Positions 1 through 64,000 of a stretch of DNA of 64,000 nucleotides are shown one piece after another (the first letter of the stretch is position 1; every line of letters begins with the position of its first letter). The DNA is from Escherichia coli (GTDB taxonomy: Bacteria > Pseudomonadota > Gammaproteobacteria > Enterobacterales > Enterobacteriaceae). The position numbers and the translations under genes are program-made. The stretch is taken from the NCBI RefSeq assembly GCF_024298765.1, contig NZ_CP101210.1; one strand, given 5' to 3'. The notes beneath the pieces are model-generated. The model did not search any database, was not told where the DNA came from, and saw only the letters and a list, made by a program, of their open reading frames with translations.

Positions 1-21
1 ACGCAGATTGCCAATAACGTG

Positions 22-130
22 CTGCCGGATGATCCTGCCTACGGTTCTGGGCTGGGGACTTGTAAGCCTGATAAGACGCGTCAAGCGTCGTATCAGGCGC
101 TGAATGTCGGATGTGGCGTGCAGCCTACAA
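22..130. repeat. REP/BIME palindromic elements
   Basis: Imperfect palindromes of the GCCTGATAAGACGCG...CGTATCAGGC / GCCGGATG type, characteristic of enterobacterial REP elements; lie downstream of the ygcP stop. Confidence 0.6.
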
Positions 131-163
131 ATCACACAAATTCAACTCGTTACGAGTATCCCG

Positions 164-739
164 TCAAAGCAATTTTTTCGCTAACGTCCAGACCCCGGTA
201 TTCGTGGTGGAAAGCGCCACAACACCCGCGTTAATCGCATTACGCGCATCTTCTTCATCGCACACCAGCCCGCCGGCAATCAGCGGTTGGCGGATTTTCT
301 CCGTCACCCAGCCCAGCACTTTAGGCATACAGCCTGGCAGGATCTCAATACAATCCGGATTCGATTGCGCAACTTGCTTATCAATGTTGTGAAACGAAAT
401 CGAATCAACAATAAACAGGCGATGAATACAGAAAAAACCTTCCGCTCTTGCCGCTTTCAACATTGAGGCTTTGGTACTGATAATGCCGTCCGCCTCAGTC
501 ACCAGTTTCAAAAACTGAATCACCACTTCTTTATTTGACGCGCCTTCCAGCAAATCAACATGAATAAAAGCATATTTTCCGGCATTTTTAATCTTTTTAA
601 CGATTTGACTAATGGTGCAGATATTGCCGTACAACACGGAAATAAACTGGCATTCAGAGTCGATTGCCAGTTGCAGGCTGGCATTATCTTTAACGGCAGC
701 AATCACCGGATTCTGGCGGAGCAGGTGTAAGAGGGGCAT
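164..739 (-). CDS. ygcP: GlpP-like glycerol-3-phosphate responsive antiterminator family protein YgcP
   Basis: 191-aa ORF from track; sequence and length recognised as E. coli YgcP; synteny with ygcN/ygcO. Confidence 0.8.
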   Translation of the reverse strand: MPLLHLLRQNPVIAAVKDNASLQLAIDSECQFISVLYGNICTISQIVKKIKNAGKYAFIHVDLLEGASNKEVVIQFLKLVTEADGIISTKASMLKAARAEGFFCIHRLFIVDSISFHNIDKQVAQSNPDCIEILPGCMPKVLGWVTEKIRQPLIAGGLVCDEEDARNAINAGVVALSTTNTGVWTLAKKLL

Positions 740-755
740 AAATTATCCTTATTAT

Positions 756-1016
756 TTATCCAAAACGGTAGGTGATGCCGAATCCGGAAGGCGGATAGCG
801 CCACTGTTGTAGTGTTGATTCGTCGCACAGCAAACGGCAGGTGCCACACTCCAGGCAGCCGCGATAATCAACGCGTAAGTCACCTTCCGGTGTGAGCGAA
901 AAAAGACCAGCCGGACAAGCGTTAATCAACCGTTGTACCGTCTGACGCTCAACGGAGTCAGCCGGTACAATGTGCGGCGCATCGGCAACGCGCCAGAGAT
1001 TACGGGCTACAGACAT
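756..1016 (-). CDS. ygcO: FixX-like ferredoxin-like protein YgcO
   Basis: Track ORF 756..1052 (98 aa) contains cysteine cluster CLECGTC; likely true start is the internal Met giving 86 aa (MSVARNLW...); start position inferred. Confidence 0.7.
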   Translation of the reverse strand: MSVARNLWRVADAPHIVPADSVERQTVQRLINACPAGLFSLTPEGDLRVDYRGCLECGTCRLLCDESTLQQWRYPPSGFGITYRFG

Positions 1017-2278
1017 CGCAGACTCCTGATAACATCGCCCGCCAGATGCCACAGGCCGTGACGACGTAAATGACGCCAGAATAACTGGCGCAGCGGTGGA
1101 ACAGGTTTATCACCCTGATCCCATAAATCGCGGGAAATATCCTGCATTAACGCAGGCCACGCACGGTACCATCCAGGGCGTTGCAAAAGCGCCGGAACAT
1201 GCTGATAACGTTGTAGAACATCCCATAGCAGGCTGCGCTCGACGTTGTGATGATAAAGCGCAAACAGATTTTGCGGCTCGCGGTGCTGGCAGGCGCTTAT
1301 CAGCGTTTGTGCCGCCGCCTGCGTGCCAGTCAGCGCCATATCCATGCCGCGCACGGAAATTCCGGTATTGACGCAACTGCGCAACGCATCGCCCAGCAGC
1401 AGCCAGCCGTTACCGGCGTATTGCACCGGCATACTGTGCAAGCCACCTTCTGGCACCAGATGCGCACCATACTCCAGTGATTCCGTGTTTTTGATAAGCG
1501 GGCGCACTGCCGGATGCGTTTTAAAGCGAGCCAGCAGCTCGCTTGCCGGAACACGACTTTGCGTAAGGGAAGAGAGCGGGCAAACAATCCCTAACGAGAG
1601 CGTTTGTTGATTAGTATAAAGAAATGCGCCGCCGGGTAAGTCATCACAGATCCCGCCGCTGAACAGCAACGCTGCGCCTTCGTTATTCTCCAGATGAAAA
1701 CGTTCTTCAATAGCGGATGTTTCCAGCGACAGCACTTCTTTGATCCCCAACGCCATCGCTTCGCCAGCAGGACGAGTCACTAACCCGTGACGTTCAGCCA
1801 GGACGCTGTTGGCACCTTCTGCCAGCACCACATAACGGGCGCGAAGAATATCGTCACCACAAATGACACCACACACCCTGCCGTTTTCTTCATACAGTGC
1901 ATCTACCGTCGCACCGGGGATGCATTCGACACCTTCTTTTTCGGCTTCGGCAACCAGCCACGGATCGAATCGTGCACGTAATACACTCCAGGATTCACCG
2001 CCGGGCTGTAAGCTGGAAAACGTCGTTGCGCCATCTGGCGTTAACAGAGAAAGACTTTCGTGAGTGATGCGTCGTTCAAGGGGCGCGGTCAGGTGAAATT
2101 GTGGGAGGAGTTCCGCGAGCGCATGGGTGTATAGCCGCCCGCCGGAAAGATTTTTGCTGCCGGGAATTTCCGCTCGTTCCACTAACAAAACGGATAAACC
2201 CGCTCGCGCGCAGCGTAACGCGCAAGCGGTGCCAGCAATTCCGGCACCGATAATAATAATGTCGCAGTCGTCTTCCAT
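1007..2278 (-). CDS. ygcN: FixC-like FAD-dependent oxidoreductase YgcN
   Basis: Track ORF 1007..2308; N-terminal DIIIIGAGIAG Rossmann FAD motif; likely start at MEDDCD (423 aa). Confidence 0.8.
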   Translation of the reverse strand: MEDDCDIIIIGAGIAGTACALRCARAGLSVLLVERAEIPGSKNLSGGRLYTHALAELLPQFHLTAPLERRITHESLSLLTPDGATTFSSLQPGGESWSVLRARFDPWLVAEAEKEGVECIPGATVDALYEENGRVCGVICGDDILRARYVVLAEGANSVLAERHGLVTRPAGEAMALGIKEVLSLETSAIEERFHLENNEGAALLFSGGICDDLPGGAFLYTNQQTLSLGIVCPLSSLTQSRVPASELLARFKTHPAVRPLIKNTESLEYGAHLVPEGGLHSMPVQYAGNGWLLLGDALRSCVNTGISVRGMDMALTGTQAAAQTLISACQHREPQNLFALYHHNVERSLLWDVLQRYQHVPALLQRPGWYRAWPALMQDISRDLWDQGDKPVPPLRQLFWRHLRRHGLWHLAGDVIRSLRCL

Positions 2279-2355
2279 GTCATGCCCCAGATATCCAGAA
2301 CACAACACCCTAACATAGCGTTACTTAAGGGAAATTGACCGCCGACACACTCTTA

Positions 2356-2721
2356 TCATTCGCCGCGATAGATACAACCTGCGGTGCAGGTTTCTTTTAC
2401 CATCACCGCACTTAACAGCGGCACAACCGGTTTAACTTGATCCCAAATCCATTTTGCTAAAATTTCGCTGGTTGGGTTTTCCAGACCTGGAATATCATTG
2501 AGATAATGGTGATCGAGACGCTCGTAGGTTGGCTTAAACGCCGCTTTCAGTTCAGCGAAATCGATAATCCAGCCCGTATGCGGATCGACTTCCCCGGTAA
2601 TTTCCAGTCGCACCATAAAGGAATGCCCGTGCAGGCGACCACATTTATGCCCTTCCGGGACGTGTGGTAAGCGGTGAGCGGCTTCGAAGGTGAAATCTTT
2701 AAATAACGTGGTGGACATCAT
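2356..2721 (-). CDS. queD: 6-carboxy-5,6,7,8-tetrahydropterin synthase QueD
   Basis: Track ORF 2356..2805; 121-aa core from [18 protein letters not shown] recognised as QueD (PTPS family, CGRLHGHS zinc-binding motif); divergent from cysJ as in E. coli. Confidence 0.85.
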
Positions 2722-3036
2722 AATTTCTCTACATGACGATAAAACCGCCGTAGAGTACCGGAAAGGCTGTTTTTTCGCATTATCTAAAACGACTTTGTTG
2801 CGCAAAATCGCTGATTTATCTTAATGATTGGCTAAATTCATTTGTTTTTCATTGGGTTGGTTAATCTGTTTTGTTGTTAAAGACTATTGCTAAAACAGGT
2901 TAGTCGATTTGGTTATTAGTTATCGCTATCCCGTCTTTAATCCACACCGTTCACCCCGTTAACCTTACCTTCTCTTCTGTTTTATGGGCGCTGACAGGGC
3001 GCAGAAACAGCTTTGCTTACTGGAACATAACGACGC

Positions 3037-4836
3037 ATGACGACACAGGTCCCACCTTCCGCGTTGCTTCCGTTGAACCCGGAGCAACTGGCACGCCTTC
3101 AGGCGGCCACGACCGATTTAACTCCTACCCAGCTTGCCTGGGTTTCTGGCTATTTCTGGGGCGTGCTCAACCAGCAGCCTGCTGCGCTTGCAGCGACGCC
3201 AGCGCCCGCCGCAGAAATGCCGGGTATAACTATTATCTCCGCTTCGCAAACCGGCAATGCGCGCCGGGTTGCTGAAGCATTACGCGATGATTTATTAGCG
3301 GCAAAACTGAACGTTAAGCTGGTGAACGCGGGCGACTATAAATTCAAACAAATCGCCAGCGAAAAACTGCTCATCGTGGTGACGTCAACGCAAGGGGAAG
3401 GGGAACCGCCGGAAGAAGCCGTCGCGCTGCATAAGTTCCTGTTCTCCAAAAAAGCGCCAAAGCTGGAAAACACTGCATTTGCCGTGTTTAGCCTCGGCGA
3501 TAGCTCTTATGAATTTTTCTGCCAGTCCGGGAAAGATTTTGACAGCAAGCTGGCGGAACTGGGCGGTGAACGCCTGCTCGACCGTGTCGATGCCGACGTT
3601 GAATACCAGGCTGCTGCCATCGAGTGGCGCGCCCGCGTGGTTGATGCGCTTAAATCGCGTGCGCCTGTCACGGCACCTTCGCAATCCGTCGCTACTGGCG
3701 CGGTAAATGAAATCCACACCAGCCCGTACAGCAAAGACGCGCCGCTGGTGGCGAGCCTTTCGGTTAACCAGAAAATTACCGGGCGTAACTCTGAAAAAGA
3801 CGTTCGCCATATCGAAATTGACTTAGGTGACTCTGGCCTGCGTTACCAGCCGGGTGACGCGCTGGGCGTCTGGTATCAGAACGATCCGGCACTGGTGAAA
3901 GAACTTGTCGAACTGCTGTGGCTGAAAGGCGATGAACCTGTCACCGTTGACGGCAAAACGCTGACCCTGAGCGAAGCGCTACAGTGGCACTTTGAACTGA
4001 CCGTCAACACCGCGAATATTGTTGAGAACTACGCCACGCTTACCCGCAGCGAAACGCTGCTGCCGCTGGTGGGCGATAAAGCGAAGTTACAGCATTACGC
4101 CGCGACCACGCCGATTGTTGACATGGTGCGTTTCTCTCCGGCGCAACTGGATGCCGAAGCGCTGATTAACCTGCTGCGCCCGCTGACCCCGCGCCTGTAT
4201 TCCATCGCCTCCTCGCAGGCGGAAGTCGAGAACGAAGTACACGTCACCGTTGGCGTGGTGCGTTACGACGTGGAAGGCCGCGCCCGTGCCGGTGGTGCCT
4301 CCAGCTTCCTTGCGGACCGCGTGGAAGAAGAGGGCGAAGTCCGCGTATTTATCGAACATAACGACAACTTCCGCCTGCCAGCCAACCCAGAAACCCCGGT
4401 GATTATGATTGGCCCAGGCACCGGCATCGCGCCGTTCCGCGCCTTTATGCAGCAACGCGCCGCCGACGAAGCGCCGGGGAAAAACTGGCTGTTCTTTGGC
4501 AACCCGCACTTTACGGAAGATTTCCTCTACCAGGTGGAATGGCAGCGCTACGTCAAAGAGGGCGTGCTGACGCGTATCGATCTTGCCTGGTCGCGCGATC
4601 AAAAAGAAAAAATTTACGTACAAGACAAACTGCGCGAACAGGGCGCGGAGCTGTGGCGCTGGATCAATGACGGTGCCCATATTTATGTCTGCGGCGACGC
4701 TAATCGCATGGCGAAAGACGTTGAGCAGGCACTTCTGGAAGTGATTGCCGAATTTGGTGGCATGGACACCGAAGCGGCGGATGAATTTTTAAGTGAGCTG
4801 CGCGTAGAGCGCCGTTATCAGCGAGATGTCTACTAA
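3037..4836 (+). CDS. cysJ: sulfite reductase [NADPH] flavoprotein alpha subunit
   Basis: 599-aa ORF; recognised CysJ sequence; flavodoxin and FAD/NADPH domains; followed by overlapping cysI (TAATG). Confidence 0.95.
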
Positions 4837-6548
4837 TGAGCGAAAAACATCCAGGGCCTTTAGTGGTCGAAGGAAAACTGACAGACGCCGAGCGCATGAA
4901 GCTTGAAAGCAACTACCTGCGCGGCACCATTGCGGAAGATTTAAACGACGGTCTGACCGGCGGCTTTAAGGGCGACAACTTCCTGCTGATCCGCTTCCAC
5001 GGCATGTATCAGCAGGATGACCGCGACATCCGCGCCGAACGTGCTGAACAGAAGCTGGAGCCGCGCCACGCGATGCTGTTGCGCTGCCGTCTGCCGGGTG
5101 GCGTGATCACCACCAAACAGTGGCAGGCGATAGACAAATTTGCCGGTGAAAACACCATCTATGGCAGCATTCGCCTGACCAACCGCCAGACGTTTCAGTT
5201 CCACGGCATTCTGAAAAAGAACGTCAAACCGGTGCACCAGATGCTGCACTCGGTCGGCCTTGATGCGCTGGCGACTGCTAACGACATGAACCGTAACGTA
5301 CTCTGCACCTCGAACCCTTACGAGTCGCAACTGCACGCGGAAGCATATGAATGGGCGAAGAAAATCTCTGAACATCTGCTGCCTCGTACCCGCGCGTATG
5401 CGGAGATCTGGCTCGATCAGGAAAAAGTCGCCACTACTGATGAAGAGCCGATCCTTGGTCAGACCTACCTGCCGCGTAAGTTCAAAACCACGGTAGTGAT
5501 CCCGCCGCAGAACGATATCGATCTGCACGCCAACGACATGAACTTCGTGGCAATCGCCGAAAACGGCAAGCTGGTGGGCTTTAACCTGCTGGTGGGCGGT
5601 GGGCTTTCCATCGAACATGGCAACAAGAAAACCTACGCCCGCACGGCGAGTGAGTTTGGCTATCTGCCGCTGGAGCATACGTTGGCAGTGGCGGAAGCCG
5701 TCGTGACAACTCAGCGTGACTGGGGTAACCGAACCGATCGTAAAAATGCCAAAACCAAATACACGCTGGAGCGCGTAGGGGTTGAGACGTTTAAAGCGGA
5801 AGTTGAACGTCGCGCGGGGATCAAATTCGAGCCGATTCGCCCGTATGAGTTTACCGGACGCGGCGATCGTATTGGCTGGGTTAAGGGCATTGATGATAAC
5901 TGGCACCTGACGCTGTTTATCGAAAATGGTCGCATTCTTGATTATCCGGGACGTCCGCTGAAAACCGGCTTGCTGGAGATCGCGAAGATCCACAAAGGTG
6001 ATTTCCGCATTACGGCGAACCAGAATCTGATCATCGCCGGCGTGCCGGAAAGCGAGAAAGCGAAGATCGAGAAGGTCGCCAAAGAAAGCGGGTTAATGAA
6101 TGCCGTCACGCCGCAGCGTGAAAACTCAATGGCCTGCGTGTCATTCCCGACTTGCCCGCTGGCGATGGCGGAAGCGGAGCGTTTCCTACCGTCTTTTATC
6201 GACAACATCGATAATTTAATGGCGAAACATGGTGTCAGCGATGAGCATATCGTGATGCGTGTAACAGGCTGCCCGAACGGTTGTGGTCGCGCGATGCTGG
6301 CGGAAGTGGGTCTGGTGGGGAAAGCGCCGGGTCGCTACAACCTGCATCTTGGCGGCAACCGCATTGGGACACGTATCCCACGGATGTATAAAGAAAACAT
6401 CACCGAGCCGGAAATCCTGGCGTCGCTTGATGAACTGATAGGGCGCTGGGCGAAAGAGCGCGAAGCGGGTGAAGGCTTCGGCGACTTTACGGTGCGTGCG
6501 GGCATCATTCGCCCGGTGCTCGATCCGGCGCGCGATTTGTGGGATTAA
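4836..6548 (+). CDS. cysI: sulfite reductase hemoprotein beta subunit
   Basis: 570-aa ORF; recognised CysI sequence with siroheme/4Fe-4S cysteine motifs ([19 protein letters not shown]). Confidence 0.95.
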
Positions 6549-6564
6549 CCATTAGCCCGGTCTT

Positions 6565-6600
6565 GTAGGCCTGATAAGACGCGTGAGCGTCGCATCAGGC
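6565..6600. repeat. REP palindromic element
   Basis: Palindrome GCCTGATAAGACGCGTGAGCGTCGCATCAGGC in the cysI-cysH intergenic region. Confidence 0.6.
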
Positions 6601-6621
6601 AAGGCAAACAGTGAGGAATCT

Positions 6622-7356
6622 ATGTCCAAACTCGATCTAAACGCCCTGAACGAACTGCCGAAGGTAGATCGCATTCTGGCGCTGGCGGAAACTAACGCCG
6701 AACTGGAAAAACTGGACGCTGAAGGCCGCGTTGCCTGGGCGCTGGATAATCTGCCCGGTGAATATGTACTTTCTTCCAGCTTTGGCATTCAGGCGGCGGT
6801 GAGCCTGCATCTGGTGAATCAGATTCGCCCGGATATTCCGGTGATCCTCACCGATACCGGCTATCTGTTCCCAGAAACCTACCGCTTTATTGACGAGTTA
6901 ACGGACAAACTCAAGCTCAACCTGAAAGTGTACCGCGCTACCGAAAGCGCCGCCTGGCAGGAAGCGCGCTACGGTAAACTGTGGGAGCAGGGTGTTGAGG
7001 GGATTGAGAAGTACAACGAGATCAACAAAGTCGAACCGATGAACCGGGCGCTGAAAGAACTGAATGCGCAAACCTGGTTTGCTGGCCTGCGCCGTGAACA
7101 ATCCGGCAGCCGCGCCAATTTACCGGTGCTGGCAATTCAGCGTGGCGTATTTAAAGTGCTGCCGATTATCGACTGGGATAACCGAACTATTTATCAGTAC
7201 CTGCAAAAACATGGCCTGAAATATCACCCATTATGGGACGAAGGATATTTATCGGTCGGTGATACCCATACAACCCGTAAATGGGAACCCGGCATGGCGG
7301 AAGAAGAAACGCGTTTCTTTGGCTTAAAAAGAGAATGTGGGTTACACGAAGGGTAA
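6622..7356 (+). CDS. cysH: phosphoadenosine phosphosulfate (PAPS) reductase
   Basis: Track ORF 6583..7356; 244-aa protein from [17 protein letters not shown] recognised as CysH; ATG at 6622 preceded by GAGGAA. Confidence 0.9.
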
Positions 7357-7373
7357 ATATTGCCGGATAAATT

Positions 7374-7410
7374 AAACGCCCCTGTCAGAAATGATGGGGC
7401 GTTTTTATTT
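7374..7410 (+). terminator. Rho-independent terminator after cysH
   Basis: Hairpin AAACGCCCC / GGGGCGTTT followed by a T-run, read directly from the sequence. Confidence 0.6.
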
Positions 7411-7524
7411 TGCGAGCAGCATTCCGGCATTTAAAGGTGAACATCGCAGGGAGAATTAACAGGTATAGAATGGAGTTGGGTGCTTGAGGCTGTCTGGCGT
7501 TAAGCATTCGCGAGGTTCCAGATG

Positions 7525-7582
7525 GACAAAAGCCCCAGGCGATATTTCTATCAACCTGAGGCCAGCGTTCGAACCTAAGCAA
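7525..7582 (-). ncRNA. Sok-like antisense RNA of a hok/sok-type locus (predicted)
   Basis: On the minus strand: candidate -35 TTGCCT (plus 7611-7616) and -10 TAACAT (plus 7588-7593) with 17-bp spacing, then a ~57-nt transcript ending in hairpin GCCUCAGG...CCUGGGGC plus CUUUUGU. Size matches the Sok antisense RNA family; boundaries inferred. Confidence 0.4.
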
Positions 7583-7619
7583 TTCGAATGTTAGTCTCTT
7601 CTTTGCAGGGAGGCAAGAC

Positions 7620-7772
7620 ATGCTGACAAAATATGCCCTTGTGGCAATCATCGTACTGTGTTGTACAGTACTGGGATTCACGCTGATGGTAGGCGACTCG
7701 TTGTGTGAGTTGAGTATCAGAGAACGTGGTATGGAGTTTAAGGCAGTTCTCGCTTACGAATCGAAGAAGTAG
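7620..7772 (+). CDS. Hok/Gef family small membrane toxin (type I toxin)
   Basis: 50-aa ORF below the track length cutoff, read by hand: [50 protein letters not shown]. Hydrophobic N-terminal helix plus the conserved DSLCEL...AYES pattern of Hok family toxins; RBS GGGAGG upstream. Confidence 0.7.
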
Positions 7773-7778
7773 CCACCA

Positions 7779-7798
7779 CGCGGGGGTAAAACCCCGCG
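7779..7798 (+). other. Stable stem-loop at the 3' end of the hok-like mRNA (possible fold-back element)
   Basis: CGCGGGG-TAAAA-CCCCGCG perfect hairpin a few nt after the hok stop codon. Confidence 0.4.
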
Positions 7799-8009
7799 TA
7801 CTGAATTGTGATGGTTTGGTCTCCTGCACCCTTTTTTAATTTATATTGTTTATGTGAATATTATGCCTATGTTTATTATTTATATATATTATGGATGAAA
7901 ATCATTTAATTATTCACAATGTAAATATTTTATTGAAAGATATATGTCACAGATAATTTTTAATATATGCGTGAATATCCTTTAAGTTTTACTGAAGGAT
8001 AAAAATATT

Positions 8010-10667
8010 GTGACTTTCTTTTATTTCTGGGGAAAAACCCGACGCGGCGAGAAAGACGGGGGCGAAGACTATCACCTTCTTTGCTGGCATTCGCTGGATG
8101 TAGCCGCGATGGGCTATTTAATGGTTAAAAGCAATTGCTTCGGACTGGCTGGCTATTTTCGTCAATTAGGTTTCGCTGACACGGAGCTGGCAGCACAATT
8201 TTTCGCCTGGCTGCTGTGCTGGCACGATATTGGAAAATTTGCCCGCTCTTTTCAGCAACTTTACCTGCACCCACAACTCAAGGTTCCGGAAGGCGCAAGA
8301 AAGAATTACGAAAAGATCTCTCATTCAACGCTGGGCTACTGGTTGTGGAACCATTATTTAAGTGAATGTCAGGAGTTGCTTCCTTCATCTTCACTCTCTC
8401 CGCGCAAACTTAAACGGGTGATGGAGATGTGGATGCCCATGACTACCGGGCATCATGGTCGACCCCCTGAGCGTATGGATGAACTGGATAATTTTCTGCC
8501 TGAAGACAAAGGTGCCGCACGAGATTTTCTCCTTGCAATCAAGGTACTGTTTCCGCTCATAGAGATCCCCACATTCTGGGATGATGACGAGGGCGTTGAA
8601 CTTATAAAACAACTTTCCTGGTATATCTCTGCAACCGTCGTACTTGCAGACTGGACGGGATCGTCAACGCGATATTTTCCACGCGTTGCACAGGCAATGG
8701 ATATTGAAGATTACTGGCAGAAAACTTTAGTTCAGGCTCAAAACGCCTTAACCGTCTTTCCTCCAAAAGCAGAAAGCGCGCCTTTCACCGGAATTAATAC
8801 GCTGTTTCCTTTTATTGAGAATCCGACACCGCTACAGCAAAAGGTGCTGGATCTGGATATCAGCCAGCCGGGACCACAGTTATTTATTCTGGAGGATGTA
8901 ACCGGCGCAGGTAAAACAGAAGCGGCGCTTATCCTGGCGCACAGGTTGATGGCTGCGGGGAAAGCGCAGGGTTTGTTTTTTGGCCTGCCAACAATGGCAA
9001 CGGCCAATGCCATGTACGATCGACTGGTCAAAACCTGGCTTGCTTTCTATTCGCCAGAGTCCCGCCCCAGCCTGGTGCTGGCACACAGTGCCCGAACATT
9101 AATGGACCGCTTTAATGAATCACTCTGGTCCGGTGATTTAGTCGGGTCAGAAGAACCGGATGAACAAACGTTCAGTCAGGGATGTGCGGCCTGGTTTGCC
9201 GACAGTAACAAGAAGGCGCTACTGGCTGAAATTGGCGTCGGCACGCTGGATCAGGCGATGATGGCTGTGATGCCGTTCAAACATAATAATCTGCGGCTTC
9301 TGGGACTGAGTAACAAAATCCTGCTGGCTGATGAGATCCATGCCTGTGACGCTTACATGTCATGCATTCTTGAAGGGCTGATCGAGCGGCAGGCGCGTGG
9401 CGGAAACAGCGTCATTTTGCTTTCTGCCACGTTATCTCAACAGCAGCGCGACAAACTCGTCGCCGCCTTTGCGCGTGGTATAGAGGGCCAGCAAGAAGCT
9501 CCGTTGCTGGAAAAGGATGATTACCCCTGGCTGACGCACGTTACGAAATCCGATGTGCATTCACACCGGGTAGCGACGCGCAAAGACGTTGAGCGCAGCG
9601 TGAGTGTGGGTTGGCTTCATAGCGAACAAGAGTGTATTGCGCGTATCGAATCGGCGGTAAGTCAGGGGAAATGTATCGCCTGGATCCGAAATTCTGTCGA
9701 TGACGCCATCCAGGTTCATCGTCAGTTACTTGCCCGCGGCGTCATTCCTGCTTCCAGCCTTTCACTTTTTCATAGCCGCTTTGCTTTTAGCGATCGCCAG
9801 CGAATTGAAACGGAGACGCTGGCACGCTTTGGTAAAGAAGACTGTTCACAGCGTGCCGGAAAAGTCCTCATTTGTACTCAAGTCCTGGAGCAGAGCGTTG
9901 ACTGCGACCTGGACGAAATGATTTCCGACCTTGCCCCTGTTGATTTACTGATCCAGCGGGCGGGGCGATTACAGCGGCATATCCGCGATATTAATGGTCT
10001 GTTAAAGCGTGACGGAAAAGACGAGCGTTCCCCTCCTGAATTTCTGATTCTGGCTCCCGTCTGGGACGACTCTCCGGGTGACGAATGGTTTGGCAGCGCC
10101 ATGCGTAACAGTGCATATGTCTACCCCGATCATGGGCGAATCTGGCTGACGCAGCGTGTGCTGCGTGAGCAAGGCGCTATTCAGATGCCACACGCAGCCC
10201 GGCTTCTTATTGAATCAGTCTACGGTGAAGACGTGGCAATGCCGGAAGGATTTGCCCGCAGTGAGCAGGAGCAAGTGGGCAAATATTACTGCGATCGCGC
10301 AATGGCTAAAAAGTTTGTCCTGAACTTCAAGCCTGGCTATGCCGCCAATATCAACGATTACCTTCCGGAAAAGCTGTCGACACGTCTGGCTGAGGAATCT
10401 GTTTCCCTGTGGCTGGCTACCTGTATTGACGGTGTGGTGAAGCCTTATGCCACCGGTGCTCACGCATGGGAAATGAGCGTTGTCAGAGTGCGTCGAAGCT
10501 GGTGGAAAAAACATCGGGATGAGTTTTCTTTACTGGAAGGGGATGCGTTCAGGCAGTGGTGCATTGAACAGCGGCAAGATCCGGAGATGGCAAACGTGAT
10601 TTTAGTCACCGATGACGAAAGTTGCGGGTATTCGGCTATGGAAGGATTGACTGGCAAGGTTGGTTGA
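8010..10667 (+). CDS. cas3: CRISPR-associated helicase/nuclease Cas3 (type I-E)
   Basis: 885-aa ORF starting at GTG 8010 (AAGGA 10 nt upstream); HD-nuclease-like N-terminus (H..LDVAA, HDIGK) and DEAD/DEAH helicase motifs (GAGKTEAA, DEIH); first gene of the cas operon. Confidence 0.9.
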   Translation: MTFFYFWGKTRRGEKDGGEDYHLLCWHSLDVAAMGYLMVKSNCFGLAGYFRQLGFADTELAAQFFAWLLCWHDIGKFARSFQQLYLHPQLKVPEGARKNYEKISHSTLGYWLWNHYLSECQELLPSSSLSPRKLKRVMEMWMPMTTGHHGRPPERMDELDNFLPEDKGAARDFLLAIKVLFPLIEIPTFWDDDEGVELIKQLSWYISATVVLADWTGSSTRYFPRVAQAMDIEDYWQKTLVQAQNALTVFPPKAESAPFTGINTLFPFIENPTPLQQKVLDLDISQPGPQLFILEDVTGAGKTEAALILAHRLMAAGKAQGLFFGLPTMATANAMYDRLVKTWLAFYSPESRPSLVLAHSARTLMDRFNESLWSGDLVGSEEPDEQTFSQGCAAWFADSNKKALLAEIGVGTLDQAMMAVMPFKHNNLRLLGLSNKILLADEIHACDAYMSCILEGLIERQARGGNSVILLSATLSQQQRDKLVAAFARGIEGQQEAPLLEKDDYPWLTHVTKSDVHSHRVATRKDVERSVSVGWLHSEQECIARIESAVSQGKCIAWIRNSVDDAIQVHRQLLARGVIPASSLSLFHSRFAFSDRQRIETETLARFGKEDCSQRAGKVLICTQVLEQSVDCDLDEMISDLAPVDLLIQRAGRLQRHIRDINGLLKRDGKDERSPPEFLILAPVWDDSPGDEWFGSAMRNSAYVYPDHGRIWLTQRVLREQGAIQMPHAARLLIESVYGEDVAMPEGFARSEQEQVGKYYCDRAMAKKFVLNFKPGYAANINDYLPEKLSTRLAEESVSLWLATCIDGVVKPYATGAHAWEMSVVRVRRSWWKKHRDEFSLLEGDAFRQWCIEQRQDPEMANVILVTDDESCGYSAMEGLTGKVG

Positions 10668-10764
10668 GATGCCTGCGACAGGGCTCTCTGAATAGTTGAT
10701 ACACAGAAAAAGATGGAAGGATGGACAACCGGCCAGGGATGGTCTTTTTTACGAGAGGATGCGT

Positions 10765-12327
10765 ATGAACTCGTTTTCACTTCTGACAACCCCGTGGTTG
10801 CCCGTTCGTTTTAAAGACGGAACAACAGGCAAACTGGCGCCAGTCCATCTGGCGGATGAAAATGTTGTCGATATAGCTGCGCCGCGGGCAGATCTCCAGG
10901 GGGCGGCATGGCAGTTTTTGCTGGGGCTACTACAAACCAGCTTCGCGCCAAAAGATCATCGTCGTTGGGATGATATCTGGGAAGACGGACTGGAAGCTGA
11001 AAAGCTACGGGAGGCATTGCTGCCATTAGAGCACGCTTTCCAGTTTGGGCCAGATTCCCCTTCATTTATGCAGGATTTTGAGGCGCTCACGGGAGATAAA
11101 GTTCCGGTCGCTTCGCTACTGCCTGAGATTCCCGGCGTTCAAACAACAAAGTTTAATAAAGACCACTTTATCAAGCGTGGTGTAACGGAACACCTGTGCC
11201 CACAGTGTTCTGCACTAGCCTTGTTCTCTCTACAGTTAAATGCGCCGTCAGGCGGCAAAGGCTATCGCACCGGCTTACGCGGCGGTGGGCCGATGACTAC
11301 TCTGATTGAATTACAGGAATATCAGGGCAATCAACAAACTCCCTTGTGGCGCAAAATGTGGCTCAACGTGATGCCGCAGGATGAAGCCGACTTACCGCTA
11401 CCCAAAAAATTTGACGGTCTGGTTTTCCCCTGGCTTGGCCCGACGCGCACCAGCGAACTGGCCGGTGCGGTGGTAACCGATGATCAGGTTAATAAACTCC
11501 AGGCGTACTGGGGAATGCCGCGGCGTATTCGTATTGATTTTAATACCACGACAGTCGGCAACTGCGATATTTGCGGCGAGCAGAACGACGCGCTCCTGAG
11601 CCTGATGACGACCAAAAATTACGGTGCGAATTATGCCATGTGGCAGCATCCTTTAACGCCTTACCGTATACCACTTAAAGAGGGTGGCGAGTTTTACTCG
11701 GTCAAACCACAACCGGGCGGTTTAATCTGGCGCGACTGGTTAGGCCTTATCGAAACGGGTAAGTCAGAAAACAATACGGAACTTCCTGCACTGGTGGTGA
11801 AACTCTTTAATGCCAGCAGTCTGAAACAGGCAAAAGTGGGCCTATGGGGATTTGGTTATGATTTTGACAACATGAAAGCGCGCTGTTGGTACGAACACCA
11901 TTTCCCGCTACTGCTCAATAAAAAAGAAGGCCAGATACCGAAGCTGCGGCTGGCTGCGCAAACGGCTTCACGGATTCTGAGTCTGTTACGGAGTGCATTG
12001 AAAGAAGCATGGTTCTCCGATCCAAAAGGTGTAAGGGGTGATTTCAGTTTTGTGGATATCGACTTCTGGAACAAAACTCAGCATCGCTTCCTGAGGTTAG
12101 TGCGCCAAATTGAAGAAGGTCAGGATGCGGATGAATTACTCGGCAAATGGCAAAAGGAAATTTGGTTATTCGCGCGTCAGGATTTTGACGAGCGTGTATT
12201 CACTAATCCTTATGAGCCCGTTGATTTGAAACGCGTCATGACCGCGCGCAAGAAATATTTTACAACATCGGCGGAGAAGCAAAGTGCTAAAGCCGCCAGG
12301 GAGAAAAAGCAGGAGGCTGCTGAATGA
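10765..12327 (+). CDS. casA: Cascade large subunit Cse1/CasA (Cas8e)
   Basis: Track ORF 10696..12327; likely start ATG 10765 (MNSFSLLTTPWLPV) preceded by GAGAGG; position and size match the Cascade large subunit. Confidence 0.8.
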   Translation: MNSFSLLTTPWLPVRFKDGTTGKLAPVHLADENVVDIAAPRADLQGAAWQFLLGLLQTSFAPKDHRRWDDIWEDGLEAEKLREALLPLEHAFQFGPDSPSFMQDFEALTGDKVPVASLLPEIPGVQTTKFNKDHFIKRGVTEHLCPQCSALALFSLQLNAPSGGKGYRTGLRGGGPMTTLIELQEYQGNQQTPLWRKMWLNVMPQDEADLPLPKKFDGLVFPWLGPTRTSELAGAVVTDDQVNKLQAYWGMPRRIRIDFNTTTVGNCDICGEQNDALLSLMTTKNYGANYAMWQHPLTPYRIPLKEGGEFYSVKPQPGGLIWRDWLGLIETGKSENNTELPALVVKLFNASSLKQAKVGLWGFGYDFDNMKARCWYEHHFPLLLNKKEGQIPKLRLAAQTASRILSLLRSALKEAWFSDPKGVRGDFSFVDIDFWNKTQHRFLRLVRQIEEGQDADELLGKWQKEIWLFARQDFDERVFTNPYEPVDLKRVMTARKKYFTTSAEKQSAKAAREKKQEAAE

Positions 12328-12860
12328 GTATTGTAAAAGAGGAGCACAAAGCCACGCTGCGTAAATGGCACGAAGAGTTGCAGGAAAAACGCGGCAATCG
12401 TGCCAGTCTGCGGCGTAGCACAACGGTTAATGATGTTTGTCTGTCAGAAGGGTTTCGTTCTCTGCTGATGCAGACCCACACGTTGTGGAAAATTGAATCA
12501 CAGGAGTGGCGTTTTACCGCACTGGCGCTGGTTGCCGCCGTTGCCGCCAATGTAAAAGCCATTGATGAACGGCAGCCTTTTGCCGCGCAGTTGGCGGCGG
12601 TAATGTCTGAGGGGCGTTTTACTCGCCTGTCGGCAGTCAAAACGCCGGATGAATTACTGCGCCAGTTACGTCGCGCGGTCAAATTATTAAATGGTTCCGT
12701 CAATCTTATCTCTTTGGCAGACGATATTTTCCGCTGGTGCCAGGAGAGCGACGATCTGCTCAATCATCACCGCCGCCAGCAGCGGCCAACAGAATTTATC
12801 CGTATCCGCTGGGCGCTGGAATATTACCAGGCTGGCGACGCCGATAACGAACAAAATTAA
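12324..12860 (+). CDS. casB: Cascade small subunit Cse2/CasB (Cas11)
   Basis: 178-aa ORF; start overlaps the cse1 stop (ATGA); AGGAGG RBS; position in operon. Confidence 0.8.
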   Translation: MSIVKEEHKATLRKWHEELQEKRGNRASLRRSTTVNDVCLSEGFRSLLMQTHTLWKIESQEWRFTALALVAAVAANVKAIDERQPFAAQLAAVMSEGRFTRLSAVKTPDELLRQLRRAVKLLNGSVNLISLADDIFRWCQESDDLLNHHRRQQRPTEFIRIRWALEYYQAGDADNEQN

Positions 12861-12874
12861 TAAAGGACTATCTC

Positions 12875-13930
12875 ATGACGACATTTATTCAGCTTCATTT
12901 GTTAACCGCTTACCCTGCTGCCAACCTTAACCGTGATGACACCGGTGCGCCAAAAACTGTGGTACTGGGTGGAGCAACGCGTCTGCGCGTTTCCTCACAA
13001 AGTCTGAAACGTGCGTGGCGCACTTCTGCACTTTTTGAACAGGCACTGGCGGGCCATATTGGTATTCGCAGTGGGCGTATTGCGCGTGAGGCGGCAACTA
13101 TCCTGATTGAGAAAGGCATCGAAGAGAAAAAAGCCATCGAATGGGCGGCAAAAATTGCGGATTATCTTGGGAAAGCTAAAAACGACAAAAAACCAAAAGA
13201 TCCGCTCACTAACGCCGAAACTGAACAGCTAGTCCATATCAGCCCGGCAGAATTTGACGCCGTAAAAGCGCTGGCCCATCAACTGGCCGAAGAAAAGCGC
13301 GCGCCAAAAGAGGAAGATCTCGCTTTGTTACGTAAAGATCGCATGGCGGTAGATATCGCTATGTTTGGTCGTATGCTGGCGAATAAACCCGAATTTAATG
13401 TTGAAGCCGCCTGCCAGGTCGCGCATGCATTTGGTGTCAGTGAAACGATTGTCGAAGATGATTTTTTCACCGCCGTTGATGATTTGCGCCAGGCTTCTGA
13501 AGATGCCGGTGCCGGGCATCTTGGTGAAACCGGATTCGGTTCTGCGCTGTTCTACACCTATATCTGCATCGATAAAGATCTGCTGGTCGAAAACCTCGGC
13601 GGTGACGAAGCGTTAGCTAATCAGACCTTGCGCGCCTTTACGGAAGCCGCACTTAAAGTCTCCCCAACCGGCAAACAGAACAGCTTTGCCAGCCGTGCCT
13701 ACGCCTCCTGGGCGCTGGCAGAAAAAGGCACTGAACAACCACGCTCTCTGGCGGCGGCTTTCTATGAACCCATTAATGGCACCCTCCAGTTAGATGTGGC
13801 GGTGCAGCGTATTACAACGCTTCGCGAAAATATGAATACGGTCTATGAACAGAAGACCGAATGTGCAAGCTTTGACGTGATGAACAAACAGGGAAGCATG
13901 AAGGACGTGCTGGACTTTATCTGCGCGTAA
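12875..13930 (+). CDS. casC: Cascade backbone subunit Cas7e/CasC
   Basis: 351-aa ORF; N-terminus MTTFIQLHLLTAYPAANLNRDDTGAPKT recognised as the CasC family. Confidence 0.9.
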   Translation: MTTFIQLHLLTAYPAANLNRDDTGAPKTVVLGGATRLRVSSQSLKRAWRTSALFEQALAGHIGIRSGRIAREAATILIEKGIEEKKAIEWAAKIADYLGKAKNDKKPKDPLTNAETEQLVHISPAEFDAVKALAHQLAEEKRAPKEEDLALLRKDRMAVDIAMFGRMLANKPEFNVEAACQVAHAFGVSETIVEDDFFTAVDDLRQASEDAGAGHLGETGFGSALFYTYICIDKDLLVENLGGDEALANQTLRAFTEAALKVSPTGKQNSFASRAYASWALAEKGTEQPRSLAAAFYEPINGTLQLDVAVQRITTLRENMNTVYEQKTECASFDVMNKQGSMKDVLDFICA

Positions 13931-13940
13931 GGGGCGGCTA

Positions 13941-14687
13941 ATGAGCCAATATTTGATTTTTCAGCTTCATGGGCCAATGGCATCCTGGGGCGTCGATGCC
14001 CCTGGCGAAGTGCGTCATACCCATGAACTGCCTTCGCGCTCAGCATTGCTGGGGCTGCTGGCTGCCGGGGTAGGGATTCGGCGTGATGATACCGAACGAT
14101 TAAACGCGTTTAACCGCCACTATTCACTGGTGGTTTGCGCCAGCCGTAACCCGCGCTGGGCACGGGATTATCACACGGTCCAGATGCCAAAAGAGGTGCG
14201 TAAAGCGCGTTATTTCAGCCGTCGCGAAGAGTTGAGCGCCCCTGATCTTCTGAGCGCGATTATCTCCCGGCGCGACTACTACACCGATGCCTGGTGGATG
14301 GTGGCGGTGGCAACAACCCCCGATGCGCCTTACAGCCTTGAACAGTTGCAGGACGGTTTACGTCATCCGGTTTTTCCGCTTTATCTGGGGCGAAAAAGTC
14401 ATCCGCTGGCGTTACCACTTGCGCCGTTACTGCTCGAAGGCAACGCGTCTGATGTCTTACGTAACGCATACCAACAGTATCAGGATAGTTTCCGCGAACT
14501 GAAAGTCTCACTCCCGAAACTTCAGGATGAATGCTGGTGGGAAGGGGAACACGACGGCCTGGTCGCGAGCAAAATATTACGTCGCCGGGATGTTCCTTTA
14601 AATCGTCAGCAGTGGCTGTTTGGGGAACGCACCATCAATCAGGGGCCGTGGCTCAGCAAGGAGGAACCATGTACCTCTCAAGAATAA
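13941..14687 (+). CDS. casD: Cascade subunit Cas5e/CasD
   Basis: 248-aa ORF; N-terminus MSQYLIFQLHGPMASWG recognised as the Cas5e family. Confidence 0.85.
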   Translation: MSQYLIFQLHGPMASWGVDAPGEVRHTHELPSRSALLGLLAAGVGIRRDDTERLNAFNRHYSLVVCASRNPRWARDYHTVQMPKEVRKARYFSRREELSAPDLLSAIISRRDYYTDAWWMVAVATTPDAPYSLEQLQDGLRHPVFPLYLGRKSHPLALPLAPLLLEGNASDVLRNAYQQYQDSFRELKVSLPKLQDECWWEGEHDGLVASKILRRRDVPLNRQQWLFGERTINQGPWLSKEEPCTSQE

Positions 14688-15315
14688 CCTTACATACCGG
14701 CCAGCTTTCCCCAGCGCAGTTGCTGCATCTGGTGGATCGCGGTGAATATGTAATGCATCAGTGGCTGTGGGATCTTTTTCCTGGCGGCAAAGAAAGGCAA
14801 TTTCTTTATCGTCGGGAAGAACTCCAGGGGGCGTTTCGCTTTTTTGTCCTGTCGCAGGAACGCCCGGCGGAAAGTGATATTTTCACCATCGAATGCCGAC
14901 CATTTGCGCCAGAGTTGCGTACCGGACAATCCCTTTGTTTCAACCTGCGGGCGAATCCAACAATTTGTAAAGCGGGCAAACGCCACGACTTGCTGATGGA
15001 GGCGAAACGGCAGGTGAGGGGGCAGGTGGAAGGAAGTGATGTCTGGTTGCATCAACAACAGGCTGCGCTGGACTGGCTGGCAGCGCAGGGGGAGAGAAGC
15101 GGTTTTACACTGCTGGATACTTCGGTTGATGCCTACCGACAACAGCAACTGCGGCGGGAAAACTCCCGGCAACTGATCCAGTTCAGTAGCGTGGATTATA
15201 CGGGGATGCTTACGGTCACCGATCCTGGGTTATTTCTGCAACGTCTCAGTCAGGGGTATGGCAAAAGCCGGGCGTTCGGTTGTGGTCTGATGCTGATCAA
15301 ACCCGGAGCAGAGGC

Positions 15316-15319
<4 letters not shown>
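14669..15319 (+). CDS. casE: CRISPR RNA endoribonuclease Cas6e/CasE
   Basis: Track ORF 14531..15319; likely start ATG 14669 (MYLSRITL) with AAGGAGG RBS; glycine-rich C-terminal GCGLM loop typical of Cas6e. Confidence 0.85.
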
Positions 15320-16529
<1,210 letters not shown>

Positions 16530-16625
16530 GTTATCCGTTCTTTAAAAATAAGGAAATGTTTTAATTTAGTTGGTAGATTGTTGATGCGGAATAAATTTGT
16601 TTAAAAACAGTTATGTATGCTTAGT
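16530..16625 (+). promoter_or_regulatory. CRISPR leader (AT-rich, array promoter and integration site)
   Basis: About 96-bp AT-rich segment between the cas2 stop and the first repeat. Confidence 0.6.
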
Positions 16626-17935
16626 GTGTTCCCCGCGCCAGCGGGGATAAACCGCATTGAAAACATTGCCTTTATTTTATTTTTTGGTGTTCCCCGCGCC
16701 AGCGGGGATAAACCGGTGCCGCCGCTGGGCACTTCCTTCCCGTGAGTGTGTTCCCCGCGCCAGCGGGGATAAACCGCCCTGATAGCGTCCAGTTGAATGC
16801 GCGCCCGCGTGTTCCCCGCGCCAGCGGGGATAAACCGGCAGGCACGGGCAATATCAGACTCGGTCAAAGGTGTTCCCCGCGCCAGCGGGGATAAACCGCT
16901 CGGTTGTTTTCATATTACCGGCCTGCCACTGTGTTCCCCGCGCCAGCGGGGATAAACCGACAATATCCCGGACCGGGCGCTGATTTAGTCAGTGTTCCCC
17001 GCGCCAGCGGGGATAAACCGCGGACGGTGGGAATATAGAAAATCCGTCCACCGTGTTCCCCGCGCCAGCGGGGATAAACCGTTATACTCTTTTCATCGAC
17101 TAAGGAGGGGAGGGTGTTCCCCGCGCCAGCGGGGATAAACCGCAATAACGCAGCATCCAGGAAGCTGTTTCCGCGTGTTCCCCGCGCCAGCGGGGATAAA
17201 CCGCGATCGGTGAAGAGGTCCGCGAAATACTCACTGTGTTCCCCGCGCCAGCGGGGATAAACCGGCGATAGTTGATTCAGCCGCGCCAGCGAATGTGTGT
17301 TCCCCGCGCCAGCGGGGATAAACCGGGGCCGCCGCGAATTTACACACGATTCAATACGTGTTCCCCGCGCCAGCGGGGATAAACCGAACTGGTGCGCGAC
17401 GGCTGGCTAACAAAACGAGTGTTCCCCGCGCCAGCGGGGATAAACCGCGTGGCTGCGCTGGCCGTTGCAGCAGTTTGATGTGTTCCCCGCGCCAGCGGGG
17501 ATAAACCGCGTAAACGCCCCGTCGCCATTAATTTCGGGGTGTGTTCCCCGCGCCAGCGGGGATAAACCGTGGGATGAGCAAATAACGTCGTTTCCTAGAA
17601 AGTGTTCCCCGCGCCAGCGGGGATAAACCGCCGCCGTGCCAGTGATCCTCATACGGCCTGTTGTGTTCCCCGCGCCAGCGGGGATAAACCGAAATTAAGA
17701 ACGGCGTAAACGACGGCAGCATGGTGTTCCCCGCGCCAGCGGGGATAAACCGGTGATGATTCAGAGCAGACATTAGCCCGCGCTGTGTTCCCCGCGCCAG
17801 CGGGGATAAACCGGGTAAAAACACGGTCTGAACCGACATTCATGTGTGTTCCCCGCGTCAGCGGGGATAAACCGGACGCACTGGATGCGATGATGGATAT
17901 CACTTAGAATTCCCCGCCCCTGCGGTAGAACTCCC
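16626..17935 (+). CRISPR. Type I-E CRISPR array: 21 repeats of GTGTTCCCCGCGCCAGCGGGGATAAACCG plus a degenerate terminal repeat, 21 spacers of 32 nt
   Basis: Repeats counted by hand at 16626, 16687, 16748 ... 17846 with an exact 61-bp period. Repeat 21 (17846-17874) carries one substitution (GCGTCAGCG); the terminal repeat 17907-17935 (GAATTCCCCGCCCCTGCGGTAGAACTCCC) matches about 18/29. Confidence 0.97.
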
Positions 17936-17955
17936 AACTCCCATTTTCATACCCA

Positions 17956-18993
17956 TCAAGACGCCTTCGCCAGCTCCTTCACCAGCGGTAGCATTATCCG
18001 CATAACATCACGGCAGCGACGTTCTATTCTTCCTGGAAGTGCCTTATCAATATGTTGTTGATTATCCAGTCTTACGTCATGCCAGCTATTTCCCGCAGGG
18101 AATGCAGCTGTTTTTGCGCGTTGCTGATAACCATCCTTATTCCCAAGATTCCAATTTGTTGCTTCTACCGAAAGTACGGCAATACCGGCTTTGTCGAAAA
18201 CTTCGGCGTCATTACAACAGCCAGTACCCTTCGGATAATTTTTATTCAAACCCGGATTGGTCGTTGCGGCAATTCCATGACTACGCGCAATTGCCAGCGC
18301 CCTGTCGTGCGTTAATTTCCTTACTGCTTCAGGGGTTTTTACACCGCTGTTGAAATACAATTTATCGCCAACAATTAAGTTATCGAGATTAATCACCAGC
18401 AGCGTATTTTTCTTTTCGGTGTCACTCATCCGCTTGAGTAAATTCTCAGCGCCTAATTTTCCTTCCTCTTCGCCGCTGGTCGCCACAAATCGAATACCAT
18501 ACTCGGTAGGCGTATTTTTCAGGCGTTCAGCCAGTTCCAGCATGACACCTAAACCTGCGGCGTTATCATCCATTCCTTGTAACGTTAGCCCGCCGAGATT
18601 GGCATCGGCGTCAGCATCGCTCAGCGGGGCGTAAGTATCCAGATGCGCCATAATGATGATCTGCTGCGGCGCTTTGCCTTCATGAGCGGCAATCACCGTA
18701 CTTCCCGTCACGTTATGCCAGCTCTTGCGATTATCGCGGGCGGTATAAATATACCGACTATTAAATGTCCGAATATCACTGCGATAACCCATTTGCTGAA
18801 ACTGCTGGCGAATATAATCGGCAGATAACATTTCTGCAGGAGTTCCGGTCATGCGTCCCGGAAAGAAAGTAGCAATATGTCGTGCCTGGGTATTAGCAAA
18901 ATCGCCAGGTTTAGGTGACGAGGCGTGTACGGGGAGAATAAAGCATACGCCGAGCGCCAGGGCAGCGGTACGGTGGCGCAATGCGGAAAACAT
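17956..18993 (-). CDS. iap: alkaline phosphatase isozyme conversion aminopeptidase
   Basis: 345-aa ORF with signal peptide; recognised as Iap; convergent with the CRISPR array as in E. coli. Confidence 0.9.
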   Translation of the reverse strand: MFSALRHRTAALALGVCFILPVHASSPKPGDFANTQARHIATFFPGRMTGTPAEMLSADYIRQQFQQMGYRSDIRTFNSRYIYTARDNRKSWHNVTGSTVIAAHEGKAPQQIIIMAHLDTYAPLSDADADANLGGLTLQGMDDNAAGLGVMLELAERLKNTPTEYGIRFVATSGEEEGKLGAENLLKRMSDTEKKNTLLVINLDNLIVGDKLYFNSGVKTPEAVRKLTHDRALAIARSHGIAATTNPGLNKNYPKGTGCCNDAEVFDKAGIAVLSVEATNWNLGNKDGYQQRAKTAAFPAGNSWHDVRLDNQQHIDKALPGRIERRCRDVMRIMLPLVKELAKAS

Positions 18994-19244
18994 AGTGAGT
19001 CCTTAAATACCATGCAAATTTTTTTACCGCCATAGTATGAAACTGCCGCTGCGCTAAAACAATTTCAAATCTTCCTAAACGCCCGAAATCCGGTGCCTTA
19101 AGCACTTTTTGATATTAGCTTTGCCAAATCGTTATTCCGTTAAGGAACTACTCATTCTAATTGGTAATTTCATTCGTTCTCTTACGCTCCCTATAGTCGA
19201 AACATCTGATGGCAAGAAAATAGCGGTATTGCAAAGGAACGGTT

Positions 19245-20153
19245 ATGGATCAAAAACGACTTACTCACCTGCGGCAACTGGAGGCGGAAAGCATCCACAT
19301 TATTCGCGAGGTGGCGGCAGAATTCTCAAATCCGGTGATGCTCTACTCTATCGGTAAAGATTCCAGCGTCATGCTGCATCTGGCGCGCAAGGCGTTTTAT
19401 CCAGGTACGCTGCCTTTCCCGTTGCTGCATGTCGATACCGGCTGGAAATTCCGCGAGATGTATGAGTTCCGCGATCGTACGGCTAAAGCCTACGGCTGCG
19501 AGCTGCTGGTGCATAAAAACCCGGAAGGCGTGGCGATGGGGATTAATCCATTCGTTCATGGCAGCGCGAAACATACCGATATTATGAAAACTGAAGGCCT
19601 GAAACAGGCGCTGAATAAATACGGTTTTGATGCCGCCTTCGGTGGTGCGCGCCGTGACGAAGAGAAATCCCGCGCTAAAGAGCGAATCTACTCTTTCCGT
19701 GACCGCTTCCATCGCTGGGATCCGAAAAATCAGCGCCCGGAGCTGTGGCACAACTACAACGGGCAAATTAACAAAGGCGAAAGCATTCGCGTCTTCCCGC
19801 TCTCTAACTGGACCGAGCAGGATATCTGGCAATACATCTGGCTGGAAAATATCGACATTGTTCCGCTGTATCTCGCTGCGGAACGTCCGGTTCTGGAACG
19901 CGACGGTATGTTGATGATGATTGATGACAACCGTATCGACCTGCAACCGGGCGAAGTGATCAAAAAACGGATGGTGCGTTTCCGTACGCTGGGCTGCTGG
20001 CCGCTGACCGGTGCGGTGGAGTCAAATGCACAAACACTGCCGGAGATCATCGAAGAGATGCTGGTTTCCACCACCAGTGAACGTCAGGGCCGCGTGATTG
20101 ACCGCGACCAGGCGGGGTCTATGGAGCTGAAAAAACGTCAGGGGTATTTTTAA
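19245..20153 (+). CDS. cysD: sulfate adenylyltransferase subunit 2
   Basis: 302-aa ORF recognised as CysD (PAPS reductase-like fold, SIGKDSSV motif). Confidence 0.95.
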
Positions 20154-20154
20154 G

Positions 20155-21582
20155 ATGAACACCGCACTTGCACAACAAATCGCCAATGAAGGCGGCGTCG
20201 AAGCCTGGATGATTGCGCAACAACATAAAAGCCTGCTGCGTTTTCTGACCTGTGGTAGCGTCGATGACGGCAAAAGTACCCTGATTGGTCGCCTGCTGCA
20301 CGATACCCGCCAAATCTACGAAGATCAGCTCTCATCGCTGCATAACGACAGTAAGCGTCACGGCACCCAGGGCGAAAAGCTGGATCTGGCACTGCTGGTG
20401 GACGGCCTGCAAGCTGAGCGCGAACAGGGCATCACTATTGATGTGGCCTACCGCTATTTCTCTACCGAGAAGCGTAAATTTATTATCGCCGACACCCCAG
20501 GGCACGAGCAGTACACCCGCAATATGGCGACTGGCGCATCGACATGTGAACTGGCGATCTTACTGATCGATGCCCGTAAAGGCGTGCTCGATCAGACCCG
20601 TCGTCACAGTTTTATCTCCACACTGTTGGGGATCAAACATCTGGTCGTGGCGATCAACAAAATGGATCTGGTGGATTACAGTGAAGAGACGTTCACCCGT
20701 ATTCGTGAAGATTATCTGACTTTTGCCGGGCAGCTGCCGGGTAATCTGGATATCCGCTTTGTGCCGCTCTCCGCACTGGAAGGCGACAACGTGGCTTCGC
20801 AAAGTGAAAGTATGCCGTGGTACAGCGGTCCGACACTGCTCGAAGTGCTGGAAACCGTGGAGATCCAGCGAGTGGTGGATGCTCAGCCAATGCGCTTCCC
20901 GGTGCAGTACGTTAACCGTCCGAATCTCGATTTTCGTGGCTACGCCGGAACGCTGGCATCCGGTCGCGTGGAAGTCGGGCAACGTGTCAAAGTGCTGCCC
21001 TCTGGTGTGGAATCAAACGTCGCGCGGATCGTGACTTTTGATGGCGATCGCGAAGAAGCCTTTTCCGGAGAAGCGATCACCCTGGTGCTGACGGATGAGA
21101 TCGACATCAGCCGTGGCGATCTGCTGCTGGCGGCAGACGAAGCGTTACCGGCTGTGCAGAGCGCGTCGGTGGATGTGGTATGGATGGCGGAACAGCCGCT
21201 TTCCCCGGGCCAGAGTTATGACATCAAAATTGCCGGTAAGAAGACGCGTGCTCGTGTTGATGGCATTCGTTATCAGGTTGATATCAATAACCTTACCCAA
21301 CGCGAAGTTGAAAACCTGCCGCTGAACGGCATCGGCCTGGTAGATCTCACCTTTGACGAGCCACTGGTGTTAGATCGTTATCAGCAAAACCCGGTTACAG
21401 GTGGGCTGATTTTTATCGATCGCCTGAGTAATGTGACCGTAGGTGCCGGTATGGTGCACGAACCAGTTAGCCAGGCAACTGCTGCGCCATCTGAATTCAG
21501 TGCATTCGAACTGGAATTGAATGCCCTGGTTCGCCGCCATTTCCCGCATTGGGGTGCGCGCGATTTACTGGGAGATAAATAA
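20155..21582 (+). CDS. cysN: sulfate adenylyltransferase subunit 1 (GTPase)
   Basis: 475-aa ORF; GTPase motifs [18 protein letters not shown]; recognised as CysN. Confidence 0.95.
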
Positions 21583-22187
21583 TGGCTCTGCATGACGAAA
21601 ACGTCGTCTGGCATAGCCACCCAGTAACTCCGCAACAACGCGAACAGCACCACGGTCATCGTGGTGTTGTGCTGTGGTTTACCGGCCTCTCTGGTTCCGG
21701 TAAATCAACCGTCGCGGGGGCGCTGGAGGAGGCGTTACATAAACTTGGCGTCAGTACGTATCTGCTGGATGGCGACAATGTTCGCCACGGATTATGCAGC
21801 GATCTCGGTTTTAGCGATGCCGATCGTAAAGAGAATATCCGTCGCGTCGGTGAAGTGGCGAATTTGATGGTTGAAGCCGGACTGGTGGTGCTGACCGCAT
21901 TCATCTCGCCACACCGCGCCGAACGCCAGATGGTTCGTGAACGCGTAGGAGAAGGGCGCTTTATCGAAGTGTTTGTCGATACGCCGCTGGCGATTTGCGA
22001 AGCCCGCGATCCAAAAGGCTTATATAAGAAAGCGCGTGCCGGTGAACTGCGCAACTTTACGGGAATAGATTCCGTTTACGAAGCGCCTGAATCGGCAGAA
22101 ATTCATCTCAATGGTGAACAATTAGTAACAAATTTGGTACAGCAATTATTAGATCTGTTGAGACAGAACGATATTATCAGATCCTGA
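21582..22187 (+). CDS. cysC: adenylyl-sulfate (APS) kinase
   Basis: 201-aa ORF; P-loop GLSGSGKST; recognised as CysC. Confidence 0.95.
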
Positions 22188-22236
22188 GACACCACCGGGT
22201 TTCCATGCCCGGTTCGTCAAAGTAACAGGATCAAAT

Positions 22237-22560
22237 ATGCGTAATAGCCATAACATTACACTAACAAATAACGACAGCCTTACTGAGGATGAAGAAACCA
22301 CATGGTCACTGCCTGGTGCCGTGGTCGGTTTTATCTCATGGTTATTTGCGCTGGCGATGCCGATGTTGATTTATGGCTCTAACACGCTGTTCTTCTTTAT
22401 CTACACCTGGCCTTTCTTTCTGGCACTGATGCCTGTCGCGGTAGTGGTGGGGATTGCGCTGCATTCATTGATGGACGGAAAGCTACGCTACAGTATTGTT
22501 TTCACCCTGGTGACAGTAGGCATTATGTTTGGCGCACTGTTTATGTGGCTACTGGGCTAA
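22237..22560 (+). CDS. ygbE: inner membrane protein YgbE (DUF3561)
   Basis: 107-aa hydrophobic ORF in the conserved position between cysC and ftsB. Confidence 0.75.
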   Translation: MRNSHNITLTNNDSLTEDEETTWSLPGAVVGFISWLFALAMPMLIYGSNTLFFFIYTWPFFLALMPVAVVVGIALHSLMDGKLRYSIVFTLVTVGIMFGALFMWLLG

Positions 22561-22753
22561 TTTGTACTTTCTTGTCTCCTCTGTTCATAATTCAAACCGT
22601 AACTAATAATGAGATTATGTTCTGCACGCCCTGGGTATACGTAACAATGGACAAATGTGGTACATTTGCCCGCGTTGTCGCGGTATCCCCAACAGAGGAT
22701 GTAGAGTCGTCTTCGGATGCATGGGATGATGATGCCGTTTTTCAGGGGGCAGG

Positions 22754-23065
22754 ATGGGTAAACTAACGCTGCTGTTGCTGGCTATTCTGGTCTGGCTACA
22801 GTATTCGCTGTGGTTCGGTAAGAACGGTATACATGACTATACTCGCGTCAATAATGATGTGGCGGCACAGCAAGCTACAAACGCGAAACTTAAAGCGCGA
22901 AACGATCAGCTTTTTGCCGAAATTGACGATCTCAATGGCGGCCAGGAGGCGCTCGAAGAGCGTGCGCGTAATGAACTCAGCATGACCAGGCCGGGCGAAA
23001 CTTTTTATCGTCTGGTGCCTGACGCGTCGAAGCGCGCACAGTCTGCGGGGCAAAACAATCGATAA
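22754..23065 (+). CDS. ftsB: cell division protein FtsB
   Basis: 103-aa ORF; N-terminal TM segment plus coiled coil; recognised as FtsB. Confidence 0.9.
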
Positions 23066-23083
23066 ATCAGCCCGGGAATTAAC

Positions 23084-23794
23084 ATGGCAACCACTCATTT
23101 GGATGTTTGCGCCGTGGTTCCGGCGGCCGGATTTGGCCGTCGAATGCAAACGGAATGTCCTAAGCAATATCTCTCAATCGGTAATCAAACCATTCTTGAA
23201 CACTCGGTGCATGCGCTGCTGGCGCATCCCCGGGTGAAACATGTCGTCATTGCCATAAGTCCTGGCGATAGCCGCTTTGCACAACTTCCTCTGGCGAATC
23301 ATCCACAAATCACGGTTGTTGATGGTGGTGAAGAGCGTGCCGATTCCGTGCTGGCAGGTCTGAAAGCCGCTGGCGACGCGCAGTGGGTATTGGTGCATGA
23401 CGCCGCTCGTCCTTGTCTGCATCAGGATGACCTCGCGCGATTGTTGGCGTTGAGCGAAACCAGCCGCACGGGAGGGATCCTCGCCGCGCCGGTGCGCGAT
23501 ACGATGAAACGCGCCGAGACGGGTAAAAATGCCATTGCTCACACCGTTGATCGCAATGGCTTATGGCACGCACTGACGCCGCAATTTTTCCCTCGTGAGT
23601 TGTTACATGACTGTCTGACTCGCGCTTTAAATGAAGGCGCTACCATTACCGATGAGGCCTCGGCGCTGGAATATTGCGGTTTTCATCCGCAACTTGTTGA
23701 AGGCCGCGCGGATAACATCAAGGTAACGCGTCCGGAGGATTTGGCGCTGGCCGAATTTTACCTCACCCGAACCATCCATCAGGAGAATACATAA
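23084..23794 (+). CDS. ispD: 2-C-methyl-D-erythritol 4-phosphate cytidylyltransferase
   Basis: 236-aa ORF recognised as IspD. Confidence 0.95.
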
Positions 23795-24273
23795 TGCGAA
23801 TTGGACACGGTTTTGACGTACACGCCTTTGGCGGTGAAGGCCCAATTATCATTGGTGGCGTGCGCATTCCTTACGAAAAAGGGCTGCTGGCGCATTCTGA
23901 TGGCGACGTGGCGCTGCATGCGTTGACCGATGCATTGCTTGGCGCGGCGGCGCTGGGAGATATCGGCAAGCTGTTCCCGGATACCGATCCGGCATTTAAA
24001 GGTGCCGACAGCCGCGAGCTGTTGCGCGAAGCCTGGCGTCGTATTCAGGCGAAAGGTTATGCCCTCGGCAACGTCGATGTCACTATCATCGCGCAGGCGC
24101 CGAAGATGCTGCCGCATATCCCACAAATGCGCGTGTTTATTGCCGAAGACCTCGGCTGCCATATGGATGATGTTAACGTGAAAGCCACTACTACGGAAAA
24201 ACTGGGATTTACCGGACGTGGGGAAGGGATTGCCTGTGAAGCGGTGGCGCTACTCATTAAGGCAACAAAATGA
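23794..24273 (+). CDS. ispF: 2-C-methyl-D-erythritol 2,4-cyclodiphosphate synthase
   Basis: 159-aa [15 protein letters not shown]... recognised as IspF. Confidence 0.95.
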
Positions 24274-25299
24274 TTGAGTTTGATAATCTCACTTACCTCC
24301 ACGGTAAACCGCAAGGCACCGGGCTGCTGAAAGCCAATCCGGAAGACTTTGTGGTGGTGGAAGATTTGGGCTTTGAGCCTGATGGTGAAGGTGAGCATAT
24401 TTTGGTTAGAATCCTCAAAAACGGCTGCAATACCCGTTTTGTGGCGGATGCACTGGCGAAATTCCTGAAAATTCATGCCCGTGAAGTCAGCTTCGCTGGG
24501 CAAAAAGACAAACATGCTGTTACGGAACAGTGGTTATGTGCTCGCGTGCCGGGCAAGGAAATGCCCGATCTGAGCGCCTTTCAACTGGAAGGCTGCCAGG
24601 TGATGGAGTATGCGCGGCACAAGCGCAAGCTGCGTTTAGGCGCGCTGAAAGGTAACGCCTTTACCCTGGTTCTGCGCGAAGTGAGCAATCGCGATGACGT
24701 TGAACAACGTCTGATCGATATTTGCGTAAAAGGTGTACCGAACTACTTCGGTGCCCAACGTTTTGGGATTGGCGGTAGCAACTTGCAGGGCGCGCTGCGC
24801 TGGGCGCAAACCAATACTCCGGTGCGCGATCGCAATAAACGTAGTTTTTGGTTGTCGGCAGCCCGCAGTGCGTTGTTTAATCAGATTGTTGCTGAGCGCC
24901 TCAAAAAAGCAGACGTTAATCAAGTTGTTGACGGCGATGCGCTACAATTAGCCGGACGTGGTAGCTGGTTTGTCGCAACCACCGAAGAACTGGCGGAATT
25001 ACAGCGTCGCGTCAACGATAAAGAGCTGATGATAACCGCCGCATTGCCGGGCAGTGGCGAATGGGGAACTCAGCGTGAAGCGCTGGCATTCGAACAAGCA
25101 GCTGTCGCCGAAGAAACTGAATTACAAACCTTACTGGTGCGCGAAAAAGTTGAAGCCGCGCGCAGAGCGATGCTGCTGTATCCGCAACAATTAAGCTGGA
25201 ACTGGTGGGATGACGTCACCGTAGAAATCCGTTTCTGGCTTCCGGCGGGAAGTTTTGCAACCAGCGTTGTCAGGGAACTTATCAACACAACAGGTGATT

Positions 25300-25319
<20 letters not shown>
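24270..25319 (+). CDS. truD: tRNA pseudouridine(13) synthase
   Basis: 349-aa ORF recognised as TruD. Confidence 0.9.
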
Positions 25320-26681
<1,362 letters not shown>

Positions 26682-26820
26682 AACGTGAGGAAATACCTGG
26701 ATTTTTCCTGGTTATTTTGCCGCAGGTCAGCGTATCGTGAACATCTTTTCCAGTGTTCAGTATGGTGCCTTGCACGGTAATTATGTCACTGGTTATTAAC
26801 CAATTTTTCCTGGGGGATAA

Positions 26821-27960
26821 ATGAGCGCGGGAAGCCCAAAATTCACCGTTCGCCGCATTGCGGCTTTGTCACTGGTTTCGCTATGGCTGGCAGGCTGTTC
26901 TGACACTTCAAATCCACCGGCACCGGTCAGCTCCGTTAATGGCAATGCGCCTGCAAATACCAATTCTGGTATGTTGATTACGCCGCCGCCGAAAATGGGG
27001 ACGACGTCTACAGCGCAGCAACCGCAAATTCAGCCGGTACAGCAGCCACAAATTCAGGCTACTCAACAACCGCAAATCCAGCCAGTACAGCCAGTAGCTC
27101 AGCAGCCGGTACAGATGGAAAACGGACGCATCGTCTACAACCGTCAGTATGGGAACATTCCGAAAGGCAGTTATAGCGGCAGTACCTATACCGTGAAAAA
27201 AGGCGACACACTTTTCTATATCGCCTGGATTACTGGCAACGATTTCCGTGACCTTGCTCAGCGCAACAATATTCAGGCACCATATGCGCTGAACGTCGGT
27301 CAGACCTTACAGGTGGGTAATGCTTCCGGTACGCCAATCACTGGCGGAAATGCCATTACCCAGGCCGACGCAGCAGAGCAAGGAGTTGTGATCAAGCCTG
27401 CACAAAATTCCACCGTTGCTGTTGCGTCGCAACCGACAATTACGTATTCTGAGTCTTCGGGTGAACAGAGTGCTAACAAAATGTTGCCGAACAACAAGCC
27501 AACTGCGACCACGGTCACAGCGCCTGTAACGGTACCAACAGCAAGCACAACCGAGCCGACTGTCAGCAGTACATCAACCAGTACGCCTATCTCCACCTGG
27601 CGCTGGCCGACTGAGGGCAAAGTGATCGAAACCTTTGGCGCTTCTGAGGGGGGCAACAAGGGGATTGATATCGCAGGCAGCAAAGGACAGGCAATTATCG
27701 CGACCGCAGATGGCCGCGTTGTTTATGCCGGTAACGCGCTGCGCGGCTACGGTAATCTGATTATCATCAAACATAATGATGATTACCTGAGTGCCTACGC
27801 CCATAACGACACAATGCTGGTCCGGGAACAACAAGAAGTGAAGGCGGGGCAAAAAATAGCAACCATGGGTAGCACCGGAACCAGTTCAACACGCTTGCAT
27901 TTTGAAATTCGTTACAAGGGGAAATCCGTAAACCCGCTGCGTTATTTGCCGCAGCGATAA
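26821..27960 (+). CDS. nlpD: murein hydrolase activator lipoprotein NlpD (LysM + M23 domain)
   Basis: 379-aa ORF with lipoprotein signal (LAGCS), Q/P-rich repeat linker and LysM/M23 regions; the rpoS promoter is known to lie within this gene in E. coli. Confidence 0.9.
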
Positions 27961-28022
27961 ATCGGCGGAACCAGGCTTTTGCTTGAATGTTCCGTCAAGG
28001 GATCACGGGTAGGAGCCACCTT

Positions 28023-29015
28023 ATGAGTCAGAATACGCTGAAAGTTCATGATTTAAATGAAGATGCGGAATTTGATGAGAACGGAGTTGAGGTTTTTGAC
28101 GAAAAGGCCTTAGTAGAAGAGGAACCCAGTGATAACGATTTGGCCGAAGAGGAACTGTTATCGCAGGGAGCCACACAGCGTGTGCTGGACGCGACTCAGC
28201 TTTACCTTGGTGAGATTGGTTATTCACCACTGTTAACGGCCGAAGAAGAAGTTTATTTTGCGCGTCGCGCACTGCGTGGAGATGTCGCCTCTCGCCGCCG
28301 GATGATCGAGAGTAACTTGCGTCTGGTGGTAAAAATTGCCCGCCGTTATGGCAATCGTGGTCTGGCGTTGCTGGACCTGATCGAAGAGGGCAACCTGGGG
28401 CTGATCCGCGCGGTAGAGAAGTTTGACCCGGAACGTGGTTTCCGCTTCTCAACATACGCAACCTGGTGGATTCGCCAGACGATCGAACGGGCGATTATGA
28501 ACCAAACCCGTACTATTCGTTTGCCGATTCACATCGTAAAGGAGCTGAACGTTTACCTGCGAACCGCACGCGAGTTGTCCCATAAACTGGACCACGAACC
28601 AAGTGCGGAAGAGATCGCAGAGCAACTGGATAAGCCAGTTGATGACGTCAGCCGTATGCTTCGTCTTAACGAGCGCATTACCTCGGTAGACACCCCGCTG
28701 GGTGGTGATTCCGAAAAAGCGTTGCTGGACATCCTGGCCGATGAAAAAGAGAACGGTCCGGAAGATACCACGCAAGATGACGATATGAAGCAGAGCATCG
28801 TCAAATGGCTGTTCGAGCTGAACGCCAAACAGCGTGAAGTACTGGCACGTCGATTCGGTTTGCTGGGGTACGAAGCGGCAACACTGGAAGATGTAGGTCG
28901 TGAAATTGGCCTCACCCGTGAACGTGTTCGCCAGATTCAGGTTGAAGGCCTGCGCCGTTTGCGCGAAATCCTGCAAACGCAGGGGCTGAATATCGAAGCG
29001 CTGTTCCGCGAATAA
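28023..29015 (+). CDS. rpoS: RNA polymerase sigma factor RpoS (sigma-38)
   Basis: Track ORF 27987..29015; 330-aa protein from [21 protein letters not shown] recognised as RpoS; codon 33 is GAG (Glu). Confidence 0.95.
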
Positions 29016-29030
29016 GTAAGCATCTGTCAG

Positions 29031-29066
29031 AAAGGCCAGTCTCTTATGAGGCTGGCCTTTTTCTTT
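29031..29066 (+). terminator. Rho-independent terminator after rpoS
   Basis: 13-bp stem AAAGGCCAGTCTC / GAGGCTGGCCTTT with TTAT loop, followed by a T-run. Confidence 0.7.
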
Positions 29067-29092
29067 TGTATGGGGAGTTGGTATGTTTCGTC

Positions 29093-29125
29093 GCCTGGAT
29101 AAGACACGTCAGCGTCCCATCCGGC
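29093..29125. repeat. REP-like palindrome
   Basis: GCCTGGATAAGACACGTCAGCGTCCCATCCGGC, a REP-type imperfect palindrome between rpoS and hosA. Confidence 0.5.
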
Positions 29126-29135
29126 AATCAACATC

Positions 29136-29543
29136 CTATTTGCTCATCATCTTGCGCACCAGCTGCATAAACAGCTCCTGCTCTTCTCCACTCAAACGCC
29201 CCAAAAATTCCTCATCCACACTGTCACCTATCGGTATCGCCGCAGCAAGTATCTTTTCGCCTTCGGCAGTCAGCCAGACAAAGCGTCGCCGCTTGTCAGC
29301 GGCGTCATGTTCACGTCTGACTAAGCCACGATTTTCCATTCTTGCCAACATTTCTGCCAGCGTTGCTTTGGTGCTGACTGCTGCTTCTATCAGTGCCACC
29401 TGTTCGATACCAGGCTTATCAGCAATGGCGCGCATCACCGCGTACTGTGGTTTGGTCAGGTCAGGTAACTCGTGCTGCCAGCGAGCTGTATGCTGCTGAA
29501 AAAGCTGTCGTAACTGATGGAACGCTTTATTTCGTAACGCCAT
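29136..29543 (-). CDS. hosA: MarR/SlyA-family transcriptional regulator HosA
   Basis: Track ORF 29136..29576; likely 135-aa protein from MALRNKAFHQLRQLF; winged-helix MarR-like sequence; recognised as the SlyA homologue found next to rpoS in non-K-12 E. coli. Confidence 0.75.
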   Translation of the reverse strand: MALRNKAFHQLRQLFQQHTARWQHELPDLTKPQYAVMRAIADKPGIEQVALIEAAVSTKATLAEMLARMENRGLVRREHDAADKRRRFVWLTAEGEKILAAAIPIGDSVDEEFLGRLSGEEQELFMQLVRKMMSK

Positions 29544-29658
29544 GTAAACTCCGGGCAAACTATCTGCCGCTATCATAGCGGTTTTTCAGTGACGAAGAAG
29601 ATGTTGTTACTTTTCAGCGCTTGCCGCGATGAAAACAGAGGCGTATTTTAATAATAAC

Positions 29659-29672
29659 GTTCGTATACGAAC
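29659..29672. promoter_or_regulatory. Perfect 14-bp palindrome GTTCGTATACGAAC upstream of ecdB (candidate MarR-type operator)
   Basis: Perfect dyad read from the sequence, 17 bp upstream of the ecdB start, in the hosA/ecdB divergent region. Confidence 0.45.
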
Positions 29673-29689
29673 AATTTAGAGAGTAAGCA

Positions 29690-30283
29690 ATGAAACTGAT
29701 CGTCGGGATGACAGGGGCTACCGGTGCGCCTCTTGGTGTGGCATTACTGCAAGCGCTGCGGGAGATGCCGAATGTCGAGACTCATCTGGTGATGTCGACG
29801 TGGGCGAAAACCACCATTGAACTGGAAACGCCTTACAGCGCCCGCGATGTTGCTGCCCTCGCAGACTTCAGCCATAACCCGGCGGATCAGGCGGCGACCA
29901 TCTCCTCAGGTTCCTTTCGTACCGACGGCATGATCGTTATTCCGTGCAGTATGAAAACGCTCGCCGGTATCCGTGCCGGTTACGCCGATGGCCTGGTGGG
30001 GCGCGCGGCGGACGTCGTGCTCAAAGAAGGCCGCAAACTAGTGCTGGTGCCGCGTGAAATGCCGCTTAGCACCATCCATCTCGAAAATATGCTCGCACTT
30101 TCACGCATGGGCGTGGCGATGGTGCCGCCGATGCCTGCCTTTTATAACCATCCCGAAACGGTAGATGACATTGTCCACCACGTGGTAGCCCGCGTGCTGG
30201 ATCAATTTGGCCTCGAACATCCCCACGCCAGGCGCTGGCAAGGATTGCCGCAGGTCCGGAATTTTTCTCAGGAGAATGAATAA
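29690..30283 (+). CDS. ecdB: UbiX-family flavin prenyltransferase (Pad1-like; partner of a UbiD-type decarboxylase)
   Basis: 197-aa ORF MKLIVGMTGATGAPLG... typical UbiX/Pad1 fold; symbol from memory of E. coli O157-type annotation (also called pad1/kpdB). Confidence 0.8.
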   Translation: MKLIVGMTGATGAPLGVALLQALREMPNVETHLVMSTWAKTTIELETPYSARDVAALADFSHNPADQAATISSGSFRTDGMIVIPCSMKTLAGIRAGYADGLVGRAADVVLKEGRKLVLVPREMPLSTIHLENMLALSRMGVAMVPPMPAFYNHPETVDDIVHHVVARVLDQFGLEHPHARRWQGLPQVRNFSQENE

Positions 30284-31710
30284 TGGCATTTGATGATTTA
30301 CGCAGCTTTTTACAGGCGCTTGATGACCACGGCCAGTTACTGAAAATCAGCGAAGAGGTGAACGCGGAACCGGATCTGGCAGCCGCAGCCAACGCCACCG
30401 GGCGTATCGGCGACGGCGCGCCCGCGCTTTGGTTTGATAATATTCGCGGCTTTATCGATGCCCGCGTGGCAATGAACACCATCGGTTCCTGGCAGAACCA
30501 CGCGATTTCCCTCGGCCTGCCGCCAAACACCCCGGTTAAAAAACAGATTGATGAGTTTATCCGCCGCTGGGATAACTTCCCCATTGCCCCGGAGCGCCGC
30601 GCCAATCCAGCCTGGGCGCAGAACACCGTCGATGGCGACGAGATCAACCTGTTCGATATTCTGCCACTGTTTCGTTTAAACGACGGTGATGGCGGTTTCT
30701 ATCTCGACAAAGCGTGCGTGGTTTCCCGCGATCCGCTTGATCCGGATAACTTCGGCAAGCAGAACGTCGGCATCTACCGTATGGAAGTGAAGGGTAAGCG
30801 TAAGCTCGGTCTGCAACCGGTGCCGATGCACGATATCGCCCTGCATCTGCATAAAGCGGAAGAGCGCGGTGAAGATCTGCCGATTGCAATCACGCTCGGT
30901 AACGATCCGATCATCACCCTGATGGGGGCCACGCCGCTGAAATACGATCAGTCTGAGTATGAAATGGCAGGCGCGCTGCGCGAAAGCCCGTACCCGATCG
31001 CCACCGCCCCGCTGACCGGTTTTGATGTGCCGTGGGGCTCGGAAGTGATCCTCGAAGGGGTCATCGAAAGCCGTAAACGCGAAATCGAAGGGCCGTTCGG
31101 TGAGTTTACCGGGCACTACTCCGGCGGGCGTAATATGACCGTCGTGCGCATTGATAAAGTCTCTTATCGCAGCAAACCCATTTTTGAATCGCTCTATCTC
31201 GGGATGCCGTGGACGGAAATCGACTACCTGATGGGGCCAGCCACCTGCGTGCCGCTGTATCAGCAACTGAAAGCCGAGTTCCCGGAAGTGCAGGCGGTGA
31301 ACGCCATGTACACCCACGGCCTTCTGGCGATTATCTCCACCAAAAAACGCTACGGCGGCTTTGCCCGCGCGGTGGGCCTGCGTGCGATGACCACGCCGCA
31401 CGGTCTGGGCTACGTGAAGATGGTGATTATGGTCGATGAAGACGTTGATCCGTTCAACCTGCCGCAGGTGATGTGGGCGCTCTCCTCGAAAGTGAACCCG
31501 GCAGGGGATTTGGTGCAGTTGCCGAATATGTCCGTGCTGGAACTCGACCCCGGCTCAAGCCCGGCCGGTATCACCGACAAGCTGATTATCGACGCCACCA
31601 CGCCTGTCGCTCCGGACAACCGTGGTCACTACAGCCAGCCGGTGGTGGATTTACCGGAAACCAAAGCCTGGGCTGAAAAACTGACCGCTATGCTGGCCGC
31701 ACGTCAATAA
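30283..31710 (+). CDS. ecdC: UbiD-family (prenyl-FMN dependent) aromatic acid decarboxylase, catalytic subunit
   Basis: 475-aa ORF, start overlapping the ecdB stop; recognised as the UbiD family (yclC-like). Confidence 0.8.
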   Translation: MAFDDLRSFLQALDDHGQLLKISEEVNAEPDLAAAANATGRIGDGAPALWFDNIRGFIDARVAMNTIGSWQNHAISLGLPPNTPVKKQIDEFIRRWDNFPIAPERRANPAWAQNTVDGDEINLFDILPLFRLNDGDGGFYLDKACVVSRDPLDPDNFGKQNVGIYRMEVKGKRKLGLQPVPMHDIALHLHKAEERGEDLPIAITLGNDPIITLMGATPLKYDQSEYEMAGALRESPYPIATAPLTGFDVPWGSEVILEGVIESRKREIEGPFGEFTGHYSGGRNMTVVRIDKVSYRSKPIFESLYLGMPWTEIDYLMGPATCVPLYQQLKAEFPEVQAVNAMYTHGLLAIISTKKRYGGFARAVGLRAMTTPHGLGYVKMVIMVDEDVDPFNLPQVMWALSSKVNPAGDLVQLPNMSVLELDPGSSPAGITDKLIIDATTPVAPDNRGHYSQPVVDLPETKAWAEKLTAMLAARQ

Positions 31711-31720
31711 GGAGAACAAG

Positions 31721-31957
31721 ATGATTTGTCCACGTTGTGCCGATGAACAGATTGAAGTGATGGCGAAATCGCCGGTAAAAGATGTCTGGATGGTCTACCA
31801 GTGCCAGCATTGCCTCTATACCTGGCGCGATACCGAACCGCTACGCCGCACCAGCCGCGAACATTATCCCGAAGCGTTCCGCATGACGCAGAAAGATATT
31901 GATGACGCGCCGATGGTGCCGAGCATCCCGCCGCTGCTGGCGGAAGGTAAGCGCTAA
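31721..31957 (+). CDS. ecdD: small subunit of the phenolic acid decarboxylase (YclD-like, Cys-rich)
   Basis: 78-aa ORF with CxxC...CxxC spacing, directly downstream of the UbiD-like gene. Confidence 0.65.
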   Translation: MICPRCADEQIEVMAKSPVKDVWMVYQCQHCLYTWRDTEPLRRTSREHYPEAFRMTQKDIDDAPMVPSIPPLLAEGKR

Positions 31958-31958
31958 A

Positions 31959-31990
31959 TAAAAGGTCCGATGCCCATCGGACCTTTTATT
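31959..31990. terminator. Bidirectional Rho-independent terminator between convergent ecdD and ygbN
   Basis: Stem AAAGGTCCGATG / CATCGGACCTTT flanked by an A-run on one side and a T-run on the other. Confidence 0.65.
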
Positions 31991-31994
31991 AAGG

Positions 31995-33359
31995 TCAAAT
32001 TACCGCCCATACGCACCAGGTAATTAAGAATCCGGTAAAACCGAGAATGGTCGTTAACACTGTCCAGGTTTTCAGACCGTCTGCTACCGACAACCCCAGA
32101 TATTTGGTCACAATCCAGAACCCTGAGTCATTAATATGTGACGCACCAAGCCCACCAAAGCAGGCTGCCAGCGTCACCAATACGCACTGAATCGGATTCA
32201 ATCCCATCACCGCTTCTGAGAGTAACCCGCCGGTTGTCAGGATTGCTACGGTTGCTGATCCCTGCGATGCACGCAGCGCCAGTGAAATAATAAATGCGGC
32301 TGGTAACAGAGGCAGGTCAATCATTTGTAGCATGTTGGCAAGGGCTTTGCCGACGCCCGATTCCACCAGCACTTTGCCAAATACCCCTCCAGCACCAGTA
32401 ACCAAAATCACTACCGCCGCAGTGGGAAGGGCTGAGCCCATAATGTCGCTGGTGTGTTGTAAGCTCCAGCCGCGACGTAAAGCCAATAACCAGAATGCCA
32501 GCACCAGCGCAATCATTAGAGCTACCATTGGTGAGCCGATCAGCTGTAGCGTACCAAGCAGGGGATGCGAAGGCGGCATCAGTGTTGCGGAAACCGTACC
32601 CGCCATGATAATCGCGATAGGAATAACAATTAGCGAGGTGACCAGCGCGACGCCCGGTGGATTTATTTTATCGCTTAATTTTGTCGCGCCTTCCTCACTG
32701 GCCGGAGCCAGTTGCATCTGTTCCAGTACCTCGACCGACATCGCATATTGGCGCTTATTGATTATTTTCGCTGCAAAGTAGCCAACAATCCCTACGGGAA
32801 TAGAAATCGCAATACCGATGATGGTTAGCCAGCCGATGTCTGCGTGGAGTAACCCCGCTGCGGCGACAGGGCCTGGATGCGGCGGTACCGCCACGTGAAC
32901 AGTGAGCATGATCCCAGCGACAGGCAGGCCAAATTTGAGTGGTGATATTTTGGCAACCTTGGCAAAACCGTAAATGATTGGCGCAAGAATAATAAAGCCG
33001 ACATCAAAGAAGACGGGAATACCGAGGAAGAACGCTGCCAGAGTCAGCGCAGCGATAGTTCGTTTGTCGCCTAACTTGCGACTGAAATAATTAGCCAGTG
33101 ACTCTGCACCACCAGAGTGTTCGATCATACGCCCCAGCATAGCGCCCAGACCAATAATAATAGTGACGGAACCAAGCACACCGCCCATCCCGGCGATCAT
33201 CACTTTACCCACTTCGCCCGCCGGTATACCCGCCGCAAGTGCGACTAACAGGCTGACGAGGAGCAGAGCAACGAATGGTTGTACCTTTGCCTTGATGACC
33301 AGCAGCAACAGCATGATTACGCCAGCTAACGCAATGCATAACAATGTAATTGTGGACAT
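31995..33359 (-). CDS. ygbN: GntP-family permease YgbN
   Basis: 454-aa polytopic membrane ORF recognised as YgbN. Confidence 0.85.
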   Translation of the reverse strand: MSTITLLCIALAGVIMLLLLVIKAKVQPFVALLLVSLLVALAAGIPAGEVGKVMIAGMGGVLGSVTIIIGLGAMLGRMIEHSGGAESLANYFSRKLGDKRTIAALTLAAFFLGIPVFFDVGFIILAPIIYGFAKVAKISPLKFGLPVAGIMLTVHVAVPPHPGPVAAAGLLHADIGWLTIIGIAISIPVGIVGYFAAKIINKRQYAMSVEVLEQMQLAPASEEGATKLSDKINPPGVALVTSLIVIPIAIIMAGTVSATLMPPSHPLLGTLQLIGSPMVALMIALVLAFWLLALRRGWSLQHTSDIMGSALPTAAVVILVTGAGGVFGKVLVESGVGKALANMLQMIDLPLLPAAFIISLALRASQGSATVAILTTGGLLSEAVMGLNPIQCVLVTLAACFGGLGASHINDSGFWIVTKYLGLSVADGLKTWTVLTTILGFTGFLITWCVWAVI

Positions 33360-33447
33360 GGGAAACCCTGTCTGAAAGTTATAGTTAACCTACCCCATCC
33401 GTAGATGGGGGGATGTATGGGTACGTTGTAATTAGGGATTGAGCGAA

Positions 33448-34224
33448 TTAGCGCCAGGCGTCAAACCAGCCAAGCCCTTCTTCGGTGAGGCCACGAGGTT
33501 TGTATTCACAACCGATCCAGCCCTGATATCCCACTTCATCGAACAGGCGGAACAGCCACGGATAGTTGATTTCTCCATCGTCCGGTTCATGTCGATCAGG
33601 TAGTCCGGCAATTTGTACGTGCGCATATTTCCCGGCGTAGTCGCGGATTAAATGCGTCAGGTTGCCATCTACTTTTTGCGCATGGAAAGTATCTAGTTGA
33701 ATAAAAACGTTATCTCGCGCAACCTCTTCAACAATAGCCAGTGCCTGATACTGGCTGGAGAAGAGATAATGAGGCTTAACGCCGGGGCTGAGTGCTTCAA
33801 CCAATATTCGCTTGCCGTGTGGCGCAAAGTGGTCGGCAGCGTAGCGGAGATTATCAATAAATACTGCCCGGTACCGTTCAGCATCTTCGCCAGCGGGCAC
33901 GACGCCTGCCATCACATGGACTTGTTCACAATTGAGCGCCAATGCATATTCCAGTGCCAGGTCGATGTCTGCACGTGCTTCGTGCTCACGTCCGGGAAGG
34001 GCGGATAATCCCCATTCTCCCGCATTAATATCTCCGGGAGCGGTATTGAACAGCGCCAGCGTCAGGTGGTTTTGCGCCAGTTGCTGCTGGATTTGCTGGG
34101 GGGAGTAGTCATAGGGAAACAGAAACTCCACAGCATCGAACCCGGCTTTTCGCGCTGCGGCGAAGCGTTCAATAAAAGGCACTTCGGTGAACATCATGGA
34201 TAAATTAGCTGCAAAACGAGGCAT
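33448..34224 (-). CDS. ygbM: hydroxypyruvate isomerase-like / 2-oxo-tetronate isomerase YgbM
   Basis: 258-aa ORF, TIM-barrel sugar isomerase-like; conserved position in the ygbJKLMN cluster. Confidence 0.8.
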
Positions 34225-34228
34225 TGCA

Positions 34229-34867
34229 TTAACTCCTTAATTCCGCAATTTCACCTGCGGTCAGATAACGGATCGGGCGGTCACCGAGAATAAAAATCAG
34301 CTTTGCCGTTTCCTCCAGCTCTTCCATATTGTTGGCGGCTTCTTGCAGGCTTTCACCACAAACCACTGGGCCATGATTTGCCAGTAAAAAAGCCTGATTG
34401 TCTGCTGCCAGTTCCGCCAGATCCTGTGCGATGCGTTTATCGCCCGGTCGGTAATAAGGCACCAGCGGGATATTTCCCATCCGCATCACCACGTATGGTG
34501 TGAACGGACGAATAACGTTGCTGCTGTCCAGCCCTTGCAGGCAGGAAAGCGCCGTCGACCATGTGCTGTGCAAATGCACCACCGCTTTACAGCGCGGATT
34601 GTTGCGATACAGCGCCAGATGAAAGAGCACCTCTTTCGAGGGTTTGTCACCACTTAACCATTCGCCATCCGCGGCGACTTTGGAAAGCCGCTGCGGATCG
34701 AGATTGCCCAGGCATGAACCTGTCGGTGTCGCCAGTAAATTCCCGTCAGGTAAAAGCAGCGACAGATTGCCAGCCGAACCGGTTGCATAGCCGCGCTGAA
34801 AGAATGAACTGGCAATCCGCGTCATCTCCTCTCGCAAAGACTGCTCTACTTTTGCGAAATCGCTCAT
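34229..34867 (-). CDS. ygbL: class II aldolase/adducin family protein YgbL
   Basis: 212-aa ORF; synteny. Confidence 0.8.
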
Positions 34868-36126
34868 GATAAAAACTCTCTTTGGGCTCGTGAAAAAAAG
34901 GCTTCATCACCGAAGTTGCCAGATTTAAGGGCGAGTGAGACAGGCTTATCCAGTGCGTTTACCCACGGCACGCCGGGGGAAATGGTTGGGCCAATATGAA
35001 ACCCTTTTATTCCCAGGCTCTGTGTGACTACGCCGGAGGTCTCACCGCCTGCGACAATAAAGCGTGTCACGCCTTCCGCTGCTAACCGCGCCGCTAGTTG
35101 AGAAAACAGTGTTTCTACTGCCTGACTGGCTTTTTGTGCACCGTATTGCTGTTGAATTGCTGCCAATGCGTCAGTGCTGGCGGTGGCAAAAACCAGTGGA
35201 GCAAGTACACTTTCCTGGCCCAGAACCCACTCTGCCAGCTCGTGTGCATAAGCGGCCAGAGTTTCGGTTGAGAGGCAGCGTGCCACATCAACCTCACGGG
35301 CTGGTGCAATTTGACGGTAATGTGCCACCTGGCGGTTGGTCATTTGAGAGCATGAACCGGAGAGCACTACGCCGCGCCCAGCGAGCGGACGCCCTGCTTC
35401 GCGAGCCTGGTTACCGTTTTCTTGCGCCCACTGCCGGGCCAGGCCAATCGCCAGACCAGAACCGCCCGTTACCAGTGGGGCATCGCGCAAGGCTTCCCCC
35501 TGAATTTCCAGATGGTGTTCGGTCAGCGCATCAAGCACCGCGTAGCGATAGCCCTCTTGCTGTAAGCGAGCCAGCTCCTGACGAACGGCATCCACACCTT
35601 GTTCGAAAACATGTGCCGAAACGACGCCGCAGCGCCCTGTGGACTGCGCTTCAACCAGACGGGGAAGATAGCTGTCGGTCATGGGATTTACCGGGTGATG
35701 GCGCATTCCGGATTCGGCCAGCAGTTGATTCATTACGAACAAATACCCCTGATAAACCGTACGTCCGTTGACCGGCAGGGCCGGAGAGAAGACCGTAAAC
35801 GGCGTGTCGAGAGCATCCATTAATGCATCGGTAACCGGGCCGATATTACCTTTCGCAGTACTGTCGAAAGTAGAGCAGTATTTGAAATAGATCTGTTTGC
35901 AACCTTGCTGTTGCAACCAGCTCAGAGCCGCCAGCGATTGCTGTGTGGCTTCAACCACCGGACAGGAACGCGTTTTCAGGCTGATCACCAGTGCGTCGAT
36001 TGCTTCCGGCATTTTACCTGTTGGAACACCGTTAATTTGTACCGTTGGTAGACCGTTTTCCACCAGAAAACTGGCGATATCCGTCGCGCCGGTAAAATCA
36101 TCGGCGATAACGCCAATCTTGATCAT
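34864..36126 (-). CDS. ygbK: four-carbon acid sugar kinase family protein YgbK
   Basis: 420-aa ORF, N-terminus MIKIGVIADDFTGATD typical of the DUF1537 kinase family; synteny. Confidence 0.8.
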   Translation of the reverse strand: MIKIGVIADDFTGATDIASFLVENGLPTVQINGVPTGKMPEAIDALVISLKTRSCPVVEATQQSLAALSWLQQQGCKQIYFKYCSTFDSTAKGNIGPVTDALMDALDTPFTVFSPALPVNGRTVYQGYLFVMNQLLAESGMRHHPVNPMTDSYLPRLVEAQSTGRCGVVSAHVFEQGVDAVRQELARLQQEGYRYAVLDALTEHHLEIQGEALRDAPLVTGGSGLAIGLARQWAQENGNQAREAGRPLAGRGVVLSGSCSQMTNRQVAHYRQIAPAREVDVARCLSTETLAAYAHELAEWVLGQESVLAPLVFATASTDALAAIQQQYGAQKASQAVETLFSQLAARLAAEGVTRFIVAGGETSGVVTQSLGIKGFHIGPTISPGVPWVNALDKPVSLALKSGNFGDEAFFSRAQREFLS

Positions 36127-37031
36127 GATTTCGCTCCCGGTAGGGTGATGCCAGAGAAAATCTTGATAACTGCGCTATCGTCTTCTTTCCCGTAACCCGC
36201 GTTACTGGCGCTGGTGAACATATTCAATGCTGTTGAGGCCAATGGCAGCGGGAAGTGCAGGGCTTTGGCGGTATCGGCAACCAGACCAAGATCCTTAACA
36301 AAAATATCGACGGCTGAATGCGGGGTGTAATCGCCATCCACCACATGACGCATCCGGTTTTCGAACATCCATGAATTTCCGGCGGCATTGGTCACGACGT
36401 CATACATCACATCCAGCGGGATCCCCGCACGGGCTGCAAGTGCCATCGCTTCGGCTCCGGCAGCAATATGTACGCCCGCTAACAACTGGTGAATAATTTT
36501 TACGGTCGAACCCAGTCCCGGTTCTGAACCGATGCGATAAACTTTTCCGGCAACGGCTTCCAGCACGGGTGCCAGTCGTTCAAAGGCAATATCGCTACCG
36601 GAGGCCATGACAGTCATTTCACCGTTAGCGGCTTTTACTGCACCACCAGAAACTGGCGCATCCAGCATTTCCAGATCGAATCCAGCCAGAGCGGTAGCAA
36701 TTTCTTGCGCATCAGCACTGGCGATAGTGGAAGAAACCATTACTGCCGTACCGGGTTTCAGATGTTGTGCAACGCCTTTTCCACCAAACAGCACCTGTTT
36801 AACCTGGGTCGCATTGACCACCAGCACCAGCAGAGCGTCCAGTTTTTCGGCAAACGTCGCGGCGTTATCAGAAACCCCGCAAGCACCAGCCTCTTTCAAC
36901 GTAGCGCAGGCATTGCTGTTCAGGTCTGCGCCCCAGGTAGAAAGACCTGCGCGGACACATGACAGTGCTGCTCCCATTCCCATTGACCCTAAGCCAACGA
37001 TACCGACATGAAACTCCGATCCCGTTTTCAT
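36123..37031 (-). CDS. ygbJ: 3-hydroxyisobutyrate dehydrogenase-family NAD-dependent dehydrogenase YgbJ
   Basis: 302-aa ORF with N-terminal GxGxxG (VGIVGLGSMGMG). Confidence 0.85.
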   Translation of the reverse strand: MKTGSEFHVGIVGLGSMGMGAALSCVRAGLSTWGADLNSNACATLKEAGACGVSDNAATFAEKLDALLVLVVNATQVKQVLFGGKGVAQHLKPGTAVMVSSTIASADAQEIATALAGFDLEMLDAPVSGGAVKAANGEMTVMASGSDIAFERLAPVLEAVAGKVYRIGSEPGLGSTVKIIHQLLAGVHIAAGAEAMALAARAGIPLDVMYDVVTNAAGNSWMFENRMRHVVDGDYTPHSAVDIFVKDLGLVADTAKALHFPLPLASTALNMFTSASNAGYGKEDDSAVIKIFSGITLPGAKS

Positions 37032-37226
37032 CTGCTCTCCTTGTTAATTTAAGTGATATTTTGTTTGATGTTGTGAATATAAGCGCGGAAAGATAACGAT
37101 ATGGTGAGCTGATTCACAAAAATTAACATTGTGTGTTATTTTATGTGAACTAAGCGTTAGTTGCGCCGCGCACGTTTCGCAGGCAAATAGCGTAGAATGT
37201 CAGCAGGACAAAGGAAGGAGCAAAAG

Positions 37227-37994
37227 TTGATACCCGTAGAGCGTCGCCAAATCATCCTTGAGATGGTAGCTGAAAAAGGCATTGTTAGTATTGCTGAACT
37301 AACGGACAGAATGAATGTGTCACATATGACCATTCGTCGGGATTTACAAAAACTGGAGCAGCAGGGAGCCGTTGTGCTGGTGTCCGGGGGCGTCCAGTCT
37401 CCGGGACGGGTGGCGCATGAACCTTCTCATCAGGTAAAAACTGCGCTGGCAATGACGCAAAAAGCGGCTATTGGCAAGCTGGCGGCAAGTCTTGTTCAGC
37501 CGGGACGTTGTATCTATCTGGATGCGGGAACGACCACGTTAGCGATTGCACAGCATCTGATTCACATGGAGCCACTCACAGTGGTTACTAACGACTTCGT
37601 TATTGCGGACTACTTGCTCGACAACAGTAATTGCACAATTATTCACACTGGTGGCGCAGTGTGTCGGGAAAACCGTTCCTGTGTTGGGGAAGCCGCTGCG
37701 ACCATGCTGCGTAGCCTGATGATTGATCAGGCTTTTATTTCTGCATCGTCATGGAGTATGCGGGGGATCTCTACGCCAGCAGAAGATAAAGTCACGGTGA
37801 AAAGGGCGATTGCCAGTGCCAGCCGTCAGCGAGTTTTGGTCTGTGATGCGACGAAATATGGACAGGTGGCGACATGGCTGGCGTTACCATTAAGCGAGTT
37901 TGATCAGATCATTACTGACGACGGTCTGCCGGAGAGTGCCAGCCGCGCGCTGGCGAAGCTGGATCTCTCTTTGCTGATAGCGAAAAATGAATAA
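37227..37994 (+). CDS. ygbI: DeoR-family transcriptional regulator YgbI
   Basis: Track ORF 37197..37994; likely TTG start at 37227 (L-IPVERRQIILEMV) after AAGGAAGGAG; DeoR HTH plus sugar-binding domain. Confidence 0.75.
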   Translation: MIPVERRQIILEMVAEKGIVSIAELTDRMNVSHMTIRRDLQKLEQQGAVVLVSGGVQSPGRVAHEPSHQVKTALAMTQKAAIGKLAASLVQPGRCIYLDAGTTTLAIAQHLIHMEPLTVVTNDFVIADYLLDNSNCTIIHTGGAVCRENRSCVGEAAATMLRSLMIDQAFISASSWSMRGISTPAEDKVTVKRAIASASRQRVLVCDATKYGQVATWLALPLSEFDQIITDDGLPESASRALAKLDLSLLIAKNE

Positions 37995-38044
37995 TGACCT
38001 GCAATAACGCCGGGTTACTCATGCTTCACAGAAGAAGCATGAGA

Positions 38045-38701
38045 CTACTTTATTTTATAAAATGACAGCCGCCCGCTTTTCGGCGATCCGGTATCTATAT
38101 AAATCTGGTTAGCGAACGTCTGAATGTTATCAAACATCATATGTCCAAATATAAAATAATCAGCGCCGTTTATTTGTTGTAACTCGCCATTAAGCGATTT
38201 CTGCACACGATCAACAGGCCAGAGTAGTTCTCTCTCCGCTATTTCTTTGCCAAACTGATACTCCTTCCCCGGATAATCTGCATGTGCGATGACATATTTT
38301 ATGGTGTCGTTAGTGATTTCAATAATATGTGGAAGGTGATGGAATTTCAGCAACAGATCTATTGCCTCTTGTTGCTCTGAATCATTTAAATCGAAAAACC
38401 AGTCACCACCGCTGGCAAGCCACATATTGCCATCGCCGGTCGCGAACGCATCCAACGCCATCGCTTCGTGGTTGCCTTTGACGGAGATAAACCAGGGCTG
38501 GTTTAACAGGCGCAGCACGTTAAGACTCTCGGGCCCACGATCGATGTTATCGCCGACAGAAATAAGCAAGTCGGTTTCAGGACAAAAAGAGAGTTGATGT
38601 AAGCGGGATTGTAATAATTGATAGTCACCATGAATATCACCAACGGCCCATATATGGTGATAGTGATGGGCATTGATTTTTTGGTAGCGTGTAGATGGCA
38701 T
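38045..38701 (-). CDS. pphB: serine/threonine protein phosphatase 2
   Basis: 218-aa ORF with metallophosphatase motifs GDIHG, GDNIDRG, GNHE; recognised as PphB/PrpB. Confidence 0.85.
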   Translation of the reverse strand: MPSTRYQKINAHHYHHIWAVGDIHGDYQLLQSRLHQLSFCPETDLLISVGDNIDRGPESLNVLRLLNQPWFISVKGNHEAMALDAFATGDGNMWLASGGDWFFDLNDSEQQEAIDLLLKFHHLPHIIEITNDTIKYVIAHADYPGKEYQFGKEIAERELLWPVDRVQKSLNGELQQINGADYFIFGHMMFDNIQTFANQIYIDTGSPKSGRLSFYKIK

Positions 38702-38806
38702 GGTTTTACCCTGTAAAATAAGATTTCCTATTATACAGGGTATTTTTATTTGATTCGTCAGTTGTCGTTAATATTCCCGATAGCAAAAGACTATCGGGAA
38801 TTGTTA

Positions 38807-41368
38807 TTACACCAGACTCTTCAAGCGATAAATCCACTCCAGCGCCTGACGCGGGGTGAGTGAATCTGGGTCGAGATTTTCCAGTGCTTCGACCGCAGGC
38901 GACGTTTCTTCTGGCACTGACAGCAAAGACATTTGCGTACCATCCACTTGCGTCGCGGCGGCGTTCGGCGAAATGCTTTCCAGCTCACGCAGTTTTTGCC
39001 GTGCGCGCTTAATAACCTCTTTTGGCACGCCGGCCAGAGCTGCAACCGCCAGGCCGTAGCTTTTGCTCGCTGCGCCATCCTGCACGCTGTGCATAAAGGC
39101 AATGGTGTCGCCGTGCTCCAGTGCATCGAGATGCACGTTGGCGACGCCTTCCATTTTCTCCGGTAACTGGGTCAGCTCGAAATAGTGGGTAGCAAACAAC
39201 GTCAACGCTTTAATCTTATTCGCCAGATTTTCCGCGCACGCCCACGCCAGCGACAGACCATCGTAAGTGGACGTTCCACGCCCAATCTCATCCATCAGCA
39301 CCAGACTGTACTCGGTGGCGTTATGTAAAATATTGGCGGTTTCGGTCATTTCCACCATAAAGGTTGAACGCCCGGATGCCAGATCATCCGCTGCCCCTAC
39401 GCGGGTAAAGATGCGATCGATAGGTCCAATCTCGACTTTTTGTGCCGGTACATAGCTGCCGATGTAGGCCATCAGCGCAATCAGTGCGGTCTGGCGCATA
39501 TAGGTACTTTTACCGCCCATATTCGGACCGGTAATGATCAACATGCGACGCTGCGGCGACAGGTTCAGCGGGTTGGCGATAAACGGCTCATTCAGCACCT
39601 GTTCAACCACCGGATGGCGGCCTTCGGTGATGCGAATACCCGGTTTATCAATAAAGGTCGGGCAGGTGTAGTTCAGCGTATAGGCCCGTTCCGCCAGGTT
39701 CACCAGCACGTCGAGTTCCGCCAGCGCGCTCGCGCTCTGTTGCAACGCTTCCAGATGCGGCAACAGCAGGTCGAACAACTCTTCATAAAGCTGTTTTTCC
39801 AGTGCCAGTGCTTTGCCTTTTGAAGTGAGAACTTTGTCTTCGTACTCTTTTAGCTCTGGAATAATGTAGCGCTCGGCGTTTTTCAGCGTCTGGCGACGCA
39901 TGTAATTGATGGGTGCCAGATGGCTTTGTCCACGGCTGATCTGAATGTAATAACCATGAACCGCGTTAAAGCCGACTTTCAGGGTGTCCAGGCCAGTACG
40001 TTCACGCTCGCGGACTTCCAGACGCTCCAGATAATCGGTCGCGCCGTCAGCCAGCGCGCGCCATTCATCCAGTTCTTCGTTATAACCAGTCGCAATAACA
40101 CCACCGTCGCGTACCAGCACCGGCGGCGTGTCGATGATTGCTCGCTCCAGCAGGTCGCGCAGTTCGGCAAACTCGCCCATCTTCTCACGCAGTGCTTGTA
40201 CCGGGGCGCTATCGACACCTTCCAGTTGCGCGCGCAGCTCCGGCAGTTGCTGGAAAGCGTGACGCATACGGGCCAGATCGCGTGGACGAGCAGTTCGTAA
40301 AGCCAGACGCGCCAGAATACGTTCCAGGTCGCCGACCTGACGCAGTACCGGCTGCAGCTCGGCGGTGAAATCCTGCAATGCGCCAATAGTTTGCTGGCGC
40401 TCAAGCAACACGCGGGTATCGCGCACTGGCATATGCAGCCAGCGTTTCAGCATACGACTACCCATCGGCGTTACAGTACAGTCGAGCACTGAAGCCAGCG
40501 TATTTTCCGCACCGCCGGCCAGGTTCTGAGTAATTTCCAGGTTACGACGCGTCGCGGCATCCATAATGATGCTGTCCTGCTGACGTTCCATAGTGATAGA
40601 ACGAATATGCGGCAGGGTCGTGCGTTGGGTATCTTTCGCATACTGCAACAGACAACCGGCAGCACAAAGTCCGCGTGGTGCGTTCTCCACACCAAAACCG
40701 ACCAGATCTCGGGTGCCAAATTGCAGGTTCAATTGCTGGCGAGCGGTGTCGATTTCAAACTCCCACAGCGGGCGACGACGCAGGCCGCGGCGACCTTCAA
40801 TCAGCGACATCTCGGCGAAATCTTCCGCATACAGTAATTCCGCTGGATTCGTACGTTGCAGTTCTGCCGCCATCGTTTCGCGGTCCGCCGGTTCGCTCAG
40901 GCGAAAACGCCCGGAGCTGATATCCAGCGTGGCGTAGCCGAACCCCTTGCTGTCCTGCCAGATAGCCGCCAGCAGGTTGTCCTGACGTTCCTGCAACAGC
41001 GCTTCATCGCTGATGGTGCCCGGCGTAACGATACGGACAACTTTGCGCTCGACCGGCCCTTTGCTGGTCGCCGGATCGCCAATCTGTTCACAAATAGCAA
41101 CCGATTCGCCCTGATTCACCAGTTTGGCGAGGTAGTTTTCCACCGCATGGTAGGGAATCCCCGCCATCGGGATCGGCTCTCCCGCCGAAGCACCGCGTTT
41201 GGTCAGTGAAATATCCAGCAGTTGCGATGCGCGTTTTGCGTCGTCATAAAACAGTTCATAAAAATCACCCATCCGGTAAAACAGCAGGATCTCGGGATGC
41301 TGGGCTTTCAGCTTGAGATACTGCTGCATCATGGGCGTATGGGCATCGAAATTTTCTATTGCACTCAT
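38807..41368 (-). CDS. mutS: DNA mismatch repair protein MutS
   Basis: 853-aa ORF recognised as MutS (Walker [10 protein letters not shown]). Confidence 0.97.
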
Positions 41369-41612
41369 GGGGTTATGTCCGGTTCCCTGATATTAAATGG
41401 GGTGTGATGGTTTTTATTTTCGTTGTAATCACATAAGGCGCACATGATACCGGAGTTAATCATTTCAGGGGAAGAAGCGAACGGCGAGTTCTTGATGGTG
41501 ATTCCGGGAAAGATGCTGTTTTGCAGCTTTTGCGTGATGACGATGAAACAAGATCGCAAAATTCGTCGGTTGAAGAAACCTCCTCCTTCAGAGACATAGT
41601 CCCCTTTAAAAT

Positions 41613-41635
41613 TAAGTTGTAATATAAATGCACCT
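41613..41635. promoter_or_regulatory. Candidate NsrR-type operator upstream of ygbA
   Basis: Half-sites AAGTTGTAATA / AAATGCACCTT separated by 1 nt; the second half (reverse complement AAGGTGCATTT) matches 10/11 of the NsrR half-site consensus as I recall it. ygbA is a known NsrR target in E. coli. Confidence 0.35.
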
Positions 41636-41653
41636 TAAGAGTATGGAGGCAGC

Positions 41654-41998
41654 ATGTCCGGCAAGCGTATCTCTCGTGAAAAACTGACGATTAAAAAAAT
41701 GATCGATCTTTATCAAGCGAAATGCCCGCAGGCGTCAGCGGAGCCGGAGCATTACGAGGCGTTGTTTGTTTACGCGCAAAAGCGGCTGGATAAATGTGTG
41801 TTCGGCGAAGAGAAACCAGCCTGTAAGCAGTGTCCGGTGCACTGTTACCAGCCTGCAAAGCGTGAAGAGATGAAACAGATTATGCGTTGGGCCGGGCCGA
41901 GAATGCTGTGGCGTCATCCGATCTTAACCGTGCGTCATCTCATCGATGACAAGCGTCCGGTGCCGGAGTTGCCAGAAAAATATCGTCCAAAGAAATAA
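41654..41998 (+). CDS. ygbA: nitrous oxide-stimulated promoter family protein YgbA
   Basis: 114-aa Cys-rich ORF in conserved position divergent from mutS. Confidence 0.8.
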   Translation: MSGKRISREKLTIKKMIDLYQAKCPQASAEPEHYEALFVYAQKRLDKCVFGEEKPACKQCPVHCYQPAKREEMKQIMRWAGPRMLWRHPILTVRHLIDDKRPVPELPEKYRPKK

Positions 41999-42036
41999 AT
42001 CTGCCGGAGAGCCATACTCTCCGGCAAATACGGCGC

Positions 42037-42465
42037 TTACGCTTTGGTGGCAATCAGGATGGCTGATGCTTTGATCAATGCAATAACGCGCGAGCCAGTG
42101 GTGAGTTTCATTTCATCCTGACTTTCATTTGTTACCACTGCCACAATTTCAAAACCCGCATCCGTTTTGATATGGACAGTGGCGTTCACTGCGCCTTCGG
42201 TGATTGTCGACACGCTGCCAGCAAACTGGTTGCGAGCAGAGAATTTCAGTCCACAGTCTTCCGTTGCCAGCGTGACCCACGGGGCTTTAATCAGGGCAAT
42301 CGCTTCTTTCCCTTTCGCCAGACCCAGCGCTTGCTGGCTGCTGTGAGTCACAATTGCCACCAGCTTTGCACCACCTGCCAGCGTCAGTTCTACTTCGTCA
42401 TTCACCGCGCCCATTGCTACTGCGCTAACTGTTCCGGTTAATTGATTTCTTGCTGAAACTGCCAT
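42037..42465 (-). CDS. tandem TOBE-domain molybdate/molybdenum-pterin-binding (Mop-like) protein
   Basis: Track ORF 42037..42504; likely start at 42465 (MAVSARNQLTG) after AAAGGAGG. Two repeats of the SARNQ...G.V...ALIKA TOBE/Mop pattern. Confidence 0.65.
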   Translation of the reverse strand: MAVSARNQLTGTVSAVAMGAVNDEVELTLAGGAKLVAIVTHSSQQALGLAKGKEAIALIKAPWVTLATEDCGLKFSARNQFAGSVSTITEGAVNATVHIKTDAGFEIVAVVTNESQDEMKLTTGSRVIALIKASAILIATKA

Positions 42466-42509
42466 ACTGCCTCCTTTCATTGAATGTTGATCGAGTATAA
42501 CCACATCTG

Positions 42510-44588
42510 TTAAATCAATGCCGATTTATCAATTCCCAGTCGCTTCATTCGTGACAGCAGAGTCGTGCGTTTCAGCCCCAGACGTTGCGCAGCGCCTTTA
42601 GGCCCGGCAACCACGCCGTTTGTTTCTTTCAGCACGCGAACAATCAACTGATATTCATCTTCGCCCTCCTGGGCGACAACCGTTGCGGCAGGCGGCGTTT
42701 CAGGTTCTGGTAAAGCAATATCTGGCAATGACAGCTGCAGCACGTTGCCGCGTGTTAGCAATACCGCGCGCTCAATGACGTTTTCCAGCTCACGCACGTT
42801 GCCCGGCCATTCCATGTTGCTCAGGATGCGCAGCGTCTCGGCAGGAATGCTGTCGATATTGCGCCCCAGACGACGGGCAATTTTGAAGGTAAAGGCTTTC
42901 GCCAGCAGCGGAATATCTTCCGGACGCTCGCGTAGTGGCGGCAGGTGGATCGGGAATACGTTCAGACGGTAATAGAGATCGCTACGGAACTCTCGGTCGG
43001 CGACCATTTTTTTCAGATCGCGGTTAGTCGCGGCAATTAAACGTACGTCCGTCTGAATGATTTTGTTGCTGCCGAGACGTTCAAACTCCTGTTCCTGTAA
43101 TACACGCAGCAACTTCGGCTGTAACTCCAGCGGCATATCGCCCACTTCATCGAGGAATAGTGAGCTTTTATCCGCCAGTTCAAAACGACCAATGCGCTGA
43201 GCGCTGGCACCGGTAAAAGCCCCACGCTCATGACCAAATAGATCGCTTTCCAGCAATCCGGCAGGCATCGCCGCGCAGTTCATTTTGACCATGCGGCGAT
43301 TATTACGCCCACTGAGATTATGGATCGCGCGGGCAATCAGCTCTTTACCTGTACCAGTTTCACCGAGGATCAGAACGGTACTGTCACTTTGCGCCACCAT
43401 TTCAACTTGTTTAAGTACGCTGTACATGGCTTCGCTGCGGCCAATAATCTCGCCAAATTCACTATCAACATTGTTGAGCTGCTCGGTCAGGGCGAGGTTT
43501 TCATCAACCAGCCGTTCTTTCAGACGATGAATTTCCTGATAGGCGAGGGCGTTATCGACAGCGATTGCCACACGTTCGGCAATCTGGCGCAGTAAATTCA
43601 GATTGGTAGTGGTAAAGACTTTCTCTTCGCATTGCGCCAGTTTTAGCACGCCCAGCATAGTGTCGCCAGACATCAGCGGTAACAGGCACAAGGTTTGAAT
43701 CTGGTTGCCCCAGGTGTTGAACAACATGCGTTCATAGGGGGCTAAATCGTCCCGCTCGTGGAGATTAATCAACAGCATCTCTTTACTTTTGAAGACGCGT
43801 TCGGTGAGGGTTCCGGCTTCATCGACTTCGCTCTGTTCGTGGGCGGGATGCTGTTTATCAAGATAGTGAGTGGAGTAGATGTTGAGTTTGTTTTTACGGT
43901 GGCTGCGTAAGACGATGCTGATATCGTCAATGTCGAAATAGTAATGGATTTCTTTGGCGACTTCGCTGACCAGTTCGTCCATATCCAGGCGGGAAAGCAC
44001 CGCGTTAGTGATGGCGACCAGGATGCGGAAGTTATCGCGTTCCCGGCATAACAACTCATAGTCGACATTGTTAACGACGCGGCTCTGGATTTGTTCGGTG
44101 ACGACAGAAACGATCTGCGTAAATGTTTGCAGACGATTGAACTCTTTTTCGCTCCAGGGGCGATCGTCATGACGAATAAATTCACAGCCACCAAAAATAT
44201 GCCCTTCCGCCGCCAGTGGCATCAGGCAATAGTGACCAAATTTGGGGTATAGCCCACCTGTGGCCAGCTGCGGCCAGGTTTCACAAAATTCTTCGTAACT
44301 GCAATGCAGCGTATCAGGGCGCGACAAAATGCTGCGTACCGGACCGTGTGCCAGAACAGTTTCGTCTTCATATTTAATGGGGGTGTCTTTTTCACGCGAT
44401 GCGTAATAAGACGCACGTTGAGTCTGCGCTTGCCACAACACAATAGCCGCGTTGTCGGCGAGCGCAGAACGCTTTACCAGTTGCGAAAGAGCCTCACACA
44501 GCGAGGCCAGATCGGGCTGCTGCAATAGTGTCCGAGTGATGTCGAACAACCCTTGCTGTCCGAGATCACTCATCGGTGTATATGACAT
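42510..44588 (-). CDS. fhlA: formate hydrogenlyase transcriptional activator FhlA (sigma-54 dependent)
   Basis: Track ORF 42510..44624; likely 692-aa protein from MSYTPMSDLGQQGLF; AAA+ sigma-54 activator motifs (GETGTGKE, GAFTGA) and C-terminal HTH. Confidence 0.9.
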   Translation of the reverse strand: MSYTPMSDLGQQGLFDITRTLLQQPDLASLCEALSQLVKRSALADNAAIVLWQAQTQRASYYASREKDTPIKYEDETVLAHGPVRSILSRPDTLHCSYEEFCETWPQLATGGLYPKFGHYCLMPLAAEGHIFGGCEFIRHDDRPWSEKEFNRLQTFTQIVSVVTEQIQSRVVNNVDYELLCRERDNFRILVAITNAVLSRLDMDELVSEVAKEIHYYFDIDDISIVLRSHRKNKLNIYSTHYLDKQHPAHEQSEVDEAGTLTERVFKSKEMLLINLHERDDLAPYERMLFNTWGNQIQTLCLLPLMSGDTMLGVLKLAQCEEKVFTTTNLNLLRQIAERVAIAVDNALAYQEIHRLKERLVDENLALTEQLNNVDSEFGEIIGRSEAMYSVLKQVEMVAQSDSTVLILGETGTGKELIARAIHNLSGRNNRRMVKMNCAAMPAGLLESDLFGHERGAFTGASAQRIGRFELADKSSLFLDEVGDMPLELQPKLLRVLQEQEFERLGSNKIIQTDVRLIAATNRDLKKMVADREFRSDLYYRLNVFPIHLPPLRERPEDIPLLAKAFTFKIARRLGRNIDSIPAETLRILSNMEWPGNVRELENVIERAVLLTRGNVLQLSLPDIALPEPETPPAATVVAQEGEDEYQLIVRVLKETNGVVAGPKGAAQRLGLKRTTLLSRMKRLGIDKSALI

Positions 44589-44661
44589 TTTGTTCTTCCA
44601 GGAAAGCACCGCAAAGCGGTGCAAAAGGTCATTGACTAACTATAGGAGATTTAGAATTTTA

Positions 44662-45672
44662 TTAGCATATACGCGGAAGCGGTTCGGCGTGCGGTAGATC
44701 GAGGGTTCGTTTCACGCCATACAGACCGGCAAGACGAACACCTTTACGTTCTACTACTTCGCCAATCAGCGCCGCATCTTTTCCCAATGGATGGGAATGT
44801 AACGCCGCCAGCACTTGCTCTGCTGCGTTGCGTTCAACGGCGATCACCAGTTTGCCTTCGTTGGCAAAGTTAAGGGCGTCCAGTCCCAGCAGTTCGCAAA
44901 CGCCGCGCACAGCAGGTTTAACCGGCAGTGCCGCTTCTGAAAGTTCAATACCACAACCGCAGGCTGCCGCGAACTCATGAACCACCGCGTTTACACCACC
45001 ACGGGTGGCATCACGCAGCGCTTTCACGCCGGGAATGTCACGCAGCGTCTGAATAAGCGGCGTCAGCACCGCGCAGTCGCTGACCAGTTCTCCATCCAGC
45101 CCTAGTTGCTCACGCAGGTTAAGGATAGTCGCCCCATGGTCGCCGAGTGTACCGCTAACCAGCAATACATCGCCTGCGGTTAGCGTCTGTGCGCCCCAGT
45201 GAATATTCGCCGGAATTGCGCCCATGCCAGCGGTGTTGATAAACAGTTTATCTGCCGCGCCGCGCTGTACCACTTTGGTATCGCCAGTAACGATGGCAAT
45301 GCCTGCCGCGCGGGCGGTTTCTGCCATGCTGGTCACTACGGCTTTCAGTGTCTCCATCGGCAATCCTTCTTCGAGGATAAAGCCACAGGAGAGATAGCGC
45401 GGAATTGCGCCACTGACCGCAACGTCATTGGCGGTGCCGCAAATCGCCAGCTTGCCGATATTACCGCCAGGAAAGAACAGCGGGTCAATGACGTAACTGT
45501 CGGTTGAGAACGCCAGACGGTCGCCTTCCGCTACCAGCTGTGCCAAATCAAGACGGGCCTGATCTTCCTGCTCTGCCAGCCACGGGTTGGCAAAGGCTTC
45601 CATAAACAGGCTGTTGATTAATTGCTGCATCGCCTGGCCGCCGCTACCGTGGGCGAGTTGGATATTATTCAC
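44662..45672 (-). CDS. hypE: hydrogenase maturation carbamoyl dehydratase HypE
   Basis: 336-aa ORF ending in PRIC (C-terminal Cys). Confidence 0.9.
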   Translation of the reverse strand: MNNIQLAHGSGGQAMQQLINSLFMEAFANPWLAEQEDQARLDLAQLVAEGDRLAFSTDSYVIDPLFFPGGNIGKLAICGTANDVAVSGAIPRYLSCGFILEEGLPMETLKAVVTSMAETARAAGIAIVTGDTKVVQRGAADKLFINTAGMGAIPANIHWGAQTLTAGDVLLVSGTLGDHGATILNLREQLGLDGELVSDCAVLTPLIQTLRDIPGVKALRDATRGGVNAVVHEFAAACGCGIELSEAALPVKPAVRGVCELLGLDALNFANEGKLVIAVERNAAEQVLAALHSHPLGKDAALIGEVVERKGVRLAGLYGVKRTLDLPHAEPLPRIC

Positions 45673-46790
45673 GCTTCACTCTCCTGCTGACGATACTGAT
45701 ACCACGCGGCGCACGCTCCTTCGGAGGAAACCATCAGCGCACCAAACGCGGTTTGAGGATTACAGGTGTTACCAAACAGCGGGCATTGATGCGGCTTACA
45801 TTTGCCCGTCAAGACTTCGCCACAACGCGCACGCAGGTCATCGCAGACCTGCTGCGGTGCCGGGCGGAAATGTGTTTCGGCATCGAATCGTTGATAATCC
45901 GGCGTCAGGTGCACGCCAGAAGATTCAATCACGCCTAAGCCGCGCCATTCACTGTCGCCGTTGACACAGAACACATCGGCAATCGCCTGTTGCGCCAGCA
46001 GGTTACCGGCATCCGGTACCACCCGACGATACTGATTCTCTACCTTGCTGTGGGCCGCTATTTTCTGCTCCACCAGCATCACCACGCCTTGCAGTAGATC
46101 AAGGGGTTCGAAACCAGCGACCACCAGCGGGCGATGAAAATCGCTGGCGATAAAATTATAGGCATCAGTGCCGATAACCATACTGACGTGGCCCGGCGCG
46201 AGGAACGCGTCGATACCGTTATCTGGCTGTTCCAGCAAACTGCGCAGCGTCGGGATAAGCGTAATGTGCTGGCAGAAGAAGTAAAAATTCTGCACATCGC
46301 GGGCTTTCGCCTGTTGCAGAGTGATGGCGGTGGTCGGCATGGTGGTTTCAAAACCTAAGCCGAAGAATACCACTTTACGGGTTGGATTCTCCTGCGCCAG
46401 TTTTAACGCATCCATTGGCGAGTAAACGATGCGCACATCGGCACCGCGTGCTTTTGCCTGCAACAGCGACCCCTGTTTCCCTGGTACGCGCATGGCATCG
46501 CCAAAGGTACAGAAGATGACTTCCGGATGGCTGGCAATCTCCACGCAGGTGTCGATTCTACCCATTGGCAGTACGCACACCGGGCAACCCGGACCGTGGA
46601 TAAACTCAACGTTTTCCGGTAGCAACTGGTCGAGGCCGAATTTAAAAATGGCGTGGGTATGACCGCCACACACTTCCATAATCCGCAGAGGGCGTTCGGC
46701 GGTGTAAGAGAGATGTGAAGCACGTTCGCGCAGATGCTCAATTAACTGCATCACCTGTTCCGGCGCGCGATATTCATCAACAAAACGCAT
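45669..46790 (-). CDS. hypD: hydrogenase maturation factor HypD
   Basis: 373-aa ORF with CGxH and C-terminal Cys motifs. Confidence 0.9.
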   Translation of the reverse strand: MRFVDEYRAPEQVMQLIEHLRERASHLSYTAERPLRIMEVCGGHTHAIFKFGLDQLLPENVEFIHGPGCPVCVLPMGRIDTCVEIASHPEVIFCTFGDAMRVPGKQGSLLQAKARGADVRIVYSPMDALKLAQENPTRKVVFFGLGFETTMPTTAITLQQAKARDVQNFYFFCQHITLIPTLRSLLEQPDNGIDAFLAPGHVSMVIGTDAYNFIASDFHRPLVVAGFEPLDLLQGVVMLVEQKIAAHSKVENQYRRVVPDAGNLLAQQAIADVFCVNGDSEWRGLGVIESSGVHLTPDYQRFDAETHFRPAPQQVCDDLRARCGEVLTGKCKPHQCPLFGNTCNPQTAFGALMVSSEGACAAWYQYRQQESEA

Positions 46791-47062
46791 TATTTTTCCT
46801 CGCCATACAACAGCGCGCCGACATCTGGCTCAACGTCAAACATGTTTTGTAAGGCGTCGAGAGTGTCGCGTGCTTCGGCTTCATTAATTACGCTCATGGC
46901 AAAGCCAACGTGAACCAGTACCCACTGGCCCACGCGTGGCTGACCGTTTTCATCGCAGCTGCCGACTAACGTTAAATCGACATCGCGCTGAATGCCGCAG
47001 ACGTCGACTTTCGCCTGGTTGCCGTCAATAGTGCGGATCTGGCCGGGAACGCCTATGCACAT
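46790..47062 (-). CDS. hypC: hydrogenase maturation chaperone HypC
   Basis: Track ORF 46790..47089; true protein must start MCIGVPG (Cys2 essential), giving 90 aa. Confidence 0.85.
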
Positions 47063-47925
47063 CGCTGTGTCTCCAGCCAGTTCAGCCACTGGTCCATCCC
47101 TTCGCCGCTGGTGGCGGAAATAAGGATGATTTCAATTTCTGGATTGACTTCACGGGCGCAGGCGATGCACTTCTCAACGTCGAAATTGAGATACGGCAGC
47201 AAGTCAACTTTGTTGAGCAGCATCAGCGAGGCGGCGGCAAACATGTGCGGATATTTCAGCGGTTTGTCTTCACCTTCGGTAACGGAAAGCACCGCCACTT
47301 TGTGTTTTTCACCGAGATCGAAGCTGGCCGGGCAAACGAGGTTACCGACGTTTTCGATAAACAGAATACCGTTATCGTCCAGTGGCAGGCGCGGCGCGGC
47401 GTCGGCAATCATCTGTGCGTCAAGATGGCAGCCTTTACCGGTGTTCACCTGAATCGCTGGGGTGCCGGTAGCGCGAATGCGTGCGGCATCGTTCACGGTT
47501 TGCTGGTCACCTTCAATAACCGCGCACGGAACGCTGTCTTTCAGGCGCATTAAAGTTTCCGTCAGCAGGGTGGTTTTACCGGAACCAGGGCTGGAAACCA
47601 GGTTGAGCACCAGTTGCTTGCGGGCAGCAAAGCGCGCGCGGTTGCGTTCAGCCAGACGGTTATTTTTGTCCAGCACGTCAATTTCGACTTCCAGCATCCG
47701 ACGCTGGCTCATGCCCGGCGCGTGAGTGCCCGCTTCGCCATGACCGTAATGCAGGTCGCCTTCTTCAGTCTGGCTGGGGGTAAATTCAGGCGCTTTAATG
47801 CCGGTGATTTTCATCTTCGGGCGTGCCGCCGGGGCAAATGGCGCGCTACGAAACGCGGAATGAGGGTTATGTTCATCACCCTCAATATAGAGGTTGCCTT
47901 CACCGCAACCGCATGTTGTACACAT
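47053..47925 (-). CDS. hypB: hydrogenase nickel incorporation GTPase HypB
   Basis: 290-aa ORF with N-terminal MCTTCGC metal-binding motif and His-rich stretch; GTPase P-loop GSGKTT. Confidence 0.9.
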
Positions 47926-47928
47926 CGC

Positions 47929-48279
47929 TCACTCCTGGTCTATTTCTATCCGCCGAATCTGTAAACCGTCGTCTGCCACAATCTGTAGCATGTCACCATG
48001 ACACTGTGGACAGCGGCGGACGCGCTGGGTCAGTAGCGTCACATACTGTTGGCATGTTTCACACCAGCATTCGGCCTCTTGTTCTTCGAGGTGCAGTTTA
48101 CAACCTTCCGCCACGCTGCCGCGGCAAACCAGATCAAAACAAAAGGCAAGAGAGCTGGTTTCGACACAAGAAAATGCGCCAATTTTGAGCCAGACCCCAG
48201 TTACGCGTTTTGCGCCGTGTTTTGCGGCCTGCTGTTCGATCAATTCCAGTGCCCGTTGGCAGAGGGTTATTTCGTGCAT
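47929..48279 (-). CDS. hypA: hydrogenase nickel insertion protein HypA
   Basis: Track ORF 47929..48291; likely 116-aa protein from MHEITLCQ with CxxC...CxxC zinc site. Confidence 0.9.
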   Translation of the reverse strand: MHEITLCQRALELIEQQAAKHGAKRVTGVWLKIGAFSCVETSSLAFCFDLVCRGSVAEGCKLHLEEQEAECWCETCQQYVTLLTQRVRRCPQCHGDMLQIVADDGLQIRRIEIDQE

Positions 48280-48308
48280 ATCGCCTCCCATTAACTATTG
48301 CCAGCTAC

Positions 48309-48326
48309 AAGCAATAATTGTGCCAG
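48309..48326 (-). promoter_or_regulatory. sigma-54 promoter (-24/-12) of the hyp operon
   Basis: Minus-strand TGGCACAATTATTGCT matches the TGGCAC-N5-TTGC consensus. Confidence 0.6.
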
Positions 48327-48438
48327 TGTTGATTATCCCTGCGGTGAATAATGTCGATGATGTCGAAATGACACGTCGACACGGCGACGAAATTCATCTT
48401 TAGCTTAAAAATCGCTTTAATAACAATAAATTAAAAGT

Positions 48439-48454
48439 TGGCACAAAAAATGCT
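48439..48454 (+). promoter_or_regulatory. sigma-54 promoter (-24/-12) of the hyc operon
   Basis: TGGCACAAAAAATGCT, GG and GC elements 12 bp apart; about 37 bp upstream of the hycA ATG. Confidence 0.6.
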
Positions 48455-48490
48455 TAAAGCTGGCATCTCTGTTAAACGGGTAACCTGACA

Positions 48491-48952
48491 ATGACTATTT
48501 GGGAAATAAGCGAGAAAGCCGATTACATCGCACAGCGGCATCGTCGCCTACAGGACCAGTGGCACATCTACTGCAATTCGCTGGTTCAGGGAATCACGTT
48601 ATCGAAAGCGCGCCTGCATCACGCCATGAGCTGCGCGCCGGACAAAGAACTCTGTTTCGTCCTTTTTGAACATTTTCGTATTTACGTCACCCTGGCGGAT
48701 GGCTTTAACAGCCACACCATCGAGTATTACGTCGAAACAAAAGATGGTGAAGACAAACAGCGGATTGCGCAGGCGCAACTGAGCATTGACGGCATGATTG
48801 ATGGCAAGGTCAACATCCGCGATCGCGAACAGGTTCTGGAACACTATCTCGAAAAAATCGCTGGCGTTTACGACAGCTTATACACCGCCATTGAAAACAA
48901 TGTGCCGGTGAATTTAAGCCAACTGGTAAAGGGACAAAGCCCGGCAGCATGA
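48491..48952 (+). CDS. hycA: formate hydrogenlyase regulatory protein HycA
   Basis: 153-aa ORF recognised as HycA. Confidence 0.9.
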   Translation: MTIWEISEKADYIAQRHRRLQDQWHIYCNSLVQGITLSKARLHHAMSCAPDKELCFVLFEHFRIYVTLADGFNSHTIEYYVETKDGEDKQRIAQAQLSIDGMIDGKVNIRDREQVLEHYLEKIAGVYDSLYTAIENNVPVNLSQLVKGQSPAA

Positions 48953-49076
48953 GCTGAGGCTTTGCCCGTTTTGCAGGCGTTACGCCTGTTTGGGGATGGG
49001 CGTGTCGATGAGTGTCGAAAATGACATTTCATCGGCATGTTTTCGTCAAAAATGACAATCACCTGAGGAATGCCTG

Positions 49077-49688
49077 GTGAATCGTTTTGTAATTGCTGAC
49101 TCCACGCTCTGTATCGGCTGCCACACCTGTGAGGCCGCCTGTTCAGAGACGCATCGCCAGCACGGCCTGCAATCAATGCCGCGCCTGCGAGTGATGCTCA
49201 ATGAAAAAGAATCTGCGCCGCAGCTCTGTCACCACTGTGAAGATGCGCCCTGTGCGGTGGTTTGCCCGGTTAACGCCATCACCCGCGTTGATGGGGCCGT
49301 GCAGTTGAATGAAAGTCTGTGCGTAAGCTGCAAACTGTGCGGCATCGCCTGCCCGTTTGGCGCAATTGAATTTTCCGGCAGCCGTCCGCTGGATATTCCG
49401 GCAAACGCCAATACCCCGAAAGCGCCACCGGCACCGCCTGCTCCGGCGCGTGTCAGCACATTGCTTGACTGGGTGCCAGGTATTCGCGCGATCGCCGTCA
49501 AATGTGACCTTTGTAGCTTTGATGAACAAGGTCCGGCCTGCGTGCGGATGTGCCCGACTAAAGCCCTGCATCTGGTGGATAACACCGATATCGCCCGCGT
49601 CAGCAAACGTAAGCGTGAGCTGACTTTTAACACGGATTTTGGCGATCTCACCTTGTTTCAGCAGGCTCAAAGTGGAGAGGCTAAATGA
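49077..49688 (+). CDS. hycB: formate hydrogenlyase iron-sulfur subunit HycB
   Basis: 203-aa ORF with four CxxCxxCxxxCP ferredoxin motifs. Confidence 0.9.
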   Translation: MNRFVIADSTLCIGCHTCEAACSETHRQHGLQSMPRLRVMLNEKESAPQLCHHCEDAPCAVVCPVNAITRVDGAVQLNESLCVSCKLCGIACPFGAIEFSGSRPLDIPANANTPKAPPAPPAPARVSTLLDWVPGIRAIAVKCDLCSFDEQGPACVRMCPTKALHLVDNTDIARVSKRKRELTFNTDFGDLTLFQQAQSGEAK

Positions 49689-51511
49689 GCGCAATTTCCC
49701 TGATCAATAGCGGCGTGGCGTGGTTTGTCGCCGCCGCTGTTCTGGCATTTCTCTTTTCTTTTCAAAAGGCGCTAAGCGGCTGGATAGCCGGAATTGGCGG
49801 CGCGGTTGGTAGCCTGTATACGGCAGCCGCGGGCTTCACAGTGCTGACTGGCGCGGTTGGCGTGAGCGGTGCGCTGTCGCTGGTAAGCTACGATGTGCAA
49901 ATCTCTCCGCTTAATGCGATTTGGCTGATTACGCTCGGCCTATGCGGTCTGTTTGTCAGCCTCTACAACATTGACTGGCATCGCCACGCGCAGGTGAAGT
50001 GCAACGGCTTGCAGATCAATATGTTGATGGCTGCCGCCGTCTGCGCCGTCATCGCCAGCAACCTCGGCATGTTCGTGGTAATGGCCGAAATCATGGCCCT
50101 GTGTGCGGTGTTCCTCACCAGCAACAGCAAAGAGGGCAAACTGTGGTTTGCGCTGGGGCGTCTTGGCACTCTGCTGCTGGCGATTGCCTGCTGGCTGCTG
50201 TGGCAGCGTTACGGCACGCTGGATCTGCGCCTGCTGGATATGCGTATGCAACAGCTGCCGCTCGGTTCCGATATCTGGCTGCTCGGTGTGATTGGCTTTG
50301 GCCTGCTGGCCGGGATTATTCCGCTGCACGGCTGGGTGCCACAGGCACATGCCAACGCCTCTGCGCCAGCTGCCGCGCTGTTTTCCACGGTAGTCATGAA
50401 AATTGGCCTGCTGGGCATTTTAACTCTGTCACTACTGGGCGGTAATGCACCGCTGTGGTGGGGGATCGCACTGCTGGTACTCGGCATGATCACCGCATTC
50501 GTCGGCGGTCTGTATGCGTTGATGGAACATAATATCCAACGTCTGCTGGCTTACCACACCCTGGAAAATATCGGCATCATCCTGCTGGGGCTGGGCGCTG
50601 GCGTAACGGGTATCGCGCTCGAACAACCGGCGCTGATTGCCCTTGGTCTGGTTGGTGGTCTGTACCATCTGCTTAACCATAGCCTGTTCAAGAGCGTACT
50701 GTTCCTTGGTGCGGGGAGCGTCTGGTTCCGTACCGGTCATCGCGATATCGAAAAACTCGGTGGTATTGGCAAGAAAATGCCGGTTATCTCCATCGCCATG
50801 TTAGTCGGGCTGATGGCAATGGCTGCGCTGCCGCCGCTGAACGGGTTTGCCGGGGAATGGGTTATCTATCAATCCTTCTTCAAACTGAGCAATAGTGGCG
50901 CGTTTGTTGCCCGTCTTCTCGGGCCGCTGCTCGCCGTGGGGCTGGCAATTACCGGTGCGCTGGCGGTGATGTGTATGGCGAAAGTTTATGGCGTTACTTT
51001 CCTCGGCGCGCCGCGTACCAAAGAGGCCGAAAACGCCACCTGTGCGCCGCTCCTGATGAGCGTAAGCGTAGTGGCACTGGCGATTTGCTGCGTAATTGGC
51101 GGTGTTGCTGCGCCGTGGCTACTGCCGATGCTCTCTGCTGCTGTACCTCTGCCGCTGGAGCCTGCTAACACCACCGTTTCTCAACCCATGATCACGTTGC
51201 TGCTGATTGCCTGCCCGCTGCTGCCATTCATCATTATGGCGATTTGCAAAGGCGATCGTTTGCCGTCGCGTTCCCGCGGCGCGGCCTGGGTGTGCGGCTA
51301 CGATCATGAAAAATCAATGGTGATTACCGCTCACGGTTTTGCCATGCCGGTGAAACAGGCGTTTGCGCCGGTGCTGAAACTACGCAAATGGCTGAATCCG
51401 GTGTCGCTGGTGCCGGGCTGGCAGTGCGAGGGGAGTGCGTTGCTGTTCCGCCGGATGGCGCTGGTTGAACTGGCGGTACTGGTGGTGATTATTGTTTCAC
51501 GAGGAGCCTGA
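49685..51511 (+). CDS. hycC: formate hydrogenlyase membrane subunit HycC
   Basis: 608-aa polytopic membrane ORF (NuoL/M/N-like). Confidence 0.9.
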   Translation: MSAISLINSGVAWFVAAAVLAFLFSFQKALSGWIAGIGGAVGSLYTAAAGFTVLTGAVGVSGALSLVSYDVQISPLNAIWLITLGLCGLFVSLYNIDWHRHAQVKCNGLQINMLMAAAVCAVIASNLGMFVVMAEIMALCAVFLTSNSKEGKLWFALGRLGTLLLAIACWLLWQRYGTLDLRLLDMRMQQLPLGSDIWLLGVIGFGLLAGIIPLHGWVPQAHANASAPAAALFSTVVMKIGLLGILTLSLLGGNAPLWWGIALLVLGMITAFVGGLYALMEHNIQRLLAYHTLENIGIILLGLGAGVTGIALEQPALIALGLVGGLYHLLNHSLFKSVLFLGAGSVWFRTGHRDIEKLGGIGKKMPVISIAMLVGLMAMAALPPLNGFAGEWVIYQSFFKLSNSGAFVARLLGPLLAVGLAITGALAVMCMAKVYGVTFLGAPRTKEAENATCAPLLMSVSVVALAICCVIGGVAAPWLLPMLSAAVPLPLEPANTTVSQPMITLLLIACPLLPFIIMAICKGDRLPSRSRGAAWVCGYDHEKSMVITAHGFAMPVKQAFAPVLKLRKWLNPVSLVPGWQCEGSALLFRRMALVELAVLVVIIVSRGA

Positions 51512-51513
51512 GA

Positions 51514-52437
51514 ATGAGTGTTTTATATCCGTTAATTCAGGCGCTGGTGTTATTTGCCGTTGCGCCGCTGCTCTCCGGTATTACCCGCGTAGCGCGCGCC
51601 CGCTTGCATAACCGTCGTGGGCCGGGCGTGTTGCAGGAGTATCGCGACATTATCAAACTGCTGGGGCGTCAGAGCGTTGGCCCGGATGCCTCCGGCTGGG
51701 TGTTCCGCCTGACGCCGTATGTGATGGTGGGCGTCATGCTGACTATCGCCACTGCGCTGCCGGTGGTGACCGTCGGTTCTCCGCTGCCGCAACTGGGCGA
51801 TTTGATCACTTTACTGTATCTCTTTGCCATCGCGCGTTTCTTCTTTGCCATTTCTGGTCTGGATACCGGTAGCCCGTTTACCGCTATCGGCGCGAGCCGT
51901 GAAGCGATGCTTGGCGTGTTGGTTGAACCGATGCTGCTGCTTGGTCTGTGGGTTGCGGCGCAGGTTGCCGGTTCCACCAACATCAGCAACATCACCGACA
52001 CCGTTTATCACTGGCCGCTGAGCCAGAGCATCCCGCTGGTGCTGGCGCTTTGTGCCTGTGCATTCGCCACCTTTATCGAAATGGGCAAACTGCCGTTCGA
52101 CCTGGCGGAAGCCGAGCAGGAGTTGCAGGAAGGTCCGCTCTCTGAGTATAGCGGCAGCGGCTTTGGCGTCATGAAATGGGGCATCAGCCTGAAACAGCTG
52201 GTGGTGTTGCAGATGTTCGTCGGGGTGTTTATTCCGTGGGGACAAATGGAAACCTTCACCGTCGGTGGGCTGCTGCTGGCGCTGGTGATTGCCATCGTCA
52301 AACTGGTGGTTGGCGTCCTGGTTATCGCGCTGTTCGAAAACAGCATGGCCCGTCTGCGTCTTGATATTACTCCGCGCATTACCTGGGCCGGGTTTGGCTT
52401 TGCATTTTTAGCGTTCGTCTCCTTGCTGGCGGCGTGA
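51514..52437 (+). CDS. hycD: formate hydrogenlyase membrane subunit HycD
   Basis: 307-aa membrane ORF (NuoH-like). Confidence 0.9.
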   Translation: MSVLYPLIQALVLFAVAPLLSGITRVARARLHNRRGPGVLQEYRDIIKLLGRQSVGPDASGWVFRLTPYVMVGVMLTIATALPVVTVGSPLPQLGDLITLLYLFAIARFFFAISGLDTGSPFTAIGASREAMLGVLVEPMLLLGLWVAAQVAGSTNISNITDTVYHWPLSQSIPLVLALCACAFATFIEMGKLPFDLAEAEQELQEGPLSEYSGSGFGVMKWGISLKQLVVLQMFVGVFIPWGQMETFTVGGLLLALVIAIVKLVVGVLVIALFENSMARLRLDITPRITWAGFGFAFLAFVSLLAA

Positions 52438-52454
52438 TTAAAGAGAGTTTGAGC

Positions 52455-54164
52455 ATGTCTGAAGAAAAATTAGGTCAACATTATCTCGCCGCGCTGAATG
52501 AAGCATTTCCTGGCGTCGTGCTGGACCACGCCTGGCAGACCAAAGATCAGCTGACTGTCACCGTAAAGGTGAACTATCTGCCGGAAGTAGTGGAGTTTCT
52601 CTATTACAAGCAGGGTGGCTGGCTGTCGGTGCTGTTTGGTAACGACGAACGTAAACTGAATGGTCATTACGCCGTTTATTACGTGCTGTCGATGGAGAAG
52701 GGCACCAAATGCTGGATAACCGTGCGCGTTGAAGTTGACGCCAACAAACCGGAATATCCGTCCGTAACGCCGCGCGTTCCGGCGGCGGTATGGGGCGAGC
52801 GTGAAGTGCGCGATATGTACGGTTTGATTCCGGTAGGGCTGCCGGATGAACGTCGTCTGGTGCTGCCGGATGACTGGCCGGATGAACTTTATCCGCTGCG
52901 TAAAGACAGCATGGATTATCGTCAACGTCCGGCACCGACTACCGATGCTGAAACCTACGAGTTCATCAACGAACTGGGCGACAAGAAAAACAACGTCGTG
53001 CCGATTGGTCCGCTGCACGTTACTTCCGACGAACCGGGTCACTTCCGTCTGTTCGTCGATGGCGAAAACATTATCGACGCCGACTACCGCCTGTTCTATG
53101 TCCATCGCGGCATGGAAAAACTGGCGGAAACCCGCATGGGTTACAACGAAGTGACCTTCCTCTCTGACCGTGTGTGCGGGATCTGCGGCTTTGCTCACAG
53201 CACCGCCTACACCACGTCGGTGGAAAACGCGATGGGTATTCAGGTGCCAGAACGTGCGCAGATGATCCGCGCCATTCTGTTGGAGGTGGAACGCCTGCAC
53301 TCGCATCTGCTCAACCTCGGCCTCGCCTGTCACTTTACCGGCTTCGACTCCGGCTTTATGCAGTTCTTCCGCGTGCGTGAAACCTCCATGAAAATGGCAG
53401 AGATCCTTACCGGTGCACGTAAAACCTACGGCCTGAACCTGATCGGCGGGATTCGTCGCGATCTGCTGAAAGACGACATGATCCAGACCCGCCAGCTGGC
53501 ACAACAGATGCGTCGTGAAGTGCAGGAGCTGGTGGATGTGCTGCTGAGCACACCGAACATGGAACAGCGCACCGTCGGCATTGGTCGTTTGGACCCGGAA
53601 ATCGCCCGCGATTTCAGTAACGTTGGCCCGATGGTTCGCGCCAGCGGTCACGCCCGCGATACTCGCGCCGATCACCCGTTTGTCGGTTATGGCCTGCTGC
53701 CAATGGAAGTCCACAGCGAGCAGGGCTGCGACGTTATTTCCCGTCTGAAAGTGCGAATCAACGAGGTCTATACCGCGCTGAACATGATCGACTACGGTCT
53801 GGATAACCTGCCGGGCGGTCCGTTGATGGTAGAAGGTTTTACCTACATTCCGCACCGTTTTGCGCTGGGCTTTGCCGAAGCGCCGCGCGGCGACGATATC
53901 CACTGGAGCATGACCGGCGACAACCAGAAGCTGTACCGCTGGCGCTGCCGTGCCGCGACCTACGCGAACTGGCCGACCCTGCGCTACATGCTGCGCGGCA
54001 ACACCGTTTCCGATGCGCCGCTGATTATCGGTAGCCTGGACCCTTGCTACTCCTGTACCGACCGCATGACCGTGGTCGATGTGCGTAAGAAGAAGAGCAA
54101 AGTGGTGCCGTACAAAGAACTCGAGCGTTACAGCATTGAGCGTAAAAACTCGCCGCTGAAATAA
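52455..54164 (+). CDS. hycE: hydrogenase 3 large subunit HycE
   Basis: Track ORF 52434..54164; likely start ATG 52455 (MSEEKLGQHYL), 569 aa; NiFe-binding Cys motifs (RVCGICGFAH, DPCYSCTDR). Confidence 0.9.
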   Translation: MSEEKLGQHYLAALNEAFPGVVLDHAWQTKDQLTVTVKVNYLPEVVEFLYYKQGGWLSVLFGNDERKLNGHYAVYYVLSMEKGTKCWITVRVEVDANKPEYPSVTPRVPAAVWGEREVRDMYGLIPVGLPDERRLVLPDDWPDELYPLRKDSMDYRQRPAPTTDAETYEFINELGDKKNNVVPIGPLHVTSDEPGHFRLFVDGENIIDADYRLFYVHRGMEKLAETRMGYNEVTFLSDRVCGICGFAHSTAYTTSVENAMGIQVPERAQMIRAILLEVERLHSHLLNLGLACHFTGFDSGFMQFFRVRETSMKMAEILTGARKTYGLNLIGGIRRDLLKDDMIQTRQLAQQMRREVQELVDVLLSTPNMEQRTVGIGRLDPEIARDFSNVGPMVRASGHARDTRADHPFVGYGLLPMEVHSEQGCDVISRLKVRINEVYTALNMIDYGLDNLPGGPLMVEGFTYIPHRFALGFAEAPRGDDIHWSMTGDNQKLYRWRCRAATYANWPTLRYMLRGNTVSDAPLIIGSLDPCYSCTDRMTVVDVRKKKSKVVPYKELERYSIERKNSPLK

Positions 54165-54173
54165 GGAATCGCC

Positions 54174-54716
54174 ATGTTTACCTTTATCAAAAAAGTCATC
54201 AAAACCGGCACGGCGACCTCGTCTTATCCGCTGGAGCCGATTGCGGTTGATAAAAACTTCCGTGGTAAGCCAGAGCAGAACCCGCAGCAGTGCATCGGCT
54301 GCGCGGCCTGCGTCAATGCCTGCCCGTCAAACGCCTTAACGGTTGAAACCGACCTCGCCACAGGAGAGCTGGCCTGGGAGTTTAATCTCGGGCGCTGCAT
54401 CTTCTGTGGACGCTGCGAAGAAGTTTGCCCGACGGCGGCGATCAAACTGTCGCAAGAGTACGAACTGGCGGTGTGGAAGAAAGAAGACTTCCTCCAACAG
54501 TCCCGCTTCGCGCTGTGCAACTGCCGCGTCTGCAATCGTCCTTTCGCCGTCCAGAAAGAGATCGACTACGCCATTGCGCTGCTTAAGCACAACGGCGACA
54601 GCCGCGCGGAAAACCACCGCGAAAGCTTTGAGACTTGCCCGGAATGTAAGCGCCAGAAATGCCTGGTGCCGTCCGACCGTATTGAACTGACTCGCCATAT
54701 GAAAGAGGCCATCTGA
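54174..54716 (+). CDS. hycF: formate hydrogenlyase iron-sulfur subunit HycF
   Basis: 180-aa ORF with ferredoxin Cys clusters. Confidence 0.9.
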
Positions 54717-55483
54717 TGAGCAATTTATTAGGCCCCCGTGACGCCAACGGCATTCCGGTCCCGATGACGGTGGATGAATCCATCGCCAGCATGAAGGCGT
54801 CGTTACTGAAAAAAATCAAACGTTCTGCCTACGTTTACCGCGTGGACTGCGGCGGCTGCAACGGCTGCGAAATCGAAATTTTCGCCACGCTTTCGCCGCT
54901 GTTCGATGCAGAACGCTTCGGCATTAAAGTCGTCCCGTCACCGCGTCATGCGGATATTTTACTGTTTACCGGCGCGGTCACCCGTGCAATGCGATCCCCT
55001 GCGCTGCGTGCGTGGCAGTCCGCGCCGGACCCGAAAATCTGTATCTCTTACGGTGCCTGCGGTAACAGCGGCGGGATCTTCCACGATCTCTACTGCGTGT
55101 GGGGCGGTACGGATAAAATCGTTCCAGTGGATGTTTATATCCCTGGCTGCCCGCCAACGCCTGCCGCCACGCTGTACGGCTTTGCGATGGCGCTCGGCCT
55201 GCTGGAGCAGAAAATCCACGCCCGTGGGCCGGGTGAGCAGGATGAACAACCGGCGGAGATCCTGCATGGCGATATGGTGCAGCCGCTGCGCGTGAAAGTG
55301 GATCGCGAAGCACGCCGCCTGGCAGGTTATCGTTACGGTCGTCAGATTGCCGATGACTTCCTGACACAGTTAGGGCAGGGCGAAGAGCAGGTTGCACGCT
55401 GGCTGGAAGCGGAAAACGATCCGCGTCTGAACGAGATTGTCAGCCATCTGAATCATGTTGTTGAAGAGGCGCGTATCCGATGA
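54716..55483 (+). CDS. hycG: hydrogenase 3 small subunit HycG
   Basis: 255-aa ORF, NuoB-like Cys motifs. Confidence 0.9.
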
Positions 55484-55890
55484 GTGAAAAGGTGGTGTTC
55501 AGTCAACTGAGCCGTAAATTTATTGATGAGAACGATGCCACGCCCGCCGAGGCGCAGCAGGTGGTCTATTACAGCCTGGCGATTGGTCACCACCTTGGGG
55601 TTATCGATTGCCTGGAAGCGGCGCTCACCTGTCCGTGGGATGAATATCTGGCATGGATTGCCACTCTGGAGGCGGGCAGCGAAGCCCGCCGCAAAATGGA
55701 AGGCGTGCCGAAATATGGTGAGATCGTCATCGACATTAACCATGTGCCGATGCTGGCCAACGCATTCGATAAAGCCCGGGCAGCGCAAACTTCGCAGCAG
55801 AAGGAATGGAGTACAATGCTGTTAAGTATGCTGCATGATATTCATCAGGAAAACGCCATCTATTTGATGGTGAGGAGATTGCGTGACTGA
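55480..55890 (+). CDS. hycH: formate hydrogenlyase maturation protein HycH
   Basis: 136-aa ORF; synteny. Confidence 0.85.
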
Positions 55891-56353
55891 CGTTTTACTC
55901 TGTGTTGGCAATAGCATGATGGGCGATGATGGCGCAGGCCCGCTACTGGCGGAAAAGTGCGCCGCCGCGCCGAAAGGTCACTGGGTGGTGATTGACGGCG
56001 GTAGTGCACCGGAAAACGACATTGTCGCTATTCGCGAACTGCGCCCGACACGACTGCTGATTGTCGACGCCACGGATATGGGGCTAAACCCCGGCGAGAT
56101 CCGCATCATCGATCCGGATGATATCGCCGAGATGTTTATGATGACTACCCATAACATGCCGTTGAACTACCTTATCGACCAGTTAAAAGAAGACATTGGC
56201 GAAGTGATTTTCCTCGGCATCCAGCCGGATATCGTCGGCTTTTACTACCCGATGACCCAGCCGATTAAAGATGCGGTAGAAACCGTTTATCAACGACTGG
56301 AAGGCTGGGAAGGGAATGGCGGATTCGCGCAGTTAGCGGTGGAAGAAGAGTAG
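55883..56353 (+). CDS. hycI: hydrogenase 3 maturation endopeptidase HycI
   Basis: 156-aa [23 protein letters not shown]... typical of hydrogenase maturation proteases. Confidence 0.9.
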   Translation: MTDVLLCVGNSMMGDDGAGPLLAEKCAAAPKGHWVVIDGGSAPENDIVAIRELRPTRLLIVDATDMGLNPGEIRIIDPDDIAEMFMMTTHNMPLNYLIDQLKEDIGEVIFLGIQPDIVGFYYPMTQPIKDAVETVYQRLEGWEGNGGFAQLAVEEE

Positions 56354-56423
56354 TTTTTCAGTAAGGAATCAGGACAGGGATGTTCTTGATGAGGGAATCA
56401 GAACTGATAGCAAACGCCAGATT

Positions 56424-56502
56424 GCCCGATGCGCTGCGCTTATCGGGCCTACCTGGTTCGTGCGACATGTAGGCCGGATAAGGCGTTCACGCCGCATCCG
56501 GC
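56424..56502. repeat. BIME (two inverted REP elements)
   Basis: GCCCGATGCGCTGCGCTTATCGGGCCTAC and GTAGGCCGGATAAGGCGTTCACGCCGCATCCGGC between the convergent hycI and ascB ends. Confidence 0.65.
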
Positions 56503-56510
56503 ACTGTTAC

Positions 56511-59401
<2,891 letters not shown>

Positions 59402-59486
59402 CGGATTTTATCCTGTTATCAGTAGGGTAGATGTAGTAGTTATCAGTCGACGTGACGGAAAAATGCCGATGCTGAAACGGAATTAA

Positions 59487-59498
59487 GAAACCGGTTTC
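59487..59498. promoter_or_regulatory. Candidate AscG operator 1 (perfect palindrome GAAACCGGTTTC)
   Basis: 12-bp perfect dyad in the ascF/ascG divergent region, GalR/LacI-type operator shape. Confidence 0.5.
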
Positions 59499-59560
59499 AC
59501 AAAATCATGAATAGTTGTCACTAAATAAGCAAGAGAGTTAATTGTTCATTTTTTATATTT

Positions 59561-59574
59561 GTGAAACCGGTCAC
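59561..59574. promoter_or_regulatory. Candidate AscG operator 2 (GTGAAACCGGTCAC)
   Basis: Imperfect dyad related to the first site, 74 bp downstream. Confidence 0.45.
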
Positions 59575-59660
59575 CTGAATATTTTTCCCGCCGATTGCGC
59601 AAGGACAATCGGCAAACGGTGCAGTACACTGCGTTGATTACGTGTAAAGGGATGAAAATG

Positions 59661-60671
59661 ATGACGACGATGCTGGAAGTGGCGAAGCGCGCCGGGGTTT
59701 CAAAAGCGACCGTTTCCCGCGTGCTTTCAGGTAATGGCTACGTCAGCCAGGAGACTAAAGATCGCGTGTTTCAGGCGGTAGAAGAGAGCGGTTACCGTCC
59801 AAACTTGCTGGCGCGCAATCTGTCGGCGAAGAGTACTCAGACGCTGGGGCTGGTCGTGACCAACACGCTTTACCATGGCATTTATTTTAGTGAATTACTG
59901 TTTCATGCCGCGCGAATGGCGGAAGAGAAAGGGCGACAGTTGCTATTGGCAGATGGTAAACATAGCGCCGAAGAAGAGCGCCAGGCGATTCAGTATCTGC
60001 TGGATTTGCGCTGCGACGCCATCATGATTTACCCGCGCTTTTTAAGCGTGGATGAGATTGATGACATCATTGACGCACACAGTCAGCCGATAATGGTGCT
60101 TAATCGCCGCCTGCGCAAAAACAGCAGCCATAGCGTCTGGTGCGATCATAAACAGACCAGCTTTAACGCCGTGGCAGAGTTGATAACCGCCGGACATCAG
60201 GAGATTGCTTTCCTTACCGGCTCGATGGATTCCCCCACCAGCATTGAACGTCTTGCCGGATATAAAGACGCGCTGGCGCAGCATGGTATTGCGTTCAATG
60301 AAAAACTTATCGCTAACGGTAAATGGACGCCTGCCTGCGGGGCCGAAGGGGTAGAAACGTTGCTCGAACGTGGGGCTAAATTTAGCGCGTTAGTTGCCAG
60401 TAACGACGATATGGCGATAGGTGCGATGAAAGCGTTGCACGAGCGCGGCGTAGCGGTGCCAGAGCAGGTGTCAGTTATCGGATTCGATGATATCGCTATT
60501 GCCCCCTACACCGTTCCGGCGCTCTCCAGCGTAAAAATTCCGGTGACTGAGATGATTCAGGAAATAATTGGGCGGCTGATATTTATGCTCGATGGTGGTG
60601 CTTACACACCGCCGAAAACCTTCAGCGGAAAACTGATCCGCCGCGACTCCCTCATTGCTCTTTCGCGATAA
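59661..60671 (+). CDS. ascG: LacI/GalR-family repressor AscG
   Basis: Track ORF 59595..60671; likely start at MTTMLEVAKRAGVSKATVSRV (336 aa); ATG codons at 59652/59658/59661 make the exact start uncertain. Confidence 0.85.
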   Translation: MTTMLEVAKRAGVSKATVSRVLSGNGYVSQETKDRVFQAVEESGYRPNLLARNLSAKSTQTLGLVVTNTLYHGIYFSELLFHAARMAEEKGRQLLLADGKHSAEEERQAIQYLLDLRCDAIMIYPRFLSVDEIDDIIDAHSQPIMVLNRRLRKNSSHSVWCDHKQTSFNAVAELITAGHQEIAFLTGSMDSPTSIERLAGYKDALAQHGIAFNEKLIANGKWTPACGAEGVETLLERGAKFSALVASNDDMAIGAMKALHERGVAVPEQVSVIGFDDIAIAPYTVPALSSVKIPVTEMIQEIIGRLIFMLDGGAYTPPKTFSGKLIRRDSLIALSR

Positions 60672-60684
60672 ACATTGTCATCAC

Positions 60685-60719
60685 ATGTCATCGTCACTAG
60701 TGTCGATGACATCGTTTTT
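60685..60719 (+). other. 9-bp perfect inverted repeat ATGTCATCG...CGATGACAT followed by T-run (putative ascG terminator and/or regulatory site for hydN)
   Basis: Inverted repeat with 10-nt spacer and downstream TTTTT read from the sequence; function inferred. Confidence 0.35.
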
Positions 60720-60819
60720 CCTGCATTACAGAATTTAATTTCTTTAAATAACAGTAAATTAAAAACTGGCATGATTTGTGAATGTATCGGCGCATTAACT
60801 GTCATTGCTGGAGAATTTG

Positions 60820-61347
60820 ATGAACCGTTTCATCATTGCTGACGCGAGTAAATGTATTGGTTGCCGTACCTGTGAAGTGGCGTGCGTGGTTTCTCATCAG
60901 GAAAATCAGGACTGTGCATCGCTGACCCCGGAAACTTTTTTACCGCGAATCCATGTCATTAAAGGTGTGAACATTTCCACGGCGACAGTTTGCCGTCAGT
61001 GTGAAGATGCACCGTGCGCTAACGTCTGTCCGAATGGTGCTATCAGTCGTGATAAAGGGTTTGTTCATGTGATGCAGGAACGTTGTATTGGTTGCAAAAC
61101 CTGCGTTGTGGCTTGCCCGTATGGCGCGATGGAAGTGGTGGTACGTCCGGTGATTCGCAACAGCGGCGCGGGGCTGAATGTACGGGCTGACAAAGCCGAA
61201 GCCAATAAATGCGACCTCTGTAACCATCGTGAAGACGGCCCGGCGTGTATGGCGGCTTGCCCGACCCATGCGCTGATTTGTGTCGATCGTAATAAACTTG
61301 AACAACTGAGTGCAGAAAAACGTCGCCGTACGGCGCTGATGTTCTAA
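60820..61347 (+). CDS. hydN: electron transport protein HydN (4Fe-4S ferredoxin-type)
   Basis: Track ORF 60805..61347; likely start ATG 60820 ([22 protein letters not shown]), 175 aa. Confidence 0.9.
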
Positions 61348-61499
61348 AAATCTTACTGAACTGTTCTGGCATCAAAGGAATTCCCGGAAATATTCGTAGA
61401 ATACGGAGCGGGCGGTATCGCCGACCTGTGATTGCCGGATACGACGCTGTCGTGTCCGGCAGGGCGGGTTACGCAATTCATGATGGCGGGAATAACTCA

Positions 61500-63752
61500 A
61501 TGGCAAAAAACACATCTTGCGGTGTCCAACTGCGTATTCGTGGCAAAGTGCAGGGCGTCGGTTTTCGTCCGTTTGTCTGGCAGCTAGCACAGCAATTAAA
61601 TCTTCACGGCGATGTCTGTAATGACGGCGATGGAGTGGAAGTCCGGCTGCTGGAAGACCCGGAAACGTTTCTTGTGCAGTTGCATCAGCACTGCCCGCCG
61701 CTGGCGCGTATTGATAGCGTCGAGCGTGAGCCGTTTATCTGGTCACAACTGCCCACCGAGTTCACTATACGCCAGAGCACAGGCGGCACCATGAATACGC
61801 AAATTGTTCCCGATGCCGCGACTTGCCCTGCCTGTCTTGCCGAAATGAATACCCCAGGCGAACGACGCTGGCGTTATCCGTTTATCAACTGTACTCACTG
61901 TGGTCCGCGTTTCACCATTATTCGCGCGATGCCTTACGACCGCCCGTTTACCGTGATGGCGGCGTTTCCGCTGTGTCCGGCCTGTGACAAAGAATATCGC
62001 GACCCGCTCGATCGTCGCTTCCACGCCCAGCCGGTGGCCTGCCCGGAGTGTGGCCCACATCTTGAATGGGTAAGTCATGGTGAACATGCAGAACAAGAGG
62101 CGGCATTACAGGCAGCTATCGCACAGTTAAAAATGGGCAACATTGTCGCCATCAAAGGGATTGGCGGATATCATCTTGCCTGCGATGCACGTAACAGTAA
62201 CGCGGTGGCGACACTGCGGGCGCGCAAACATCGCCCGGCGAAACCGCTGGCGGTTATGTTGCCAGTGGCAGAAGGTTTACCAGACGCTGCCCGTCAGTTG
62301 CTTACCACACCCGCCGCGCCGATTGTGCTGGTGGATAAAAAATACGTTCCTGAGCTTTGTGATGATATCGCCCCTGGCCTTAACGAAGTTGGGGTGATGT
62401 TGCCTGCGAACCCGCTCCAGCATTTGCTGTTACAGGAACTGCAATGCCCGCTGGTGATGACCTCCGGCAACCTGAGCGGTAAACCACCGGCTATCAGCAA
62501 CGAACAGGCGCTGGCGGATTTGCAGGGCATTGCCGACGGATTCTTGATACATAACCGCGACATCGTGCAGCGGATGGATGATTCGGTGGTGCGCGAAAGC
62601 GGCGAAATGCTGCGCCGTTCGCGGGGGTATGTGCCGGATGCGCTGGCTTTGCCTCCGGGCTTTAAAAATGTTCCGCCTGTGCTGTGTCTCGGCGCGGATC
62701 TGAAAAATACCTTCTGCCTGGTGCGCGGTGAACAAGCGGTGTTGAGCCAGCATCTGGGCGATTTAAGTGACGATGGCATCCAGATGCAGTGGCGCGAAGC
62801 GTTACGCCTGATGCAAAACATCTACGATTTCACTCCGCAATACGTTGTGCATGACGCGCATCCGGGCTATGTCTCCAGCCAGTGGGCGCGCGAAATGAAT
62901 CTGCCGACGCAAACGGTGCTGCATCATCATGCTCATGCGGCGGCGTGTCTGGCAGAACATCACTGGCCGCTGGATGGCGGTGATGTCATTGCGTTGACGC
63001 TCGACGGTATCGGTATGGGGGAGAACGGCGCTTTATGGGGCGGCGAGTGCCTGCGGGTGAACTATCGCGAATGCCAGCACCTGGGCGGCTTGCCAGCGGT
63101 GGCGCTTGCTGGTGGCGATTTGGCGGCGAAGCAGCCGTGGCGTAACCTGCTGGCGCAGTGCCTGCGCTTTGTGCCGGAGTGGCAGAATTACCCTGAAACG
63201 GCAAGTGTGCAACAGCAAAACTGGAGCGTGCTGGCGCGGGCCATTGAGCGTGGAATTAACGCGCCGCTGGCGTCATCGTGTGGGCGTTTGTTCGATGCTG
63301 TGGCGGCGGGACTGGGCTGTGCGCCAGCCACGTTAAGTTATGAAGGTGAAGCGGCTTGTGCGCTGGAGGCGCTGGCGGCTTCGTGCCACGGCGTGACGCA
63401 TCCGGTGACGATGCCGCTGGTGGACAATCAACTGGATCTCGCCACTTTCTGGCAGCAGTGGCTGAGCTGGCAGGCTCCGGTTAATCAACGCGCGTGGGCG
63501 TTTCATGATGCGCTGGCGCAGGGTTTTGCCGCGTTGATGCGTGAGCAGGCCACGATGCGGGGTATCACTACGCTGGTATTTAGCGGCGGAGTTATTCATA
63601 ACCGTTTGCTGCGTGCACGTCTGGCGCATTATCTTGCTGATTTTACGTTGCTCTTCCCGCAGAGTTTACCGGCGGGCGATGGTGGATTGTCTCTGGGGCA
63701 GGGGGTTATTGCTGCGGCGCGCTGGTTAGCGGGTGAAGTCCAGAACGGATAA
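61500..63752 (+). CDS. hypF: carbamoyltransferase HypF (hydrogenase maturation)
   Basis: Track ORF 61428..63752; likely start ATG 61500 ([24 protein letters not shown]), 750 aa; acylphosphatase, zinc-finger CxxC pairs, YrdC and Kae1-like regions. Confidence 0.9.
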
Positions 63753-63776
63753 AGCGTGTTGCATTTGGACACCATT

Positions 63777-63960
<184 letters not shown>

Positions 63961-64000
63961 GGCACTGTAGCTCGCCTACACCGGCAACGTTTTCAACAAT

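What the first reader, a model, noticed from the sequence alone, without database searches (positions are those of the whole stretch)
60685..60780. Perfect 9-bp inverted repeat and a weak sigma-54-like element upstream of hydN
ATGTCATCG-N10-CGATGACAT followed by TTTTT lies just after the ascG stop; it could terminate ascG and/or be an activator site for hydN-hypF. A TGGCAT element at 60759 is a weak -24-like box with a poor -12 element. The control architecture of hydN-hypF is not clear from sequence alone.
Basis: seen in the sequence. Interest (0 to 1): 0.25.

Follow-up and report, generated by a model that had tools for sequence, protein, structure and literature searches.

The report
Known FhlA/sigma-54 control region of hydN
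The inverted repeat and the TGGCAT box are the upstream activator site and the sigma-54 promoter of the E. coli hydN-hypF operon, a control region already described in the literature, so the finding is real but ordinary.

Summary
The window is E. coli. The 148-bp ascG-hydN spacer differs from K-12 at two bases.

The repeat is real, and larger than reported: a 28-bp near-perfect palindrome at 60685-60712. TGGCAT is at 60767, not 60759.

CTGGCATGATTTGTGAA (60766-60782) is letter for letter the sigma-54 ChIP-seq site published for hydN. That paper flags it as an EcoCyc-confirmed promoter (PMC4591121), which puts the start site near 60793.

In 80 Enterobacteriaceae species the palindrome arms are almost invariant: TGTCATCGTCA-N4-TG(A/T)CGATGACA. 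This holds whether ascG or hycI lies upstream. Its distance to TGGCA takes only two values, about 58 or 68 bp. The T-run that follows it is kept in Escherichia and Salmonella and only sporadically elsewhere.

Its centre, CGTCA-N4-TGTCG, has the same layout as the fdhF and hyc FhlA sites.

Best reading: an FhlA enhancer centred near -95, with a likely IHF-type A/T block, driving a deliberately weak sigma-54 promoter. A weak ascG terminator role is possible in E. coli but secondary.

Already known; low interest.

The parts
60669..60671 (+). ascG stop codon (TAA). It lies 5 nt before the first enhancer half-site.
   Evidence: ORF 59595..60671. RefSeq annotates it as ascG. It matches the LacI/GalR family.
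60677..60683 (.). Upstream third half-site GTCATCA. Other genera have GTCGTCA or GTCGACA here.
   Evidence: Columns -8 to -2 carry 0.7-1.8 bits across 80 species, in fixed register with the palindrome.
60685..60712 (.). 28-bp palindrome ATGTCATCGTCACT|AGTGTCGATGACAT, proposed as the FhlA enhancer (UAS) of hydNp. The conserved core is 60686-60711. The inverted hexamers TCGTCA (60691-96) and TGTCGA (60701-06) are 10 bp apart centre to centre. The dyad lies about 94.5 bp upstream of the predicted start site.
   Evidence: I3; 0.025 such palindromes expected per window; the arms are invariant in 80 species whatever the upstream gene; spacing to TGGCA is 57-60 or 67-70 only; same YGWCR-N4-TGWCR layout as the hyc, hycB and fdhF sites.
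60715..60719 (+). T5 run, 2 nt after the palindrome. Together with the hairpin it is a possible weak intrinsic terminator for ascG read-through.
   Evidence: -13.6 kcal/mol. The columns after the palindrome carry only 0.04-0.64 bits across species. The run is kept in Escherichia and Salmonella, with similar runs in a few other loci (L057, L066, L073, L075).
60747..60764 (.). A/T-rich block AATAACAGTAAATTAAAA, abutting the -24 element. The IHF-like core TAACAGTAAATTA is at 60749-60761. Proposed as a DNA-bending (IHF) site.
   Evidence: The same 18-mer, with one R position, occurs in the window only here and just upstream of the hycA -24 box (0.01 expected). It is conserved as AATAACAR/AAATCAAT-N4-TTAAAA across genera. 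IHF binding is inferred, not shown.
60766..60782 (+). Sigma-54 promoter hydNp, CTGGCATGATTTGTGAA. GG is at 60768-69 (-25/-24). The -12 element is TGA (60779-81) in place of TGC.
   Evidence: Exact match to ChIP-seq motif OS26 for hydN in E. coli MG1655: FAT 11, PSSM 9.175, EcoCyc flag 'C'. RpoN gSELEX peak in the hydN/ascG spacer. The Salmonella orthologue is bound by sigma-54 and induced 13-fold. TGG is invariant across 27 genera.
60793..60793 (+). Predicted transcription start, 27 nt before the hydN ATG.
   Evidence: Motif centre 60774 plus 19 gives 60793. This reproduces the 'distance 27' in Table 1 of PMC4591121. It was not mapped here.
60810..60813 (+). Shine-Dalgarno GGAG of hydN.
   Evidence: Invariant in alignment A1.
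60820..61347 (+). hydN coding sequence, first gene of the regulated operon.
   Evidence: NF007658 HydN, 383.5 bits. RefSeq annotation.
61500..63752 (+). hypF coding sequence, second gene of the operon.
   Evidence: TIGR00143 HypF, 1051 bits. The start is placed by K-12 spacing.
42510..44588 (-). fhlA, the gene for the activator proposed to bind the palindrome. It lies about 16 kb away in the same window.
   Evidence: NF011958 FhlA equivalog, 1545.6 bits, residues 13-704 of the ORF.

Best explanation
The region 60677-60793 is the control region of the hydN-hypF operon. The palindrome and the half-site just upstream of it form an enhancer (UAS) for the formate-responsive activator FhlA. Its dyad is about 94.5 bp upstream of the start site.

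Sigma-54 RNA polymerase sits in a closed complex on CTGGCATGATTTGTGAA (60766-60782). This promoter has a good -24 element and a poor -12 element. The A/T-rich block between the two, shared with the hycA promoter, probably binds IHF or is intrinsically bent. That would loop FhlA onto the polymerase.

With formate present, FhlA hydrolyses ATP, opens the complex, and transcription starts near 60793.

Shown by published data: sigma-54 binding at this exact sequence, and FhlA/formate dependence of the operon. Shown here: conservation, phasing and motif similarity. Inferred: that FhlA physically contacts this palindrome, and that IHF binds the A/T block.
For: 1. The spacer differs from K-12 at 2 bases, so K-12 data apply.

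2. The sigma-54 ChIP-seq motif for hydN is identical to 60766-60782, and that paper flags it as an EcoCyc-confirmed promoter. A gSELEX RpoN peak lies in the hydN/ascG spacer. The Salmonella orthologue is bound by sigma-54 and induced 13-fold by a promiscuous activator.

3. Reviews place hydN-hypF in the FhlA/formate regulon (the table).

4. In 80 species, palindrome positions 2-11 and 16-26 are almost invariant. The flanks fall to 0.04-0.64 bits.

5. The palindrome is present whether ascG or hycI is upstream, and in an asc-less E. coli strain.

6. The distance from the dyad to TGGCA is 67-70 bp in 50 loci and 57-60 bp in 30 loci. None falls at 61-66. The fdhF site sits at 78. These are steps of one helical turn.

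7. Variation at positions 9 and 18 is T/A in 52 loci, T/T in 25 and A/T in 3. This follows the W degeneracy of the FhlA matrix, not base pairing.

8. YGWCR-N4-TGWCR hits the hyc-hyp, hycA-hycB (twice) and hydN sites, with 16 matches against 4.6 expected. Its only hit in 4 kb around fdhF is upstream of fdhF.

9. TCGWCA hexamers occur 2-3 times in each of the four regions, against 1.6 per kb in the window. TGTCGATGA is shared with both hyc sites.

10. fhlA is encoded in the window.
Against: No direct FhlA-binding data for this DNA could be retrieved. Maier 1996, Leonhartsberger 2000 and Skibinski 2002 are not held.

The published 14-nt FhlA matrix gives the palindrome centre only 6.9 bits, the top 0.14% of window positions.

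The published 16-mer consensus CATTTCGTACGAAATG mismatches at 8 of 16 positions. Known FhlA regions also mismatch it at 5-7 positions.

The sigma-54 box is not exceptional by score, ranking 16th in the window.

The FhlA paralogue HyfR, or another regulator, could use the same site.

The IHF-like core is centred near -38, close to the polymerase footprint, so its role is uncertain.
Confidence: 0.8

Rival explanations
1. The palindrome plus T-run is the Rho-independent terminator of ascG, or of whatever is transcribed from upstream. On this reading its conservation reflects RNA hairpin function. It could hold as well as the enhancer role, or instead of it.
For: The element sits 14 nt after the ascG stop. 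As RNA it folds to -13.6 kcal/mol: z = -2.1 in a 54-nt context and -3.7 in a 42-nt context. A T5 run follows within 2 nt.

The T-run is kept in Escherichia, in asc-less E. coli and in Salmonella, where hycI reads towards it.

The pair flanking the invariant core covaries (A-T, C-G, G-C). It is Watson-Crick in 57 of 80 loci against 30 expected.
Against: The T-run is missing in most genera that have ascG directly upstream, including Citrobacter, Klebsiella, Enterobacter and Kluyvera. The columns after the palindrome carry 0.04-0.64 bits.

The arms are conserved as sequence rather than through compensatory changes. 25 of 80 loci carry a T.T mismatch in the stem.

The hairpin is weaker than the clear terminator at 31957-31990, which folds to -20.4 kcal/mol with z = -6.6. 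The consensus terminator scan did not call it.

Helical phasing to the promoter has no meaning for an RNA element.

No ascG 3' end appears in the one 3'-end data set that could be searched. That is weak evidence, because ascG is poorly expressed.
Confidence: 0.25
2. The palindrome is the operator of a different DNA-binding protein. Candidates are AscG (a LacI/GalR-type repressor acting at the end of its own gene), HyfR, or an unknown regulator. On this reading FhlA acts from elsewhere.
For: It is a long, symmetric, sequence-conserved site typical of a dimeric regulator. FhlA binding to it is not documented in any text that could be read. It fits the published FhlA matrix and consensus only moderately.
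Against: It is conserved in genomes without ascG next to it: Salmonella, Cedecea and asc-less E. coli.

It lacks the central CG of LacI/GalR-type operators (from general knowledge, not tested here).

It shares its hexamers and 6-4-6 layout with all three other FhlA-controlled regions examined.

No other conserved candidate enhancer exists between the upstream gene and the promoter.

HyfR is a close FhlA paralogue, so cross-binding would be a variant of the main explanation rather than a rival.
Confidence: 0.07
3. The inverted repeat and the TGGCAT box are chance features of an A/T-rich spacer with no function.
For: A perfect 9-nt inverted repeat is common in the window: 23 seeds against 6.9 expected. 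About 15 other window positions score as well as this sigma-54 box.
Against: A 28-bp palindrome is expected 0.025 times per window. The arms are invariant across 80 species. Sigma-54 binding is published, both in vivo and in vitro.
Confidence: 0.01

Closest known systems
FhlA upstream activating sequences of fdhF, hyc and hyp (E. coli formate regulon)
   Same: The site lies about 95 bp upstream of a sigma-54 start site. It contains inverted TCGWCA / TGWCGA hexamers 10 bp apart. The core CGTCA-N4-TG(T/A)CG matches the fdhF core CGTCA-AAAC-TGACG in layout. TGTCGATGA is shared with both hyc sites. The site is one or two helical turns closer to the -24 box than the fdhF site.
   Different: The hydN site is a much more regular and longer palindrome (26-28 bp, plus a third half-site) than the hyc or fdhF sites. 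Its spacer is not A-rich, so it scores only 6.9 bits on the published matrix. FhlA binding to it was not verified here.
Sigma-54 (-24/-12) promoters, e.g. hycAp and hypAp in the same window
   Same: It has TGGCA at -24 and correct spacing to a TG at -13/-12. Sigma-54 occupies it in vivo. The 18-bp A/T block just upstream of -24 is nearly identical to that of hycAp.
   Different: The -12 dinucleotide is GA instead of GC. It is GT in Salmonella, and GC in Klebsiella and Kluyvera, where the -24 box is degenerate instead. ChIP enrichment is about 10-20 times lower than at hycA and hypA: FAT 11 against 91 and 201.
Rho-independent (intrinsic) terminators, e.g. the hairpin at 31957-31990 in this window
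   Same: A stem-loop followed by a T-run, directly after a stop codon.
   Different: The stem is only 4/9 G+C and carries an internal T.T mismatch. The T-run starts 2 nt after the stem and has 5 T. Free energy is -13.6 against -20.4 kcal/mol. The T-run is not conserved in most genera.

Membership tests
Sigma-54-dependent promoter | GG at -24/-25 within a TGGCAC-like box | tested here: met
   TGGCAT at 60767-72. TGG is invariant in 27 genera.
Sigma-54-dependent promoter | GC at -12/-13 (TTGCW), with its G twelve bases downstream of the first G of the -24 GG | tested here: not met
   The sequence is GTGAA: TG is present but C is replaced by A, costing 2.2 bits at that position. The spacing is correct.
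Sigma-54-dependent promoter | Occupied by sigma-54 holoenzyme | not testable with these tools
   Published data: ChIP-seq OS26 with the identical 17-mer, gSELEX, and Salmonella ChIP-chip with a 13-fold induction.
Sigma-54-dependent promoter | Matrix score clearly above background | tested here: inconclusive
   10.9 of 21 bits, rank 16 of about 128,000 positions in the window.
FhlA enhancer (UAS) | Located roughly 80-120 bp upstream of a sigma-54 start site, on a fixed helical face | tested here: met
   The dyad is at -94.5. The distance to TGGCA is 57-60 or 67-70 bp in 80 species, and 78 bp at fdhF.
FhlA enhancer (UAS) | Matches the published 14-nt FhlA matrix (PMC7658346, Table 2) | tested here: inconclusive
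   The centre CGTCACTAGTGTCG scores 6.9 bits, the top 0.14% of positions. Known hyc sites score 12-17.5 bits. The degenerate form YGWCR-N4-TGWCR is matched.
FhlA enhancer (UAS) | Matches the published consensus CATTTCGTACGAAATG (Leonhartsberger 2000, as cited in PMC4987338) | tested here: not met
   The best match has 8 mismatches. The consensus also mismatches the known hyc, hycB and fdhF regions at 5-7 positions, so it does not discriminate.
FhlA enhancer (UAS) | Conserved with the regulated gene rather than with the upstream gene | tested here: met
   Present upstream of hydN in all 80 loci, whether ascG or hycI precedes it.
FhlA enhancer (UAS) | Bound by FhlA and required for formate induction | not testable with these tools
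   Reviews state that the operon is FhlA-dependent. No binding data for this site could be read.
Rho-independent terminator | Stable G+C-rich hairpin | tested here: inconclusive
   -13.6 kcal/mol, 4 of 9 G-C pairs, internal mismatch. z = -2.1 to -3.7.
Rho-independent terminator | U-tract directly after the stem, conserved among orthologues | tested here: not met
   T5 follows a 2-nt gap in E. coli. It is absent in most ascG-bearing genera, and the columns there carry 0.04-0.64 bits.
Rho-independent terminator | Mapped RNA 3' end | not testable with these tools
   No ascG or hydN entries in the searchable 3'-end supplements.
IHF site | WATCAANNNNTTR core in an A/T-rich context between enhancer and promoter | tested here: inconclusive
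   E. coli has TAACAGTAAATTA, one mismatch. Several genera have a perfect AATCAATAAGTTA. The block is shared with hycAp, and IHF is reported to activate hyc and hyp. Its centre near -38 is unusually close to the promoter.

The most novel reading that the evidence does not exclude
The palindrome works twice. As DNA it is the FhlA enhancer. As RNA, in transcripts arriving from ascG (or from hyc in Salmonella and asc-less strains), it forms a hairpin that terminates or stabilises the upstream message. This would insulate the formate-regulated hydN-hypF promoter from read-through.

The covarying pair flanking the invariant core, and the T-run kept in Escherichia and Salmonella, would be the trace of that second constraint.
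Probability: 0.2. Interest if true: 0.3.

Novelty: already known. Interest (0 to 1): 0.1.

Why it matters
It matters little beyond annotation. hydN-hypF has been an accepted sigma-54/FhlA-dependent operon of the formate regulon since the 1990s, and its -24/-12 site has been confirmed genome-wide.

The comparative analysis adds modest value in four ways:
- It pins the enhancer to 60677-60711.
- It shows a very regular 6-4-6 inverted-hexamer core (TCGWCA-N4-TGWCGA) that describes FhlA sites better than the published 16-mer consensus.
- It shows spacing in one-helical-turn steps (58, 68 and 78 bp).
- It shows that every lineage keeps one imperfect promoter element, which suggests selection for a weak, strictly activator-dependent promoter.

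Tried and rejected
- The sigma-70 and terminator consensus scan of 59400-61500 found nothing significant at the site. It gave one promoter-like hit, ATGACA-17-CAGAAT at 60706-60734, below the chance expectation, and no terminator call.
- The published FhlA matrix alone does not single out the site (6.9 bits).
- The published 16-mer FhlA consensus is uninformative even for known sites.
- The primary papers Maier 1996, Leonhartsberger 2000 and Skibinski 2002, and the EcoSal review, are not held. Whether FhlA binding to this palindrome has been footprinted could therefore not be checked.
- Two 3'-end mapping papers were queried for ascG and hydN. One had no entries and the other had no supplements held.
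- A literature search for FhlA ChIP data on hydN found none.
- An AscG operator was considered and rejected, because the site persists without ascG.
- Phasing of the hyc-hyp site was examined. Its candidate dyads lie at 80 or 61 bp, which does not fit the 58/68/78 series cleanly, so no claim is made for hyc.

Full report
**Identity of the region**

The window is Escherichia coli. A 1.1-kb query around the finding matches 5,425 of 5,426 complete E. coli genomes, and RefSeq annotates ascG and hydN under it. The gene order is the reverse of K-12: fhlA, hyp, hyc, ascBF, ascG, hydN, hypF. The 148-bp ascG-hydN spacer (60672-60819) differs from K-12 MG1655 at only two bases, 60734 and 60743. Both lie outside every element discussed here. 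Published K-12 data therefore apply directly.

**The observation**

- ATGTCATCG (60685-93), a 10-nt spacer, CGATGACAT (60704-12) and then CG-TTTTT (60715-19) are all present.
- They begin 14 nt after the ascG stop at 60669-71.
- The spacer contains CACTAGTG, itself a palindrome. The element is really a 28-bp palindrome with 13 of 14 complementary pairs.
- TGGCAT is at 60767-72, not 60759.
- A 9-nt inverted repeat alone is unremarkable: 23 seeds in the window against 6.9 expected.
- A 28-bp palindrome of this quality is expected 0.025 times per window. The only other one, at 31960, is a textbook terminator.

**The sigma-54 element**

On a matrix built from 186 sigma-54 promoters (PMC7658346, Table 2), TGGCATGATTTGTGAA scores 10.9 of 21 bits. 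It ranks 16th in the window, behind hypA (19.1) and hycA (15.35). The loss comes from the -12 element, which reads GTGA where TTGC is expected.

The binding evidence is published:
- The 17-mer CTGGCATGATTTGTGAA is exactly the motif under sigma-54 ChIP-seq peak OS26 upstream of hydN in MG1655: FAT 11, PSSM 9.175. That table flags it as an experimentally confirmed EcoCyc promoter (PMC4591121).
- The table's 'distance 27' places the predicted start at 60793.
- Reconstituted RpoN holoenzyme selects the hydN/ascG spacer in gSELEX (PMC8743547).
- In Salmonella the orthologous site TGGCACGATTCGTGTATA is bound by sigma-54, and hydN-hypF is induced 13-fold by a promiscuous activator (PMC3844500).
- Reviews state that hydN-hypF is co-transcribed and is enhanced by formate-FhlA as part of the formate regulon (PMC11841067; PMC4987338, citing Maier et al. 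1996).

**The palindrome: comparative evidence**

One scan of species-representative genomes with HydN returned 80 loci from more than 20 genera of Enterobacteriaceae. ascG lies directly upstream in most. In Salmonella, Cedecea, Intestinirhabdus, some Citrobacter and some Escherichia species, hycI or other genes lie upstream instead.

All 80 loci carry TGTCATCGTCA-N4-TG(A/T)CGATGACA upstream of hydN. Positions 2-11 and 16-26 carry 1.8-2.0 bits, apart from the A/T-variable position 18 at 1.07 bits. The four central bases vary freely. The columns after the palindrome fall to 0.04-0.64 bits. A third block, GTC(G/A)(T/A)CA, sits 2 nt upstream in fixed register. In E. coli it is GTCATCA at 60677-83.

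Within E. coli the spacer is present in 5,425 of 5,426 genomes at 95.9% identity or better. This includes about 730 genomes in which the ascG part of the longer query is not covered. In one such strain, which lacks the asc operon, homology starts at 60676, exactly at the upstream half-site. The palindrome there is perfect: TCGACA...TGTCGA.

**Why it is a DNA (protein-binding) element**

1. The arms are conserved as sequence, not through compensating changes.
2. The one frequent variation, at positions 9 and 18, is T/A in 52 loci, T/T in 25 and A/T in 3. It tolerates a stem mismatch but always stays A or T. That is what the published FhlA matrix shows at the centre of its TGWCR pentamers.
3. 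The distance from the dyad to TGGCA is 67-70 bp in 50 loci and 57-60 bp in 30 loci, with none at 61-66. Indels between enhancer and promoter are tolerated only in steps of one helical turn.
4. The element follows hydN rather than the upstream gene.

**Why FhlA**

- The centre CGTCA-CTAG-TGTCG has the same 5-4-5 layout (6-4-6 as hexamers) as the fdhF core CGTCA-AAAC-TGACG and the hycA-hycB sites TGTCG-AAAA-TGACA and CGTCA-AAAA-TGACA.
- The pattern YGWCR-N4-TGWCR gives 16 matches in the window against 4.6 expected. These include 48352, 49013, 49044 and 60692. Its only hit in 4 kb around fdhF lies upstream of fdhF, 78 bp from that promoter's TGGCA.
- TCGWCA/TGWCGA hexamers occur 2-3 times in each of the four regions, against 1.6 per kb overall.
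- The 9-mer TGTCGATGA (6 copies against 0.47 expected) is shared by the hyc-hyp, hycA-hycB and hydN sites.
- fhlA is encoded 16 kb away in the window (NF011958, 1545.6 bits).

Limits on this assignment:
- The published 14-nt matrix gives only 6.9 bits.
- The 16-mer consensus quoted from Leonhartsberger 2000 mismatches at 8 positions. It also mismatches the known sites at 5-7 positions.
- I could not read the primary papers that might contain a footprint.

**The A/T block**

AATAACAGTAAATTAAAA (60747-64) abuts the -24 box. It recurs in the window only immediately upstream of the hycA -24 box (alignment). Across genera it reads AATAACAR or AAATCAAT, then N4, then TTAAAA. In several genera it is a perfect WATCAANNNNTTR. 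IHF is reported to activate hyc and hyp. An IHF or bending role at hydN is my inference.

**The terminator alternative**

As RNA the element folds to -13.6 kcal/mol, with z = -2.1 to -3.7. The hairpin at 31957-90 folds to -20.4 kcal/mol with z = -6.6. The stem has 4 of 9 G-C pairs and an internal mismatch. The T5 run starts 2 nt after the stem, and the consensus scan did not call it.

The T-run is kept in Escherichia and Salmonella but is absent from most genera with ascG upstream. No 3'-end data could be found.

One point favours some hairpin selection. The pair flanking the invariant core covaries (A-T in Escherichia, C-G or G-C elsewhere). It is Watson-Crick in 57 of 80 loci against 30 expected under independence. 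Shared ancestry inflates this figure, and I leave it unexplained.

I give a secondary terminator or insulator role in E. coli about 0.2-0.25.

**Verdict**

The enhancer assignment of the palindrome has confidence 0.8. The sigma-54 promoter is effectively certain. Novelty: already known. Interest: low.

Noticed in passing
window 31957-31990: A perfect G+C-rich hairpin, AAAAGGTCCGATG/CATCGGACCTTTT, flanked by an A-run and a T-run. It folds to -20.4 kcal/mol with z = -6.6, and sits next to the 3' end of the minus-strand ORF 31995..33359. It looks like a textbook bidirectional intrinsic terminator. It is the only other 28-bp palindrome in the window.
   Followed up: partly
window 48560-48575 (+), inside hycA: TGGCACATCTACTGCA scores 15.1 bits on the sigma-54 matrix, as high as the hycA promoter itself (15.35). 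It may be an intragenic sigma-54 site upstream of hycB.
   Followed up: no
window 59595-60676; locus L083 1-2500: The asc region is not covered in about 730 of 5,426 E. coli genomes. In strain 2547, hycI is followed by three small ORFs and then hydN. Homology to the window begins at 60676, exactly at the upstream enhancer half-site, and the palindrome is perfect there (TCGACA/TGTCGA).
   Followed up: partly
window 60766-60782 and loci L003-L082, about 50 bp before hydN: Every lineage keeps one imperfect promoter element. E. coli, Citrobacter and Enterobacter have TGGCAY with a -12 of TGAA or TGTA. Klebsiella and Raoultella have TGGAAC with a canonical TGCA. Kluyvera has TGGCTC with TGCA. This suggests selection for a weak, strictly activator-dependent promoter.
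   Followed up: partly
window 60685/60712 and the orthologous columns in L003-L082: The base pair flanking the invariant palindrome core covaries: A-T in Escherichia, C-G or G-C in most other genera, T/C mismatch in Citrobacter. It is Watson-Crick in 57 of 80 loci against 30 expected if the columns were independent. The cause is unexplained. It could reflect RNA or DNA hairpin selection, or shared ancestry.
   Followed up: partly
window 9695, 40129, 55727 (-): Three further copies of TGTCGATGA lie outside the FhlA-controlled spacers. The 9-mer occurs 6 times in the window against 0.47 expected.
   Followed up: no
window 48345-48400, 49000-49060; L002 2990-3030: The widely quoted FhlA consensus CATTTCGTACGAAATG mismatches the experimentally studied hyc, hycB and fdhF regions at 5-7 of 16 positions. 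An inverted pair of TCGWCA hexamers 10 bp apart describes these sites better.
   Followed up: partly
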